Assembly: GCA_002315715.1 (NCBI GenBank)
Contig: DCHY01000033.1
Coordinates: 1 to 61,043, forward strand
DNA: 61,043 nucleotides
Source: Clostridiales bacterium UBA1740
Lineage (GTDB): Bacteria; Bacillota; Clostridia; Oscillospirales; CAG-272
Reading direction: 5' to 3'
The position numbers and the translations under genes were made by a program. Positions 1-61,043 of the stretch are shown here, piece after piece. The notes under the pieces were generated by a model. The model was not told where the DNA came from and did not search any database. It worked only from the letters and a program-made list of their open reading frames with translations. Position 1 is the first letter of the stretch. Each line of letters begins with the position of its first letter.

Positions 1-207
1 TCCGTCACTCCGTTCCTTACAATTCCCTTTTTTGGTGGAGTATGGCATGGGGAATTGAACTGCCGGAATTTCATTGTGGCGCTAACTTTCTATTTTGATT
101 CACCATCGGATATTCCAAAAAACAAAATAACCTTTTCATCTTGTCTCTATCTTGTCTTTGTTGTACAATAGAATAGAAGTATAAAGACTTTCAAAGGAGA
201 AAACGCC

Positions 208-1551
208 ATGCCGAATCTGAATAAAGATTTTCTGAACCGAGTCAACAGCACGCAATCTTTGAATATGAAATATTTCTATGCCAAGGGGAACACCGCATCC
301 CCGGCGGAATTTCTCCGTACGACAACGGATGAACTTTCCGTCGAAGAATCTCCGGAAAAAGCCCTTATGTCCGCTATCGTCATCAGCCAATATATAACCG
401 CCAATCGCAACGACCCCGAAGACGAACTCTTAAAAGACGCAAAAGGGGAAGACCTTGATTTTTACGTGGAAATGGCGGATCGTCTGATCGATAAAGCCAT
501 GACGCCGGCGCAGAAGAAAGCGCTTTTCGATGCGATGAGCAAGCACAATCTCGCCGATATCGAATCGCTTGACGAAGAAGGCAACGTAAACCTCACCAAG
601 GCAGCCGAAGAACGCATCGCCGAAGAACGAAAAGAACAAGAAATAGAAAATCTCAATAGTCAAAAAGCCGCGGCCGAGAAAAACGCGGAAGATAGAAAAC
701 AAGAGGAAGAACGCAAAGCCCTCGAGCAAAAAGCAAGAGAAAACGTCGACAAAAAGTATAAGGACGCCTTTGCCAAAGCCAAGGAAGCCTACGAGGCACA
801 GGACGAAAACGAGGATTTGACAAAACCCAACGAAATTCTCTTTGATACGAGATTCCTCAAGAGCTTGAATCCGTCTGATATCGCCGGCAAATTCCTTCCA
901 AGCGAATTTATACCGAAAGAACAGCGCGTATCGCCTGCCGACATGGCAGCCCGCATCCGTCGGGACAACGATGAGAAAAACGAAAGATCCGTCAACTTCT
1001 ATAACGACAAACAGCGCACCATCGCCCAGAACCGTTTCGGTTGCTATTTCGGTCTCAGAAGCAAACTCGAAAACGAGTCGTTTTTGGACTTTCTCAAGCA
1101 TCCGATTGACTCCATCAGAGAGCGCATTCAAATGTACGGTGCCAAAAACGACATTCAAAAGAACTACGGCTTGAACGATACCGCCATTGATACCATGTAC
1201 GACTTGGTTATGAAAACACCGGTGGATATCAATTCCATAATCCCCGAGTATGCCGAGTCTCGACTCCCCGAAGGCTTCGGCTATTTGACCCCGGACGGTA
1301 AGATCGTTCGTCAAACCGCCCCCGAGGAAGAGTATCAAAAAGAACTCGAAAAACTCGAAAAAGAGAGCGCAAACGCCAAAGAAAATGCGAAAATCGTAAA
1401 CGAAATGAAAGAACGCGGCTTGGACCCCGAGACGCAGGAAGAACTTTGGCAAAAGAACCTTGAAACCTTTAAAAACGATCCCAACGTCACGGTGAACGGC
1501 TTGCGTCAAAACGCAACCTCCCCGACGTTCCACAACGATTTGAACAAATAA
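208..1551 (+). CDS. hypothetical Glu/Lys-rich cytoplasmic protein (447 aa) with a central coiled-coil-like segment
   Basis: Long ORF with an AAGGAG SD about 7 nt upstream of the ATG, followed directly by a terminator at 1557-1582. No signal peptide and no motif I recognise. The antisense ORF 430..1614 is a Phe-rich shadow. Confidence 0.7.
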   Translation: MPNLNKDFLNRVNSTQSLNMKYFYAKGNTASPAEFLRTTTDELSVEESPEKALMSAIVISQYITANRNDPEDELLKDAKGEDLDFYVEMADRLIDKAMTPAQKKALFDAMSKHNLADIESLDEEGNVNLTKAAEERIAEERKEQEIENLNSQKAAAEKNAEDRKQEEERKALEQKARENVDKKYKDAFAKAKEAYEAQDENEDLTKPNEILFDTRFLKSLNPSDIAGKFLPSEFIPKEQRVSPADMAARIRRDNDEKNERSVNFYNDKQRTIAQNRFGCYFGLRSKLENESFLDFLKHPIDSIRERIQMYGAKNDIQKNYGLNDTAIDTMYDLVMKTPVDINSIIPEYAESRLPEGFGYLTPDGKIVRQTAPEEEYQKELEKLEKESANAKENAKIVNEMKERGLDPETQEELWQKNLETFKNDPNVTVNGLRQNATSPTFHNDLNK

Positions 1552-1556
1552 GAAAA

Positions 1557-1582
1557 AAGCCTCCTTCGGGAGGCTTTTTTCT
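1557..1582 (+). terminator. rho-independent terminator
   Basis: AAGCCTCC-TTCG-GGAGGCTT hairpin followed by a T-run. Confidence 0.8.
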
Positions 1583-1696
1583 TGAAAAATGACAAAAAAG
1601 TTATTGATTTTCAAACGGGATAGGATTATGATATAGGACTGAAAAAAGCCGATAACTTTTTACCCTAATATCGTTGAAAAACGGAAAGTGCTTTTT

Positions 1697-2290
1697 ATGA
1701 AAAGCCGAGAATTCGTCACGCTTATCAAGCAAACCGGTAAGTGGGAAATGATAGAAAACGTCAAAAACCTCTATCAAACCCTCGCCAAACGCGAAAAAAC
1801 CTTTTGTGAAGCCTTCGACGTGCATTGCAAAGCCTGTTGCGGTTCGTGCTGTGAATGCTTTAATCCCGACATCACCGACGCCGAGGCGACCTACCTCGCC
1901 TATGGCATTATCAAGGAGAATAAAGAAGAGCAAGTCCTCGCAAAATGCAAAGACTATCGGGGAAAAGCGTGCCCCTTGTACGCCAAAGACATTTTTTGCT
2001 CGTTATACCCTTACCGACCGCTCATTTGCCGGCTTTTCAACTGCGCCGTCAGCAACGGCAAAAACGGAGAGCCACAGTTTCGCCACTGCAAATGGAGCGG
2101 AGAAATCGGCGAAATTCCCTCGACAGAATTACAAAAGCAAAGACGAAAACTCGTCTCCATGGAAGAATTCGGCATGCGCATGGACGAGTGCAATCACGAA
2201 ACCGAAAGCACCGCCCTTATCCAGGATATTTTGCCGGAGAAAATCGAGCATTTGTTGTACCTTTGCGACAATTTGAAAAACAACACCTAA
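1697..2290 (+). CDS. YkgJ-family (UPF0153) cysteine-cluster protein
   Basis: CKACCGSCCECF cluster plus downstream CPLY / CSLYPYRPLICRLF Cys motifs typical of the family. The ATG at 1697 is better spaced from GGAAAG than the upstream GTG at 1688. Confidence 0.7.
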   Translation: MKSREFVTLIKQTGKWEMIENVKNLYQTLAKREKTFCEAFDVHCKACCGSCCECFNPDITDAEATYLAYGIIKENKEEQVLAKCKDYRGKACPLYAKDIFCSLYPYRPLICRLFNCAVSNGKNGEPQFRHCKWSGEIGEIPSTELQKQRRKLVSMEEFGMRMDECNHETESTALIQDILPEKIEHLLYLCDNLKNNT

Positions 2291-2317
2291 AAAAGCACCC
2301 AAGCGGGTGCTTTTTTT
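2291..2317. terminator. bidirectional rho-independent terminator
   Basis: AGCACCC-AAGC-GGGTGCT hairpin flanked by an A-run and a T-run. It sits between convergent genes, and the minus-strand stop is at 2316-2318. Confidence 0.75.
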
Positions 2318-2933
2318 ATCGATCGAACAAACGGAAATGATATTTGTCGTTCGTTTTTTCGGGGATTTTGATTTCTTTTTTGAGGGTGATGCACATCTCG
2401 AGAATGTCGTTCTTTTTCTCCGCCGTGAAAAGACACTCCGCGGTTTCTTCGCGATACGAATCGGAAGAGAGCGCTTGCTCGACGGTAGCGGCAGGCACGC
2501 CGAACAGGGAAGCGATACGATAAATCGCGGCGTCGCCTGCGTAAATCTTTTCTCGCAGTTGGGAGATATCCTGCACTTCACGGTTTTGCAAAAAAGCGAG
2601 TGCGGCTTTTCCGTCGTTGCCGATGACTTCTACCTTTTTCACCCCGCGCGGGCACTTGGTAAGGACGAGCGTTTTGCCGCTTTTGAGCGTCACCGCGTCA
2701 CGGGAAGAGAAGGGGCCGACCGTGAATATTTCGCTCTCGGACAGAACCACGCCGCGGAAAAAATAAATAAAGGTAAAGATAATCCAAATCACCGACGCCG
2801 CCATCAAGGGATAGAGTTTTCCTGGAACCGTCACGATGTCATTGTCGCGAAAAGCCAGCCACAATAGAATCAAGGGGGGAATCTCCGTCAAAAAACAGAG
2901 GGGATGCACCGAAAGATAAAACAGTTTTTTCAT
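2316..2933 (-). CDS. hypothetical membrane protein (about 3 N-terminal TM segments plus a soluble C-terminal part)
   Basis: ORF 2316..3026. The internal ATG at 2933 (MKKLFYLSV...) is the likely start. Hydrophobic N-terminus. A TTGCAA-17-TACAAT promoter lies just upstream at about 2955-2985. Confidence 0.6.
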   Translation of the reverse strand: MKKLFYLSVHPLCFLTEIPPLILLWLAFRDNDIVTVPGKLYPLMAASVIWIIFTFIYFFRGVVLSESEIFTVGPFSSRDAVTLKSGKTLVLTKCPRGVKKVEVIGNDGKAALAFLQNREVQDISQLREKIYAGDAAIYRIASLFGVPAATVEQALSSDSYREETAECLFTAEKKNDILEMCITLKKEIKIPEKTNDKYHFRLFDR

Positions 2934-3049
2934 ATTGACCTCGCTTTCATCTCTATTGTAGCATAGGATGCCGCCCGTTGCAAGAAAAATCAAAAAACCG
3001 TCAAGGGGATGAGTGAAGCCCTGCACATAACATTTTCTTTTGCAATAGA

Positions 3050-3083
3050 AAAAAGGACAGAGCCGAAACCCTGTCCTTTTTCG
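3050..3083 (-). terminator. rho-independent terminator after rpsI
   Basis: AGGACAG...CTGTCCT hairpin with a T-run on the minus strand. Confidence 0.7.
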
Positions 3084-3111
3084 TTCCTCGCCAAAATAGC
3101 GAGTCTCGGAT

Positions 3112-3513
3112 TTATCTCTTGGAGAACTGCGGTGCGCGACGAGCAGCCTTCAAGCCGTACTTCTTTCTTTCCTTCATACGAGGGTCACGAGTCAAAAGAC
3201 CTGCCTTCTTAAGAAGGGGTTTGTAAGTTTCATCAGCCGTGAGAAGAGCACGGGCAACGCCGTGACGGATAGCGCCTGCCTGACCGGAGAAGCCGCCGCC
3301 CTGAACGTTGGCAACGATATCGAACTTACCAACGGTTTCGGTAACGCCGAAAGGCTGGTTAACGATGAGTTTCATGGTTTCAAGACCAAAGTATTCGTCG
3401 ATGTTTCTGCCGTTAATGGTGATAGCACCGGTACCGGGATAAAGACGAACTCTTGCGACAGACTTTTTTCTTCTGCCGGTTCCGTAGAAATAAGGTTTTG
3501 CACTAGTATACAT
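3112..3513 (-). CDS. rpsI: 30S ribosomal protein S9 (uS9)
   Basis: [20 protein letters not shown] ... [17 protein letters not shown]. The ATG at 3513 has GGAGG 8 nt upstream, whereas the track start (TTG at 3519) is too close to the SD. Confidence 0.95.
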
Positions 3514-3530
3514 GTTCAATTCCTCCCTAA

Positions 3531-3956
3531 TCAGTCAAGTACAACGGGTTTCTGAGCCGCGTGATCATGTTCTGCGCCTGCATAAACGTGAAGACGGGTG
3601 AAAGACTTTGCACCGAGAGTGTTATGAGGAAGCATACCCTTAACGGCGAGCTCCATAGCGAGTTCGGGACGGGTAGCCATGAGGTGGCTGTACTGTTCCT
3701 CTTTGAGACCGCCGATGTAACCGGAGTGACGGCGATAGTATTTCTGCGTCAATTTGTTACCGGTAAGAACGGCATCCTTTGCGTTAATGATGATAACGAA
3801 CTCACCGCAATCAACGTTGGGGGTGAATTCGGGTCTGTGCTTACCTCTGAGAATGTCAGCGGCTTTCACAGCGACGCGGCCCAGGGGTTTGCCGGCAGCA
3901 TCGATAACATACCATTTGCGTTCAATGGTATTCTGATTTGCCATAAAAGTGGACAT
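3531..3956 (-). CDS. rplM: 50S ribosomal protein L13 (uL13)
   Basis: [27 protein letters not shown]... is canonical uL13. GGAGG lies 7 nt upstream, and the rplM-rpsI order is conserved. Confidence 0.95.
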
Positions 3957-4009
3957 GATAATTCCTCCTAATTCGTTTTGCGCAAACGCGCACTTTTTGA
4001 ACGTAGGGA

Positions 4010-4038
4010 ATTATAGCATAGTCGGTGTGCCTTGTCAA
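4010..4038 (-). promoter_or_regulatory. sigma-A type promoter of rplM-rpsI
   Basis: On the minus strand: TTGACA (4038-4033), 17-nt spacer, TATAAT (4015-4010). Confidence 0.6.
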
Positions 4039-4138
4039 GCCTTTTTTGAAACTTTTTTTGAAAAAATCAATTTAGAAAACGCAATCTCTCAAAATCTCGT
4101 TTTTTCTCGCAAATGCTCGCTTTTTTGAAGTTGCGAAA

Positions 4139-4366
4139 TTAAATTTGTTTATGTACGCTTTTGTACTCGTCATAAAAACGGTAGTAATGGCAAGAGCCCG
4201 TGTTCTGCCCGAGAAAATCGTTCATTTCGTCTTCGTCGAGGCTGACGGTGCAGTGATAACTGTCGGTGTATTCGTCGTAATCGTAAAACTCACAGGTTTC
4301 ACAGTTCTTCGGGTGCTTCACCCCGTATTTGGAAAAATCCATACGATCACCATCCTTTTTCTTCAT
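4139..4366 (-). CDS. small Cys-rich acidic protein (75 aa, or 67 aa from the ATG at 4342)
   Basis: MKKKDGDRMDFSKYGVKHPKNCETCEFYDYDEY..SCHYYRFYDEYKSVHKQI has two CxxC-like pairs and resembles small clostridial Cys-rich DUF proteins. The start is uncertain (see findings). Confidence 0.55.
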   Translation of the reverse strand: MKKKDGDRMDFSKYGVKHPKNCETCEFYDYDEYTDSYHCTVSLDEDEMNDFLGQNTGSCHYYRFYDEYKSVHKQI

Positions 4367-4403
4367 TGTATGCCCTCGCGCGCGCTTTGTCAAGAGATAC
4401 CCG

Positions 4404-4432
4404 TTGACAAAAATACAAATATCATGTATAAT
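4404..4432 (+). promoter_or_regulatory. sigma-A type promoter of the CNNM-CNNM-SLOG-yerC operon
   Basis: TTGACA (4404-4409), 17-nt spacer ending in TG, TATAAT (4427-4432). Confidence 0.6.
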
Positions 4433-4461
4433 GATTCTAATTGTACTAATAAAGGATGTGA

Positions 4462-5805
4462 TTGTCCCCAATGGACCCAAGCAGTATAGGGCTCATCGTT
4501 GTTTATTTTTTACTCGTTCTATGCAGCGCCTTTTTCTGCGCGGTGGAAATGGCTTTTTCTTCCGCCACGAAAATTAAATTTCTGAACTATAAGGAGAAAG
4601 CGCCGAAAAAGGTGGCGCTTTGCCTGTCGATTCAGGAAAAATACAATTTCTATTTGATTACGCTTCTCGTCGGCAGTAACATCGTCAACGCCGCGCTTGC
4701 CGCCGTATCGACGATTTTCTCCGTCCGCGTCTATAACGCGATGCACGCGGCAGGGCACTCGGTCGCCGAAGCAACGGTTACCACCGTCGCGACCGCCGTG
4801 ACCACCATCGTCATTTTTCTGTTTTGCGAAACGGTGCCCAAACGCATCGCCAAGGACAGAAGCGAGGAAGCCGCGCTTTTGCTTGCCCCGGTTCTCAAGA
4901 CCGTTTCGACGGTCCTCTATCCCGTTTCCATCGTGTTTATGACGCTTTCGCATCTGCTTGACCGCATGATAAAGCCCGAGCGGGAACCTACCGTCACCGA
5001 GGAGGAACTCTCCGAAATCATCGAAAGTTCCGAGGAAGACGGCGTCCTCGACGAAGACCAAAGCGACCTTTTACAGTCGGCTTTGACCTTTTCGGATACC
5101 CGCGTTGCGGACGTTCTCACGTTGCGCGACGACGTGGTATGGCTGGATATACACAGCGAAAAAGAGGATATTTTACGAAAGATCCGCGAAACGAAATATT
5201 CCCGTTTGCCCGTCTGCGACGGATCGCTTGACGCCCCCGTCGGTATCTTGATGGCAACGGATTTCTTAAAAGCCTATATTCTCGGCAGCTACACGCGTCT
5301 TTCGCGTTTGCTCCGCAAACCCTACTTTACGACGCTTGATGCCAACATCGACGACCTCAAAACCGAGATGAGCGGCAGAAAACAGCATTTGGCACTCGTT
5401 AAGGATAAGACCGGCACCGCCATCGTCGGCGTCGTCACGATTGAAGACTTTCTCGAAGAACTCGTCGGCGAAATATACGACGAGAGCGATACCGTCGATT
5501 ACGACTTTGTAAAACTCGGCGGCAAGTATTTCGAAATGTCCGGCAAACTCCCCTTGACCGAGGTGTGCCGCCGCATGGGATACTACCCGGGCGTGCCAAT
5601 CCCCGTTCATAAAACCGTCAGCACGTGGGCTCTCGAAAAACTCGGCAAGATTCCCGAAGAGGACGACGAGTTTGAGGTCGGCGACCTCACCGTCACCGTC
5701 AACGAAACCGAAAACAGCCGCGTGTCCCGTTTGACCATCAAAATCTCCGATCCCATGATCGACCTCCCCGAAGAAAACGAAGAAGAGGAGGATAGCGAGA
5801 TATGA
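4462..5805 (+). CDS. HlyC/CorC (CNNM/CorB) family transporter, paralog 1
   Basis: N-terminal 4-TM DUF21-like region, a central CBS-pair-like region and a CorC_HlyC-like tail, ending in an acidic tail. Possible starts are TTG at 4462 or ATG at 4471. Confidence 0.85.
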   Translation: MSPMDPSSIGLIVVYFLLVLCSAFFCAVEMAFSSATKIKFLNYKEKAPKKVALCLSIQEKYNFYLITLLVGSNIVNAALAAVSTIFSVRVYNAMHAAGHSVAEATVTTVATAVTTIVIFLFCETVPKRIAKDRSEEAALLLAPVLKTVSTVLYPVSIVFMTLSHLLDRMIKPEREPTVTEEELSEIIESSEEDGVLDEDQSDLLQSALTFSDTRVADVLTLRDDVVWLDIHSEKEDILRKIRETKYSRLPVCDGSLDAPVGILMATDFLKAYILGSYTRLSRLLRKPYFTTLDANIDDLKTEMSGRKQHLALVKDKTGTAIVGVVTIEDFLEELVGEIYDESDTVDYDFVKLGGKYFEMSGKLPLTEVCRRMGYYPGVPIPVHKTVSTWALEKLGKIPEEDDEFEVGDLTVTVNETENSRVSRLTIKISDPMIDLPEENEEEEDSEI

Positions 5806-7088
5806 TTTTTCTCAACGTGATTCTTCCTTTGATTTTGCTCATCGCTTTTTCCGCCTTTTTCTCGTCGGCGGAAATCGCCTTGACCTCGCTCAATCGCATG
5901 CGCCTTGAAAAAATGGCGGAGGAAGGCAAAAAAACAGCCACCCTCGCCGTCAAAATCGAGGACAAATACGCCGATGCGCTTTCGACCCTCTTGATTGGCA
6001 ACAATATCGTCAACACCGCGGCGTCTGCACTCGCGACGGCGGTCGCCCTGAAAGTATTCGGCGGCGACGAAGCCAAGAGCGGTATCATCGCCACCGCCGC
6101 TATCACGGTGCTTTTGTTGATTTTCGGTGAAATCATGCCGAAAATGGTGGGAAAACGTCTTGCCATTCCCATGGCGTGCGTCTATTCCTATCCCCTCGTC
6201 TTTTTCATGGTGCTGTTCCGTCCTTTGACGTTTCTCATCGGCGGCTTCGTCTCGCTGCTTTCTCCGATTTGGAAAAAGAACGAAAAAGACGACGTCGTCA
6301 CCGAAGACGAACTTGCCAATATCATCGAAACCGTCGAAGAAGAAGGCGTAATCGACGAGGATAAAGGCGAACTTTTGCAGTCCGCCCTCGACTTTTCGGA
6401 TATCACCGTCGAATCCATCATCACCCCCCGCGTCGAAGTCTTCGGCATCGACGACGAAGATACCCCCGGGGATATCTTCGAAGAAATCGTCAAAATCAAC
6501 CATTCCCGTTTCCCCGTTTATCACGAAAATCTCGACCACATCACCGGCGTTTTGTACCTGTCGCCTTTCTTAAAAGACGTGGCTGGCCGCGGTATCGAAA
6601 ACGTCAAGATAGCCGATTACGTCAAAGAAACGGCGTACGTCCACAAAACCACCAAACTGCCTGACGCCCTTGAAAAAATGCGACAGATGAAACTGCACAT
6701 GCTCGTTGTTCTCGACGAGTACGGCGGCACCCTCGGCATCGTCACCATGGAAGACATCCTCGAGGAAATCGTCGGCGACATTTGGGACGAAACCGACGAA
6801 ATCGAGGAAGACGTCGTCAAAATTGACGAGCAAACCTACGAAGTGATCGGCCATACCAATATTGAAGATTTCTTCGACGAAATCGAGTTTGAAGATCCCG
6901 ACTTCGACAGCGAATATACCACCATCGGCGGCTTTGCCGTGGAAATGCTCGAGGAAGACGCCCACGAAGGGGACGTTTTCCGTTATAAGAATTTGGAATT
7001 TACCGTTTCCGAAATGGGTGAAAACCTCGTGGAACGTTTGCACGTTTTCATCCTTCCCGAGGAAACGGAAGAGAGGGAAGAAGACTGA
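5802..7088 (+). CDS. HlyC/CorC (CNNM/CorB) family transporter, paralog 2
   Basis: Same architecture as the upstream gene, with an ATGA overlap with its stop (5802-5805). Confidence 0.85.
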   Translation: MIFLNVILPLILLIAFSAFFSSAEIALTSLNRMRLEKMAEEGKKTATLAVKIEDKYADALSTLLIGNNIVNTAASALATAVALKVFGGDEAKSGIIATAAITVLLLIFGEIMPKMVGKRLAIPMACVYSYPLVFFMVLFRPLTFLIGGFVSLLSPIWKKNEKDDVVTEDELANIIETVEEEGVIDEDKGELLQSALDFSDITVESIITPRVEVFGIDDEDTPGDIFEEIVKINHSRFPVYHENLDHITGVLYLSPFLKDVAGRGIENVKIADYVKETAYVHKTTKLPDALEKMRQMKLHMLVVLDEYGGTLGIVTMEDILEEIVGDIWDETDEIEEDVVKIDEQTYEVIGHTNIEDFFDEIEFEDPDFDSEYTTIGGFAVEMLEEDAHEGDVFRYKNLEFTVSEMGENLVERLHVFILPEETEEREED

Positions 7089-7609
7089 TGAAAGCTTGCG
7101 CCTTCAGTGGCCACAGAGACCTCCCCGATGCGCATATACCGGGCTTGCGCGACTTGCTCGCCCGTGCTATTGCCTATGCGTATGGGGAAGGATGCCGCAC
7201 GTTCTACACCGGCGGTGCACGTGGATTTGACACTTTGGCGGCGGAGGAGATTCTTCGTTTTCGGCTTTCCCATCCCGACGTTTCCTTTATCGTTCTGATT
7301 CCCTGTCCCGGGCAGGAAGACGCCTGGGACCAATGGGCAAAAGATCATTACCGTTTTCTTTTGTCTTCCGCCGATGAAGTGGAATACGTTTCTCCCTCCT
7401 ACTTCAGGGGCTGTATGCAAAAGAGAAACAAACGGCTCGTGGACCTTTCGGAGATGCTCATTTGTTACGTATCGCGAGAGCAGAGCGGTTCCTCCCAAAC
7501 CTTGGCAATGGCACAAAAACAAAATCTTCGCATCTATAATTTATATCCTTCCTTGGCAAAGGCCGAAAAGAAGGACGAAAGGAGTTCTTATGAATTCGAT
7601 CCGACATGA
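7088..7609 (+). CDS. SLOG-fold DUF1273 (YpsA-like) protein
   Basis: MKACAFSGHRDLP ... YTGGARGFDTLAAEEIL ... PCPGQEDAW matches the FTGHR / GGAxGxD / PxxxQxxxW pattern of the YpsA family. The start overlaps the preceding stop (TGATG). Confidence 0.75.
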   Translation: MKACAFSGHRDLPDAHIPGLRDLLARAIAYAYGEGCRTFYTGGARGFDTLAAEEILRFRLSHPDVSFIVLIPCPGQEDAWDQWAKDHYRFLLSSADEVEYVSPSYFRGCMQKRNKRLVDLSEMLICYVSREQSGSSQTLAMAQKQNLRIYNLYPSLAKAEKKDERSSYEFDPT

Positions 7610-7877
7610 AGATAAAGAGGCGCTTTTCCGCGCGATTCTCTCTTTGAAAACCGTCGAGGAATGCGAAAAATTCTTTGAGGACGCTTGCACGGTGCAGGAA
7701 ATCTCCGAGATCACCCGTCGTTTTCGCGTTGCCAAAATGCTGAGTGAGGGCAAAGTGTACAGCGAGGTCGCCGAGACCACCGGCGCCAGCACCGCAACCA
7801 TCAGCCGCGTCAAAAAATGCCTCGATTACGGCGACGGCGGTTACGCCGTGGCGCTTTCCCGTATGAAAAAGAAATAA
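7590..7877 (+). CDS. YerC/YecD family TrpR-like DNA-binding protein
   Basis: MNSIRHEDKEALFRAILSLKTVEECEKFFEDACT..E..ITRRFRVAKML..G..Y.EV...TGASTATISRVKKCL. There is an AAGGAG SD, and the internal ATG of track ORF 7374..7877 is the likely start. Confidence 0.8.
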   Translation: MNSIRHEDKEALFRAILSLKTVEECEKFFEDACTVQEISEITRRFRVAKMLSEGKVYSEVAETTGASTATISRVKKCLDYGDGGYAVALSRMKKK

Positions 7878-7882
7878 AGATC

Positions 7883-7915
7883 ATGCTTCCTTGTCAAAAC
7901 AGGGAAGCATTTTTA
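7883..7915 (+). terminator. rho-independent terminator
   Basis: ATGCTTCC...GGGAAGCAT hairpin followed by TTTT. Confidence 0.75.
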
Positions 7916-8101
7916 TATATATATATTTTACATAACCCGCGCGACGTTATCTTTATGGAAGAAAACCGCACAGAACGAAAAACCGCACTTGAAAACCGAT
8001 AACCGTTACGTTATTTTGCTCAAAAATCAGATTGCCCGTAAAACGTTTTTGTGCAAATAAAACAAACTTTATGTTTTTTCAAACTTTTTCTCAAAAAACC
8101 A

Positions 8102-8130
8102 TTGACACAAAACGGCGTTTGGATTATACT
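8102..8130 (+). promoter_or_regulatory. sigma-A type promoter of the amino-acid ABC operon
   Basis: TTGACA (8102-8107), 17-nt spacer, TATACT (8125-8130). Confidence 0.55.
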
Positions 8131-8148
8131 GTAATCACTTCAGCACAC

Positions 8149-8176
8149 TAAAGCGTTAAAGCGTTAAAGTGTTAAA
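8149..8176 (+). repeat. 3.5 tandem copies of an 8-nt unit TAAAGCGT/TAAAGTGT in the 5' UTR
   Basis: TAAAGCGT TAAAGCGT TAAAGTGT TAAA read directly, between the predicted -10 and the SD of the binding-protein gene. Confidence 0.9.
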
Positions 8177-8195
8177 TCAAAAGGAGATTACAAAA

Positions 8196-9008
8196 ATGAA
8201 AAAGATTATCACTCTCGTACTTGCCTTGGCAATGGCATTTGCCGCTACTCTTGCACTGACGTCCTGTGGCGAAAAGACCGACTGGGAAAAGGTGGAAGAA
8301 AAAGGATATTTCGTATGCGGTATCACCGGATACGCTCCCATGAACTACTTTAACGATGACGGCGACCTTGTCGGCTTCGATACCGAATTTGCACAGGCAG
8401 TCGCAGAAGAACTCGGCGTTGAAGTCAAATTCCAGACCATTTCTTGGGGTTCCAAATACCTTGAACTCAACAGCGGTTCCATCGACGCTATTTGGAACGG
8501 TTACACTTACGGTAATGAATCCGACGGTAAATCCCGTACCGAATACGTTGATTTCAGCTACGCTTACCTCAACAACAGCCAGTGCGTCGTCGTTTCCAAC
8601 ACGATTGCCGCATCTTTGAAATCCGCTGAGGATTTTGCTACCCTCAGAGGCGCTGCCGAGGGCGGTTCTTCGGGTGAAGCTATCGCAGAAGAACTCACCG
8701 CCAACTACACGGCTTCCGCATCTCAGGCATCCGCACTTCTTGACCTTGCCGGCGGTCAGTGCGACTTCGTCGTTATCGACGCCGTTATGGCTAACGAATA
8801 CGTCGGAAAAGGCGATTATACCAACCTCGTTATCAGCGATGCCGTCGTTCCCGAAGGCGAAGTGTTCGCTATCGGATTCCGCAAAGGTTCCGACCTCACC
8901 GCGAAGATCAACGAAGCCATCGTAAAGGTTCAGGCAAGCGGCAAACTCGCCGAAATCGCCGAGAAGTACGACCTTACCAATTCGCTTATTCCCAACATCG
9001 GCAAATAA
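8196..9008 (+). CDS. amino-acid ABC transporter substrate-binding lipoprotein (family 3 SBP)
   Basis: Signal peptide with lipobox LTSC. The body resembles polar amino-acid binding proteins. AAAGGAG SD; the ATG at 8196 lies inside track ORF 8169..9008. Confidence 0.85.
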   Translation: MKKIITLVLALAMAFAATLALTSCGEKTDWEKVEEKGYFVCGITGYAPMNYFNDDGDLVGFDTEFAQAVAEELGVEVKFQTISWGSKYLELNSGSIDAIWNGYTYGNESDGKSRTEYVDFSYAYLNNSQCVVVSNTIAASLKSAEDFATLRGAAEGGSSGEAIAEELTANYTASASQASALLDLAGGQCDFVVIDAVMANEYVGKGDYTNLVISDAVVPEGEVFAIGFRKGSDLTAKINEAIVKVQASGKLAEIAEKYDLTNSLIPNIGK

Positions 9009-9092
9009 TCATTCCGTCAATGAATCGGGATCGGCTGTGAAAACGGCCGGTCCCCTCTTGGCGTTTACAGAACAATCAAAACGGAGAATCTT

Positions 9093-9743
9093 ATGTCTTT
9101 TCAAGCAATCAATGCACTTCTTCTCGACGGTTTTGCGAGAAACTGTCTGCTTTTCTTTTTAACACTTTTATTGGCATTGCCTCTCGGCGTCATCGTCTTG
9201 TTCGGATCCAAGTCGAGATTTAAGCCTTTGCGGTATCTTGTCCGCGGTTTTGTTTGGGTGATTCGCGGTACACCTCTGATGCTTCAGCTTTTCGTCGTCT
9301 TTTACGTACCGGGAATGCTCTTTCACGTATCGCTGCTGTCCGACCGCTTTACGGCGGCTCTCGTGGCGTTCGTCATCAATTACGCCTGCTATTTTTCGGA
9401 AATTTACCGGGGCGGCATCGAGGCGATTCCCAAGGGACAGTTTGAGGCCGCGCAAGTGCTCGGCATCAGTAAAAAAGATACTTTTTTCAAAGTCACGTTG
9501 CCTCAGGTGGTTAAAAGAATCGTTCCGCCTCTCGGAAACGAAGTGATAACGCTTGTAAAAGATACCTCCCTTGCACGTGTCATTTCCGTTGCGGAAATCT
9601 TTTATGCAAACGAAGTCAAAATTCTTTCGTACGGTATCGTTTGGCCGCTCTTCTACATCGGCGCCTTCTTCTTGATTTTCGTCGGTGCACTGACGCTCGG
9701 TCTTCGTTATCTCGAAAAGAAATTATCTTACTACACGCTGTGA
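9093..9743 (+). CDS. amino-acid ABC transporter permease (His/Glu/Gln/Arg/opine type)
   Basis: Multi-TM protein with an EAA-like loop (EAAQVLGISKKDTFFKVTLPQ). Confidence 0.9.
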   Translation: MSFQAINALLLDGFARNCLLFFLTLLLALPLGVIVLFGSKSRFKPLRYLVRGFVWVIRGTPLMLQLFVVFYVPGMLFHVSLLSDRFTAALVAFVINYACYFSEIYRGGIEAIPKGQFEAAQVLGISKKDTFFKVTLPQVVKRIVPPLGNEVITLVKDTSLARVISVAEIFYANEVKILSYGIVWPLFYIGAFFLIFVGALTLGLRYLEKKLSYYTL

Positions 9744-9750
9744 GGTCCTT

Positions 9751-10536
9751 ATGAGTTTACTTGAAGTGAATAACATCAAAAAAAGTTTCGGGAAAGCGGA
9801 TATTCTCAAGGGCGTCAGCTTTTCTCTCGACGAAGGGGAAGTCCTTTCCATCATCGGTTCCTCCGGAGGAGGAAAAACCACGCTTCTTCGTTGCTTGAAC
9901 TTCCTCGAAATCCCGAACGAAGGCGAGATCGTTTTGAACGGGAAAAAAGTGTTTTACGTTGAAAACGGTATTCCCACGGTTGCCAAAGATGCGCAAAAAG
10001 GCATGGGCATGGTTTTTCAGCAGTTCAATCTTTTTCCGCAGTACAGTGTCATGGACAACCTTCTTTTGGCGCCCAAACTTGAGGCGAAAAAAAGTCCCGA
10101 TTATAAGCAAAAGAAAAAAGAAATTTTGAAAAAATTGGTAGCAAAAGCCGAGTCGCTTCTCGCCGCCACCGGGCTTTCCGAAAAGAAAGATTTTTATCCC
10201 TGCATGCTTTCCGGCGGACAGCAACAGCGTGTCGCCATCGCGCGGGCTTTGATGCTCGAACCCGACATTCTTTGTTTTGACGAGCCGACGTCGGCTTTGG
10301 ACCCCGAACTGACGGGGGAAGTCTTGAAAGTCATCAAAAAACTGCGCGAAGAGGGCAGGACGATGATCATCGTCACCCACGAATTGATGTTTGCCAAGCA
10401 CGTATCGGACAAGATCATTTTCATGGCGGACGGCAACATTTGCGAAATGGGCACGCCGGAGGAAGTCATTGACCATCCGAAAGAGGCAAAAACGCAGGCG
10501 TTTATCAAAAGCGACCTTTCTGCAACGGAATATTGA
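9751..10536 (+). CDS. amino-acid ABC transporter ATP-binding protein
   Basis: Walker A GSSGGGKTT, signature [15 protein letters not shown], Walker B ILCFDEPTSALD. Confidence 0.92.
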   Translation: MSLLEVNNIKKSFGKADILKGVSFSLDEGEVLSIIGSSGGGKTTLLRCLNFLEIPNEGEIVLNGKKVFYVENGIPTVAKDAQKGMGMVFQQFNLFPQYSVMDNLLLAPKLEAKKSPDYKQKKKEILKKLVAKAESLLAATGLSEKKDFYPCMLSGGQQQRVAIARALMLEPDILCFDEPTSALDPELTGEVLKVIKKLREEGRTMIIVTHELMFAKHVSDKIIFMADGNICEMGTPEEVIDHPKEAKTQAFIKSDLSATEY

Positions 10537-10651
10537 AAGTTTCTTTAGAAAAAAAACAAAATTCGTGGGAAAAGGTATTGCAATTTGAAAACGCCCATGT
10601 TATACTGTTTCTGTAGAATTATATCAGCACTGCTGAGAAAGAGGTATTGGT

Positions 10652-11389
10652 GTGCAATTTTTGATTGATATCGCCCAAAAAATTCATAGCGAACTGTTCG
10701 AAGGCGAATGGTTTTGCGGATTGAAAGACTTGGTTGCGGGTACCTTGAACGACCTTAACCCGTTGCTCATTCCTGCCATTTTTGCCATCTTCGGAATCGT
10801 CTTTTTGCTTTACGGCAAGAAAATGATGCCGCTTTGGAAATTCCTCTTTATGTTTTCCGTCGGCTTCATCGGTGCATTCGTTTACATTGCACCCCTGCTT
10901 TCGTTCATCTCCATTGACGCTTGGATCGTCGGTGCGATCGTCGGTGTTCTTTGCGGCCTGCTTTCGAGATATCTCTATCTCTGCGTCATGATCGGTGCAT
11001 GCGGTTTCGCGGGATACTTCCTCACCGCTACCTTCCTCGTCAATATCGAGGTTGTGAACGGTCTTATCGCCGCTGTCCCTGCCGGCATCGGTATTTACGT
11101 AGCTTATGCACTCGTTGCCGGTGTTTGTATGCTGTTTGTCTTCCCGCTTCTCAAGTGGATTGAGATGGCAACGACATCCTTTGGCGGTGCATGCGGTATT
11201 TACTTCGCTGCCGTTGCCGCTTTCCCGGCAATCAAACTTTCCACCCTTATCGCGCTTCCTTCCGTTAAACTTGACGTTCTCGGAAACTTCTTCCTCCCGA
11301 CCGAATTCTTCGCCGCTGACTTTATCGCCGTCGGCGTTCTCTTCCTCGTCGGTTTTATTACCCAAATCACAACGCGTAAACAGTATTGA
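10652..11389 (+). CDS. hypothetical polytopic membrane protein (about 7 TM)
   Basis: GTG start and a continuous run of hydrophobic segments, with a terminator immediately downstream. The antisense ORF 10619..11365 is compositional shadow. Possibly DUF4203-like (uncertain). Confidence 0.65.
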   Translation: MQFLIDIAQKIHSELFEGEWFCGLKDLVAGTLNDLNPLLIPAIFAIFGIVFLLYGKKMMPLWKFLFMFSVGFIGAFVYIAPLLSFISIDAWIVGAIVGVLCGLLSRYLYLCVMIGACGFAGYFLTATFLVNIEVVNGLIAAVPAGIGIYVAYALVAGVCMLFVFPLLKWIEMATTSFGGACGIYFAAVAAFPAIKLSTLIALPSVKLDVLGNFFLPTEFFAADFIAVGVLFLVGFITQITTRKQY

Positions 11390-11396
11390 TTCGCTA

Positions 11397-11428
11397 AAAC
11401 GGCTGTCCTTTCGGACGGCCGTTTTTTT
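11397..11428 (+). terminator. rho-independent terminator
   Basis: ACGGCTGTCC-TTTC-GGACGGCCGT hairpin followed by T7. Confidence 0.8.
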
Positions 11429-11476
11429 GTCGCCGTTTTTTCTTTGCGTTTCATCACGCTTTCGCGACTAAAGTTG

Positions 11477-11505
11477 TTGACAAGCGTCAATATTTAGTGT
11501 AAAAT
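11477..11505 (+). promoter_or_regulatory. sigma-A type promoter upstream of the transketolase genes
   Basis: TTGACA (11477-11482), 17-nt spacer, TAAAAT (11500-11505). Confidence 0.55.
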
Positions 11506-11545
11506 AATAAGCGTAAAAATATATAAAATAGTAAGGGGCATCAAA

Positions 11546-12391
11546 GTGGATAAGAAAGAACTTCTTTCACTCAAGAAAATCGCCAATCAAGTGCGAATCG
11601 GCATTGTGGACGGCGTGTATGCGGCAGGATGCGGCCATCCCGGCGGATCGCTCTCCATTGCCGACATTTTAACCTATCTCTATTTCAAAGAGATGAAGGT
11701 CAATCCCGAAAATCCGAAGGATCCCACGCGCGACCGCTTCGTTCTCTCGAAAGGACATACGGCACCGGGCCTTTACGCCACCTTGGCGCTGCGCGGATTT
11801 TTCCCGGTTGAGGAACTCAAGACGCTTAGAAAATACGGTGCCCGTCTTCAGGGACACCCCGATATGAAACACATCCCCGGCATCGATATGTCGACGGGCT
11901 CACTCGGCCTCGGCATTTCCGCCGCTTGCGGCATGGCACTTGCCGCCAAAATCGACAAGAAAGATTACCGCACCTACGCCATCCTCGGCGACGGCGAAAG
12001 TGAAGAGGGACAGGTTTGGGAGGCCGCGATGTTCGCCGCTCATTATCACCTCGACAACCTGTGCGCTATCGTCGACTGGAACGGCTTGCAAATCGACGGC
12101 AAGGTTACCGAAGTCATGAACCCCACCCCCCACGACGAAAAATTCCGTGCGTTTGGTTGGCACGTCATCTCGGTTGACGCCCACGACTTTGAGCAGCTCG
12201 AGGCTGCCTTTGCCGAGGCACGCGCCACCGTCGGACAACCCACCGTCATCATCGCCAAATCCACCAAGGGCAAGGGCGTTTCTTACATGGAAAACTCCGT
12301 TGATTGGCACGGCAAAGCACCCAAGACCGAAGAATATGAAATCGCAATGAAGGATCTTCTTGCGATTGCGAAAACGCTGGAGGAGGCATAA
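11546..12391 (+). CDS. transketolase, N-terminal (TPP-binding) subunit
   Basis: GHPGGSLS and GDGESEEGQVWEA motifs. GTG start. This is the split transketolase typical of Clostridia. Confidence 0.92.
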   Translation: MDKKELLSLKKIANQVRIGIVDGVYAAGCGHPGGSLSIADILTYLYFKEMKVNPENPKDPTRDRFVLSKGHTAPGLYATLALRGFFPVEELKTLRKYGARLQGHPDMKHIPGIDMSTGSLGLGISAACGMALAAKIDKKDYRTYAILGDGESEEGQVWEAAMFAAHYHLDNLCAIVDWNGLQIDGKVTEVMNPTPHDEKFRAFGWHVISVDAHDFEQLEAAFAEARATVGQPTVIIAKSTKGKGVSYMENSVDWHGKAPKTEEYEIAMKDLLAIAKTLEEA

Positions 12392-12392
12392 A

Positions 12393-13343
12393 ATGGCAGA
12401 TAAGAAAGCAACGAGAGAATCCTACGGTGCGGCGCTTGCCGAACTCGGCGATTCCTTTGATTTTGTCGTTTTGGATGCCGACTTAGCAGCCGCTACCAAA
12501 ACGGGTACGTTTAAGAAAAAATTCCCCGACCGCTTCTTTGATTGCGGTATCGCGGAAGGCAATATGATGAGCGTGGCAGCCGGCATTGCCGCGACGGGAA
12601 AAACGGTTTTCGCTTCTTCCTTCGCCATGTTTGCCGCCGGCCGTGCCTTTGAACAGGTCAGAAACAGCATCGGCTATCCTCATCTCAACGTCAAAATCGG
12701 CGCAACGCACGCCGGCATCACCGTCGGAGAAGACGGTGCCACCCACCAGTGCAACGAGGATTTGGCTCTTATGAGAACGATTCCCGGTATGACGGTCGTC
12801 AACCCTGCCGATGCGACGGAAGCGTTTGCCGCCGTCAAAGCCGCCCTTACCACCGACGGACCTTTCTATCTCCGATTCGGCAGATTCCCGGTGCCCGATC
12901 TTTCGAGCGAACTTGAAAATTACAAGTTTGAACTCGGCAAAGGCGTCGTTTACCGCGAAGGCAAGGATTGTACCGTCGTTGCCACCGGCTTTATGGTGCA
13001 TCTCGCCGTCGAAGCGGCGGAAAAACTCGCGGCGGAGGGCATCTTTGTTCGCGTTATCGACATCCATACGGTCAAACCCATTGATAAAGAACTTCTTAAA
13101 AAAGCCGCCGAGGAAACCGGCGCTATCGTCACCGCGGAAGAGCACAACGTCATCGGCGGTCTCGGTGCTGCCGTGTGCGAGGCCGTTTGCGAAGCCTGCC
13201 CCGTGCCCGTTATCCGTGTCGGCGTGGAAGACGCTTTCGGAAAGAGCGGCTCCGTTCCCGCGCTTCTGGAAGGCTACGGCTTGACCGCCGACCACATCGT
13301 TGAAAGTGTTAAAAAAGCCGTTTCGATGAAACGCGGAAAGTGA
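12393..13343 (+). CDS. transketolase, C-terminal (pyrimidine-binding) subunit
   Basis: MADKKATRESYGAALAELG... ; IAEGNMMSVAAGIA. The ATG is 1 nt after the upstream stop. Confidence 0.92.
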   Translation: MADKKATRESYGAALAELGDSFDFVVLDADLAAATKTGTFKKKFPDRFFDCGIAEGNMMSVAAGIAATGKTVFASSFAMFAAGRAFEQVRNSIGYPHLNVKIGATHAGITVGEDGATHQCNEDLALMRTIPGMTVVNPADATEAFAAVKAALTTDGPFYLRFGRFPVPDLSSELENYKFELGKGVVYREGKDCTVVATGFMVHLAVEAAEKLAAEGIFVRVIDIHTVKPIDKELLKKAAEETGAIVTAEEHNVIGGLGAAVCEAVCEACPVPVIRVGVEDAFGKSGSVPALLEGYGLTADHIVESVKKAVSMKRGK

Positions 13344-13352
13344 GAAGCAGAG

Positions 13353-14051
13353 ATGAAACGCGTACTTTTGAAACTCTCCGGTGAAGCCCTTTCCGCCAAA
13401 AACGGAAATATTTACGATACCGATTTCGTCGATGCCGTTGCCACCACGCTCAAAGCGGCGGTGGACGAAGGTTTCGAGATCGCCGTCGTCATCGGCGCCG
13501 GCAATATCTGGCGCGGAAGACAGGGCAAAGATATGGATAGAGCCACTGCCGACCATATGGGTATGCTCGCCACCGAAATCAACTCCCTTTGTCTGAAAGA
13601 AGCCTTGATTCGTGCCGGTGCGAAAGCCACCGTCATGAGTTCCGTTCCCATGCCTCCCTTCGCGGACGGTTACAGTCCCGAGAGAGCCAAAACCGCCCTT
13701 GCCGAAGGCACCGTCGTGATTTTCGGCGGCGGACTCGGTGTTCCCTTCATGTCTACCGATACGGCAGGTGCCGTCAGAGCGGCGGAAGTAGGAGCCGAGG
13801 CGATGCTCATGGCGAAAAACATCGACTACATCTACACCGACGATCCCCTCGTCAACAAAGATGCGGAAAAGATTTTGTCTATCAAAGCGTCCGAGATTCT
13901 TTCGAGAGGCCTTCGTGCCATCGACTTTACCGCGACCGCTTTCTGTATGTCGGCAAAACTTCCCATTCGCATTTTCGGACTCAAGAATCCTGCCGATATC
14001 CTTGCCGCTTTGCGCGGTGAAAAAGTCGGCACCGTCGTCATCCCCGAATAA
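13353..14051 (+). CDS. pyrH: UMP kinase
   Basis: MKRVLLKLSGEAL ... VIGAGNIWRG ... canonical PyrH, in the conserved pyrH-frr context. Confidence 0.95.
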   Translation: MKRVLLKLSGEALSAKNGNIYDTDFVDAVATTLKAAVDEGFEIAVVIGAGNIWRGRQGKDMDRATADHMGMLATEINSLCLKEALIRAGAKATVMSSVPMPPFADGYSPERAKTALAEGTVVIFGGGLGVPFMSTDTAGAVRAAEVGAEAMLMAKNIDYIYTDDPLVNKDAEKILSIKASEILSRGLRAIDFTATAFCMSAKLPIRIFGLKNPADILAALRGEKVGTVVIPE

Positions 14052-14077
14052 AAAATCCGAATAAAAGGAGAACACAT

Positions 14078-14632
14078 ATGAAATACGATACCAAAGAATG
14101 CGAAAGCAGAATGCAAAAAAGCATCGCTTCCTACCGTGAGGCACTCTCCACCATTCGCGCCGGCCGTGCCAACCCCGACGTTTTGAAGAAAATCACCGTG
14201 GATTACTACGGTTCTCCCACCGCCATCTCCGCTATTGCGGAAATCAAGGTCACCGATGCCAGAACCATCACCATCACGGCATGGGATAAGTCCGCGATGA
14301 AGGGCATTGAAAAAGGCATTTTGACCTCCGATCTCGGCATCAATCCGCAAAACGACGGTTCTTGCATCCGTCTTTCTTTCCCCCCGATGACCGAAGAGAG
14401 AAGAAAAGAACTCTCAAAACAGGTATCGAAAATGGGTGAGGATGCGAAGGTTGCCGTCCGCAACATTCGCCGCGATGCCAACGACGCTGTCAAAGCCATG
14501 AAGAAGAATTCCGAAATGACCGAGGACGAAGTCAAAACGGCAGATAAAGCCGTTCAGGATTTGACCGACAAATTCATCAAGGAAATCGACGCCGTTACCG
14601 CAGAAAAATCGAAAGAAATCATGGAGATTTAA
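14078..14632 (+). CDS. frr: ribosome recycling factor
   Basis: RAGRANPDVL..ITVDYYGSPT..., about 184 aa, in canonical position after pyrH. Confidence 0.95.
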   Translation: MKYDTKECESRMQKSIASYREALSTIRAGRANPDVLKKITVDYYGSPTAISAIAEIKVTDARTITITAWDKSAMKGIEKGILTSDLGINPQNDGSCIRLSFPPMTEERRKELSKQVSKMGEDAKVAVRNIRRDANDAVKAMKKNSEMTEDEVKTADKAVQDLTDKFIKEIDAVTAEKSKEIMEI

Positions 14633-14637
14633 TTTTC

Positions 14638-15375
14638 ATGTTCGGGAAGAAAAAGACCGACACCTTCGTATGCGACGAGCGCTTGGACCACGTCGCCGTC
14701 ATCATGGACGGAAACGGAAGATGGGCGCAAAAGCGCGGCCTTCCAAGAACCGCCGGGCATAAGGCAGGTGCCGACGCCGTGGAAGAAATCTTAAAGGTAT
14801 TCAGAGAAATCGGCGTGCACACCGTCACCCTCTACGCCTTTTCCACCGAAAATTGGAAAAGACCGAGGGAGGAGGTCGATGCTATCATGTCGCTGCTGTC
14901 TCTGTACCTTGAAAACCACGTCAAGCCGAAAATGGAGGAAGACGACGGTTTTTGTTTGCGCTTTCTCGGCGATTTGTCAAAACTTCCCGCCGATCTTTCG
15001 GCAAAATGCCGCGAGATTGAATCTCTCAAAAAAGACCGACCTTTCCTCGTGCAGGTAGCCTTGAACTACGGCGGACGGGATGAGATCCTCCGCGCCGTCA
15101 ACTCCCTGCTTGCGGGCGGGGTGAAAACCGTCGATGGGGACACCTTCTCGCAGTATCTCGATACGGGCGGCGTACGCGATCCCGACCTTCTTATCCGGAC
15201 GGGCGGCGATATGCGTCTGTCGAATTTTCTGCTTTGGCAGAGCGCCTACACCGAGTTTTATTTTACCGATACGTTATTCCCCGACTTCGGGCGCGCCGAT
15301 GTTCTCGACGCCGTCCGTGATTTTTACAAGAGAAAACGCCGCTTTGGCGGATTAAATAAGGAAGAAAAACCATGA
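14638..15375 (+). CDS. uppS: isoprenyl transferase (undecaprenyl-diphosphate synthase)
   Basis: HVAVIMDGNGRWA ... LYAFSTENWKRP ... RLSNFLLWQSAYTEF. Confidence 0.95.
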   Translation: MFGKKKTDTFVCDERLDHVAVIMDGNGRWAQKRGLPRTAGHKAGADAVEEILKVFREIGVHTVTLYAFSTENWKRPREEVDAIMSLLSLYLENHVKPKMEEDDGFCLRFLGDLSKLPADLSAKCREIESLKKDRPFLVQVALNYGGRDEILRAVNSLLAGGVKTVDGDTFSQYLDTGGVRDPDLLIRTGGDMRLSNFLLWQSAYTEFYFTDTLFPDFGRADVLDAVRDFYKRKRRFGGLNKEEKP

Positions 15376-16214
15376 AACAGCGTATTATCACCGCTTTGGT
15401 TATATTACTTTGTCTATTCCCGTTCTTTTGGTTTTCCGATACCGTCGAGTATTCCATCGTCCTGTCGGCTTTGTCCCTCATCGGTACGTTTGAAATGCTC
15501 CGTGTCTTCGGAGAGCAAAAGCACTGGATTTTGGCAGTCCCCGCCTACCTTTTAAGCGCATCACTGCCCGTTTTGTCTTTCCTTTGCATCACGAAAGGAT
15601 GGCTTTCGACACACGATTTTTTGCTCCTTGTCTGTGCTTCTTTCGTCGTGTATCTTTTATACCTTTTCTTCGTCGCCGTGATGGCGCAGGGAGATTTGAA
15701 ATTTGCGGAAATTTCCGAGATTTTCGCCGCTGTCTTCTATATCGTCGCCTCTTTTACGGCACTGACCGTCATCCGTTATTTGGCGCCCGACCTTCGTTTG
15801 ATTGGGCCTATCTTTATTGCCGCGTGGATTACCGACGTGTTTGCCTATTTTGTCGGCTACCTCTTCGGCAAGCATAAACTCATCCCGAAAGTCAGCCCCA
15901 AAAAGACCGTGGAAGGTTCCGTCGGCGGCATCGTGTTTGCCACCGCTTTCTTCCTTCTGTACGGCTATATCCTCTCGTGCTTTACCGATATCACCCCCGA
16001 TTATCCCGTGCTTGCGATTTCCGGATTCGTCCTTTCCATCGTGGCACAAATCGGCGACCTTTTGATGTCGCTTATCAAGCGTGAACACGGTGTCAAGGAT
16101 TACGGAAAACTGTTTCCGGGACACGGCGGCGTTCTCGACCGCTTTGACTCCATTCTTGCGGTTTGCGCGGTTTGGATGATGATTTGTCTTTTGACCAATC
16201 CCCTTACTCTGTAA
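15372..16214 (+). CDS. cdsA: phosphatidate cytidylyltransferase
   Basis: Polytopic protein ending with KREHGVKDYGKLFPGHGGVLDRFDS. ATGA overlap with uppS. Confidence 0.92.
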   Translation: MKQRIITALVILLCLFPFFWFSDTVEYSIVLSALSLIGTFEMLRVFGEQKHWILAVPAYLLSASLPVLSFLCITKGWLSTHDFLLLVCASFVVYLLYLFFVAVMAQGDLKFAEISEIFAAVFYIVASFTALTVIRYLAPDLRLIGPIFIAAWITDVFAYFVGYLFGKHKLIPKVSPKKTVEGSVGGIVFATAFFLLYGYILSCFTDITPDYPVLAISGFVLSIVAQIGDLLMSLIKREHGVKDYGKLFPGHGGVLDRFDSILAVCAVWMMICLLTNPLTL

Positions 16215-16306
16215 GAAAATCGATTTTCCGAAAAACCGACTTTTTCAGTTTGCACTATCGACCGCTGCGTTTTTGACGTGGCGGTTTTTCCCAAATAGGA
16301 GGGCGT

Positions 16307-17470
16307 ATGAATAAAAGAATTGCGGTTTTGGGTGCTACGGGTTCCGTCGGCACGCAGGCGCTCGACGTTGCACGCACACGCGGTTATGAGGTGGATTTTC
16401 TGTCCGCTTCGACGAACGTCGCTTTGACGGAAACTTTAGCACGCGAATTTCATCCTCGCTTCGTTGCCATGGCGGACGAGGCGGCGTCAGGTGACTTAAA
16501 AACCCGCCTTGCCGATACCGATATCACGGTCTTTGAGGGCGCCGCCGGCATCACGGAGGGTATCAGAGCCACCGATGCCGAAACCGTCGTCAACGCGATT
16601 TTGGGGCAGGCAGGCCTTATGCCCACCCTTGCCACGATAGCGGCGGGACGCCGCTTGGCACTCGCCAATAAAGAATCCCTCGTCGTCGCCGGCGATATCG
16701 TCATGTCGAAACTGCGCGAAAGTCAAGCGGAACTGTTGCCGGTTGACAGCGAGCACTGCGCGATTTTTCAATCGCTTGCGGCAGGCAAAAGACAGGAAAT
16801 CAAAAAAATCCTTTTGACGGCGTCGGGCGGTCCTTTTCGCGGCTATTCGGCGTCGGCACTCAAAAAAGTCACCCTTGCCGATACGCTTTCTCACCCGACT
16901 TGGAAAATGGGGCGGAAAATCACCGTCGATTCCGCCACGCTTATGAATAAAGGCTTCGAAATCATCGAAGCCGTCCACCTTTTCGGCGTCACGCCGGAGC
17001 AGGTGGAGGTCCTCGTCCACCCCGAGAGCATAATCCACTCGGCGGTAGAATACCTTGATAATACTGTCATCGCCGAACTGTCGGTGCCGGATATGCGCAT
17101 GTGCGTTCAGTACGCCGTCGATTATCCCGACCGTCTGCCCGGCACCTCGGCGGAACTTTCGCTTTTTGACGTCGGAAAACTCACCTTCAAAAAACCCGAC
17201 GAAAAGACGTTTCGTCTGTTGCCCTTAGCCCGCAGAGCCGTGGCAATGGGCGGCGGAATGGGCGCGGTTTTGAACGCCGCCGACGAAGTCGCGGTTTCGG
17301 CATTCCTCAAAGAGCAGATTCGCTTTGCGGATATCGAAAAAGTCGTAATAGAAACCTTCGAGGCATTTTCGGATGCCAAAGATGCCGTTACCTTGCCGGC
17401 AAGACTCGCGGCGGATGCCGCCGCCCGTGCCTATGCCGAAGAATTGATTGAAAAGAGATTGGAGACGTAA
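16307..17470 (+). CDS. dxr: 1-deoxy-D-xylulose 5-phosphate reductoisomerase
   Basis: VLGATGSVGTQALDV ... LANKESLV ... PVDSEH ... SHPTWKMG. Confidence 0.95.
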   Translation: MNKRIAVLGATGSVGTQALDVARTRGYEVDFLSASTNVALTETLAREFHPRFVAMADEAASGDLKTRLADTDITVFEGAAGITEGIRATDAETVVNAILGQAGLMPTLATIAAGRRLALANKESLVVAGDIVMSKLRESQAELLPVDSEHCAIFQSLAAGKRQEIKKILLTASGGPFRGYSASALKKVTLADTLSHPTWKMGRKITVDSATLMNKGFEIIEAVHLFGVTPEQVEVLVHPESIIHSAVEYLDNTVIAELSVPDMRMCVQYAVDYPDRLPGTSAELSLFDVGKLTFKKPDEKTFRLLPLARRAVAMGGGMGAVLNAADEVAVSAFLKEQIRFADIEKVVIETFEAFSDAKDAVTLPARLAADAAARAYAEELIEKRLET

Positions 17471-17475
17471 TCCCC

Positions 17476-18549
17476 GTGAATCCTATTGTTACCGCCGTCA
17501 TATCCGTATTGGTTTTCGGCTTATTGATTTTTATCCATGAGTTCGGACACTTCATCTGTGCGCGCATCTTTCACGTCACGGTGAAAGAGTTTGCCCTCGG
17601 CATGGGTCCGAAACTCGTTTGGTACGATTCCAAAAAAACCGGCACGCGCTATTGCCTCTGCCTTCTCCCGTTCGGCGGCTACGTCGCCATGGCAGGAGAA
17701 AACGACGGCACGGAAAATGAAGAGCAAAAAGAAAAAGCGGCGTCCGATCCCAACGCTTTCAATAAAAAACCGGCTTGGCAACGTTTGATCATCACCGGCG
17801 CCGGCGCATTCGTCAACATTCTCGCCGGCTTCCTCGCCGTGCTGATTCTTTGTTTGAATCTCAATCTCGGTTCCACCACCGTCTATTCGCATTTTACCGA
17901 GGAAGAACTCGGCGTGGCACCCACGTCGTTTGCCATCCTTGACAACGACGAAATTCTGAAAATCGGCAATCGCCGTGTCAGAACCATGGAGGCGGTTTCC
18001 TATGAAATCATGCGAAACGGTGTCGAACCCGTGGACGTGACCGTCCGCCGAAACGGAGAAGTTATCGTCCTCGAGGACGTCGTCTTCCCGTCGGGTGCCG
18101 ATTCGGGTATCGACTACGGCGTCATGGACTTCTGCGTATACGCCCTTCCCAAAACCGTAGACGGCGTCATCACCTATTCCACCGGCAAATCCTGCCTTAT
18201 CGTCAGAATGTGTTGGGAATCGCTCTACGATTTGATTCGCGGCCGTTATTCGGTACAGGCAGTGTCCGGTCCCGTCGGCATTTCTTCCGCTATCGGCGAG
18301 GCGGCAAGCTACGGATTTATGTCCTTGCTTTCCCTCGTCGCTATCATCTCCATTAACCTCGGCGTCATGAATTTGTTGCCCCTGCCGGCGCTTGACGGCG
18401 GACGCTTCCTCACAACGCTCGTCGAAATGATAACGAAAAAACGTATGCCCGAAAAAGTCGAAAGCATCATCAACGGCGTCGGTCTGATTTTGCTCGTCGG
18501 CCTCTCGGTCGTCATTATGATAAAAGACATTATAGGATTGATAGGATGA
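17476..18549 (+). CDS. rseP: RIP zinc metalloprotease (site-2 protease)
   Basis: HEFGHF motif in the first TM segment and a C-terminal NLLPLPALDGG motif. GTG start. Confidence 0.9.
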   Translation: MNPIVTAVISVLVFGLLIFIHEFGHFICARIFHVTVKEFALGMGPKLVWYDSKKTGTRYCLCLLPFGGYVAMAGENDGTENEEQKEKAASDPNAFNKKPAWQRLIITGAGAFVNILAGFLAVLILCLNLNLGSTTVYSHFTEEELGVAPTSFAILDNDEILKIGNRRVRTMEAVSYEIMRNGVEPVDVTVRRNGEVIVLEDVVFPSGADSGIDYGVMDFCVYALPKTVDGVITYSTGKSCLIVRMCWESLYDLIRGRYSVQAVSGPVGISSAIGEAASYGFMSLLSLVAIISINLGVMNLLPLPALDGGRFLTTLVEMITKKRMPEKVESIINGVGLILLVGLSVVIMIKDIIGLIG

Positions 18550-19610
18550 ACAGAAAGATAACGAGAACCGTTTCGGTAGGAAACGTCAAAATCGGCGGAG
18601 GAAATCCCATCTCCGTTCAGTCTATGACCAACACCGATACGCACGACTTTGCGGCGACTTTGACGCAGGTTTTGGCGCTTGAGAAGGCGGGATGCGACAT
18701 AGTTCGCCTTGCCGTTCCCGACGTCGACTGCGCGTCCGTTTTCACCTATCTCAAAGAAAACGGCACCTCGGTGCCGCTCGTCGCCGACATTCATTTTGAT
18801 TACAAAATCGCCCTTGCCGCCATCGCGGCAGGTGCCGACAAAATCCGCATCAATCCCGGCAACATTGGCGACAGAACCAAGGTGGAAGCCGTGGTTTCGG
18901 CTTGTCAAAATAAACGCATCCCCATCCGCATCGGTGTCAACACCGGCTCCCTTGAACCGTCCATCCTCAAAGAATACGGCCACCCGACGGCAGAGGCACT
19001 TGCCAAGAGCGCGCTCTACCATGCAAGCATCCTCGAAGACTGCGGTTTTACCGATACCGTTTTGTCGGTCAAGGCATCAAACGTCCCGATGATGATCGAG
19101 GCAAACCGCCTCCTTTCGGCGCAGTGCGCGTATCCCTTGCACCTCGGCGTGACGGAAGCCGGCGCCTCCGAGATGGGTATCATCAAAGGCGCCGTCGGCA
19201 TCGGAACGCTTCTTTCGGAGGGCATCGGCGACACCGTCAGAGTATCTTTGACCGACGATCCCGTCGAGGAAGTCAAGGCGGCAAAGAAAATTCTCTGTGC
19301 CTCCGGTGAATCCTCCAAACCTGCCCTCGACGTCGTTTCCTGCCCGACCTGCGGCAGAACGAAAATAGCCCTTATTCCGCTCGTTCGGGCATTCACCGAA
19401 CGCGCCGAAGCCTTGGGGCTTACCGACAAGCCCATCAAAGTCGCGCTGATGGGTTGTGCCGTCAACGGACCGGGAGAAGCGCGCGAATGCGACGTCGGCT
19501 TTGCCGGCGGCGATAAGGAAGGCTTGATTTTCAAAAAAGGACAAATCCTTTATAAAGTCCCCGAAGAAAAAATAATCGACGCCTTGATTGACGAAATCCG
19601 AAAAATGTGA
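18546..19610 (+). CDS. ispG: 4-hydroxy-3-methylbut-2-en-1-yl diphosphate synthase
   Basis: VGNVKIGGGNPISVQSMTNT ... SCPTCGRT ... MGCAVNGPGEA. Confidence 0.95.
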   Translation: MNRKITRTVSVGNVKIGGGNPISVQSMTNTDTHDFAATLTQVLALEKAGCDIVRLAVPDVDCASVFTYLKENGTSVPLVADIHFDYKIALAAIAAGADKIRINPGNIGDRTKVEAVVSACQNKRIPIRIGVNTGSLEPSILKEYGHPTAEALAKSALYHASILEDCGFTDTVLSVKASNVPMMIEANRLLSAQCAYPLHLGVTEAGASEMGIIKGAVGIGTLLSEGIGDTVRVSLTDDPVEEVKAAKKILCASGESSKPALDVVSCPTCGRTKIALIPLVRAFTERAEALGLTDKPIKVALMGCAVNGPGEARECDVGFAGGDKEGLIFKKGQILYKVPEEKIIDALIDEIRKM

Positions 19611-19693
19611 TATAGTACTGTTAAGCGTACCCCGTGGGAAGAAAACCCGGTGTCGCAAATGATATGAGCCGCAAAGACGGCGGAGATGAAAAA

Positions 19694-22600
19694 ATGAGTA
19701 AGACGTTTCGCGAGTATTTTACTTCCTATGCCCCCACGGGCGAAAAAAAGGCTTTGCTTGACCGCGCGGTCGAGTGCAAAGTCCGCTTGATCCGCGAACC
19801 CCGTATTTTCGAGGTTGACCTTTTCTTTGAGGGACACGAAGATCCCGAATTATTTTACGAAATACAAGACGAATGCAGAGAAGTCTATGAGGCAGAAAGT
19901 TTCAAAATTTTGCCCCATTTTCCTGCGTCGTCTTTTTCTTCTGCCTATTATCCCGAAATCTTTACCGAAGCCGCGCTCTACGGCGGCGTGACGCACGGAT
20001 TTTTCCGCTCCGCTAAGGTGGAAGAGGGGGAGGATGCCGTCCTCATCCGTATTCCTTTTGCCGAGCGCGGCGTCGATTTCGTCACCGAAGCCAAGACGGA
20101 GGGAATCCTTTCCCGTATTCTTGAAAACCGCTACGGCATCAAGAAAAATTTCAAATTGACTTCCGACACCGCCTTGGCGCGGGAAGTCGAGTCCCGCCTC
20201 GAAAAAGAAAGAGCCGAGGCACTCCTTGCCGCCGAAGAAGAAAACCGTTTGGCGTGGCAAAGGAAAAGAGAAGAGGAAAGAAAGGCTGCCGAGGAACAGG
20301 CGCGCCTTACCGATCCTCATTACGATTTTGAAAAACGCGCGGGACTGTTGACGGCGACCGGCGTCGCGGAAACCGTCTCGGAGGGCGTTTATCGCATGGG
20401 CAACAGCGTCTATGACGTCAAGGAGCCGGAACTCTTGTACGGTGACGCTTTCGACGTCACCGAGCCGCAGTCGCTCTCGGACGTGCAAGTCGGCAAAACG
20501 ATGTTGCTGCTCGGCACCGTTTTTGCCGCCGACGGCAAAGAAAACCGCACCGGCGACCGCGTGTCCGTCTCCATCGGTATTTCCGACGGCACGACTGCCG
20601 TTTACATCCGCAAAAACTGTCCCAAGGAAGAATCCCTTTGGCTGAAAAAAGTTGAGAAGGGCATGCACGTCGCCGTCCTCGGCCGTATTATGGCGGACAA
20701 GTTCGATAACGAGCCTTTGTGCTTCCCGAAGGGCATCATGAAAATCAAAAAGCAGGAAAGAATGGATAACGCCGAAGAAAAGCGCGTCGAACTTCACCTG
20801 CACTCCAATATGTCGCAGATGGATGCCCTCATCACCCCTGCCGAAATCGTCAAGACCGCCATTCGTTTCGGTCATAAGGCGATTGCCGTGACCGACCACG
20901 GAAACGTGCAGGCGTTCCCCGAAGTGATGTTGGCGCTTGAAAAGAGCAAAAACAAGGACTTGAAGATTCTCTACGGTATGGAGGCGTATTTCGTCAACGA
21001 CACCGCGAGATGCCTCTTCGGTGACAAATATCCCGCCTTTGACGACGAGATGATCGTCTTTGACATCGAGACGACCGGACTTTCCAACCGCACTTGCAAA
21101 ATCATCGAGATAGGCGCCGTCAAAATCAAAAACGGCGAGGTCATCGACACGATGGATACCTTCGTCGATCCCGAGATGGCAATTCCCGAGGAGATAACGA
21201 ACTTGACCTCCATCACCGACGAGATGGTCAAGGGCGCGCCGAAAGAGGAAGAAGCGGTCAAGACGTTTCTGTCTTTTGCCGGTGACAGAATGCTCATCGC
21301 CCACAACGCAAACTTCGACGTCGGCTTTATCCGCGTGGCTTGCGCCAAATACGGCATCCCTTTCACCAATACGTTTCTCGATACCGTCGGGCTTTCCAAA
21401 TACGTCAACCCCGAACTCAAAAATCATAAACTCGACACCATCGCCGCGGCGTATCACCTCGACGATTTTCATCATCACAGGGCCTCCGACGACGCGACGG
21501 TGCTCGCCTATATTTTCTTCGTCATGCTCGACCGCCTGCGTGCGGAGGGCATCACCGATTTCCCCGGCGTCATCAACGTGATGAGCGAAAACACCGATCC
21601 CTTGAAGTTGCGCCCCTATCACATGATTGTTTTTGCGAGAAACAAGGAGGGCTTAAAGAACCTCTATCGCCTCGTTTCCGCCAGCTACCTCTCCTATTTC
21701 CACCGCTTTCCCCGTATCCCGAAAACGCTTCTTGAGCAGTACAGAGAAGGCTTGCTTATCAGCCCTGCTTGCGAGGCAGGAGAACTCTACCGCGCCATTC
21801 TTGACAACAAAAGTGAGCAAGAAGTGGAAGAAATCGCGAAATTCTACGATTATCTCGAGATTCAGCCGCTCTGCAACAACCGCTTTTTGATTGCCGAAGG
21901 AAAGGTCGCCGACGAGGAAGCGCTGAAGAATATCAATAAACAAATCATAGCCCTCGGCAAAAAACTCGGAAAGCCGGTTTGCGCCACCTGCGATGCGCAT
22001 TTCCTCGATAAAGAGGACGAGTTGTACCGCAAGATCATTCTCTCCGGCATGAAGTTTGCCGACGCCGATAAGGACACCGGCATCTACCTTCGCAACACCG
22101 AAGAAATGCTCGCCGAATTTGACTATCTCGGCGAAGACCTCGCGCGCGAAGTCGTCATCGAAAACCCCAATAAGATTGCCGATATGTGCGAAAAAATCCG
22201 CCCGATTCCCGAGGGACGTTACGAGCCGTCCTTGCCCGGTGCCGTCGAAGATTTGCAAACTTCCTGTTGGAACCGCGCCCACGAACTCTACGGCGATCCC
22301 CTTCCCGAAATCGTCGAGAAGCGCCTAAAGCGCGAACTTGATTCCATCATCGGCCACGGCTTTGCCGTTCTTTACATGATTGCCGTCAAACTCGTCGCCT
22401 ACTCCGAGAGCCTCGGCTATCAGGTCGGCTCGCGCGGATCCGTCGGTTCTTCCTTCGTCGCCACCATGTCGGGCATTTCCGAGGTCAACCCTCTGCCGCC
22501 GCACTATCGCTGTCCCAAATGCCGTCACACCGAATTCATCACCGACGGCTCGGTCGGCTCCGGCTTTGACCTGCCGGACAAAAACTGCCCCGATTGCGGC

Positions 22601-24094
22601 ACCGCGATGATTCCCGACGGCCACGACATTCCCTTTGAAACCTTCCTCGGCTTCCACGGCGACAAATCCCCCGATATCGACCTTAACTTCTCGGGAGACG
22701 TGCAGGGCAAAGTCCATAAGTACACCGAAGAACTCTTCGGCGAAGGACACGTGTTCCGCGCCGGCACCATCGGTACCCTGGCGGACAAGACCGCTTGGGG
22801 TTACGTCAACAAATATCTCGAAGACAAACATATCAAAATCCCCAAGGCGGAAATGGACCACATGGTGAGCAAACTCGTCGGTATCAAACGTACCACGAGC
22901 CAACACCCCGGCGGTATCATCGTCGTACCGAAGGAATTTGACATCGAGGACTTTTCTCCCATTCAGCACCCGGCGGACGACCCTCATTCCGATATCGTCA
23001 CGACGCACTATCAGTTCTCCTACCTTCACGATACCATCTTGAAGCTCGACGAACTCGGCCACGATATGCCGACCAAGTACAAGATGCTCGAAAAGTACAC
23101 GAACACCTCGGTGCTCGACGTGAAGATGAACGATAAGGACGTCTACGAACTCTTCCATTCGACCGCCCCCTTGCACATCACCCCCGACCAAATCGGCGGT
23201 TGCCAACTCGGCACCTTCGGCGTTCCCGAGATGGGTACGCGCTTTGCACAGCAGGTGCTTATCGAGGCACAGCCGAAAACCTTTGCCGACCTTTTGCAGA
23301 TCATGGGTCTGACTCACGGCACGAACGTATGGCTCGGCAACGCACAGGATTTGATTAAAAACGGTACCTGTACCATTTCCGAGGTCGTCGGAACCCGTGA
23401 CGGCATCATGCTGTATCTTCTGCGTCATAACCTCGAAGACTCCATGTCTTTCGCCATCATGGAAGACGTGCGTAAAGGCCGCGGCTTGAAGCCGGAGTAC
23501 GAGGCAGCCATGCTGGAACACGACGTGCCGCAGTGGTACATCGATTCCTGCAAGAAAATCGCCTACATGTTCCCGAAGGCACACGCCGCCGCCTACGCCA
23601 TGTCCGCCATCCGTCTTTGCTGGTATAAGATTTACTATCCTATGGAATTTTACGCCGCCTTTTTGACGGTTGCACCCGGCGGATTTGACGCCGCCATCGT
23701 CAATCGTGGCTACACCGGCGTGTCCAAAGCCATTGAGGAACTCGAGGCAAAGGGCAACGAAGCCACCGCCAAAGATTCGGAACAAATCGCCACTTTGCAA
23801 CTCGTCAGAGAAGCCTTGGCACGCGGTGTCGTCTTCTTGAACGTCGATCTTAAAAAATCCGACGCCACGGCGTTCTTGCCCGAAAACGGAAAAATCCGTA
23901 TGCCGTTCAACGCCTTGAGCGGTCTTGGCGATACCGCCGCCGCGAAAATTATCGAAGCGCGTGACAATCACGAAATCTATTCGATCGAAGATTTGAAACA
24001 ATATGCCGGTATCGGCAAAACCGTCATCGAAGTCCTTCGCGAAAACCACGTTCTCGACAATTTGCAGGAAACCAATCAGTTCTCTATGTTCTGA
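19694..24094 (+). CDS. polC: PolC-type DNA polymerase III alpha subunit
   Basis: Over 1460 aa with PHP (VELHLHSNMSQMD), a DEDDh exonuclease insert (VFDIETTGL, HNANFDVGF) and the polymerase core. Likely start is the ATG at 19694 (MSKTFREYF), with a GGAG SD, inside track ORF 19634..24094. Confidence 0.95.
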   Translation: MSKTFREYFTSYAPTGEKKALLDRAVECKVRLIREPRIFEVDLFFEGHEDPELFYEIQDECREVYEAESFKILPHFPASSFSSAYYPEIFTEAALYGGVTHGFFRSAKVEEGEDAVLIRIPFAERGVDFVTEAKTEGILSRILENRYGIKKNFKLTSDTALAREVESRLEKERAEALLAAEEENRLAWQRKREEERKAAEEQARLTDPHYDFEKRAGLLTATGVAETVSEGVYRMGNSVYDVKEPELLYGDAFDVTEPQSLSDVQVGKTMLLLGTVFAADGKENRTGDRVSVSIGISDGTTAVYIRKNCPKEESLWLKKVEKGMHVAVLGRIMADKFDNEPLCFPKGIMKIKKQERMDNAEEKRVELHLHSNMSQMDALITPAEIVKTAIRFGHKAIAVTDHGNVQAFPEVMLALEKSKNKDLKILYGMEAYFVNDTARCLFGDKYPAFDDEMIVFDIETTGLSNRTCKIIEIGAVKIKNGEVIDTMDTFVDPEMAIPEEITNLTSITDEMVKGAPKEEEAVKTFLSFAGDRMLIAHNANFDVGFIRVACAKYGIPFTNTFLDTVGLSKYVNPELKNHKLDTIAAAYHLDDFHHHRASDDATVLAYIFFVMLDRLRAEGITDFPGVINVMSENTDPLKLRPYHMIVFARNKEGLKNLYRLVSASYLSYFHRFPRIPKTLLEQYREGLLISPACEAGELYRAILDNKSEQEVEEIAKFYDYLEIQPLCNNRFLIAEGKVADEEALKNINKQIIALGKKLGKPVCATCDAHFLDKEDELYRKIILSGMKFADADKDTGIYLRNTEEMLAEFDYLGEDLAREVVIENPNKIADMCEKIRPIPEGRYEPSLPGAVEDLQTSCWNRAHELYGDPLPEIVEKRLKRELDSIIGHGFAVLYMIAVKLVAYSESLGYQVGSRGSVGSSFVATMSGISEVNPLPPHYRCPKCRHTEFITDGSVGSGFDLPDKNCPDCGTAMIPDGHDIPFETFLGFHGDKSPDIDLNFSGDVQGKVHKYTEELFGEGHVFRAGTIGTLADKTAWGYVNKYLEDKHIKIPKAEMDHMVSKLVGIKRTTSQHPGGIIVVPKEFDIEDFSPIQHPADDPHSDIVTTHYQFSYLHDTILKLDELGHDMPTKYKMLEKYTNTSVLDVKMNDKDVYELFHSTAPLHITPDQIGGCQLGTFGVPEMGTRFAQQVLIEAQPKTFADLLQIMGLTHGTNVWLGNAQDLIKNGTCTISEVVGTRDGIMLYLLRHNLEDSMSFAIMEDVRKGRGLKPEYEAAMLEHDVPQWYIDSCKKIAYMFPKAHAAAYAMSAIRLCWYKIYYPMEFYAAFLTVAPGGFDAAIVNRGYTGVSKAIEELEAKGNEATAKDSEQIATLQLVREALARGVVFLNVDLKKSDATAFLPENGKIRMPFNALSGLGDTAAAKIIEARDNHEIYSIEDLKQYAGIGKTVIEVLRENHVLDNLQETNQFSMF

Positions 24095-24114
24095 TTTTTC
24101 CATTCATTCAAAAA

Positions 24115-24147
24115 GAAAAGCGCGAGGAAATATCCTCGCGCTTTTTG
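24115..24147. terminator. bidirectional rho-independent terminator (polC / pepT)
   Basis: AGCGCGAGGA-AATA-TCCTCGCGCT hairpin with T-runs on both strands. Confidence 0.8.
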
Positions 24148-24158
24148 TGCGTTTAATA

Positions 24159-25379
24159 TCAAAACTCCGAATAAATGCTAACAATGGTTAGCAAAATCTC
24201 GGTTGCTTTTCGCATACCTTCCACCGAAACGTGCTCGTACGGTCCGTGAAAAGCAAAGCCGCCGGTGCCGAGATTCGGGCAGGGAAGTCCCATGAAAGAG
24301 AGCCGTGCCCCGTCGGTGCCGCCGCGAATGGGCGCCACCTTCGATTCTATGCCGCACCGTTTTGCCGCGATTTTTGCATTCTCGACAAGATGAAAATTCT
24401 CTTCGATTTTTTCTCTCATGTTGCGGTATTGCTCTTGAATCGTCAAACGGACGGTGCCCTCGCCGTAGGCTTGGATGAAGGCTTCAGCGATGCTGTTTAA
24501 CGTTTTCAGTTTTTCTTCAAATTTTTCTTTGTCGTGGTCGCGAACGATATAGGAAAGTTTGGCACGTTCGACGTTTCCCGTCATTTCCGTCAAATGGAAA
24601 AACCCTTCGTACCCTTCCGTCTTTGCCGGCGTTTCGTCCTTCGGCAGAGAACGGGCTATCTCGGTTGCCACAAGGGCGGCGTTTACCATAATATCCTTGG
24701 CGGTGCCGGGATGGACGTTGACGCCTTGGACTTCAAAGACCGCCGACGCGGCGTTGAAATTTTCGTATTCCAAACCGCCCTCGAGGTCCCCGTCCGCCGT
24801 GTAGGCAAAATCGGCGTCGAAAAGAGAAAGGTCAAATCCGTCGGCACCCTCGCCGATTTCTTCGTCCGGGGTAAAGGCGATGCGGACGGGACCGTGGGGA
24901 AGACCGCTTGCCGTCAGTTCTTCGGCAAGAGTCATGATCTCGGCTATCCCGGCTTTGTCGTCGGCACCGAGCAGCGTTTTGCCGTCGGTCGTGATGAGGG
25001 TACGCCCCCTCCACGCGGATAAATGCGGGAATGACTTGGGACTTAGCACAAGCCCCGAATCTCCGAGCGGCACGTCGCCCCCGTCGTAATTTGCAATCAC
25101 TCTCGCCCGGACGTTTTCTCCCGAAAAATCGGGGGAGGTATCCATATGGGCGATAAAACCGAGTTTTTTGCGGGTTTCGTATCCTGCGCTCGCCGGGATT
25201 TTGGCGTATACGTAGCAGTCGTCTGTCAGCACCACGTCGGAAATGCCGATTTCTTGCAGTTCTCTTTTGAGATACTCCGCGAGCTCCAATTGCCGCTTCG
25301 TACTCGGATGGGAGCCGCTTTCCCCATCGCTTTGGGTGTCAAAAGCCGTATATTTCAAAAATCTCTCTTCGGGTTTCAT
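24159..25379 (-). CDS. pepT: peptidase T (tripeptide aminopeptidase, M20B)
   Basis: MKPEERFLKYTAFDTQSD ... IAHMDTSPD ... GADDKAGIAEI ... FTPDEEIG. Confidence 0.93.
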   Translation of the reverse strand: MKPEERFLKYTAFDTQSDGESGSHPSTKRQLELAEYLKRELQEIGISDVVLTDDCYVYAKIPASAGYETRKKLGFIAHMDTSPDFSGENVRARVIANYDGGDVPLGDSGLVLSPKSFPHLSAWRGRTLITTDGKTLLGADDKAGIAEIMTLAEELTASGLPHGPVRIAFTPDEEIGEGADGFDLSLFDADFAYTADGDLEGGLEYENFNAASAVFEVQGVNVHPGTAKDIMVNAALVATEIARSLPKDETPAKTEGYEGFFHLTEMTGNVERAKLSYIVRDHDKEKFEEKLKTLNSIAEAFIQAYGEGTVRLTIQEQYRNMREKIEENFHLVENAKIAAKRCGIESKVAPIRGGTDGARLSFMGLPCPNLGTGGFAFHGPYEHVSVEGMRKATEILLTIVSIYSEF

Positions 25380-25520
25380 ATCATCACCTCACAGAATATT
25401 ATACCGCGTTTACCTCTTTTCGTCAACCGAAACCGGGAATTTCCGATAGGCTCTTGCATTATGTGCGCGTATATGATAAAATAATTTTAATTTGATAACG
25501 AAGAGAGAGGAGACCATTCG

Positions 25521-26930
25521 ATGAGTGACACCGCGGTGCACGAAGGCCACCGAGAGCGGATGCGACGCAAATTCGTTTTGCACGGCGCCGACGTTTTCGA
25601 TTCTTACGAACTTCTCGAGATGCTCCTTTACTTTGTCTTGCCCTACCGCGACACCAATCCGCCGGCACACCGCCTTTTGTCCGCCTTTGGGACGCTCGAT
25701 TGTGTGTTTTCCAAACCTCTGTCGGATTTGTCCGCCGTGGACGGCATCGGAGCGAGCGCTGCCCGTTTTTTGTTGTCGGTCGGCGAAAACGGCAAGGATG
25801 CGCTGCTTTATCGCGGCTCGTCCCTTGAACCTTTCGATTCTTACGAAAGAGTGTCGGCATTCTTTCTCTCCCGTATGAAAAACGGCAATCCCCCCGTCCT
25901 TGACGCGCTGTTTCTCGATAACCGTATGTGCGGTATTGCCGCAGAACGGCTTTACGAAACGGATTTTTCGAGCGGCGCCGTCAATCCCGTCTCCTGCGTT
26001 CGACGGGCATTGAATCTTCACGCTTCCGTTGTGATTTTGGCGCACAGCCGTCTTCACGGTGCACTCTTCCCGACCGAAAGCGACAGGGCAGGGTACCGTT
26101 CTTTCGCGGATGCCTTGGAACTTGCCGGAATCAAGGAAGCCGACCATTTTCTCGTCGTCGGCGATAAACTCATCAGTCTTAAATCCTTCCGCCCGTCCGA
26201 CTTTTACGGCGTGCCGAAACTGTCGGAATATTACGACACATACCCAAAAGGAGAACCGTTGCAAACGGCGGCAACGGCACGGGCAGAGCGTCCCGCACCT
26301 TTGGTGTTCGGTGACGACGGCATGCTTCTTTGCCGTTTTCTCTCACCGCTCTATGAAGAAGAAAAGGCAAAAGCCCTCGCCGAAAAACTTCTTTTCCGCT
26401 TTGGCAGTGCCGAGCGCGTCTTTTCGGCAGATTTCGAATCGTTGCTCGGCGTCGACGGCGTCGGCGAGAAGTGCGCTTTCTTCATCCGTTTGTGCATGGC
26501 GCTTACCTCGCGCCGTATGACCGAGAAGTTTCCCTTCGGACGCGCCGTCACCGAGTCCGAAATCCAAGAATATTTCACCTCGTATTTTGCCGGACAGCAG
26601 GATGAAGAGGTGTTGATGATGACGTTTGACAAAGAAAACCGACCGAGTGGCGTCTGCCGTCTTTCCAAAGGAACGGTCAATTCTTCCAATCTCAACAGAC
26701 GTGCCTGTCTCGAAGCCGCGGTGCAGAAAGAAGCCGTCAGCGTCGTTTTGGCGCACAATCACCCGGGCGGCGTAGCCGAACCCTCCAAAGAAGATTACGC
26801 GGCGACCGGCGCACTTGCCGACGCCCTTCTCACCGTCAACGTCAAATTGCGCGATCACTTCGTCGTGGCAGGCTGTCATTGCGTGTCTATGTTCACGCGC
26901 GAAAACGACGATTTTCATTTGCATCAGTAA
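25521..26930 (+). CDS. radC: tandem-duplicated RadC/JAMM family protein (469 aa; two RadC modules)
   Basis: Module 1 (aa 1-235): [27 protein letters not shown] plus a degenerate JAMM motif [15 protein letters not shown]. Module 2 (aa 260-469): an HhH-like segment [10 protein letters not shown] plus an intact JAMM motif [15 protein letters not shown]. Confidence 0.8.
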
Positions 26931-26949
26931 ACCGAAAAAGGAGCATAGT

Positions 26950-28626
26950 ATGGCTATCTTATCCGACATTGAAATTGCACAAAAAACGAAAATGGAGCCG
27001 ATTACCGCCATCGCGGCGAGAGCCGGCATTCCCGACGAGGCGCTTGAGCCTTACGGAAAATACAAGGCGAAAATCGACCTTTCGCTGCTCAAAGACGAAA
27101 AGAGAAAGAACGGAAAGTTGATTCTCGTCACCGCCATGACGCCCACCCCGGCGGGTGAGGGAAAAACCACCACCACCATCGGCGTTGCCGACGGCCTCCG
27201 CAAAATCGGCAAAAACGTCGTCGTAGCCTTGCGTGAACCCTCCCTCGGTCCCGTCTTCGGTGTCAAAGGGGGCGCCGCCGGCGGCGGATATGCACAGGTC
27301 GTGCCCATGGAGGACATCAACCTGCATTTCACGGGCGACTTCCACGCCATCGGTGCCGCCAACAACCTCCTTGCCGCTATGCTCGACAACCATATCTATC
27401 AGGGCAACGCTCTGAACATCGACCCTCGCCGAATCACCTGGCGCCGCTGCGTCGATATGAACGACCGTCAGCTTCGCTTCGTCACCGACGGTCTCGGCGG
27501 CCGCGTCAACGGTTTCCCGCGTGAGGACGGATACGATATCACCGTCGCCTCGGAAATCATGGCTGTGTTCTGCCTGTCTTCTTCCATTTCCGACCTCAAG
27601 GCGCGTCTGTCCCGCATCGTCGTCGGCTACACCTACGACGAAAAACCCGTCACGGCGGCGGATTTGCACGCCGTCGGCGCTATGACGGCACTCTTGAAAG
27701 ACGCCCTAAAACCCAATCTCGTACAAACCCTCGAAGGTACTCCGGCACTCGTGCACGGCGGTCCTTTTGCCAATATCGCCCACGGCTGCAACTCGGTTCT
27801 CGCCACCCGTATGGCGATGAAACTCGGCGATTATACCGTGACGGAAGCCGGCTTCGGTGCCGACCTCGGCGCCGAGAAATTTCTCGACATCAAGTGCCGT
27901 GCGGCAGGATTGACGCCCGACGCCGTCGTCGTCGTTGCCACCGTCAGAGCCCTCAAAATGCACGGCGGCGTGCCGAAGACCGAACTCGGGGCGGAGAATC
28001 TGTCTGCCCTTGCCAAAGGTCTTCCCAATCTGCTTCGTCACGTTTCCAACATCAAAAACGTCTATAAACTCCCCTGCGTCGTCGCCCTCAACCGTTTCCC
28101 GACGGATACCGACGCCGAGGTTGCCGAGGTCATGAAAGAATGTAAAGAACTCGGCGTCAATACCGTTCTCTCCACCGTTTGGGCAGAGGGCGGAGAAGGC
28201 GGAAAAGATTTGGCGCGCGAGGTCGTACGCCTCTGCGAAGATGAAAAAGGCGACTTCACCTTCAGTTACGAAGATACCGACACTCTCGTCGAGAAGATTT
28301 TTAAAGTGGCAACCAAAATCTACGGTGCCAAGGACGTCGCCATCGACCTGCCGGCACTCAAAGAAATCGACAAACTCACGTCGCTCGGCTTCGGGAATCT
28401 TCCGGTCTGCCTTGCCAAAACGCAGTACAGTTTCTCCGACGATCCGAAAGCCCTCGGCGCTCCCACGGACTTCACTCTTCACGTCCGCCGCGTCAAAGTG
28501 TCGGCGGGTGCCGGCTTCGTCGTCGTATATACCGGTGACATTATGACCATGCCGGGACTTCCGAAAGTCCCCGCCGCAGAGAATATCGACGTCTCGGAAG
28601 ACGGCGTTATTTCCGGCCTTTTCTGA
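26950..28626 (+). CDS. fhs: formate--tetrahydrofolate ligase
   Basis: [11 protein letters not shown] ... [15 protein letters not shown] ... canonical FTHFS. AAAAGGAG SD; the ATG at 26950 lies inside track ORF 26815..28626. Confidence 0.95.
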
Positions 28627-28637
28627 TAGGAGGATTT

Positions 28638-28907
28638 ATGAAAGCCGTATTAACCGTTCTCGGAAAAGATAAGCCCGGCATCATCGCCGGCGTCAGCCTG
28701 TTCCTCGCCGAACACGGCATCAACATCGAAGATATCAGTCAAACGATCATGCAGGGCAACTTCACCATGATCATGGTCGTCAATATCGAAAACTCCGACT
28801 TGCCTCTCGGGGAACTCACCGCCGCCGCCAAAGCGGTCGGGGAGAAAATCGGCGTGACGATTCACCTTCAGCACGAAGATATCTTTAACGCCATGCACGA
28901 GGTTTGA
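28638..28907 (+). CDS. ACT domain protein (UPF0237 family)
   Basis: 89 aa, [35 protein letters not shown], typical of the small ACT protein paired with UPF0210. Confidence 0.85.
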
Positions 28908-28908
28908 G

Positions 28909-30261
28909 ATGAAAACGTCCAATATTCTTGAAACCGTCAACATGGTCGATAAAGAGCATTTTGACGTGCGAACCATCACGATGGGACTTTCGCTTTTTCC
29001 CGCCATCCGCGGAAGTGCAAAAGACACGGCAAGCGCCGTGTACGACCTCGTCACCAAACGTGCCGAACGACTTGTGAAGGTCGGCGAAGATTTGGCAAAC
29101 GAGTACGGCGTTCCCGTCGTCAATAAACGCATATCCGTCACTCCCGTCAGCCTTATCACGGCGCCCTTCAAAGGGGAAGAAGTCGTCATCGCCAAGGCGC
29201 TTGACCGCGCCGCAAAAGCCGTCGGCGTCAACTTCCTCGGCGGATATTCCGCCCTCGTCCAAAAAGGCATGACGTCTTACGAAGAATCCTTTATCCGCAG
29301 CATTCCCGAAGTGCTCGCCGAGACCGACCTTCTTTGTTCGTCCGTCAACGTCGGCTCCACCCGTGCCGGCATCGAGATGAACGCCGTGCGTCTGCTCGGT
29401 GAAATCATCAAAGAAACGGCAGAGAAGACGAAGGACCGCGACGGTTTCGGCTGTGCGAAATTCGTCGCATTCTGCAATGCCGTCGAAGACAACCCCTTTA
29501 TGGCAGGCGCCTTTCACGGCGTCGGAGAAGGGGAGTGCATGATCAACGTCGGCGTCTCCGGCCCCGGCGTCGTCTATCACGCCTTGCAGGGCAAAGAGGA
29601 CCTTCCCTTAAACGAAGTGGCGGAAATCGTCAAGAAAACCGCCTTCAAAATCACCCGTGTCGGTCAACTGATGGCGACCGAAGCCTCCAAGCGCCTCGGT
29701 GCCGAATTCGGCATCGTCGATTTGTCCTTGGCACCGACGCCCGTCGTCGGCGACTCCGTCGGACGCATCCTTGAGTCGATGGGGCTTCAAAGCGTCGGTA
29801 CCCACGGTACCACCGCGGCTTTGGCGCTTCTCAACGACGCCGTCAAAAAGGGCGGTGTCATGGCGACCTCGCGCGTCGGCGGACTCTCGGGCGCCTTTAT
29901 CCCCGTTTCGGAAGACGAAGGCATGATTGCCGGCGTCAAGTGCGGTTCGCTGACGCTCGAAAAACTCGAGGCGATGACCGCCGTCTGCTCGGTCGGTATC
30001 GACATGGTCGCCGTCCCCGGTGACACCCCTGCCGAAACCATCAGCGCCATGATCGCCGACGAAGCGGCTATCGGTATGGTCAACAATAAAACTACCGCCG
30101 TCCGCGTCATTCCCGTTCCCGGGAAAGGAGTCGGACAAACCGTCGAATTCGGCGGTCTTCTCGGCGCCGCCCCCATTATGCCCGTCAATCCCGCCTCTTC
30201 CGCCGTATTGATTCACCGCGGCGGCTTTATTCCGGCACCCATCCACGGCAATAAAAACTAA
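28909..30261 (+). CDS. UPF0210 / DUF711 (PFL-family) protein
   Basis: 450 aa, [26 protein letters not shown]..., with the ATG 1 nt after the ACT gene stop. It resembles the conserved UPF0210 family, whose function is unknown. Confidence 0.85.
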
Positions 30262-30284
30262 CGACACCGACAAGGAGACAACCC

Positions 30285-31523
30285 ATGAACTTTTTTGAAA
30301 CATTGTCCGAATACGACAAAGAGGTCGCAGACGCCTGCCAAAAAGAGCTCGAAAGACAGCGCCATAACGTCGAACTCATCGCTTCCGAAAATATCGTTTC
30401 CACCGCCGTGCTTTTGGCGGCGGGAACCCCCCTTACCAATAAATACGCCGAGGGCTTTCCCGGCCACCGCTATTACGGCGGTTGCCAATACGTCGATATC
30501 GTGGAAGATATCGCAAGAGAAAGAGCCAAAAAACTCTTCGGTGCCGAACACGCCAACGTCCAACCGCATAGCGGCGCCTCTGCCAATCTTGCCGTGTTCT
30601 TTGCACTTCTTCAGCCCGGCGACACCGTCATGGGCTTGAACTTGGCACACGGCGGACACCTTTCCCACGGTTCTCCCGTCAACATTTCCGGCAAGTATTT
30701 TCACGTCGTTCCGTACAGCTTGCGTGACGACACCGAAATGCTCGACTACGACGATATTTTGGCAAAAGCAAAAGAATGCAAACCGAAACTCATCGTCGCC
30801 GGTGCCAGTGCCTATTCCCGCATTATCGATTTCAAAAAAATGCGTGAGATTGCCGATGCCGTCGGCGCATACTTGATGGTGGATATGGCGCACATCGCCG
30901 GACTCGTCGCCGCCGGGCTTCATCCTTCCCCCGTTCCGTACGCCGACGTCGTCACCACCACGACTCACAAAACCCTCCGCGGACCCCGCGGCGGACTCAT
31001 TCTTTGTAAAGAATCGTTGGCAAAAACCATTGATAAAGCCATTTTTCCGGGTACGCAGGGCGGTCCTTTGGAACATATCATTGCGGCAAAAGCCGTTGCC
31101 TTCGGCGAAGCGCTGAAGCCCGAGTTTAAGGAATATCAGTGTCAGATCGTCAAAAATGCCAAAGCCCTTTGCGAAGCCCTCAAAGCGGAAGGCTTCCGCA
31201 TCGTCGCCGACGATACGGATAACCACTTGATGCTCATCGACCTTCGTCCTTTCCACATCTCCGGCAAGGAAATGGAGACGCGTCTTGACGAGGTGCATAT
31301 CACCGTCAATAAAAACGCTATCCCCAACGACCCCGAGAAACCCACCGTCACGAGCGGTATCCGCGTCGGTACGCCTGCCGTCACGACCCGCGGTTTCAAG
31401 GAAGAAGATATGAAGACCATCGCCGGCTGGATGAGAGACGTCGCCGTCGATTTTGAAAACAACAAAGAGCGTATCACAAAGGAAGTTATCGCCCTTTGCG
31501 ATAAATACCCGATTTACAGTTAA
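30285..31523 (+). CDS. glyA: serine hydroxymethyltransferase
   Basis: [10 protein letters not shown] ... [13 protein letters not shown] ... [14 protein letters not shown]. Confidence 0.95.
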
Positions 31524-31533
31524 CGGAGAAAAA

Positions 31534-32214
31534 ATGGAAGATTTTGAACGCTACGGCGACGATAACGCCATCGACGAAGAATCGACAGAGCATAAAAAAA
31601 AGATACGCCCCCTGCGCATCCTCCTCGGACTTTTCCTCGCCGTTTTCATCCTCTTTTTCGCCCTTCGTCTGTTTCTTTTCGATTATTATCCGAAAACTAT
31701 GAAAGAACTTGCCATGACGCCTTCGCTGTCTGCGGCGGTCGAAAACGGAGCCGAAGTTTATTCCCAAGACCTTCGCTTCCCGTATGACGACAACGATCTT
31801 GACACCCTAAACAGCAACGACCTCGGCAGTTTCTTTTGCGATTATCTCTACGTTTGCCCCGAAGCCGGGGAACTGCAAATTACCCTGCGCATGAACGAGT
31901 CGACCTTCGACCGCGTTGCCGAAAAATACGGCAAAACGGTGTCGGTGGATTGTGACCTTTCGGCGTTCTCTTTTCGGCTTTATGACGACGACGGCAACGA
32001 ATACGAAACCGTCACCTATCGCGAGGAAACTTCGTTTTGGATGTACCGCTACGTCAAACTCGCCTTTTCGGGAGTCCCCCTCACCGACGACATCCGCCCT
32101 TCTTGGATTCGCGTTGAGATTTTCTACGAAGGGGAAGAAACGCCTTATTCTTACGCTCTGATTTACGAAACCGGGGACAATCACCCCACATTCCAATCCG
32201 TGAAAGTGAAATAA
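31534..32214 (+). CDS. hypothetical single-pass membrane protein with an extracytoplasmic domain
   Basis: Internal ATG at 31534 (MEDFERYG...), 10 nt after the glyA stop, with a GGAGAA SD. One TM segment (LRILLGLFLAVFILFFALRLFLF). Confidence 0.6.
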   Translation: MEDFERYGDDNAIDEESTEHKKKIRPLRILLGLFLAVFILFFALRLFLFDYYPKTMKELAMTPSLSAAVENGAEVYSQDLRFPYDDNDLDTLNSNDLGSFFCDYLYVCPEAGELQITLRMNESTFDRVAEKYGKTVSVDCDLSAFSFRLYDDDGNEYETVTYREETSFWMYRYVKLAFSGVPLTDDIRPSWIRVEIFYEGEETPYSYALIYETGDNHPTFQSVKVK

Positions 32215-32215
32215 C

Positions 32216-32746
32216 ATGGTAGAATATTCCGTCCAAGTCAAACCGCAAAACCGAAACGCCGTTTATCTCTGTCTCGGCGTCACGGTGCTTGCCGCGGTCG
32301 CGTTTTATATCTCCACCCGTCTTGAGGTATATAGGGGCATTTTTCAATTTTTGGCGCTCTTGCTTTTGACCACCACGGTATTGATTTATACCCAATACGT
32401 GACGGCGGTTTATCTTTTCGACGTCTTCGAGACGGACGACGGCACGCCGCTTTTCACCGTCCGCCGCTTGATCGGCAAACGCACGACCACCCTCGCCCGT
32501 TTTTCTCTCTACGAGATTTTCGACGTGCAAAAAACACAGCCGAAAGACAGAATGAAAAACAAGCGCGAAAAGGGAAGATTAAAATACGTCTACGCGGCTT
32601 CGCTCTTTGCCGATGCTCTTTACAGGATTCAAATAGACGGCACCGAGAAAGCCGACGTGTATATCGAACTCAACGAGGAAGGCGAGAAAAACCTTCTCCC
32701 GATTCTCGAAGGGTTTCAAAACAAACCGAAAAAAGACGAAATCTAA
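32216..32746 (+). CDS. hypothetical two-TM membrane protein
   Basis: The ATG is 1 nt after the previous stop. Two hydrophobic helices are followed by a basic soluble domain, and a terminator follows. Confidence 0.6.
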   Translation: MVEYSVQVKPQNRNAVYLCLGVTVLAAVAFYISTRLEVYRGIFQFLALLLLTTTVLIYTQYVTAVYLFDVFETDDGTPLFTVRRLIGKRTTTLARFSLYEIFDVQKTQPKDRMKNKREKGRLKYVYAASLFADALYRIQIDGTEKADVYIELNEEGEKNLLPILEGFQNKPKKDEI

Positions 32747-32747
32747 C

Positions 32748-32781
32748 AAAAAAAGCATCCGAAAAAATCGGATGCTTTTTT
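32748..32781. terminator. bidirectional rho-independent terminator
   Basis: AGCATCCGA-A5-TCGGATGCT hairpin flanked by an A-run and a T-run, between convergent genes. Confidence 0.8.
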
Positions 32782-32795
32782 ATGTATTGTCAAAA

Positions 32796-34037
32796 TCAAA
32801 CGGATTTTTCGTTTTCCGGTTCTTCGATTTCCACTTCGTTTATCGGCTCGGTCAACTCGTTGACTTCTTGATATGCGTTTTCCTGATCTTTGACTACTTC
32901 ATCAATTCTGAGTTGTTCTGACAGCAGCGCATCTTCGTTGATCGGCTCCGGTACGTTCTTGTTCGTCGCTTGCTCGTTGAGTTCTTCTACCGTCTTTCCT
33001 TCTTTCAGCGACTTTTCGAGAAGCTGGATTCTTATCGTATTGGCTTGTTCTTTCGTCCAGATTTCTATAAAGTTGGTTTTGGCTTGCTTGAAATCTGCGA
33101 TTTTTCGGCGGATGTCGGTATCCTTTCCCGCATTCTTTTCTTGATCTTCAAACCATTTGTCATATCCCTTTTGTTTGTCTGCTTGGGGAAGTTTTTTCCA
33201 TGCTTCGCGGTCCGGAACAGTCTTGTAGAACTCTGACTTCAACGCCTTGTATGTTTTATTCAATTTCGTCTGTGCATCATATCTATCCTTTTGCCTTTGC
33301 TGGATCTCCTCGATTTCCTTTTTTGCGCCCGTGATGTTTTTCTCAATAAATTCCTCGTATTGCCGTTCGAGCTCTTCGTTGGGATTGGCGTACGCTTCGA
33401 CTTGATTTATTATTTTCTCAACGGAACGTTTGATATTCGGAGAATTGATATCACGGTTGTAGTCGTTAAACATGATACCATGCCTGTTTACCAAGAGATC
33501 TCTCAGTTCCGCTTCCTGTTGCACCATCCTATTGTAGCTCTTACGGTACCACCATTGCATGAAACCGTTGCGCTTTTCATATTCCGCCAATTTCTGATTC
33601 AGGGTTCTCATCAGACAAATGTTGTCGAGCAACTGGTTGCGATCAATTTTCACGGAGAAATTCTCGACCCATTTTTGTACGGTCGGGTTGTTTTTGAATT
33701 GTCCGGTTGCCAAACTCCTGAGAGATTCCGGCATCTTACTGGTTCGATCGTCCATTCCGTCAATGCTATTTTTGTTGATGACGACACGTAGTTCTTTGGT
33801 GCTGGCATACCAAAAGTCTCTGGCTTTGCTTGCCAAAGCGGAATAACTGAGTTTCTTCCATTCGGCGTCTCTGCTTTTGATGATGCTGAAACAGTCGTTG
33901 TAACGTTGTTCCGGAGTCAGTTGTCTATTGCGAGTGCGGACGGAACGGTCGATATTGTTCCAATCGATAGTCTGGGGCTCGTCATTGCTTTGACGTTTAC
34001 GCTTGGGTTGCGGTTGTTTTGCATCTTTTTTCGGCAT
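32796..34037 (-). CDS. hypothetical Lys/Glu/Gln-rich protein (413 aa), low-GC ORFan
   Basis: Uninterrupted ORF with its own strong promoter and terminator. It starts MPKKDAKQPQPKRKRQ, has no TM segment or signal peptide, and has no motif I recognise. GC is clearly below the flanks by hand count. Confidence 0.7.
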   Translation of the reverse strand: MPKKDAKQPQPKRKRQSNDEPQTIDWNNIDRSVRTRNRQLTPEQRYNDCFSIIKSRDAEWKKLSYSALASKARDFWYASTKELRVVINKNSIDGMDDRTSKMPESLRSLATGQFKNNPTVQKWVENFSVKIDRNQLLDNICLMRTLNQKLAEYEKRNGFMQWWYRKSYNRMVQQEAELRDLLVNRHGIMFNDYNRDINSPNIKRSVEKIINQVEAYANPNEELERQYEEFIEKNITGAKKEIEEIQQRQKDRYDAQTKLNKTYKALKSEFYKTVPDREAWKKLPQADKQKGYDKWFEDQEKNAGKDTDIRRKIADFKQAKTNFIEIWTKEQANTIRIQLLEKSLKEGKTVEELNEQATNKNVPEPINEDALLSEQLRIDEVVKDQENAYQEVNELTEPINEVEIEEPENEKSV

Positions 34038-34069
34038 AGTAAAAACCTACCTATCTTTTATTTCTTTTC

Positions 34070-34098
34070 CATTATAACATAAAATTTTGCGTATTACA
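34070..34098 (-). promoter_or_regulatory. sigma-A type promoter (extended -10) of the 413-aa ORFan
   Basis: On the minus strand: TTGTAA (34098-34093), 17-nt spacer ending in TGT, TATAAT (34075-34070). Confidence 0.55.
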
Positions 34099-34127
34099 AA
34101 TATATTACAGAAAATTCGGAAAATCGT

Positions 34128-36320
34128 CTACGGACAAAATCTTTTGATGGACAGCGCGTTTGTCACCACCGTCAGGGAGGAGCACGCCATGGCAGCGGCG
34201 GCGATCATGGGGGTGACACTTCCGCCGAGCGGGAGAAACACTCCGGCGGCGAGAGGGATACAAATGACGTTGTAAACGAGCGCAAAAAACAGATTTTGTT
34301 TGATTTTCTTCATCGTCAAGCGTCCGAGTTTCAAAAGCGAGACGACGTGCGTCGGCTTGTCAAACCGCAAAACCGCCCCGGCGCTTTCAAGGGCAATATC
34401 CGTCCCGGCGCCCATGGCGATTCCGACGTCGGCGGCAAAAAGAGCAGGGGCATCGTTGATGCCGTCTCCCACCATGGCGATGTGGGCTTTTTCTCTTTCC
34501 TCCGTTATGACCTTTCCTTTTTCGTCGGGGAGCAGCGGCGCAAACACGCGCTCTATGCCGACTTCTTCGGCGACGGCGTTGGCAACGGCTTGGCAATCTC
34601 CCGACAAAAGCCGGGACGCAATGCCCATGTCTTTCAGTTGCGATACGGCCTCTTTTGCGTCTTCTTTGAGGGTGTCAAAAACCGTGATAGCACCGAGAAG
34701 GCCCTCTTGCGAAGCCAAAAAAAGAACCCCGCATCCGCGCGCGTTTGCCGCCGCAAGAAAAGCATCTGCCTTGTCGATTTCGACTTCGCAATCTTCCATC
34801 AAGGACAGATTGCCTATCATATATCGCCCGTTTTCGCTTTTGCCGAACAATCCTTTGCCGGGGATGGTTTTGAAATCTTGCAGCGTCGGAAGCGGCAACC
34901 CTTTCGCCGCTTCTTTGACGGCGTTGGCAATGGGATGGCAGGATGACGCCTCGAGTGCCGCAGCGAGGGAGAGGACGCTTTCTTTGTCGGCGTCGGCTGT
35001 CCATACGTCAACGACCTGCAACGCGCCCTTCGTGAGGGTTCCGGTTTTGTCAAACGCCACCGTCTTGATTCTTCCGAGATTTTCCATCGTCTCGGCGTCT
35101 TTGACGAGTATGCCGACTTCGGCACCGCGCCCCATGGCGACGGTCATCGCCGTCGGGGTGGCAAGTCCCAACGCACAGGGACAGGAGATGACGAGGACGC
35201 TGACCGCGCGTTCAATCGCCGCTCCGACGCCTTGCCCCGTCAAAAGAAAAATCAAAAACGTCAAAAGAGAAACGCCCATGACAGAGGGAACGAAATACAA
35301 GCTGACTCGGTCGGCAAGTCTGCCGATCGGTGCTTTGCTCGCCGATGCCTCGGATACCATGCGCACGGTGGCGGATAGGGCGGTATCTTCGCCGACGGCA
35401 ACGGGTTTCGCTTCGGCAAAACCGTCGGTCACGACGGTGCCCGACAAAATCTTGTCACCGACCGCCTTTTCTTGCGGCAGGCTTTCTCCCGTGAGGGCGG
35501 CTTCGTCCACCGTCAAATGCCCCGCTTTGATTTCACAGTCGGCGGGGATTCTGTCGCCTACTTTGAGAAGCACGGTGTCTTCCGTTGTGAGGAAAGAGAG
35601 CGGGACTTCCGCTTCGCTTTCACCCCGTTTCACCGTCACGGTATCGGGGACGAGTTTCGAGAGTTTGGCAATGGCTCCGACGGTACGGTCCTTGGCGCCG
35701 CCCTCCAGGGTTTTGCCGAGGGTGACGAGGGATAAAATCATCGCCGAAGCGGAAAAATCGGCTTTGGTCACGGACACCGTCCCGGGGGAAAACAGCGTCA
35801 CGAAAAGAATGCCGAAGGCGTAAAGGAGCGATGCGCCGGCACCGACGGCAATCAGCGAGTCCATGTTGGGACGCAAAGACAAAAGTGAGCGAAGCCCACC
35901 CGTAAAATAGCGGTAATTGATAGCGGCAACGGCTATCGCAAAAGGCACTTGGCAAAGGAGCCAAGCGAGCGGATTTTCGTCGGGACAGAGAAAGGACGGC
36001 ATGTCGAAAACCGTATGTCCCATGGACAAAACCATGAGAAGGACGGCAAAAAGCAAAGAATAAAAAAGCGGTTTTTTTGACGTCTTTTCGGCTTTTTCAA
36101 GAGATAAAACCGCCGTGCCGCTCACGGCTTTTGCCGTATAACCGGCGCGCCTGACGGCGGCTTCGACCGCCTCGGGCGTGATTTCGCCCTCCACGCGCAT
36201 GGCGCTTGTCAAAAGGCTGACGCTGACCGACTGAACGCCCTCGACTTTGGAAACGGCGTTTTCCACGTGGGAGGCACAGGCGGCGCACATCATACCGTAT
36301 ACTTTGAAATTTTGAATCAT
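34128..36320 (-). CDS. copA: copper-translocating P1B-type ATPase
   Basis: N-terminal HMA GMMCAACASHVE, TM CPC motif SCPCALGLATP, DKTGTLT phosphorylation site, GDGINDAP, and YN...P plus M..SS motifs of Cu(I) pumps. Confidence 0.93.
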   Translation of the reverse strand: MIQNFKVYGMMCAACASHVENAVSKVEGVQSVSVSLLTSAMRVEGEITPEAVEAAVRRAGYTAKAVSGTAVLSLEKAEKTSKKPLFYSLLFAVLLMVLSMGHTVFDMPSFLCPDENPLAWLLCQVPFAIAVAAINYRYFTGGLRSLLSLRPNMDSLIAVGAGASLLYAFGILFVTLFSPGTVSVTKADFSASAMILSLVTLGKTLEGGAKDRTVGAIAKLSKLVPDTVTVKRGESEAEVPLSFLTTEDTVLLKVGDRIPADCEIKAGHLTVDEAALTGESLPQEKAVGDKILSGTVVTDGFAEAKPVAVGEDTALSATVRMVSEASASKAPIGRLADRVSLYFVPSVMGVSLLTFLIFLLTGQGVGAAIERAVSVLVISCPCALGLATPTAMTVAMGRGAEVGILVKDAETMENLGRIKTVAFDKTGTLTKGALQVVDVWTADADKESVLSLAAALEASSCHPIANAVKEAAKGLPLPTLQDFKTIPGKGLFGKSENGRYMIGNLSLMEDCEVEIDKADAFLAAANARGCGVLFLASQEGLLGAITVFDTLKEDAKEAVSQLKDMGIASRLLSGDCQAVANAVAEEVGIERVFAPLLPDEKGKVITEEREKAHIAMVGDGINDAPALFAADVGIAMGAGTDIALESAGAVLRFDKPTHVVSLLKLGRLTMKKIKQNLFFALVYNVICIPLAAGVFLPLGGSVTPMIAAAAMACSSLTVVTNALSIKRFCP

Positions 36321-37372
36321 GATTTCTCCTCGAAAGAAGCGGCAAAGGTTCTAAGACTCTCTTGCGTCAGGAGGTTTTCAAAATCTTCGAATTTGCCCGT
36401 TGCTTTTTCTCCCGTATGGGTTTTGTCGGCGTTTTCGTAAGCCCAAAGTTCCTCAAAACGGAAAGCGCGCAAACGCGAGAGAATAAAACCTTCAATCCAG
36501 TACGAAAATTCCGTTTTCGGATGATAGCATTCGCATTTTTTCATGCGTCCATACATCGGAAGACCGTCCGAGGCATCGCGCCAAGTATCGACGAAAGCGT
36601 AGTCAAAGGATTCTTCCTTCATCGGTCCTTCGGCATAGGCAAAGGCGTCGGCTTCGATGACGCGGATTTTTTCTTTGCTTGGGAATTGCGGCAACAAAAC
36701 GCGCTTGAAAAGACGAATGACGTCGGGGCTTTTTTCGACCACCGTCACGGATTTGACGTTCGGCTTTTGCGCCACCATAAAGGCGTAATAGCCAAGCCCA
36801 AGCCCAAAGGTGATGACGTTCCCGTGCGCCGCTTCAATGGCAAAGTCACAGGTATCGGTGTCGACCGGGGAAAGGGTCATCCATTCGTTGCCGTCCTCGA
36901 GAACGGCAGGGAAGGAAAAGGGCTTCGTAAAAAAGCCGAGCGGCGGGATTTCGCGCCCGTCGGTTTCTCTTTTCATATCGTCGCAAATCATGCCGCGAAA
37001 AGCGGGATACGTCTCCATTTTGCAGGTCCAGTTTCCCTGCTTTTCAAAGTCGATTTTGACGGTTTTTCGGTAGAGATTGTTTTCGTATTTGGAAGCGTCA
37101 AGGATGCGTACCGACGGCAAAAGATAGTCGCGGGCGAGGCATCGGTCGTCGTGATTTTTGTCTTCCTCAAGGCCGAAAAGTGCCGTCAAAAGCGCCCCTA
37201 CGGCTTCGTCGGTGCGAAAACCGGCATCGGTCAGTGCCAAGACGGCATCCGCCGAAATCGCCTCCGGCGCATCGTTTAAGTATTTGGCAATCATATGACT
37301 GACGCGATAGTTCATGTCGAACGTCTTGCGCAGCCTTTTGCACTTTTCAAAATCTTTTATCGTCAGCGTCAT
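36317..37372 (-). CDS. spermidine-synthase-like / class I SAM-dependent methyltransferase-fold protein (351 aa)
   Basis: VITFGLGLGYYAFMVAQ ... VTVVEKSPDVI ... VIEADAFAY ... FDYAFVDTW resembles the Rossmann GxGxG, acidic beta2 end and D/E motifs. The stop overlaps the copA ATG (ATGA). Confidence 0.65.
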   Translation of the reverse strand: MTLTIKDFEKCKRLRKTFDMNYRVSHMIAKYLNDAPEAISADAVLALTDAGFRTDEAVGALLTALFGLEEDKNHDDRCLARDYLLPSVRILDASKYENNLYRKTVKIDFEKQGNWTCKMETYPAFRGMICDDMKRETDGREIPPLGFFTKPFSFPAVLEDGNEWMTLSPVDTDTCDFAIEAAHGNVITFGLGLGYYAFMVAQKPNVKSVTVVEKSPDVIRLFKRVLLPQFPSKEKIRVIEADAFAYAEGPMKEESFDYAFVDTWRDASDGLPMYGRMKKCECYHPKTEFSYWIEGFILSRLRAFRFEELWAYENADKTHTGEKATGKFEDFENLLTQESLRTFAASFEEKS

Positions 37373-37396
37373 AGTGTGACCTCTTCTTTCTTCTCC

Positions 37397-37425
37397 ATTT
37401 TATCCTTTTTGCCCCGTGAAGTCAA
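37397..37425 (-). promoter_or_regulatory. sigma-A type promoter of the MTase-like/copA operon
   Basis: On the minus strand: TTGACT (37425-37420), 17-nt spacer, TAAAAT (37402-37397). Confidence 0.5.
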
Positions 37426-37432
37426 GCAAAAG

Positions 37433-37466
37433 AAAAATCCGAAAGCGCGGCTTTCGGATTTTTTCG
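37433..37466 (-). terminator. rho-independent terminator after the small membrane peptide gene
   Basis: AATCCGAAAGC-GCG-GCTTTCGGATT hairpin with a T-run on the minus strand. Confidence 0.75.
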
Positions 37467-37467
37467 G

Positions 37468-37596
37468 TTATTTAGATAAGAACCAAAGAATCAAATAGAG
37501 AAGAATCAAAAGCGGGGAGGCAAACAGAAAAAGAAGGATGCCTGTCGACGCTTTATCCCAAATCTTCGCGAGTTTTGCTTTTGTTTCGGATTTCAT
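37468..37596 (-). CDS. small hydrophobic membrane peptide (42 aa), not in the supplied ORF track
   Basis: My own translation: MKSETKAKLAKIWDKASTGILLFLFASPLLILLYLILWFLSK. A GGGGGAA SD lies about 5 nt upstream, a dedicated TTGACT-17-TACAAT promoter is present, and a terminator follows immediately. Confidence 0.45.
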   Translation of the reverse strand: MKSETKAKLAKIWDKASTGILLFLFASPLLILLYLILWFLSK

Positions 37597-37626
37597 ACTG
37601 TTCCCCCGATCGGTTGATTGGACTTT

Positions 37627-37655
37627 ATTGTACCATAAAGGAAAGAAAAAGTCAA
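37627..37655 (-). promoter_or_regulatory. sigma-A type promoter (extended -10) of the small peptide gene
   Basis: On the minus strand: TTGACT (37655-37650), 17-nt spacer ending in TGG, TACAAT (37632-37627). Confidence 0.5.
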
Positions 37656-37781
37656 GTCGTTTCGGGGATTCTTCTGTTTTTTACAAAATCCGACAAGATT
37701 GTTTTCGAAAACCGGGCAATCCCTTGATTTTTTGCGCATTTCTTTATATAATAAAAAGAGATGAAGAAAGGCGGTGTCCGT

Positions 37782-38291
37782 ATGGCGCTTGAAACCGAGC
37801 GTAAATATCTTTGCAAAATGCCGGAACTTTCGGCACTTAAAAACTTGCCCTCGTTTTGCGAGAGCGATATATTGCAGGTCTATCTCCGCGTCGGTGACGT
37901 TTCTACCCACCGCATCCGCGCCCGTCAGACAAACGGCGTCACCGTCTACACCGAGACGGTCAAAAAACGCGTCAGCCATATGACCTGCCAAGAGGACGAG
38001 CACGAAATCGACGCTTTGACTTTCACTGCGCTTATGCAAAAACGCGACCCCTCCCTTTCGGTGCTCGAAAAGAAAAGAATCACGTTCGTGTATGAAGGTC
38101 AACTTTTTGAAGTCGACATCTATCCTTTTTACGATAAAATCTGCGTCGTCGAAACGGAACTCCGAAGCGAAAACGAAAGCGCTTCGTTTCCTCCCGAACT
38201 GTCCGTCATCCGCGAGGTGACGGGGGATTTTCGCTTTTCCAACGCCGCGCTCACGCGGGAAATTCCCTCCGAAGAGTCTCTTTTACCGTAA
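37782..38291 (+). CDS. CYTH (triphosphate tunnel metalloenzyme) domain protein
   Basis: N-terminal MALETERKYL carries the ExExK signature of CYTH/CyaB-ThTPase proteins. About 170 aa. An alternative ATG is at 37761. Confidence 0.7.
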   Translation: MALETERKYLCKMPELSALKNLPSFCESDILQVYLRVGDVSTHRIRARQTNGVTVYTETVKKRVSHMTCQEDEHEIDALTFTALMQKRDPSLSVLEKKRITFVYEGQLFEVDIYPFYDKICVVETELRSENESASFPPELSVIREVTGDFRFSNAALTREIPSEESLLP

Positions 38292-38822
38292 GCAAATATC
38301 CGCGTAGGTCTTTTTCATATAGGCAGGGTTCAAAACCGCCTTTTCCCCTTGCTCCTTGAGGTCGGTGAAAACCTGCAAAAGAAACGCCATGGTTTTCGGG
38401 TTGCCGTTCACCTTGTTGCCGTAGCGCAGAAAATGCGATAGCGGCATCGAAACGTCGTAGTTTTTGCCGTTATACACCTTGGTGGCGGAGATTTTGTCAC
38501 AGGCGCATTCGACGGCGTATTTGTAAGGCATCAGAGGCGTCATTTCACAGTCGTCGTCCAGCCAGTATTCGATATGATGGGGATTTCTTCCCTTGTGGTG
38601 AAGCCAAGCACGGCTCACGCCGTTCTCTTTTCTCGCAAACACGATGGGGGAGCGGTTGCCTTGGTAGTACTTCGCCGATTCGAAAAATTCGCAGGGCGAA
38701 TATTTGGATAAGTCGTGCAAAAGACCGCGAAAAGGAATGCCGCACCGAAGACAGGCGCAAAACACCGCGTGACGGTGCCTCGTTATCAGTATGAAGTGGC
38801 GAAACAAAGAAGAAATTTTCAA
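38283..38822 (-). CDS. hypothetical protein, DUF5662-like (HD-like LLHDLSKYSP motif)
   Basis: TTG start with an AGAGG SD. His-rich motifs LHDLSK, WLHHKGRNPHH. The 3' end overlaps the CYTH gene by 9 nt, convergently. Confidence 0.6.
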   Translation of the reverse strand: MKISSLFRHFILITRHRHAVFCACLRCGIPFRGLLHDLSKYSPCEFFESAKYYQGNRSPIVFARKENGVSRAWLHHKGRNPHHIEYWLDDDCEMTPLMPYKYAVECACDKISATKVYNGKNYDVSMPLSHFLRYGNKVNGNPKTMAFLLQVFTDLKEQGEKAVLNPAYMKKTYADICLR

Positions 38823-38898
38823 GTTTTTGACCTCTTTTTGAAATTCGCTTTTATTGTATTCTCATTTTTGCTAAATGTCAACTCACAGGAGAAAACCC

Positions 38899-40290
38899 AT
38901 GAAAAAATTTATGGATGACAAATATCTTCTTTCAACCAAAACCGCGCGCGTGCTCTATCGCGAGTTCGCGGCGGGCAATCCGATTTTCGATTTTCACTGT
39001 CACCTCGACGCCAAAGATATTTACGAGGACAAAACCTACCGTTCCGTCACGGAACTTTGGCTCGGCGGCGACCATTATAAATGGCGCTTGATGCGTGAAG
39101 CCGGCGTGCCGGAAGAGAAGATCACGGGCGACGCCTCGGATCTTGAAAAATTCCGCGCATTTGCCAAGGTTTGTTCCCGTGCCATCGGCAACCCGATTTA
39201 CGCCTGGACGCATCTCGAGATGCAGCGCTATTTCGGCATCCGCGAACCCTTGACCGAAGAAAACGCCGACCGTCTTTTTAACTTGATGAACGAAAAAGTG
39301 CCGTCGCTCTCGGCGAGAACCCTCATTCGCGACAGCCACGTCAGTGCCATTTGCACTACCGACGATCCGACCTCCGACTTGTCGTATCACGTCGCCCTTG
39401 CCAAGGACGAGACCTTCAAAACCCGCGTTTTGCCCACCTTCCGTCCCGATGCTGCCCTGAAATTGACGGCGCCCGGTTTTGCCGCTTGGCTCTCTAAATT
39501 GGCGGAAAAGGTCGGTTTCCCCGTCGATTCTTACGGGGATTTGAAACGCGCCCTTGCCGCGCGCGTTGACTTTTTTGACGAAGTCGGTTGCGTCGTTTCT
39601 GACCATTCCTTGGAGCCCGTGCCCTACGCCGACGAGAGCGTCAACCTCGACGAAGTCTTCCGCAAAGCCAAGGCACAACAACCCGTCTTTCAAGCCGAAG
39701 CCGACGCTTATCGCTTCGATTTGCTCGTTTTTCTCTCGGCGGAATATGAAAAGCACGGCTGGGCGCAGCAATTGCACATCGGCGCACAGCGCAACAATTC
39801 GCAAATCAACTTTGAAAAACTCGGTCCCGACACCGGTTTCGATACCCTCGGCGACGACAAAATCGCGGCACCGCTTTCGGCGCTTCTTTCAAAAGAGCAG
39901 AAGGAAGGGCATCTGCCGAAAACCGTTCTGTACTGTCTCAATCCCGCTCAAAACGAGGTGCTCGCCGGTCTTATGAACTGTTTTGCCGGCGACGTGCCGG
40001 GAAAAATTCAGTACGGCGCCGCCTGGTGGTTTAACGATACCAAAGAGGGCATCTCCCGCCAACTTGACACTCTTATGCAGTTCGGCTTGCTCTCGGAATT
40101 CATCGGCATGCTCACCGACAGCCGCAGTTTCCTTTCCTACGCCCGTCACGAGTATTTCCGCCGTATCCTTTGCGACAAAATCGGCGCCCTCGTCGAAAAC
40201 GGGGAATTTCCAAACGACAAACAAACCCTCGGCGCCATCGTCAACGCCGTTTGTTATCAAAACGCCTGCCGCTATTTCCGCAAAGCGTAA
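38899..40290 (+). CDS. uxaC: glucuronate (uronate) isomerase
   Basis: MKKFMDDKYLLSTKTARVLY...PIFDFHCHLD...WLGGDHYKWRLMR is canonical UxaC. AGGAG SD. Confidence 0.92.
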   Translation: MKKFMDDKYLLSTKTARVLYREFAAGNPIFDFHCHLDAKDIYEDKTYRSVTELWLGGDHYKWRLMREAGVPEEKITGDASDLEKFRAFAKVCSRAIGNPIYAWTHLEMQRYFGIREPLTEENADRLFNLMNEKVPSLSARTLIRDSHVSAICTTDDPTSDLSYHVALAKDETFKTRVLPTFRPDAALKLTAPGFAAWLSKLAEKVGFPVDSYGDLKRALAARVDFFDEVGCVVSDHSLEPVPYADESVNLDEVFRKAKAQQPVFQAEADAYRFDLLVFLSAEYEKHGWAQQLHIGAQRNNSQINFEKLGPDTGFDTLGDDKIAAPLSALLSKEQKEGHLPKTVLYCLNPAQNEVLAGLMNCFAGDVPGKIQYGAAWWFNDTKEGISRQLDTLMQFGLLSEFIGMLTDSRSFLSYARHEYFRRILCDKIGALVENGEFPNDKQTLGAIVNAVCYQNACRYFRKA

Positions 40291-40349
40291 GTCGGACGTA
40301 TTGCCGATTGCTCTTTTTACACGAAAAAAGTTAATAATAAACGAAAATC

Positions 40350-40381
40350 AACACGGTTTCTCTTGAGGAACCGTGTTTTTG
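40350..40381 (+). terminator. rho-independent terminator after uxaC
   Basis: AACACGGTT...AACCGTGTT hairpin followed by TTTTT. Confidence 0.7.
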
Positions 40382-40413
40382 AAAAAATATTTATAACAAT
40401 ATATAACATTATG

Positions 40414-40442
40414 TTGACAAAAATAACGGTTTGATATATAAT
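40414..40442 (+). promoter_or_regulatory. consensus sigma-A promoter of the glmM cluster
   Basis: TTGACA (40414-40419), 17-nt spacer, TATAAT (40437-40442). Confidence 0.6.
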
Positions 40443-40515
40443 AAAGAAAAATCACATAATCATAGCGTCACCATATTATACTAATACCCACATCTTATGA
40501 TAACAAGGAGAATTC

Positions 40516-41874
40516 ATGGGCAAGTATTTCGGAACAGACGGTTTCCGCGGCAAAGCGGGAGAAACCATCACGGCGGACCACGCCTTCTTTATCGGTCGGT
40601 ATCTCGGATACCATTTCAAAAAACTCAAGAAGAATCCCAAAGTGCTGCTGGGAAAAGACCCGCGTCTTTCTTCCTCCATGCTCGAGGCGGCGATGGTTGC
40701 CGGTCTCGTCGCATCCGGCAGTGACTGTCATTTGCTTCATATGACCACCACCCCCGCCGTCAGTTATCTGACGAGAACCATGGGATACGACGCCGGTATC
40801 ATGATTTCGGCATCCCACAATCCCTATTACGACAACGGCATTAAAATCATGAACGATGTCGGCGAAAAGATGGACGAATCGCTGCTTCTCGCAATCGAGC
40901 ATTATCTCGACACCAAAGAACCGGAAATTCCCTTCGTAACCGGCGAACATCTCGGCACTATCGTTTCTATGGAAAAGATTCACAGCTGCTACCTCGGCTT
41001 TCTTTCCACCCTCGTCCGGTCTTCTTTTGAAGGTTTTCGGGTGGGACTCGACTGTGCCAACGGCGGTGCCTCCGTCTTGGCGCAAACGCTTCTTGAAAAT
41101 CTCGGCGCCCGCGTCTATGTCATTCACAATCAGCCAAACGGCATTAACATCAACGAGGATTGCGGCTCCACCCACACGGCGTCGCTGCGCAAATTCGTAA
41201 AAGACAATCGTCTCGACGTCGGCTTTGCCTTCGACGGCGACGGCGACCGCTGTATTGCCGTGGATGAAAACGGCAAGGAAGTCAACGGCGACGTGATGAT
41301 GTACGTCATCGCCAAAACCTTAAAAGAACATAATCAACTTCCGAGCAACACCGTCGTGACCACCGTCATGAGCAATCTCGGTCTCTATAAAGCCCTTGAT
41401 AAGGCGGACATCGGTTATGAAAAAACCGCCGTCGGCGACCGTTACGTCTATGAAAGCATGAAAGCCTACGATCATATTTTCGGCGGCGAGCAGAGCGGTC
41501 ATTTGATTTTCCGCAAGTATGCGAGAACGGGCGACGGCCTTATCACCGCTATCGTCCTTTTGAACGTCATGGCGGAAAACGCCCTGCCGCTGAGCGAACT
41601 GGCAAAACCCGTCAAACTGTTGCCGCAGATTTTGAAAAACGCCCGCGTTGACGATAAAGACGCAGCTTTCAATCATCCCCTCGTCAGAGACGCCGTCAGA
41701 GATTGCACGAAGCAACTCGGTGCAAACGGCAGAGTCCTTTTGCGCAAGAGCGGCACCGAATCCGTGCTTCGCGTCATGGCGGAGGCACAGACGCAATCGG
41801 TCTGCGAGGACGTTCTCGAAAGAATTTTCGACGCCATTCGACAAACCGGCCATCTCGTCGGGGAAAACGCTTGA
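40516..41874 (+). CDS. glmM: phosphoglucosamine mutase
   Basis: MGKYFGTDGFRGKAGE ... active-site SASHNPYYDNGIK ... FDGDGDR. Confidence 0.95.
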   Translation: MGKYFGTDGFRGKAGETITADHAFFIGRYLGYHFKKLKKNPKVLLGKDPRLSSSMLEAAMVAGLVASGSDCHLLHMTTTPAVSYLTRTMGYDAGIMISASHNPYYDNGIKIMNDVGEKMDESLLLAIEHYLDTKEPEIPFVTGEHLGTIVSMEKIHSCYLGFLSTLVRSSFEGFRVGLDCANGGASVLAQTLLENLGARVYVIHNQPNGININEDCGSTHTASLRKFVKDNRLDVGFAFDGDGDRCIAVDENGKEVNGDVMMYVIAKTLKEHNQLPSNTVVTTVMSNLGLYKALDKADIGYEKTAVGDRYVYESMKAYDHIFGGEQSGHLIFRKYARTGDGLITAIVLLNVMAENALPLSELAKPVKLLPQILKNARVDDKDAAFNHPLVRDAVRDCTKQLGANGRVLLRKSGTESVLRVMAEAQTQSVCEDVLERIFDAIRQTGHLVGENA

Positions 41875-42545
41875 CGTCCCCTATCGGAATTGTCAATCTC
41901 TTGGACGTCACGCACACGAGAGCCGAAAGCGCTCTTGCCAAGTTTACCTATCCCCATGAAATCCTCCCCCATCTTTTCAAGACGGTTCTCGCCATCGGAA
42001 AGACGCTCTCTCTCGATGAATTTTTTCATCCCGAAGAAGACGTTTGGATTGCCAAGGACGCCGTCGTCGATACGAAAACCACCCTCAAAGGACCGCTCGT
42101 CGTCGACCGTGAAGCCGAACTGCGCCCCGGCGCTTATATCCGCGGTGCGGTACTCATCGGCAAAGGCTGTGTCGTCGGGAATTCGACGGAAGTCAAAAAC
42201 GCCGTTTTCTTTGACGGCGCCAAAGCACCGCATTTCAACTACGTCGGCGACTCGATTCTCGGGTATATGGCGCACATGGGAGCCGGCAGCGTCACGAGCA
42301 ACGTCAAACTCGACAAAATCGAAGTGATCGTCAAAACGCCGTACGGCACGTATCCTACCGGCCTCAAAAAGTGCGGTGCCATCCTCGGCGATTTTGTCGA
42401 AGTCGGGTGCCACGCCGTCTTGAATCCCGGCACCGTCCTCGGCAGAGGTTCCAACGTATATCCCAACGCCTCGGTGCGCGGCTTCGTGCCCGAGAATACC
42501 GTATATAAAGATGCCCAAAACAGAGTTAAAAAAATAAAAATATAG
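41871..42545 (+). CDS. left-handed beta-helix (hexapeptide-repeat) protein, GlmU C-terminal-like
   Basis: Hexapeptide repeats (IRGAVLIGKGCVVGNSTEVKNAVFFDGAKAPHFNYVGDSILG...). The frame has no ATG after the glmM stop until far inside the gene. The proposed TTG start at 41871 overlaps the glmM TGA (TTGA), with GGGGA upstream. Confidence 0.65.
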   Translation: MTSPIGIVNLLDVTHTRAESALAKFTYPHEILPHLFKTVLAIGKTLSLDEFFHPEEDVWIAKDAVVDTKTTLKGPLVVDREAELRPGAYIRGAVLIGKGCVVGNSTEVKNAVFFDGAKAPHFNYVGDSILGYMAHMGAGSVTSNVKLDKIEVIVKTPYGTYPTGLKKCGAILGDFVEVGCHAVLNPGTVLGRGSNVYPNASVRGFVPENTVYKDAQNRVKKIKI

Positions 42546-42556
42546 GAAGTACGAAA

Positions 42557-43270
42557 ATGAAAATGAAAGAAAAAAGCGCAAGCCCTTTGTATGCACAAAT
42601 CATGGATGAACTCACCCGTGATATCACCATCGGCCGTTTCCGCGTCGGAGATATGATCCCCACCGAAACCGAACTTTGCGAAAGATTCCACGTGAGCCGT
42701 ATCACCGTCAGACGCGCCGTTGAAGAACTCAGCGAGCAGGGCATCCTTTCCCGTAAACAGGGTAAGGGTACCTTCGTCACCAAACCTTTGGCACAGCACA
42801 AGATTCCTTCCTCGGTTTTCTCTTTCCACACGCTTTGCGAGAACGCCGGCAAGAAACCCTCCGTCGTCGTCTTCTATCAGAGAGAAGAATTGGCGTCCAA
42901 GGACGATCAGGCAGCCCTGCAGCTCAAGAGCGGATCGAAAGTCGTTTCGATTTCCCGTCTTTGCTTTGCGGATGAAGTCCCCGTTATTTACACCGAACAG
43001 CGTTTCTCGATGGCTTACTCCTATCTTCTTGACAACGACCTCACGGCGTCCATCTATTCTCTTATCAGCAACTGCGGTTCCGAAGCCTCCTCTTCCTTCA
43101 GAACGATGAGTTTGGTTTACGCGACCGAGGAAATCGCCAAGAAATTAAACGTCAAAACCGGCGATGCTCTCATCCTTCTTCACTTCATCGTCTATGACCG
43201 TCAGGGAAGACCGATGAACATCACCGACGCATACGTGCGCGGCGATATTTTCCCTCTGCAATATCAATAA
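42557..43270 (+). CDS. GntR-family (HutC/NagR-like) transcriptional regulator
   Basis: N-terminal wHTH PLYAQIMDELTRDITIGRFRVGDMIPTETELCERFHVSRITVRRAVEEL and a UTRA-like C-terminal half. Confidence 0.88.
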   Translation: MKMKEKSASPLYAQIMDELTRDITIGRFRVGDMIPTETELCERFHVSRITVRRAVEELSEQGILSRKQGKGTFVTKPLAQHKIPSSVFSFHTLCENAGKKPSVVVFYQREELASKDDQAALQLKSGSKVVSISRLCFADEVPVIYTEQRFSMAYSYLLDNDLTASIYSLISNCGSEASSSFRTMSLVYATEEIAKKLNVKTGDALILLHFIVYDRQGRPMNITDAYVRGDIFPLQYQ

Positions 43271-43285
43271 TCCACAGGAGATTTT

Positions 43286-44065
43286 ATGCGCGTCATCATT
43301 CGTGACACTTACGAAATGATGTCGAAATGGGCGGCAAACGCCGTCGCGGAAAAAATCAAAAAACAGGAAAAAACAAAGCCCTTTGTTCTCGGTCTTCCGA
43401 CCGGCTCCACGCCCCAAGGCGTTTACCGTCTTTGGGTGGAAGCAAAAGAAAAAGGGCTTTTGTCGTTTTCAAACGTCGTAACTTTCAATATGGACGAATA
43501 CGTGGGGCTCTCCCCCGACGACGAAAACAGTTATCACGTCTTCATGTACCGAAACCTTTTTGACTTGGTGGATATCCCTAAAGAAAACGTTCATATTCTC
43601 GACGGCACTGCCATAGACCTTGAAGGCGAGTGTCAAGCGTACGAAAGCGCCATCACGGCGGCGGGCGGGATTGCTCTCTTCCTCGGCGGCATCGGCCGTG
43701 ACGGGCATATCGCCTTTAACGAGCCGTATACCCCCTTCACATCCCGTACCGGGGTGCGCACCTTGACTGCCGATACCGTAGCCGCCAACGCGCGATTTTT
43801 CGGCAATGACGAAGGGCGCGTACCGAAAAGAGCGCTCTCCGTCGGCATCGGCACCGTGATGGACGCCGGAGAAGTGATGATTTTGGCAAGCGGAAGAAAT
43901 AAGGCACACGCCGTTTGGGAAACGGTCGAAGGACCTATTTCCCACAAGTGCCCGGCGTCGGTTTTGCAACTCCACGAAAACGTAACCCTCGTTTGCGACG
44001 GGGAAGCCGCATCGGAACTGTCAAAAGACGCCGTCCGCTTCTTTCGGGAAACGGAAACCGCATGA
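43286..44065 (+). CDS. nagB: glucosamine-6-phosphate deaminase
   Basis: LGLPTGSTPQGVY ... FNMDEYVGL ... LGGIGRDGHIAFNEP. Confidence 0.93.
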   Translation: MRVIIRDTYEMMSKWAANAVAEKIKKQEKTKPFVLGLPTGSTPQGVYRLWVEAKEKGLLSFSNVVTFNMDEYVGLSPDDENSYHVFMYRNLFDLVDIPKENVHILDGTAIDLEGECQAYESAITAAGGIALFLGGIGRDGHIAFNEPYTPFTSRTGVRTLTADTVAANARFFGNDEGRVPKRALSVGIGTVMDAGEVMILASGRNKAHAVWETVEGPISHKCPASVLQLHENVTLVCDGEAASELSKDAVRFFRETETA

Positions 44066-44068
44066 AAA

Positions 44069-44105
44069 TCCCCCGACGGGCGATGCCGTCGGGGGGTACT
44101 TTTGC
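44069..44105 (+). terminator. probable terminator after nagB
   Basis: TCCCCGACGG...CCGTCGGGG hairpin, but the T-tract is weak. Confidence 0.5.
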
Positions 44106-44133
44106 AAAAAACAAGCCGCCAAACGGCGGCTTG
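44106..44133 (-). terminator. rho-independent terminator after AGCS symporter 1
   Basis: AAGCCGCC-AAAC-GGCGGCTT hairpin with a T-run on the minus strand. Confidence 0.7.
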
Positions 44134-44140
44134 AAAAGGT

Positions 44141-45544
44141 TTATTCGGAAAGGGAGAGTTCTTTGTCTTTCTGCGTGTATTTTTTGACTTCCGCCGCCAC
44201 GGTTCCGGCAAGGAGGAACAGGGCGATAAGGTTCGGGATAGCCATAAGACCGTTGAAGGTGTCGGCGAGATCCCAAACGATGCCGACGTTGAGGGTGGCA
44301 CCGACGATGGAGACAAGCGCGTAAAGGACGAGGAATATTTTGTTCCATTTGGAACCGAAGAGGAATTCGACGCAGCGAACGCCGTAAAGGCCCCAACCGA
44401 GCGTCGTCGAGAAAGCGAAACAACACATCGCCACGGCGGTGATAACGGTCACCCAAGAACCGTAGGTGTTGACGAAACCGGCAATGGTGAGTTCGGCGCC
44501 GGCAGCGGAACCGTAACCGATGGTAACACCGCTCGTCAGAATGACAAGAGCCGTCATGGTGCAGATGACGATGGTATCCATAAAGACTTCGAAAATACCG
44601 TAAAAACCTTGATGAACGGGGCTTTCGGTGTCGGCGGCGGCGTGAGCGATGGAACCGGTACCGAGACCGGCTTCATTCGAGAAGATGCCGCGCGAAACGC
44701 CTTTTTTCACACTCATAAACATCGAGCCGACAAGACCGCCGGTGATGGCAAGAGGGCTGAAAGCCGCCTCAAAAATTTGGGCAAACGCCGTGGGAACGGC
44801 TTTGATATTGACGCAAATAACGCCGAGCGAAAGAACGATGTAAAGCAGCGCCATAAAGGGAATCAAACGTTCGGTCACGTTGCCGATACGCTTAAGACCG
44901 CCGAGAAGAATCAAAAGAACGAGGGCACAAATGACACAGCCGATGCCGATTTTCAAACCGAGCATCACACCGTCGGAAACGGTGGTAAAACTCGTGACGG
45001 CGGAGGTGACGGCGGTGACGACGGTATTGACCTGCGTCGCGCTGCCCGTTCCGAATACGGCAAGAATGCCGAGCGCCGCATAGGCGTAGGCGAGAAAATG
45101 CCATTTCTTGGACAAACCGTTTTTAATGAAGTACATGGGACCGCCGACATAGTCGCCGTGGGCGTTCTTTTCGCGGAAGCGAATCGAGAGCACGACTTCG
45201 GCAAATTTGGTTCCCATACCGAGAAGGGCGGATATCCACATCCAGAACACCGCGCCGGGACCGCCGATGGCGATGGCACCTGCCACGCCGGCGATATTAC
45301 CCGTGCCGACGGTAGCGGCAAGAGCGGTACAAACGGCTTGGAAAGGGGTTACTGTGCCTTCTTTCGTTTGTTTCTTATCGAACATACGGCCGAGGGTCGT
45401 CTTCATAGCCGTGCCGAATTTGCGGAACTGAATACCTTTCGTTACGACGGCAATCAAAATGCCGACGACCACGATGCAAATCATCGCGGGAACACCCCAA
45501 ACAAAATTATTGACGGCGGTGTTTGCTTTTACTAACCATTCCAT
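44141..45544 (-). CDS. alanine/glycine:cation symporter (AGCS family), paralog 1
   Basis: 467 aa, polytopic, with FQAVCTALAATVGTGNIAGVAGAI and GPGAVFWMWISALLGM motifs typical of sodium:alanine symporters. Confidence 0.9.
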   Translation of the reverse strand: MEWLVKANTAVNNFVWGVPAMICIVVVGILIAVVTKGIQFRKFGTAMKTTLGRMFDKKQTKEGTVTPFQAVCTALAATVGTGNIAGVAGAIAIGGPGAVFWMWISALLGMGTKFAEVVLSIRFREKNAHGDYVGGPMYFIKNGLSKKWHFLAYAYAALGILAVFGTGSATQVNTVVTAVTSAVTSFTTVSDGVMLGLKIGIGCVICALVLLILLGGLKRIGNVTERLIPFMALLYIVLSLGVICVNIKAVPTAFAQIFEAAFSPLAITGGLVGSMFMSVKKGVSRGIFSNEAGLGTGSIAHAAADTESPVHQGFYGIFEVFMDTIVICTMTALVILTSGVTIGYGSAAGAELTIAGFVNTYGSWVTVITAVAMCCFAFSTTLGWGLYGVRCVEFLFGSKWNKIFLVLYALVSIVGATLNVGIVWDLADTFNGLMAIPNLIALFLLAGTVAAEVKKYTQKDKELSLSE

Positions 45545-45600
45545 ACATCTATCCTGTTGTCATAAATTGGCTTTTGCAGGACAAAAACCTGAACGACAAT

Positions 45601-45629
45601 ATTATATAGGACCTGCGCGCGCATGTCAA
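45601..45629 (-). promoter_or_regulatory. consensus sigma-A promoter of AGCS symporter 1
   Basis: On the minus strand: TTGACA (45629-45624), 17-nt spacer, TATAAT (45606-45601). No riboswitch-like sequence in the short leader. Confidence 0.6.
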
Positions 45630-45645
45630 GAAGTTTTTTTGAAGG

Positions 45646-45680
45646 AAAAACCGCCGCCCCTTGAAGGACGGCGGAAAAAT
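45646..45680 (-). terminator. rho-independent terminator ending the VTC-DUF4956-beta-helix operon
   Basis: CCGCCG...CGGCGG hairpin followed by TTTTT on the minus strand. Confidence 0.7.
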
Positions 45681-45699
45681 AAGGAGAAAAGAGGAAAAA

Positions 45700-47823
45700 T
45701 CAAGAGAAAGTCGCGTTGCTTGCGCCGAGGAATATTACGAGCGCCGAGAGGGAAGTGGGCATTTCGACACTCGTCTTGGTCACGCCTCCGACCTTGACGG
45801 TGAGAGTTTGTCCTTTCGAGAGGGATTTGGTGGTTTTCGTGCCGATAGACGAGAAGTTTTGACATTTGGTCGATTCACTGCCCATGCCGTTTGAAGGACA
45901 AATGGCAAGTACGACACCGCCCGTGTAGGTATATCCTTGTTCGGTATCGATGGAGGAGTTGCCGCCCGACGTGCTGATAACGGTGACGGTGCCGCCTTCG
46001 AAAGAGATGCCTTTGTAGGACGTCTTGCTGTTGGCGTCGACGCCGTCGCCGCCGGCGTAGATATAAACCGTACCGCCCGCAAAGGTGATGCCCACGCCGG
46101 AGGTTGCCGTCGCATTGATGCCGTCGTCGGTGGAAGTGACGGAAATATCACCGCCCGTTACCGTCACGGTCGTTCCTTCGAGACCTTCGTAGCAGCCGCT
46201 GACGGTGATTTGACCGCCCGAAACGAGAAGGGCGCCGTCGGCGTGAACGCCGTCGTCTTTGGAGAATAGGGAAAGCGTACCGCCCGAGATTGTGACGTTG
46301 CCAAGCGGCGTTTGTTCGTTTTCAAGCGCCGTATCGCTGTTGGCGTGGATAGCGTCGTCGTAGGACTTGACGGTGACGTTGCCGCCCGAAATTCTTATCT
46401 CGTTGTCGGCTTTGATACCCTTCGTTGAATACTCGCTTTTGTCGGTATTGCCGTCTTGCATACCGCCCATGCCTCCCATGCCTCCGCCTTGCACGGAGGA
46501 GGAATAGTTCGTGAAGTTATAGGAAAGATAACCGCCGCGCGCTTCTATGGCAAAGGTGTCGTATGCGGTATTCCAGGTGATGTTGTCGGTCTTCGTCAGA
46601 TAGTCGCTCTCACTGCCGACGGTTTGGGTGGAGTTATAAACGAAGATTTGCACGTACTGATACCCCGTCAGTTTTTCGACCTCATAGTAGTAATAGGTCT
46701 GAAAACCGCCGCTGACGGATTTTGAATAAACGGCGCTAACCATCTGTTTGTCGGTGTCACTGTTGTAATAGAGCACCGCGTAGTTGTAATTTTTGGAGGT
46801 AAAACGAATATAGCGGCTGCCGCTTTCGCTCTCGGATGCCGTGACTTCTTCCGAATAGGGGGAATACTTGTCGGTGTATACGGAAAGCATCGTATCGCCG
46901 GAAATATCGACGTCGTAGGCGGCGTCAATCCCGTCGCAGGCGGCGTAAATATTCAAAGTACCGCCCGATAGGGTTACGGTGCCGCGCTGGTTGCCCTTGG
47001 AGGAAATATCGGAATTGCTCGTCTTGATGCCGTCGCCGCCTTTGGCGATGAGGGTGAGAATCCCGCCCGTCACCGTCACCGAGTCGTTGCCTTTGAGGGC
47101 GTTGTCGATACAGGTGACGGAAAGGGTCACGTTTTTGATTTCGAGATCGTCTTTGGTGTGAATGCCGTTGTTGTTTTCGGAAATGACGGTAAGTTCGCCC
47201 TTGCCCCCGATATCGAGGTCACACGCGGCGTACACGGCGGAAGCGTGCACGTCTATGTCGGTCACGGCAGGACGCTTGTCGTAGATATAGTTTCGCGTGT
47301 CTTTCTTCGCGGTTATTGTCACTTTGTCCGCCGAAACGATTTCGATGGGATTTTCGTCGGAAGAGAAGAGCGTTACGCCGCAAAGTTCGAGTTCAAACTT
47401 GAAATCCTCCCCGACGTCGATGCAAATTTGCCCGTCCAATTCGCCGGAGAGCGAAACGACCGTTTTTTCTGTGATATTTGTAAAATTCAAAGTTTTCCCG
47501 TCGAAAGCATAGCAATTTTCGGTACCTTCCGAAACGGTAACCACAAGAGTATTGACGGATTCTTGCAGTTCTTCGGGAATGTCCGTCTTTTCTTCGTCCA
47601 CTTTTTGCGCCGTTTCTTCGTCGCTTTCTTGGTCGGCGGACTGTCCGACATCCCCACTACCGCTTTGTCCTTGATTTTCGTTTTCACCGCTATCGTCGGT
47701 TTCGCCGCTTTCGCTGTCTCTGATGACGGAAATAAAACTCTCCCCAGCGTTTTGCAGACACGAAGAGAAAAAGAACGTCATGCAAAGACAAATACAAAGC
47801 ATGAAGATGAACGTTTTTTTCAT
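45700..47823 (-). CDS. surface lipoprotein with parallel beta-helix repeats, Cthe_2159-like carbohydrate/calcium-binding family
   Basis: Signal peptide with lipobox FSSC (MKKTFIFMLCICLCMTFFFSSC). An acidic low-complexity linker of about 60 aa precedes many repeats of the form (S/T)GG.(L/V)T(I/V)...(D)DG(I/V). The ATG at 47823 lies inside track ORF 45700..47844. Confidence 0.75.
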   Translation of the reverse strand: MKKTFIFMLCICLCMTFFFSSCLQNAGESFISVIRDSESGETDDSGENENQGQSGSGDVGQSADQESDEETAQKVDEEKTDIPEELQESVNTLVVTVSEGTENCYAFDGKTLNFTNITEKTVVSLSGELDGQICIDVGEDFKFELELCGVTLFSSDENPIEIVSADKVTITAKKDTRNYIYDKRPAVTDIDVHASAVYAACDLDIGGKGELTVISENNNGIHTKDDLEIKNVTLSVTCIDNALKGNDSVTVTGGILTLIAKGGDGIKTSNSDISSKGNQRGTVTLSGGTLNIYAACDGIDAAYDVDISGDTMLSVYTDKYSPYSEEVTASESESGSRYIRFTSKNYNYAVLYYNSDTDKQMVSAVYSKSVSGGFQTYYYYEVEKLTGYQYVQIFVYNSTQTVGSESDYLTKTDNITWNTAYDTFAIEARGGYLSYNFTNYSSSVQGGGMGGMGGMQDGNTDKSEYSTKGIKADNEIRISGGNVTVKSYDDAIHANSDTALENEQTPLGNVTISGGTLSLFSKDDGVHADGALLVSGGQITVSGCYEGLEGTTVTVTGGDISVTSTDDGINATATSGVGITFAGGTVYIYAGGDGVDANSKTSYKGISFEGGTVTVISTSGGNSSIDTEQGYTYTGGVVLAICPSNGMGSESTKCQNFSSIGTKTTKSLSKGQTLTVKVGGVTKTSVEMPTSLSALVIFLGASNATFS

Positions 47824-47833
47824 GTTAGATACC

Positions 47834-48505
47834 TCACAGTTCACTGTCGGAAAAATCCGAATTTTGAAGTACGATTTCCAAATTTCCGTTTTTTATACGC
47901 AAAGCGTCAAGAAACGCTTTCTCGGCAAACGTATCTTTTAGCGTGATGAGATAGGAAAGACGGAACATACTGCCCATGTTGACCGATTTGACTTTGATGA
48001 GTTCGTGACGCTTGGTGAAGTTTTCCATTTCTTCGTCAAACACTTCGGTGTAATCGAGTGATTCGGGAATGGTGATCTTCAAAAGTCTCTCAAGACCGCC
48101 CTGCCGTTTATTCACGGAAAAAACGTCAAACACCAAAAGAATGGTGCCCGAGAGAAGAAGGAAGATTCCGCCGTAGCCGAAGTAGCCGGTGCCAAAGGCA
48201 AGACCGCCCGCCATGGCGATGAAAACGGCGGTGATTTCCCGCGCCGTACCGGGCGCCGAGCGGAACCGTACAAGACCGAAGGCACCTGCAATGGCGACGC
48301 CGATACCGAGATTGCCGTTGACGAGGGCGATAACCACCGCCACCGCCATGGGAAGCATGGCAAGGGTAATCGAAAAACTTTTGGTGGTGCGATTTTTATA
48401 GCAGGCAAGCACGGCAAAGAGAATGCCGAAGAGCAAAGCTGCCGTCATCATGAAAAGAAAATCCGCGGGCGTCATGCTGCCGCTTTCAAAGAGTGATTGA
48501 AACAT
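47834..48505 (-). CDS. DUF4956-like polytopic membrane protein
   Basis: About 5 TM segments with a GLVRFRSAPG motif and a soluble tail of about 75 aa. It overlaps the upstream VTC-like gene by 20 nt (an alternative ATG is at 48475). Confidence 0.75.
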   Translation of the reverse strand: MFQSLFESGSMTPADFLFMMTAALLFGILFAVLACYKNRTTKSFSITLAMLPMAVAVVIALVNGNLGIGVAIAGAFGLVRFRSAPGTAREITAVFIAMAGGLAFGTGYFGYGGIFLLLSGTILLVFDVFSVNKRQGGLERLLKITIPESLDYTEVFDEEMENFTKRHELIKVKSVNMGSMFRLSYLITLKDTFAEKAFLDALRIKNGNLEIVLQNSDFSDSEL

Positions 48506-49193
48506 GGTTTTGTTCTCCTGTTTTTCGGTCGCGTTCTTTTATAAACGCACGGCCGTATTTTGAAAAGGACGTTTTGTTGACGGCGTTCTCGGCTAACAGA
48601 CGGCAAAGCCAAAGAGGAACGGCGACGCCGGTTTTGATTTCGACGAGAAAACAACCGTCGGGAAGAAGGCTTTCTCCTTCAAGGGAAGTATGAAAATTGA
48701 GGTCTTCCGTACGGTAGCGGACGTTGCGGTCAAAGGTCACGCGCAGGTCGCTGTCCCGGTCGGCAAACGCCGTTCTGTCGTAGAGAATCAGCATCTTCGG
48801 ATAGAGAGAATCGTAGAAAGAATAAAAGTATTTGAGTTCGCGGCCGATTTGCGAGAAATCGTCCTTGGAAATGGAACCAATGTCCTTTTCTTTACAACGA
48901 ACCCTTCTTTTGTAAACAATACCGTTCATTTTCCGCTTCATTTCGAGAAAAACGTCTTTTTCGCCGTCGTTCAATCCATAACATCTGGCTCTCAGTTTTT
49001 CTTTGTATTTAGGCTTATCAAGAGATGCCAAAATCAGATCGTCGGCGTCGGTATCGAAATAGAGACTTTGTATCGTGCTCTCCCCGTGGGGGTCTTTTTG
49101 CATATGAGAATCCACTCCGCGCATAAGCGCAAGTCCCTGTTCTTCCGAACAAAGATATTTCATCTCGTATCGCATAAAAACGAAATCGCTCAC
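48486..49193 (-). CDS. VTC-domain (polyphosphate-polymerase-like, triphosphate tunnel) protein
   Basis: GTG start with a GGGGGA SD. MSDFVFMRYEMKY... carries the tunnel-fold ExExK-type signature. About 235 aa, soluble, resembling bacterial PF09359 proteins. Confidence 0.75.
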   Translation of the reverse strand: MSDFVFMRYEMKYLCSEEQGLALMRGVDSHMQKDPHGESTIQSLYFDTDADDLILASLDKPKYKEKLRARCYGLNDGEKDVFLEMKRKMNGIVYKRRVRCKEKDIGSISKDDFSQIGRELKYFYSFYDSLYPKMLILYDRTAFADRDSDLRVTFDRNVRYRTEDLNFHTSLEGESLLPDGCFLVEIKTGVAVPLWLCRLLAENAVNKTSFSKYGRAFIKERDRKTGEQNHVSITL

Positions 49194-49243
49194 GTCAATT
49201 CCCCCTTTCCTCTTTCATTATACGGGTTGATTCTTAAGCCAAA

Positions 49244-49273
49244 CTAAAAACGCCCGAAAAAATCGGGCGTTTC
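49244..49273 (-). terminator. rho-independent terminator after the ABC ATPase gene
   Basis: ACGCCCGA-A5-TCGGGCGT hairpin followed by TTTTT on the minus strand. Confidence 0.75.
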
Positions 49274-49279
49274 TTAAAA

Positions 49280-49984
49280 TTATTTTTTTCGCTGTATTTT
49301 TTGCAGTTCGTAGCGCACGTCGCACATGGCGGCAACCTCCGCCGAATGGCTGACGAGAATAACGCATTTTCCTTCGTTTGCAAGCCCTTTGAAAATCTCC
49401 ATGATTTCCCCTTGGGTTTCTCGGTCAAGGTTGCCGGTCGGCTCGTCCGCGAGGATGATAGAGGGATTATACGAAAGTGCTCTGGCAATGGCGACGCGCT
49501 GTTGTTGACCTCCCGAGAGCAAGAGAACGCGGCGATTGGCTTCGTCCTCGTCGAGACCGACGCTTTGAAGAAGCGCCATGGCGCGCGCTTTTTTGTCCGC
49601 GATTTTCACGCCGGAGATATCCATCGAGAGCACGACGTTTTCAAGCGCCGTATATTTGGTAATCAAATTGAAACTTTGGAAAACGACGCCGATATCGCGT
49701 GAGCGAAAGACGTACTTGTCGGTTTTGGAGATGCTTTGCCCCTCGAAAAGAATGTCGCCGGTATTCGGGGAAGCAAGCCCCGACAGAAGCGAAAGAAGGG
49801 TGGTTTTCCCGGCACCGGATTTGCCGATGATACAGTACATTTTTCCTTTTTCAAAGTCAAAGGACAAATCTTTTAAGACCGGGGTTTTGTCGTAGGCAAA
49901 ACTGATATGGTGAAGCGACAAAACGGGAATCGGGAAATTTTCGCCCGCCTCGTTTGCCGTTTGATTTTGCAGTATTTCTTCCAT
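49280..49984 (-). CDS. ABC transporter ATP-binding protein (MacB/LolD/FtsE-like)
   Basis: Walker [12 protein letters not shown], signature [15 protein letters not shown], Walker [13 protein letters not shown]. The ATG at 49984 has an AAGGAG SD, inside track ORF 49280..50059. Confidence 0.9.
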
Positions 49985-49994
49985 GTTTTTCTCC

Positions 49995-51707
49995 TTAATC
50001 GCGGTTTGCAAGGATTTTGAGGGGGTCATAGCGCATGATGAAGAGTACCGACGCCGCACTGGAAACGAGGGTCAGGAAGAATCCGACCAAAATCATTTCA
50101 AGGGCGACTGTGAGATTCATCGCGGAATCCACCTCGGTGACGTAGTCGACGGTTTTGCTCTTGACGTCGTTCATCGTATCCTTCATATTGTCAAACATAT
50201 TGAATCCGCCGCCCGAAACGTCGCTTGGCAGGTTGTCGGGGATGTTTGAAGTGTCAAAATCACCGCCCGAGAAACCGCCGGCACCCCCCGGCATCTTGCC
50301 GCCTCCCATGTTGCCGCCACGGCCGAAACTCTCGTCGATTTGCGCCTGCTTGTTATCGGCACTTGTCAGTTGCGTTTGCAACAGCGCGTTGGTGACGGGC
50401 ACCGAGGATACGGCACCGATACCGGCGCCGAGGATGACGGCTATCATCGTAATGACGAGAATCTCGCAGGTAAACTGTGCCGCCACTTTCCATTTTTTCA
50501 TACCCATAGCGGTCAGAACGCCGACTTCGTATTTGCGTTCTCTCACGTTAAAGATGTTGAGAACGACGAGAATCACACCGCCGATGGCGAGGATGATGAT
50601 CAAAAACCACTTGGCAAGGTTGCTGAGGGTTTCAAGGGGAGAGAGGCTTTCTTCGTAAGCCGAAAGGTCGGAGGAGGTGATGACGTAAGAGTCGGAAAGC
50701 CCCGCCGTCCTTGCTTCTTCTTCAAACGCTTCGTAACCCTTCACGTCTTCAAAGGTGTAGGTGAAATTCAAGGTGCCGACCATTTTGCTTTCAACGGTTC
50801 TGCCGGTCGAAGAATCGGTGGTGGAGGTGGATACCGCCGCCGAGGCGTCAAGCATCTTTTGAAGCGCCGCGGCACTCACGTAGATTTCGTTTGCCGGGTC
50901 TTGGCTGGTGCCGAAGACGGAACGCGAGAAATCGTTTGCCGACTGCGACGCGTAAATGCCGACGACGGTCAGCGTATAGGTTTCACTCTCCGCCGACGGA
51001 TTGCAAACGAGCACGGTGTCACCGACCGCAAGGCCGTTCGTCGTTGCCAGTTCGGATGAAATGATACAGTCATAGTTTTCGGTGCCTTCTTCAAATACGG
51101 CACCGCCGTCTTGAATTTGGGTGTTGCCGCTGATGATATCCGTCATGGCGAGGTCGCTCGAGTAGCCGACGACGGTAAAGTCACCCGTCGTCACGTCACC
51201 GAACATGCCGCCACCACCGAAACCGCCGACTCCGCCGTAATTACCGCCGCCGGAATCACCGCCGCCGCTGAAAGTACCGCCGGTAGAGGAACTTTCGCCC
51301 GTCGATTCGCTGTCGGAAACCGGCGAAAACCCGTCGGTACCGTTGACGTAAGCCGTCAGCGTGTAATAATAATTGTCTACCGATTCACAAGCGGCATAGG
51401 TCAAATATTCCGAGAGCGTAAGGGCGGATGTCTCCCCCATCTGCTCCGAAAAAGCACTGAAGTCAAAATTGCCGCTGCCGGGTTCTCCTTGCTTGGCAAT
51501 GTCGCCGATGGTGCCGGCACGGTCAAACGAAATCGTTGCCGTCACGGAAAGACCGTCGAGCGCGGTTTGCTTGGCACTTTCCGCCGCCTGTCTGATGGAA
51601 AGACCGAGACAGGAAGAAACGGCAATGACAAGGGCAATAATGCCGATGAGAATGTTTCTTCCCTTGGCACGGGACAGACTGCGAAGTGCGTTTTTGATGA
51701 TGTACAT
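49995..51707 (-). CDS. ABC transporter permease, FtsX/MacB type, with Gly-rich extracytoplasmic insertions
   Basis: N-terminal TM segment, a large extracytoplasmic domain, and a C-terminal FtsX-like 3-TM bundle. There are two Gly-rich low-complexity tracts (GGTFSGGGDSGGGNYGGVGGFGGGG; GRGGNMGGGKMPGGAGGFSGG). Confidence 0.85.
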   Translation of the reverse strand: MYIIKNALRSLSRAKGRNILIGIIALVIAVSSCLGLSIRQAAESAKQTALDGLSVTATISFDRAGTIGDIAKQGEPGSGNFDFSAFSEQMGETSALTLSEYLTYAACESVDNYYYTLTAYVNGTDGFSPVSDSESTGESSSTGGTFSGGGDSGGGNYGGVGGFGGGGMFGDVTTGDFTVVGYSSDLAMTDIISGNTQIQDGGAVFEEGTENYDCIISSELATTNGLAVGDTVLVCNPSAESETYTLTVVGIYASQSANDFSRSVFGTSQDPANEIYVSAAALQKMLDASAAVSTSTTDSSTGRTVESKMVGTLNFTYTFEDVKGYEAFEEEARTAGLSDSYVITSSDLSAYEESLSPLETLSNLAKWFLIIILAIGGVILVVLNIFNVRERKYEVGVLTAMGMKKWKVAAQFTCEILVITMIAVILGAGIGAVSSVPVTNALLQTQLTSADNKQAQIDESFGRGGNMGGGKMPGGAGGFSGGDFDTSNIPDNLPSDVSGGGFNMFDNMKDTMNDVKSKTVDYVTEVDSAMNLTVALEMILVGFFLTLVSSAASVLFIMRYDPLKILANRD

Positions 51708-51745
51708 GTTGTTCTCCTTTGAAATCCGCTAGTTAACATACGGGT

Positions 51746-51776
51746 ATCATACTTCCCAAAACTTAACTGTACTTAA
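51746..51776 (-). promoter_or_regulatory. putative promoter with direct-repeat response-regulator box upstream of the ABC genes
   Basis: On the minus strand: TTAAGT-ACAG-TTAAGT (51776-51761), then 9 nt, then TATGAT (51751-46). The helical-period direct repeats overlap the -35 position. Confidence 0.4.
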
Positions 51777-51780
51777 AAAA

Positions 51781-51818
51781 CAAAAAAGGATGAAAAACTT
51801 TTCGCTTTTCATCCTTGA
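51781..51818 (-). terminator. rho-independent terminator after the histidine kinase gene
   Basis: AAGGATGAAAA...TTTTCATCCTT hairpin with a T-run on the minus strand. Confidence 0.7.
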
Positions 51819-51822
51819 GAAA

Positions 51823-53097
51823 TCAAAGGGGAAGTGTCACGTTCACGGCAAAGACGCCGTTTTCATACGTGGCGGCAATCACGCCGCCGTGGGCATCCGC
51901 CACGGCTTTTGCAATCGAGAGACCGATGCCGTGACCGCCGGTTGCGGAATTGCGCGAGGTATCGGTACGGTAAAAACGGTCGAACAGATGCGGCAAATCG
52001 TCGGCGGAAATCGGCGACTCGGTTTCGTTGGCAATCGACAAAAAGACGCTTTTGCGGTTCTTTTTCAGCGTCACGAAGATTTTTCCGTCGGGCTTTGCGT
52101 ACTTGACGGCGTTCTCGGTCAGCACGGACAAAAGGCGGTTGAGAGCATCCGGCGCACCGCAAAGCGTAATGCCTTTTTCAATCTCGGTTTGCCAAACGAT
52201 GTTTTTGGTTTGCGCCGGGGCATGAAAGGCGGCGACGGCCTCTTCTACGATGTCGGAAAAAGGGCAGTCGATTTTTTCCGCTTTTTGTTCGCCCTCTTCC
52301 ATTTTCGAGAGCGTCACGAGGTCTTTCGTCAAAGCGGAAAGACGCTTGGTTTGGTTCTTGATTTCGATAAGTTCCTCTTTTTCACCGTCCGCTTCAAGCA
52401 AATCCGCGTTGGCGGCAATGATGGTGAGCGGCGTTTTGATTTCGTGGCTCGCATCGGAAATAAAGCGCTTCTGCTTTTCGTAACTTTCCGCAATGGGCTT
52501 GACTATCTTGCCGGACACGAAAAGAAAGGCGACGAACACGATGACGCATCCCAAAAGTCCGCAGGATAAACTCGTCCAAAGGAAAGACGTAAAGGCGTCG
52601 AGTTTTCGTCCGCAGTCAAGAAAATAGATTTGACTTTTGTCATCGAGATCGACTTTCAGAAAGCGGAAATTGCCGATAAATCCGCGCGTCTTGTTGCTTG
52701 CCGTGGCTTTTTCCACGTAGGTCGACGCCTCGGCGTCACCGACCGAGACGATGCGCGAAAAATCGGAGTTGACAATGCCGCCGTCTTTGTCGACGGTCAC
52801 CGAGAAGAAACGGGATTCAAACGGCACTTCGAAACTCATGCCGCGCGGAATAAAGTCTTTGAAATCCCGGTTATCTTTCGGCGGTTCGATTTCGGTTTGC
52901 GGCCCTATATCGTTCTCGGGTTCTTTGACGTCGAAAAACGGGGCGTTCGGCTGTGCCAAAACGGTAAGCGTTTCGTCGCTCTCTTTCACCACCGACGAGT
53001 AGTTGACGATGTTCATGATGACGACGAGAACGCTCATCAAAACCAGCATCGAAACGGTGGCAAGCACCGTGAAGCGGCGTTTCAGTTTATGAATCAT
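51823..53097 (-). CDS. sensor histidine kinase (two TM segments, HisKA plus HATPase_c)
   Basis: H-box SHEIKTPLT, N-box and G-box GGHGIGLSIAKAV. The ATG at 53097 has GGAGG 6 nt upstream. Overlaps the RR gene by 11 nt. Confidence 0.9.
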   Translation of the reverse strand: MIHKLKRRFTVLATVSMLVLMSVLVVIMNIVNYSSVVKESDETLTVLAQPNAPFFDVKEPENDIGPQTEIEPPKDNRDFKDFIPRGMSFEVPFESRFFSVTVDKDGGIVNSDFSRIVSVGDAEASTYVEKATASNKTRGFIGNFRFLKVDLDDKSQIYFLDCGRKLDAFTSFLWTSLSCGLLGCVIVFVAFLFVSGKIVKPIAESYEKQKRFISDASHEIKTPLTIIAANADLLEADGEKEELIEIKNQTKRLSALTKDLVTLSKMEEGEQKAEKIDCPFSDIVEEAVAAFHAPAQTKNIVWQTEIEKGITLCGAPDALNRLLSVLTENAVKYAKPDGKIFVTLKKNRKSVFLSIANETESPISADDLPHLFDRFYRTDTSRNSATGGHGIGLSIAKAVADAHGGVIAATYENGVFAVNVTLPL

Positions 53098-53764
53098 GTC
53101 TATCCTCCAAAGCATACCCGGCGCCGCGGAATACGCGAATCTCCACGTCGGCGCAAAGCGATTGCAGTTTCTTTCTCAAATAGGAAATATATACCCAAAC
53201 GACGTTGATTTCGGCGTCGGTGTCAAATCCCCAAATCTTTTCGAGCAGGCGCTCGGCGGAAAAAAGCACTCTCGGATTGGTGAGAAACAGTTCCATCAGT
53301 TGATACTCTTTGTTGGCAAGACGGAAACTGCCCGTGGGGGAAGAAAGTTCAAACGTCGCGCGGTCGAGGGTAATATTGCCGAAGGCGATTTTGGTATTCG
53401 GCTCGGTTTTTGCTCTCGTGGCGGCGCGGATACGGGCGAGAAGTTCCCGCGAGTCAAAGGGCTTCGGCAGATAATCGTCGGCGCCGCTGTCAAGACCGAG
53501 CACGCGGTCCTCGATTTCGGATTTCGCCGTCAGCATGATGATGGGGATTTTCACCCCGGCGGCTCTCGCTTTTTTGAGGACGGTTATACCGTCCATTTTC
53601 GGCATCATGATATCGAGAACGGCAAGGTCGTAGTTGCCGTCGCAAAGGTAGAGAAGGGCGTCCTCCCCGTTATGAACGGCATCCGCCGAAAAATTGTTTT
53701 TTTCGAGAATCTTGACGACGGCTTTGGCAAGCGCCACTTCGTCTTCGGCAAGCAAAATACGCAT
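53087..53764 (-). CDS. OmpR/PhoB-family response regulator
   Basis: Receiver domain MRILLAEDE...LDIMMPKMDG plus a winged-helix C-terminal domain (...VWVYISYLRKKL...). Confidence 0.92.
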   Translation of the reverse strand: MRILLAEDEVALAKAVVKILEKNNFSADAVHNGEDALLYLCDGNYDLAVLDIMMPKMDGITVLKKARAAGVKIPIIMLTAKSEIEDRVLGLDSGADDYLPKPFDSRELLARIRAATRAKTEPNTKIAFGNITLDRATFELSSPTGSFRLANKEYQLMELFLTNPRVLFSAERLLEKIWGFDTDAEINVVWVYISYLRKKLQSLCADVEIRVFRGAGYALEDRHDS

Positions 53765-53819
53765 AGGAAACCCTCCTTTTTTCTTTATCGTACCGCGGCA
53801 ACATTAAATGAGCCTTAAA

Positions 53820-54695
53820 TTATTTGACGAAAATCGCCATGACGAGGGTTGCCGTCGTCATGAGCATAAGACCGACGGTCGCCTTCTTGGTCAGTTTTTC
53901 TTTGAAAACGAAATAGGAGAAAAAGATGGATACGAGGATAGACAACTTGTCGATAGGCACGACGATACTGACGACGCCGTTTTGAATGGCGTAGTAGTAA
54001 CAAAGCCAAGACGCCCCCGTCGTCACCCCCGAAAGAAGAATGAAAAACAACTCGCCTTTGTCGGTTTGCTTGATTTTCGTTTGCTTTCCTTTCAAAAAGA
54101 CGATGCCCCAAGCCATGACGAGCACCACGAGGGTTCGGATAGCCGTGCCGAGATTGGACTCCACCCCGTCGATGCCGACTTTGGCAAGAATGGAGGTCAA
54201 GGCGGCAAACACCGCCGAACCCACGGCAAAGGGAAACCAACCGCGCGCGGTGGGCTTTTCACCGCTTTTGACTTGTTTCTTTTCAATCATCAAAAAAATG
54301 CCGAGAGCCAATACGGCGGTGCAGACGAGTTTCAAGAGTACGCTTTGTCCTCTCTCGAAAAAGAGGAGCGCCAAGAGGATGGTAAGAACGGTGCTCGACT
54401 TGTCGACCGGCGTCACTTTGTTGACGTCCCCGACCGAGAGGGCTTTGAAATAGCAAAGCCAGGATGCCCCCGTCGAAAGCCCCGAGAGAATCAAAAAAAG
54501 CCAATTTCTTCCGCCGATTTGAAGGACGGTGGGAAAGGAGCCGACGAGTGTGACCATCAAGAGGGAAAACGCCAAAACGACTACGGTGCGCAGCGCCGTT
54601 GCCACGTCGGAATCGGTTTTTTTAATGCCGCACTTGGCGAGGATGGCGGTAATTCCCGCGAAAAACGCCGAGCCTGTTGCCATCAAAAGCCACAT
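53820..54695 (-). CDS. EamA-family (DMT superfamily) transporter
   Basis: 291 aa, about 10 TM segments in two internally repeated halves typical of EamA proteins. Confidence 0.85.
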   Translation of the reverse strand: MWLLMATGSAFFAGITAILAKCGIKKTDSDVATALRTVVVLAFSLLMVTLVGSFPTVLQIGGRNWLFLILSGLSTGASWLCYFKALSVGDVNKVTPVDKSSTVLTILLALLFFERGQSVLLKLVCTAVLALGIFLMIEKKQVKSGEKPTARGWFPFAVGSAVFAALTSILAKVGIDGVESNLGTAIRTLVVLVMAWGIVFLKGKQTKIKQTDKGELFFILLSGVTTGASWLCYYYAIQNGVVSIVVPIDKLSILVSIFFSYFVFKEKLTKKATVGLMLMTTATLVMAIFVK

Positions 54696-54807
54696 AATCT
54701 CCCTCCAAGCAAGAATGAACTACTTTCATTATACCTCGGGAATATAAAAAAGCAACCACTGAAAATGGCGAAAAACATGAAAAAATACGTTTCGGTAATA
54801 AAAAGTG

Positions 54808-54836
54808 TTGCAAACGAAAAACGCATATGGTATACT
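54808..54836 (+). promoter_or_regulatory. sigma-A type promoter (extended -10) of the GGDEF gene
   Basis: TTGCAA (54808-13), 17-nt spacer ending in TGG, TATACT (54831-36). Confidence 0.5.
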
Positions 54837-54895
54837 CGAGAAAAGAGAGAAGTGAAAAGTGCATTTTGCACTAACGACGTAAGGAGGGAAACACC

Positions 54896-56017
54896 GTGTT
54901 CAGTTCCGATAAGAATCTGTTCCTCGAAGCAACCGAGAAAAAACCGAACCGCTATGCGGCAATTGCCATGCTGTTTTACATGATTTGTATGACGTTTTGC
55001 TGGTTCTTGACCGAGATCGGCGTTTTTCTCGTCGGAAAAACCGAAATGCGAATCGGTGCGATCGCTACGGTCGTTTCGGCTCTCGTACCGCTAATATTGA
55101 TGAAAATCAAGCCGAATCTTTTGATCCATCCTGCCATGAAATACGTCATCATGCTGTCGTCGTTTATATTCACACTGGCCATAACGACTTTTTTGACTTT
55201 CCATACCATGAGCATGCTGCTTTTCCCGATGTTTCTCGGTATGATTTACCGTTCGAAAAACCTCGGTATCATGGCGTTTCTCTCTTCGGCGCTTTCCACC
55301 GTCATCGCGCCGGTGCTCGGTTATCTCCTTCGCACGTGGGACATTCTGTTCTTCGAGCGGTTGATTCTTCTCGGCACGGACGTTGACGTTCATATTGCCG
55401 AACTGTATGAGAAGGCGAGTTGGAACTCCGTCGGACAGATTTTTCTTTTCATTATCATGCCGCGCCTTTTGATGGTAGGGGCTTGTGCCATCTTGATGTT
55501 TTACGTCATTCGCGTCGGTGTCGACCACGTCAAAAACCAATTGCAGTTGACGAGCATCAGCCACAGAGATGCGCTGACGGGACTCTTTAACCGCAATTAT
55601 CTGACGGACGTCATGGGCGACCGCTCTTTTTCCGGCGTTTGTACCGTTTTCTTCTTCGACGTCAACGGACTCAAAAGTGTCAACGACCGCATGGGGCACG
55701 AGGCGGGCGATTTGATGCTGCGCGGCTGTGCCGATTGCTTGCGCGAATTGTGCGATGAAGATACCTCCGCCGCCTTCCGCATGGGAGGAGACGAGTTCTT
55801 GATGCTTTCTTTCAGCGGCAAAGATCTTCCCGCAAAGACGGTTGAAAAAATCAACGCCGCCCTCCGAGAAGTCAGCGCCACCACCGAACTGCGCGACAAA
55901 GGTATCGTCTGTTCCATGGCGGCAGGGTTTGCAACGGGTGATTTTGCCGATATCGAAAAACTCATCCGCACCGCCGACGCCAATATGTACGAAAATAAAA
56001 AAGCCTCCCGCGCCTGA
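54896..56017 (+). CDS. membrane-anchored diguanylate cyclase (GGDEF domain)
   Basis: N-terminal region of about 6 TM segments, followed by RDALTGLFNR ... FFFDVNGLKSVND ... RMGGDEFLM. GTG start with AAGGAGGG upstream. Confidence 0.88.
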   Translation: MFSSDKNLFLEATEKKPNRYAAIAMLFYMICMTFCWFLTEIGVFLVGKTEMRIGAIATVVSALVPLILMKIKPNLLIHPAMKYVIMLSSFIFTLAITTFLTFHTMSMLLFPMFLGMIYRSKNLGIMAFLSSALSTVIAPVLGYLLRTWDILFFERLILLGTDVDVHIAELYEKASWNSVGQIFLFIIMPRLLMVGACAILMFYVIRVGVDHVKNQLQLTSISHRDALTGLFNRNYLTDVMGDRSFSGVCTVFFFDVNGLKSVNDRMGHEAGDLMLRGCADCLRELCDEDTSAAFRMGGDEFLMLSFSGKDLPAKTVEKINAALREVSATTELRDKGIVCSMAAGFATGDFADIEKLIRTADANMYENKKASRA

Positions 56018-56024
56018 CGGGAAG

Positions 56025-56058
56025 CAAAAAAGACCGACCTCGCGGTCGGTCTTTTTTT
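56025..56058. terminator. bidirectional rho-independent terminator
   Basis: AGACCGACC-TCGC-GGTCGGTCT hairpin flanked by A5 and T7, between convergent genes. Confidence 0.8.
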
Positions 56059-56659
56059 ATTCGTATAGAAAATCGTCGACAAGCGCGCTCGTTTTTTTCT
56101 CGTATAGTTTGCCGTCCTCGGTGTAAAAATACGGATTTTCTTCGTCCATTTCAAATTCGTAAAGAATGCGGTAAACGGTAATGGGCTCGGTCGAAGCCTC
56201 GTCGTTGTTTTCGACGAAGTAATACGCGTCCCCGTGTACAAAAACGATTTCTTTGAGATGTTTCGGCAGCACGACGTGATAGACAATGTCGCGGTATAGA
56301 TACTCTTTTCCCGTCTTTTCTTCAAAGAATTCGACACTCGACTGAAAGACGGTGTGCTCTTCGTCTTCCTCGATAAAGATGGGTTCGATGAGGAACGGGC
56401 AGGGGTATCCGCGCCCCATATACCCGCCGAGTTCGGTAATCGGTATTCCCCGATATTCGTCGGGCAGAACGACGGTTTCCCCGTCACCGCTTTCGACGGC
56501 GACGTAGCCGATAAAACCGCAGTTCGTCTTTTCGGCAAAGCCTATGCACATTTCGTGCCCTTCGTAGGTTTCGTCTTCTATATCGTAGAACATACAGCAC
56601 GAAGAGGAGCAAAGAAACAAAAGTGCAAACAGTATCAAAATAACGATGCTTTTTTTCAT
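56057..56659 (-). CDS. hypothetical secreted protein / probable lipoprotein (200 aa)
   Basis: MKKSIVILILFALLFLCSSSCC signal sequence. No recognised domain. GC is somewhat lower than the neighbours. Confidence 0.6.
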   Translation of the reverse strand: MKKSIVILILFALLFLCSSSCCMFYDIEDETYEGHEMCIGFAEKTNCGFIGYVAVESGDGETVVLPDEYRGIPITELGGYMGRGYPCPFLIEPIFIEEDEEHTVFQSSVEFFEEKTGKEYLYRDIVYHVVLPKHLKEIVFVHGDAYYFVENNDEASTEPITVYRILYEFEMDEENPYFYTEDGKLYEKKTSALVDDFLYE

Positions 56660-56706
56660 AGTCCACCCTCCGCTTTCAGTATAAGATAAGCGAAAAGAAA
56701 AGTCAA

Positions 56707-56750
56707 GAAAAAGCCGTCAAAACCCATCCGAATGGGCTTTGACGGCAGTT
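56707..56750 (-). terminator. rho-independent terminator after AGCS symporter 2
   Basis: GCCGTCAAA.CCCAT...ATGGG.TTTGACGGC long hairpin with a T-run on the minus strand. Confidence 0.75.
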
Positions 56751-56751
56751 T

Positions 56752-58317
56752 TTATACCATTTCTTCGTTTTGGGAGAGAATATCGGCTTTGAACTCTTCG
56801 TTGAGTTCGGGGTACGCCGAGAGCATCGGCTCGACGGTTTTTCCGCGCTTACGGTCAAAGTAGTTCTTGGTGATTTTGGCAACCGTACCGCTCATCGCAA
56901 TGAGGGCGATAAGGTTCGGGATGGACATAAGACCGTTGAAGGTGTCGTCAATATCCCAAACGAGGGTGGAACTGATGACGGCGGCGGCAACGATGAAGAT
57001 AACGTAAAGAACTTTGAAAACGAGCACGGCGATTTTCTTGGATTTTTCCGTCTTCACCCAGCGGAAGCAGAATTCGCACGCCTTCTCTCCGTAGTAAGAC
57101 CACGCCATGATGGTGGTGAAGGCAAAAAGCGGCAGGATGATGACGAAGCAAACGATACCGAAAGTACCGAAGTTCGTCGAGAACATCGACATGGCCCAGT
57201 CGGTGTCGTCCATCGCGCTCTTCATATCCGCGTTGGCGGAAATCTGCTCGGCAAAGGTGGTGAGGAACATCAAAGCGGTCAGCGTACAAATGACGAAGGT
57301 GTCAAAGAAGACTTCAAACACGCCCCAAAGGCCCTGTTTGACGGGCTCACGGGTTTCGGATGCGGAGTGCGCAATGACCGAGGAACCAAGACCGGCTTCG
57401 TTGGAAAAGACGCCGCGCGCCATACCTTTTTTGATGGTTTCGGCAAAGGCAAAACCAAGTACGCCGCCGGCGGCAGCCTGCGCGGTAAAGGCGTTTTTGA
57501 AAATCAAGGCGATGGCGGTCGGGACGGCAACGATGTTCTTGAAAATGACGATAAGGGCGAGAATCATGAAAAGAAGACTCATAAAGGGAATGAGTTTGGA
57601 AGCGACTTTACCGATTCTCTTGATACCGCCGATGATGATAACGGCGGTGATAAGGGCAACGATGACGCCGATTAGGAGTTTAACGAGCGTTTCTGCGGAA
57701 GAACCCTTGGTGACGTCAAACGCCGAACCGAGGGCGCCGGCGATGGTGCCGGAAATCTTGTTGGTCTGCACGCCGCTCATGCCGACGGCGGCAAAGAGAC
57801 AGACGATGGCAGCCATGTAGGCGAGAATCTTGGAGAGCACGCCCCATTTCTTCAAGCCGTTGTCGATGTAGTAGAAAGCACCGCCCGACAGGTCGCCGTT
57901 TTTGTCCTTTTTGCGGTAGTAAAGACCGAGGACGTTTTCGGAATAGTTGGTCACCATACCGAATAGAGCGGATATCCACATCCAAAGGACTGCGCCGGGA
58001 CCGCCCGTCAAAATAGCGGCGGTTACGCCGACGATGTTGCCGGTGCCGACGGTGCCCGAGATGGCGGTGGAAAAGGCCTCGAACTGCGAAATGGAGTTGA
58101 CCTTCGTATCGGCGTTTTTCTTTTTGCCGAGCGATTTCACCGCCGGGATGATCGTTGTGTTCATGGATTCACCGAAATGGGTGAACTGCAAGAACTTGGT
58201 GCGAATCGTCAAAAGAAGTCCCGTACCCAAAATCAGGATGATAACGGGCCAGCCCCAGACGATGCCGTTGAGTACGCCGTTGACCTTCGTCACGGCGTCA
58301 ATGAAGTTTTGCCACAT
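56752..58317 (-). CDS. alanine/glycine:cation symporter (AGCS family), paralog 2, glycine-riboswitch controlled
   Basis: 521 aa, with FEAFSTAISGTVGTGNIVGVTAAI and GPGAVLWMWISALFGM motifs. GGAGG SD. Confidence 0.9.
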   Translation of the reverse strand: MWQNFIDAVTKVNGVLNGIVWGWPVIILILGTGLLLTIRTKFLQFTHFGESMNTTIIPAVKSLGKKKNADTKVNSISQFEAFSTAISGTVGTGNIVGVTAAILTGGPGAVLWMWISALFGMVTNYSENVLGLYYRKKDKNGDLSGGAFYYIDNGLKKWGVLSKILAYMAAIVCLFAAVGMSGVQTNKISGTIAGALGSAFDVTKGSSAETLVKLLIGVIVALITAVIIIGGIKRIGKVASKLIPFMSLLFMILALIVIFKNIVAVPTAIALIFKNAFTAQAAAGGVLGFAFAETIKKGMARGVFSNEAGLGSSVIAHSASETREPVKQGLWGVFEVFFDTFVICTLTALMFLTTFAEQISANADMKSAMDDTDWAMSMFSTNFGTFGIVCFVIILPLFAFTTIMAWSYYGEKACEFCFRWVKTEKSKKIAVLVFKVLYVIFIVAAAVISSTLVWDIDDTFNGLMSIPNLIALIAMSGTVAKITKNYFDRKRGKTVEPMLSAYPELNEEFKADILSQNEEMV

Positions 58318-58364
58318 AAAAAAAGCCTCCGAAAAGTAATTTCAGCGGCTCCGAAGAATATGAA

Positions 58365-58407
58365 GAAAGAAATAGCAAAACAGTCGTATCCCCAAAAGGG
58401 AATACGA
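58365..58407 (-). terminator. intrinsic terminator of the riboswitch expression platform
   Basis: On the minus strand: UCGUAUUCCC-UUUU-GGGGAUACGA 10-bp hairpin followed by CUGUUUUGCUAUUUCUUUCUU. Confidence 0.6.
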
Positions 58408-58415
58408 GATATATG

Positions 58416-58587
58416 CTCCGTCCTTTTGCCTGAGAGATTGGAAAGCCTCGCGGCTCCCTTGCACCTTCGGCACTCACCTGCGTGAGCTTCTCCGGAGAAC
58501 GATCCGTTATCAGTCCTCGTCCTATCCTTGCGGTAGGACACCTGAGAGTTTTACTCCTTCGGTGCGGTCGCCCGGCTATCCTGATAA
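58416..58587 (-). promoter_or_regulatory. tandem glycine riboswitch (two aptamers)
   Basis: Minus-strand RNA. Aptamer 1: UUAUCAGGAUAGCC..GCACCGAAGGAGUAAAACUCUCAGGUGUCC..GGAUAGGACGAGGACUGAUAA. Aptamer 2: CUCCGGAGAAGCUCACGCAGGUGAGUGCCGAAGGUGCAAGGGAGCC..CUCUCAGGCAAAAGGACGGAG. Both show the conserved CCGAAGG.GCAA and CUCUCAGG..AAAAGGAC cores. Confidence 0.85.
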
Positions 58588-58608
58588 CTTCAACTCGCCA
58601 ATACAAGC

Positions 58609-58637
58609 ATTATAGCACCGTTTCTCACTATTTGCAA
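58609..58637 (-). promoter_or_regulatory. sigma-A type promoter driving the glycine riboswitch leader
   Basis: On the minus strand: TTGCAA (58637-32), 17-nt spacer, TATAAT (58614-09). Confidence 0.6.
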
Positions 58638-58834
58638 GGATAATTTGACATAAAGATACTTTCTTTTCTCTCTTTTTTTCTGTAAAGAATACACAAGAAA
58701 AGGATGAAAGAGGGTTTCGTCCTTTCGTATGAGTCACAATGGATTTGTTCCGGCATCTTATCGGCAAAAAATCAAGAAAACTTGCGAAACTTTTTTAAGT
58801 TTTTGCCGATAGATAGGGAGAAAAGGGCAGGGGC

Positions 58835-58868
58835 AAAAGAAAAAAGCACCCGTGCGGGTGCTTTTTTC
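58835..58868 (-). terminator. rho-independent terminator after the serpin gene
   Basis: AGCACCC-GTGC-GGGTGCT hairpin with a T-run on the minus strand. Confidence 0.75.
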
Positions 58869-58870
58869 GG

Positions 58871-60136
58871 TTAATCGAGAGTGGTGACAGCGCCAATGAA
58901 CAGCGGCAGATTCGTTTCGGTATCTACGATAGCGTAGACGAAGGGGCGGTCGAGAGTGACGTAGAGAATTTCGTCGGGACCGGCACAGGTCGCTTCCATT
59001 TTGCCCCAGGTGACGGCGGCGGCTTTTGTGCCGTTGCGGCTGACTTCGATAAAGGTCTTTTGGTCAACTTCGGAGCAGAAGATGTTGCCGTCTTTGACAC
59101 TGCCGAGTTTGGAAAAGTCGGCGTCAGATGCCGAGAACATATCGTTGATGCCCATCGCCTTGAGCGCGGCGTTGAGATTCATAGACGTTTCATAGGTGAA
59201 CTCCGGCATTTTCACGTATACAGTCGCCCGTTCTCCCCCGTCCAAAAGATCGAGAAAGGCTTGCCCGTCGAGGGACGCCATATAGTCGTAGACGTCGACG
59301 TTTTCGTCGGGCAACAGACCGACGAAGCGGTATTTGCCGCCTTTGTAATTCTTGGCAAAGCCCGACACACCCTCGGCGGAAAAATAGATGTGTTCCTCGG
59401 AGTACAGCATATCGACGGTCGTTTGCGTGCCGTCGTAATTGTGAAACGTATAGTCGTGAATATCGCTTTTTTCGTATTCCTTTGCCCACTTGGCATCAAA
59501 ACACAGGGCGTTGATTAAGTACATAACGGTACTTTCGCCGATGTCGTCGATGATTTTATCAATCATGCCGTCGGTCTCTTTTTTGCACCAGTTGTTGATA
59601 TCTTTGACGGTCGAACTGTCAAAGGGTGCCGCGTAAACCTCGGCGTCGTACCAATCGGCGTTCGTCTGTAAAAAGTCGGGATTGACCGTTAAATCGCCGT
59701 TCCCGTCGCGGAACCAAATCGAGTCGGCAATGTTCACTTTGCAGTCGTCGGCAGAATACAGAGAAGACGTGTAGGCATAAAGAGCGCGGTTCAAAGTGTC
59801 AAGGTCCATGCCGAAGGCGCTTTCCATTTGCGTTTTGGTGTCCCCGTCGGCACCGTTGGCAATCATCGCAAGACACAAAATCGCGGATAGCGGCGAACAA
59901 AGGTCGTTTTCTTCATCCTTCGTCAGCGTTTTTCCGAAGAGCGAGAGAGAAAAGTTCGCCATGGCAAGGCGGAAATCGTCGTCAAGTTCGCCGACGTCCG
60001 TCGCTTTTCTTTCGTATCCGTCCGACAGTTCGTCGGCACTGACGCGAAGCGTAAAAGGGGAGTCAAAAGGAAGCGTACAGGATGCGGCACAAAACAGCCA
60101 AGATACGATAAGCAAAAGGCAAATCCATTTTTTCAT
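58871..60136 (-). CDS. serpin-family serine protease inhibitor, lipoprotein
   Basis: MKKWICLLLIVSWLFCAASC signal/lipobox. Serpin body with a reactive-centre hinge NGTKAAAVT and a C-terminal ...LDRPFVYAIVD..T..PLFIG. The ATG at 60136 has an AAGGAG SD, inside track ORF 58871..60244. Confidence 0.85.
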   Translation of the reverse strand: MKKWICLLLIVSWLFCAASCTLPFDSPFTLRVSADELSDGYERKATDVGELDDDFRLAMANFSLSLFGKTLTKDEENDLCSPLSAILCLAMIANGADGDTKTQMESAFGMDLDTLNRALYAYTSSLYSADDCKVNIADSIWFRDGNGDLTVNPDFLQTNADWYDAEVYAAPFDSSTVKDINNWCKKETDGMIDKIIDDIGESTVMYLINALCFDAKWAKEYEKSDIHDYTFHNYDGTQTTVDMLYSEEHIYFSAEGVSGFAKNYKGGKYRFVGLLPDENVDVYDYMASLDGQAFLDLLDGGERATVYVKMPEFTYETSMNLNAALKAMGINDMFSASDADFSKLGSVKDGNIFCSEVDQKTFIEVSRNGTKAAAVTWGKMEATCAGPDEILYVTLDRPFVYAIVDTETNLPLFIGAVTTLD

Positions 60137-60422
60137 CTTTTTTCTCCTTTCGGTGTAAAACCCCACTACTTTCATCATACAACAAAAGAAGCAGAATGTC
60201 AAAGAAAAAAAGAAGAAAAAAGAACAATTCGGAAAGGCGCACAAAGACTTGCGTTTTCATTTGTGAACTATTGTAAATTGCAAGTGAATTTTTTGCGTTT
60301 TTTTGTTTTTTCGAACCGTCTGCGTGCTACAATATAGATGAGCAGAGCAGGACGTGTCGCTGCTTCTTCCCATCGCGGTGGCACCGACAGCGAAGCCAAA
60401 GCAATCGAAAGGAAGTACTATT

Positions 60423-60944
60423 ATGAAACTGACCATTAACGGACGACAAATGAACTTGAGAGAAAGCCTCAAAGAATTAGCTGCCGAGAAAATGGCACGC
60501 TACGACCGTTTTTTTGAAGATAATGCAGAGGCACAGGTGACCTTCTCCTGCCGCCACGATAAGGAATCTGTCGAAATCACCATCCATTCCGACGGCACGG
60601 TGTTCCGTGCCGAAGAAGAAGCCGATACCTTCAGAACCGCCATTGACGGTGCCATGGACAGTCTCGACAGACAAATCCGCAAAAATAAAACGAAACTCGA
60701 AAAACGCATGCACGAAGGCGCCTTCGCCAACATGGGATGGGCAGAAACCGCAGAGTCCGAGACCGCGCCGCGCATCATCCGCACCAAGACCTTTGCCCTA
60801 AAGCCCATGAGCCCGGAGGAAGCCGTATTGCAAATGGAACTTTCCGGTCATGATTTTTACGTATTTGAAGAAGAGACGGACGGCAAAACCGCCGTCGTTT
60901 ATAAGAGAAAAGACGGCAACTACGGTTTGATCTGTCAGGAATAA
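60423..60944 (+). CDS. hpf: ribosome hibernation promoting factor (long HPF)
   Basis: MKLTINGRQMNLRESLKELAAEKM..YDRFF ... C-terminal dimerisation domain KPMSPEEAVLQMELSGHDFYVFEEETDGKTAVVYKRKDGNYGLI. Confidence 0.9.
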   Translation: MKLTINGRQMNLRESLKELAAEKMARYDRFFEDNAEAQVTFSCRHDKESVEITIHSDGTVFRAEEEADTFRTAIDGAMDSLDRQIRKNKTKLEKRMHEGAFANMGWAETAESETAPRIIRTKTFALKPMSPEEAVLQMELSGHDFYVFEEETDGKTAVVYKRKDGNYGLICQE

Positions 60945-60947
60945 AAA

Positions 60948-60974
60948 GAAAAGCACCCGCGAGGGTGCTTTTCT
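60948..60974. terminator. bidirectional rho-independent terminator
   Basis: AAGCACCC-GCGA-GGGTGCTT hairpin between hpf and a convergent partial ORF. Confidence 0.7.
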
Positions 60975-61043
60975 TATGCCGCTTCGCGGATGATATGCTC
61001 GCTATGCGAGATGATATGCCGTTCTTTCGAACGGATGATATAC
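60974..61043 (-). CDS. 3' end of an unidentified minus-strand gene, truncated by the window edge
   Basis: My own translation of the minus strand is open to the window edge: ...YIIRSKERHIISHSEHIIREAA-stop (TAA at 60976-60974), abutting the terminator. Confidence 0.3.
   Translation of the reverse strand, partial: YIIRSKERHIISHSEHIIREAA

Follow-up and report, generated by a model that had tools for sequence, protein, structure and literature searches.

Three neighbouring genes encode a triphosphate-tunnel protein, a membrane protein and a surface lipoprotein. The question they raise is whether the products act together on an anionic polymer, and if so, where that polymer ends up and what controls its production. 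The genes (g1, g2 and g3) lie in a 61,043-nt stretch of DNA, here called the window, and a first-pass annotation had described them as a self-contained module for the synthesis, translocation and retention of polyphosphate (polyP) or another anionic polymer. In line with its statement that no bacterial member has an experimentally defined function, we found no published experimental function for these genes in the literature.

Layout of the operon and its three products

The three minus-strand genes are tightly packed, as seen from open reading frames and direct reading of the sequence (see table). The coding region of g1 starts with GTG at 49193 (N-terminus MSDFVFMRYEMKY, preceded by GGAAAGGGGG) and overlaps that of g2 by 20 nt, while g3 follows after a gap of 10 nt with a GAGG ribosome-binding site and ends at 45700. 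Terminator-like hairpins flank the trio, the T-tract of the upstream one extending into the first half-site of promoter P3, and a TATAAT stands at 49222-49217; layout, terminators and -10 element are all as first annotated. Pfam searches, which had been proposed as a check, place all three products far above the curated cut-offs, and match only VTC for g1 (PF09359; 135.5 bits, cut-off 23, E 2.9e-39), DUF4956 for g2 (PF16316; 51.4 bits, cut-off 30.6, E 1e-13) and Cthe_2159 for g3 (PF14262; 223.3 bits, cut-off 25.8, E 4.4e-66, in 4 stretches).

Features of the operon and its upstream neighbourhood, in order along the minus strand
Feature	Position	Strand	Basis
Promoter P1: CiaR-like direct-repeat box and -10, ATTTAAGGCTCATTTAATGTTGCCGCGGTACGAT, upstream of response-regulator gene	53787..53820	-	matrix scan
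OmpR-family response regulator, 225 aa	53087..53764	-	Pfam Response_reg, Trans_reg_C
Sensor histidine kinase, 424-430 aa	51823..53097	-	Pfam HisKA, HATPase_c
Promoter P2: response-regulator box and -10, TTTTTAAGTACAGTTAAGTTTTGGGAAGTATGAT, upstream of FtsX/ABC genes	51746..51779	-	matrix scan
FtsX/MacB-type ABC permease, 570 aa	49995..51707	-	Pfam FtsX
ABC ATPase, 234 aa by public gene call	49280..49984	-	Pfam ABC_tran
Intrinsic terminator downstream of ABC genes	49246..49274	-	terminator scan, 12-pair stem
Promoter P3 of the trio: response-regulator box TTTTTAGTTTGGCTTAAGAATC, 6 nt (AACCCG), TATAAT	49217..49250	-	matrix scan
g1, soluble VTC/Vtc4-like triphosphate-tunnel protein, 235 aa, putative polyphosphate polymerase	48486..49193	-	PF09359, AF2, Foldseek
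g2, DUF4956 membrane protein, 223 aa	47834..48505	-	PF16316, alignment, AF2, Foldseek
g3, lipoprotein, 707 aa (ATG 47823)	45700..47823	-	PF14262
Intrinsic terminator closing the trio	45651..45674	-	terminator scan, 10-pair stem, 8 GC pairs, then T-run

There is strong support for homology between g1, as a stand-alone protein, and the catalytic tunnel domain of yeast Vtc4, a likeness to the VTC polyphosphate-polymerase domain that had been recognized at first sight. Its AF2 model (pLDDT 88) finds the Vtc4 tunnel domain 3G3R_B as best PDB match in Foldseek (E 5e-15, TM 0.75), with catalytic Vtc4 ranking before inactive Vtc3/Vtc2 and far before ygiF and CYTH cyclases (TM 0.4-0.57). When g1 is aligned to Vtc4 residues 191-386 by a HMMER profile (E 4.8e-11), the ten residues that polyP synthesis requires in Vtc4 (Liu et al.) all have their equivalents in g1 (K200=K12, R196=R8, R264=R68, R266=R70, E279=E84, K281=K86, K294=K95, Y359=Y138, R361=R140, R373=R151); across 82 sequences each of them is either invariant or conserved to at least 90%. 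The aligned triphosphate-binding residues are kept. Conserved E185/K187 and S211-K212 stand at the places of Vtc4 E426/K428 and S457-K458, where E426 and K458 are mapped solely by motif order and conservation, as the HMMER alignments end at Vtc4 386 and a C-terminal profile search for the region beyond gave no match; K458 distinguishes active Vtc4 from inactive Vtc2/3 (Liu et al.). The N-terminal motif reads R8-x-E10-x-K12, which upholds the E10/K12 part of the ExExK-type signature initially noted, but not the full ExExK. Since E10 occupies the position of Vtc4 T198, the chemistry of g1 could differ.

The description of g2 as a DUF4956-like protein with about five TM segments also holds: five helices are modelled (13-35, 42-61, 66-83, 88-106 and 109-129; AF2, pLDDT 77), the third rich in Gly/Ala, followed by a C-terminal alpha/beta domain of ACT-like, ferredoxin-like type (139-215; AF2, Foldseek). 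The GLVRFR motif spans residues 77-82 and includes an R80-F-R82 loop that is invariant in the alignment. The positively charged loops, YKNRTTK and RFRSAPGTARE, lie on the cytoplasmic side, as does the C-terminal domain; an N-out orientation is supported by relatives that carry a signal peptide and an extracellular N-extension. As modelled, the architecture of five TM helices and an ACT-like domain would also fit a regulatory membrane protein. Homology of g2 to the VTC membrane channel was rejected: it has no Pfam match to DUF202, the VTC transmembrane-domain family, its model has no Foldseek match to the VTC structures 7YTJ/8I6V, and similarity to the VTC transmembrane domain is detectable neither in sequence nor in fold. 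The notion of a tunnel docked on a channel therefore stays an analogy.

In g3, a signal peptide ending in the lipobox F-S-S-C22 is followed by a tether (residues 23-95; 21 D/E versus 3 K/R) and a beta-helix with 8 strict GG.[LVI].[LVIF] coils and further degenerate ones. Lipobox, acidic tether and Cthe_2159 family were thus correctly recognized, the count of more than ten repeats being slightly generous. Two elements interrupt the helix, as seen from its internal repeats: a Tyr/Ser-rich insert (about 320-470) and a linker, GGGMGGMGGM. No catalytic residues could be assigned. The mature protein is very acidic (pI 4.2), which makes it unlikely that g3 retains a polyanion, the role first suggested for it, by simple electrostatics; Ca2+ bridging would be needed.

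A conserved gene pair and a predicted regulon

The enzyme is present in at least 591 genomes, and a set of 80 species-level ones was examined closely. DUF4956 follows VTC directly in 79 of these 80, with overlapping coding regions in 56 of 77 loci, mostly by 8 nt; public gene calls concur on the pairing, and translational coupling of g1 to g2 is strongly supported. A natural VTC-DUF4956 fusion was looked for and none was found. Directly downstream of the pair, about 51 of about 72 evaluable loci (approx. 70%) have a Cthe_2159 homologue, with a strict lipobox in at least 36 of 49; elsewhere the third gene encodes YhhN, an acyltransferase, PLD (in Acetoanaerobium a PLD-type phosphatidyl/phosphoryl transferase) or Glug, or is missing. 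The expected synteny holds, with VTC-DUF4956 as the core unit and Cthe_2159 as a frequent yet replaceable third partner. Gene order and coupling are conserved from Clostridia to Bacilli across the 80 genomes. No glycosyltransferase, pel or CotH gene recurs within two genes on either side in the 80 loci, nor do public gene calls place one within about 10 kb of the trio. Nearby genes at some loci include a P-type cation ATPase and a Na/Pi-PhoU gene.

Promoter P3 has no -35 hexamer; in its place a direct-repeat box stands 10 nt before the -10 element, in a register shared with the boxes that precede VTC genes at 44 other loci. When the entire 61-kb window was scanned on both strands with a 34-nt matrix built from 17 foreign VTC promoters only, P2 was the best match (score 25.4, against a maximum of 23.0 in 200 shuffles), P1 the second-best (22.3) and P3 the third-best (20.2); shuffled sequence yields 0.02 matches of at least 20 per window. 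The position of P1 upstream of the response-regulator gene implies autoregulation. Homologues of this regulator (recognition helix VVWVYISYLRKKL, from the translation) adjoin VTC operons in 30 or more loci. In the kinase, two hydrophobic segments surround an extracytoplasmic domain of about 140 aa, and the sensor part (aa 1-205) by itself is enough to retrieve the VTC-adjacent kinases of 24 loci (lowest E 1e-54); other regulators at VTC loci include SigI/RsgI. The ABC permease, which has a large extracytoplasmic domain and Gly-rich linkers, is a regulon member specific to this genome, its sole homologue among the fetched loci being in a locus on the same contig as the window. Overall, the promoter sequences strongly support a predicted regulon that unites the operon with the upstream regulator-kinase pair and the ABC exporter. 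With this conserved box and no -35, the operon is not self-contained.

Possible functions of the operon

Our preferred reading, although a tentative one, takes the trio as the operon through which a two-component envelope regulon of CiaRH-like type has its output, with g1 and g2 making and translocating polyP and g3 handling it outside. The kinase, through its extracytoplasmic domain, and the OmpR-type regulator would act on the TTAAG direct-repeat box that replaces the -35 at three promoters, driving the regulator's own gene, the ABC exporter and the trio. At the inner membrane face, g1 bound to a g2 oligomer would polymerize polyP from ATP/NTP; TM3 and the cytoplasmic R-F-R loop of g2 would take the polymer and either move it through the membrane or keep it there, and the ACT-like domain might dock or gate g1. 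Outside, g3 as a lipid-anchored beta-helix of Ca2+-binding type would handle the product or connect it to wall glycans. The coupling of synthesis to transfer is suggested by analogy to yeast, and export we can only infer, because DUF4956 has no similarity to the yeast VTC channel and g3 is so acidic. Of the module originally proposed, the families, the Vtc4 likeness and the synteny stand; its self-containment does not, and retention by simple electrostatics is unlikely. The physiological role would likely be cell-surface remodelling under envelope or ionic stress. We regard the regulon as real, widespread and uncharacterized, and its mechanism as hypothetical; the operon may be an unrecognized bacterial route for making or exporting polyP.

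A less probable but serious alternative is membrane-anchored intracellular polyP, with the product of g1 staying in the cytoplasm, g2 tethering or regulating g1 in an MgtC-like manner while its ACT-like domain senses a small ligand, and g3 being a co-regulated surface protein that binds glycans and acts separately. The absence of pore-like homology in g2, the resemblance of its five TM helices and C-terminal domain to regulatory modules, a weak, sub-threshold MgtC match in one relative (P0511, E 6e-4) and the acidity of g3 would all suit this, and the variability of the third gene means that the VTC-DUF4956 pair can act without a surface partner. However, the commonest third partner is always extracytoplasmic, a lipoprotein; the regulators, whether the kinase or SigI/RsgI, sense the outside; published contexts are pel exopolysaccharide loci and secreted-type CotH kinases; and a cytosolic granule enzyme has no need of a polytopic membrane partner.

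It seems unlikely that g1 is instead a tunnel-fold hydrolase, cyclase or phosphotransferase, e.g. a tri/polyphosphatase, NTPase or signalling-nucleotide synthase, whose product or activity controls g2 as a cation/phosphate transporter or channel. Members of the TTM/CYTH superfamily serve diverse functions, ygiF and CYTH cyclases are among the structural matches of g1 as well, and g1 keeps the hydrolase-type E10 that is absent from Vtc4, but Vtc4 is clearly closest in sequence and structure, its basic residues are conserved including the probable K458 equivalent, and the cation and phosphate genes near some loci are not recurrent. We likewise consider it improbable that, instead of releasing free polyP, the module modifies another envelope polymer, e.g. 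by supplying wall glycopolymers, exopolysaccharide or surface proteins with (poly)phosphoryl groups, the beta-helix (CotH or PLD in other genomes) serving as extracellular transferase or binder. Reports place the pair beside Gram-positive pel loci with CotH kinase and DUF4832, and in C. perfringens NELoc-2 beside CotH and a GT2 synthase, Cthe_2159 has a fold of polysaccharide-lyase/binding type (Pfam description, PDB match) and the Acetoanaerobium third gene is a transferase; yet glycosyltransferase, pel and CotH genes do not recur in the neighbourhoods surveyed here, and g3 offers no catalytic residues. That the three genes merely lie side by side, g3 being no more than an adhesin with which a gut anaerobe binds fibre, is scarcely credible: cellulolytic and gut Clostridia commonly carry proteins of the Cthe_2159 family, but the conserved gene order and coupling and the common promoter box already contradict this.

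Comparison with known systems

In yeast, VTC couples polyP synthesis to translocation via a basic channel entrance. Eukaryotic VTC (Vtc4/Vtc3 or Vtc2/Vtc1; 7YTJ, 8I6V; tunnel 3G3Q/3G3R) shares with g1 the tunnel fold, Vtc4 being the best structural match, and the aligned triphosphate-binding residues; in both systems the enzyme is linked genetically to a membrane protein whose cytoplasmic face is basic. In contrast to VTC, g1 has neither SPX nor a fused DUF202/Vtc1-type 3-TM domain, and carries E10 instead of T198; its membrane partner, encoded separately and unrelated, combines five TM helices with an ACT-like domain, a surface lipoprotein is added, and control is by a two-component system rather than inositol pyrophosphates.

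The VTC/DUF4956 pairing has been mentioned only in passing, in papers that list the genes without analysing them: as cotH/polyphosphate-polymerase/DUF4956/DUF4832 accessory genes of Gram-positive pel loci (Whitfield et al. 2020, PMC7112168) and as a VTC-'tubulin'-CotH cluster in C. perfringens NELoc-2 (Lepp et al. 2010, PMC2879425). Core pair and envelope or exopolymer context are as here, and NELoc-2 also begins with a regulator of extracytoplasmic signals, SigI. Unlike these loci, the window operon has no CotH, DUF4832, pel or GT2 gene; its third gene encodes a Cthe_2159 lipoprotein, and its control lies with a two-component system that has a defined box. Clostridium thermocellum Cthe_2159 (4PEU/4PHB, PF14262) belongs to the same right-handed beta-helix repeat family as g3, residues 115-313 of which align to 4PEU residues 68-266 (E 8.8e-24), but g3 has a lipid anchor followed by an acidic tether, is about double the length and carries an insert of about 150 aa that divides its helix.

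The streptococcal CiaRH box, NTTAAG-N5-TTTAAG, lies 10 nt upstream of the -10 element. CiaRH, compared alongside its Bacillus anthracis homologue BAS0540/0541, resembles the system described here in the TTAAG half-site, direct repeat, distance to the -10, autoregulation, a similar recognition helix and a kinase with an extracytoplasmic loop. Box spacing, however, is N4-N5 here and strictly N5 there, reports of CiaR regulons do not include VTC operons, and, as the response regulator stays below the cut-off of every NCBIfam equivalog, the relationship to CiaRH is one of likeness rather than established orthology. Finally, PPK1/PPK2 would make the same product, polyP from NTP, but have no sequence relationship to g1-g3 and, unlike g1, operate without a dedicated membrane or surface partner.

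The trio and its distribution

The minus-strand genes g1 (VTC), g2 (DUF4956) and g3 (predicted Cthe_2159 lipoprotein) form a system that is real, widespread and uncharacterised. An ORF and sequence check found all three exactly where the first-pass annotation had placed them, and the Pfam families it had named were matched far above the curated cut-offs (VTC 2.9e-39, DUF4956 1.3e-13, Cthe_2159 4.4e-66). No NCBIfam model and no PADLOC model for anti-phage defence matches any of the three proteins, and an Rfam scan revealed no leader RNA, its sole match being a sub-threshold suhB on the terminator. Identical genes in the same order also occur on public metagenome contigs (public gene calls).

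Coordinates of the trio, its signals and other features of the window
Feature	Position	Strand	Details
g1 (VTC)	49193-48486	minus	GTG start; 235 aa; Shine-Dalgarno GGAAAGGGGG
g2 (DUF4956)	48505-47834	minus	223 aa; 20-nt overlap with g1
g3 (Cthe_2159 lipoprotein)	47823-45700	minus	707 aa; start 10 nt past g2; GAGG in front
Terminator hairpin + T-run	49274-49246	minus	terminator scan
Terminator hairpin + T-run	45674-45651	minus	terminator scan
TATAAT	49222-49217	minus	sequence reading
Regulator box, rank 1	51779-51746	minus	score 25.4; before FtsX gene
Regulator box, rank 2	53820-53787	minus	score 22.3; before regulator gene
Regulator box, rank 3	49250-49217	minus	score 20.2; before g1; contains the TATAAT noted in the first-pass annotation
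Fourth matrix match	11529-11496		
OmpR-type response regulator gene	53087-53764		
HisKA kinase gene	51823-53097		
FtsX permease gene	49995-51707		
ABC gene paired with FtsX	49280-49984		
Two copies of TTAAGAA	49229-49282		flank terminator hairpin between ABC genes and g1
GGDEF diguanylate cyclase gene	54896-56017	plus	adjoins two-component genes
Sigma-70 consensus promoter	45601-45629	minus	TTGACA-17-TATAAT, perfect (12/12); just past trio terminator
Na+/alanine symporter gene	45544-44141		driven by that promoter
Second symporter paralogue	58317-56752		other side of cluster
Bacterial serpin gene (PF00079)	~60.7-61.0 kb (1-323 of L001, the window's own contig)		cut by window end (public gene calls)

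With each GTDB species represented by one genome, a scan gave at least 591 VTC relatives, of which the best 80 loci, mostly from gut and rumen Clostridia, were analysed. Among these best 80, DUF4956 lies directly 3' of VTC in 79, the two coding regions overlap in 56 of 77, and a Cthe_2159 homologue is the next gene in about 51 of the roughly 72 loci that could be evaluated, the remainder having a heterogeneous next gene; this arrangement is borne out by public gene calls. The unit extends outside Clostridia, as seen in two cultured genomes: Paenibacillus cellulosilyticus carries kinase and response regulator genes, VTC, DUF4956 and Cthe_2159, and Acetoanaerobium noterae has response regulator, kinase, VTC, DUF4956 and a PLD-type enzyme. 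In the latter locus (L083, 8744-13140) the PLD enzyme encoded by the third gene resembles cardiolipin synthase, and a gene for a P-type cation ATPase lies opposite. When C. thermocellum was adapted to ethanol, only one target was mutated more often than a PLD gene, and a VTC-domain gene was a weaker target; the co-occurrence of PLD and VTC in both A. noterae and the C. thermocellum adaptation may point to a link with membrane lipids.

No recurrent partner downstream of the module emerged from the 134 flanking proteins scanned there, of which only 5 contain GGDEF and 3 EAL domains. In the window, the two-component genes have a diguanylate cyclase gene as neighbour, and a cyclase/phosphodiesterase gene belongs to the cluster as found in bifidobacteria (Whitfield et al., PMC7112168). 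The public protein clusters P0089, P0405 and P0448 were considered as VTC–DUF4956 or VTC–Cthe_2159 fusions and rejected; each lacks internal parts of both domains and most probably reflects a chimeric assembly or a deletion inside the operon.

Tunnel enzyme, membrane protein and predicted lipoprotein

The g1 protein scores 135.5 bits against the PF09359 VTC HMM (cut-off 23), with residues 8-216 corresponding to profile positions 2-230 of 235. Its AF2 model is confident (pLDDT 88, pTM 0.84) and has the eight-stranded tunnel fold, closest to that of the catalytic yeast subunit Vtc4: the top 9 PDB matches in Foldseek are all Vtc4 (3G3R_B with E 5e-15, TM 0.75 and ~278 aligned columns), the inactive Vtc3 and Vtc2 rank behind, and ygiF, CYTH cyclases and thiamine triphosphatase score far lower (TM 0.4-0.57). 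A profile of 82 bacterial VTC sequences aligns with Vtc4 residues 191-386 (E 4.8e-11). In this alignment the Vtc4 triphosphate binders K200, R264, R266, K281, Y359 and R361 are kept in g1 as K12, R68, R70, K86, Y138 and R140, and R196, E279, K294 and R373 correspond to R8, E84, K95 and R151. Across the 82 sequences, conservation of all ten of these g1 residues is at least 90% or complete, and mutation of residues of the aligned Vtc4 set lowers polyP in yeast (Liu et al.). The N-terminal motif of g1, R-x-E-x-K, is intermediate between ExExK of hydrolytic tunnel enzymes and R-x-T-x-K of Vtc4.

For the C-terminal part the comparison is less direct. The metal ligand of Vtc4 is E426, and K458 tells active Vtc4 from Vtc2/3. 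The alignment of the 82-sequence profile ends at Vtc4 residue 386, a C-terminal g1-family profile had no PDB match and gave no residue-level alignment to the E426/K458 region, and a homologue search with a Vtc4 fragment returned only exon-sized pieces ending before residue 420. In strand 8 and at the start of the last helix of g1, K187 and S211-K212 never vary among the 82 sequences, and E185 is kept in at least 90% of them; from position and conservation we infer that E185/K187 and S211-K212 are the probable counterparts of Vtc4 E426/K428 and S457-K458.

The g2 protein belongs to DUF4956 (PF16316, 51.4 bits, cut-off 30.6), a family of ~4200 clusters at 50% identity whose HMM is matched by all 40 aligned relatives. 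Its model (pLDDT 77) consists of five TM helices and a C-terminal alpha/beta domain (residues 139-215). There is no Foldseek match for the whole protein, and the C-terminal 80 residues weakly match generic ferredoxin/ACT-like regulatory domains (E ~1e-2). The family alignment shows conservation of TM3, which is rich in Gly and Ala, of E90 and of a loop R80-F-R82-S that is invariant; the soluble domain has the conserved motifs PE.LDY, NMGSMF and RNGNLE. Judging by the positive loops, the R-F-R loop and the soluble domain face the cytoplasm, and relatives with a signal peptide and extracellular N-extension are consistent with an N-out orientation. DUF202, i.e. the three-helix TM domain of Vtc1 type, was found in neither g2 nor 39 relatives even at E<=10 in Pfam; VTC structures are absent among 1367 Foldseek matches of the g2 model, and PDB sequence searches with g2 were empty. 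Homology of DUF4956 to a known fold was sought in Pfam at E<=10 and rejected as noise; an MgtC match (E 0.9 for 4 of the 40 members and 6e-4 for a single distant relative) may serve as a lead only.

The g3 protein matches the PF14262 Cthe_2159 HMM with 223 bits (cut-off 25.8) and the founder structure 4PEU/4PHB with E 8.8e-24. A signal peptide with Cys22 is followed by a tether (residues 23-95, 21 D/E versus 3 K/R) and the beta-helix, which is interrupted by a Tyr/Ser-rich insert of ~150 aa and a GGGMGGMGGM linker; the mature protein has a pI of 4.2. The lipobox region, MKKTFIFMLCICLCMTFFFSSC, has a non-canonical F at -3 and S-S at -2/-1, and a strict lipobox ([LVI][ASTVI][GAS]C at the end of the signal peptide) stands in the same place in at least 36 of 49 syntenic homologues. 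The acidic tether was considered as a PASK-like polyP attachment site, a role that was rejected; it is more likely an ordinary flexible tether, because the homologues have non-acidic Ser/Thr/Ala linkers. Only the founder protein is known to bind Ca2+ and cellulosic or pectic polymers (Pfam description).

A shared regulator box and extracytoplasmic sensors

The trio had been described in the first-pass annotation as a self-contained operon, a view that gives way here to a shared regulator box and a two-component link, seen in a matrix scan and in gene neighbourhoods. Genes for an OmpR-type regulator and a HisKA kinase are the only recurrent upstream neighbours of VTC (25-26 of the best 80 loci), and VTC-adjacent kinases in 24 loci are homologues of the window's kinase, also when only its extracytoplasmic sensor part is compared. 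In the window an inserted FtsX/ABC pair, specific to this genome, separates the trio from the two-component genes; an ABC exporter was rejected as a conserved module member, the FtsX homologue being confined to this genome among the fetched loci.

Upstream of VTC genes there is a conserved direct repeat with the consensus TTTTTAAGTTGATTTAAGGTT, followed by a -10 element at fixed spacing. A matrix of 34 nt, derived from 17 foreign sites only, was run over both strands of the whole window and placed the three sites listed in the table at the top; shuffled windows gave 0.02 sites scoring at least 20 and a maximum of 23.0. The fourth match is taken as chance because it lies in an AT-rich intergenic region without a minus-strand gene. 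The same matrix locates the box directly before VTC in 27 loci outside its training set, and a second one before the regulator gene in many loci. Boxes with CiaR-like half-sites and -10 distance, spaced by N4-N5, occur at the three window promoters and in 44 loci. They resemble the streptococcal CiaR site NTTAAG-N5-TTTAAG in their half-sites and their position 10 nt before the -10 element, and the regulator of the window has a similar recognition helix; their spacing differs from the strict N5 of CiaR, the likeness to CiaRH residing in box and recognition helix. The box before the regulator's own gene in the window would fit autoregulation of the CiaRH type. As for the TTAAGAA copies around the terminator hairpin, the downstream one is the second half-site of the g1 box and the upstream one may be chance. 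Gly/Met-rich low-complexity linkers occur in the extracytoplasmic parts of both the FtsX permease (GGFGGGGMFG; GGNMGGGKMPGGAGGFSGG) and g3, two members of one regulon.

In a sub-clade of loci (L087, 7696-13826; L088; L006) VTC and DUF4956 are followed, in this order, by genes for a Glug-motif protein, a SigI-like ECF sigma factor, an anti-sigma factor of RsgI type and a 965-aa Cthe_2159 protein, the SigI/RsgI pair standing in for the two-component system. C. perfringens NELoc-2 has a SigI-type regulator too (Lepp et al., PMC2879425). Control of the module always comes from an extracytoplasmic sensor, be it two-component or SigI/RsgI. An Erysipelotrichaceae MAG (L071, 2868-3542 and 5318-6028) carries two VTC paralogues a few kb apart, each preceded by the regulator box, a duplication that recalls the duplicated VTC-'tubulin' pairs of NELoc-2 (PMC2879425).

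Possible functions and comparison with known systems

Our data show the family and fold of g1 with its conserved substrate-binding residues; its gene is closely coupled to that of a polytopic membrane protein, the third partner is predicted to be anchored at the surface, and a regulator box is shared. In a full synthesis-export-surface model, g1 would make polyP, g2 would take it up and move the polymer across the membrane, and g3 would handle it outside. We tentatively prefer this model, at somewhat less than an even chance. Against its export step stand the lack of relation between g2 and the yeast channel, a g2 architecture that suits a regulator as well, the strongly acidic g3 and the replaceable third gene. 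The same points leave room for a membrane-anchored synthesis of polyP that stays inside the cell, which would have to accommodate the surface-anchored partner and which we regard as unlikely.

The R-x-E-x-K motif, with its partial likeness to hydrolytic enzymes, would suit a g1 that is a tunnel enzyme other than a polymerase, and the Foldseek ranking with Vtc4 ahead of all such enzymes speaks for the contrary; we consider this improbable. It seems equally improbable that the module modifies another envelope polymer, a role with which the carbohydrate binding ascribed to the g3 founder would agree. Returning to synthesis and export, a more specific version is somewhat unlikely in all its parts: besides PPK1 and PPK2, and with no relation to either, many Firmicutes of gut and rumen would have a third bacterial route to polyP, in which a Vtc4-like enzyme docked on a DUF4956 oligomer as dedicated polyP translocase would put polyP on or outside the surface when a CiaRH-like sensor detects envelope stress. 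DUF4956 would in that case have arisen independently as a new polyanion channel, converging in function on the membrane domain of eukaryotic VTC.

If g1-type enzymes are active, there would be a second enzymology for bacterial polyP, with a VTC-type enzyme in at least 591 species-level genomes, and a DUF4956 that translocates polyP would be the first exporter dedicated to this polymer in bacteria. Such export would bear on surface charge, the handling of cations and antimicrobial peptides and the biofilm matrix as well as on the host effects of gut-microbe polyP. The conserved regulator box offers an experimental handle on the operon's switch, and cultured carriers, i.e. P. cellulosilyticus, A. 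noterae and streptococci, make the hypothesis directly testable.

Full-text literature searches turned up no experiments on VTC or DUF4956 proteins from bacteria. Expression tables include DUF4956 genes, among them BT3498, which stands beside BT3499 (DUF2490), and the VTC/DUF4956 pair is present in NELoc-2 (PMC2879425) and listed with CotH as accessory genes beside Gram-positive pel loci (PMC7112168). Unlike these pel-associated cotH-VTC-DUF4956 clusters, the trio has no CotH kinase, DUF4832 or pel gene within +/-10 kb (public gene calls), and none of the three recurs among the 281 proteins that flank the 80 loci (two genes each side). In the polyP reviews consulted, PPK1 and PPK2 account for synthesis in bacteria, and VTC is surveyed for eukaryotes only; the trio contains no PP_kinase or PPK2 domain, its sole matches being VTC, DUF4956 and Cthe_2159. 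In contrast to the eukaryotic VTC complex, g1 is a VTC domain alone (235 aa), with neither an SPX sensor domain nor any TM segment, and g2 shows no similarity to the yeast VTC membrane domain by Pfam, PDB sequence search or fold. What sets the system apart from known VTC-type polyP synthesis, with such synthesis by g1 being putative, is that its membrane partner is another one, that a predicted lipoprotein at the surface belongs to it and that a defined two-component circuit controls it.
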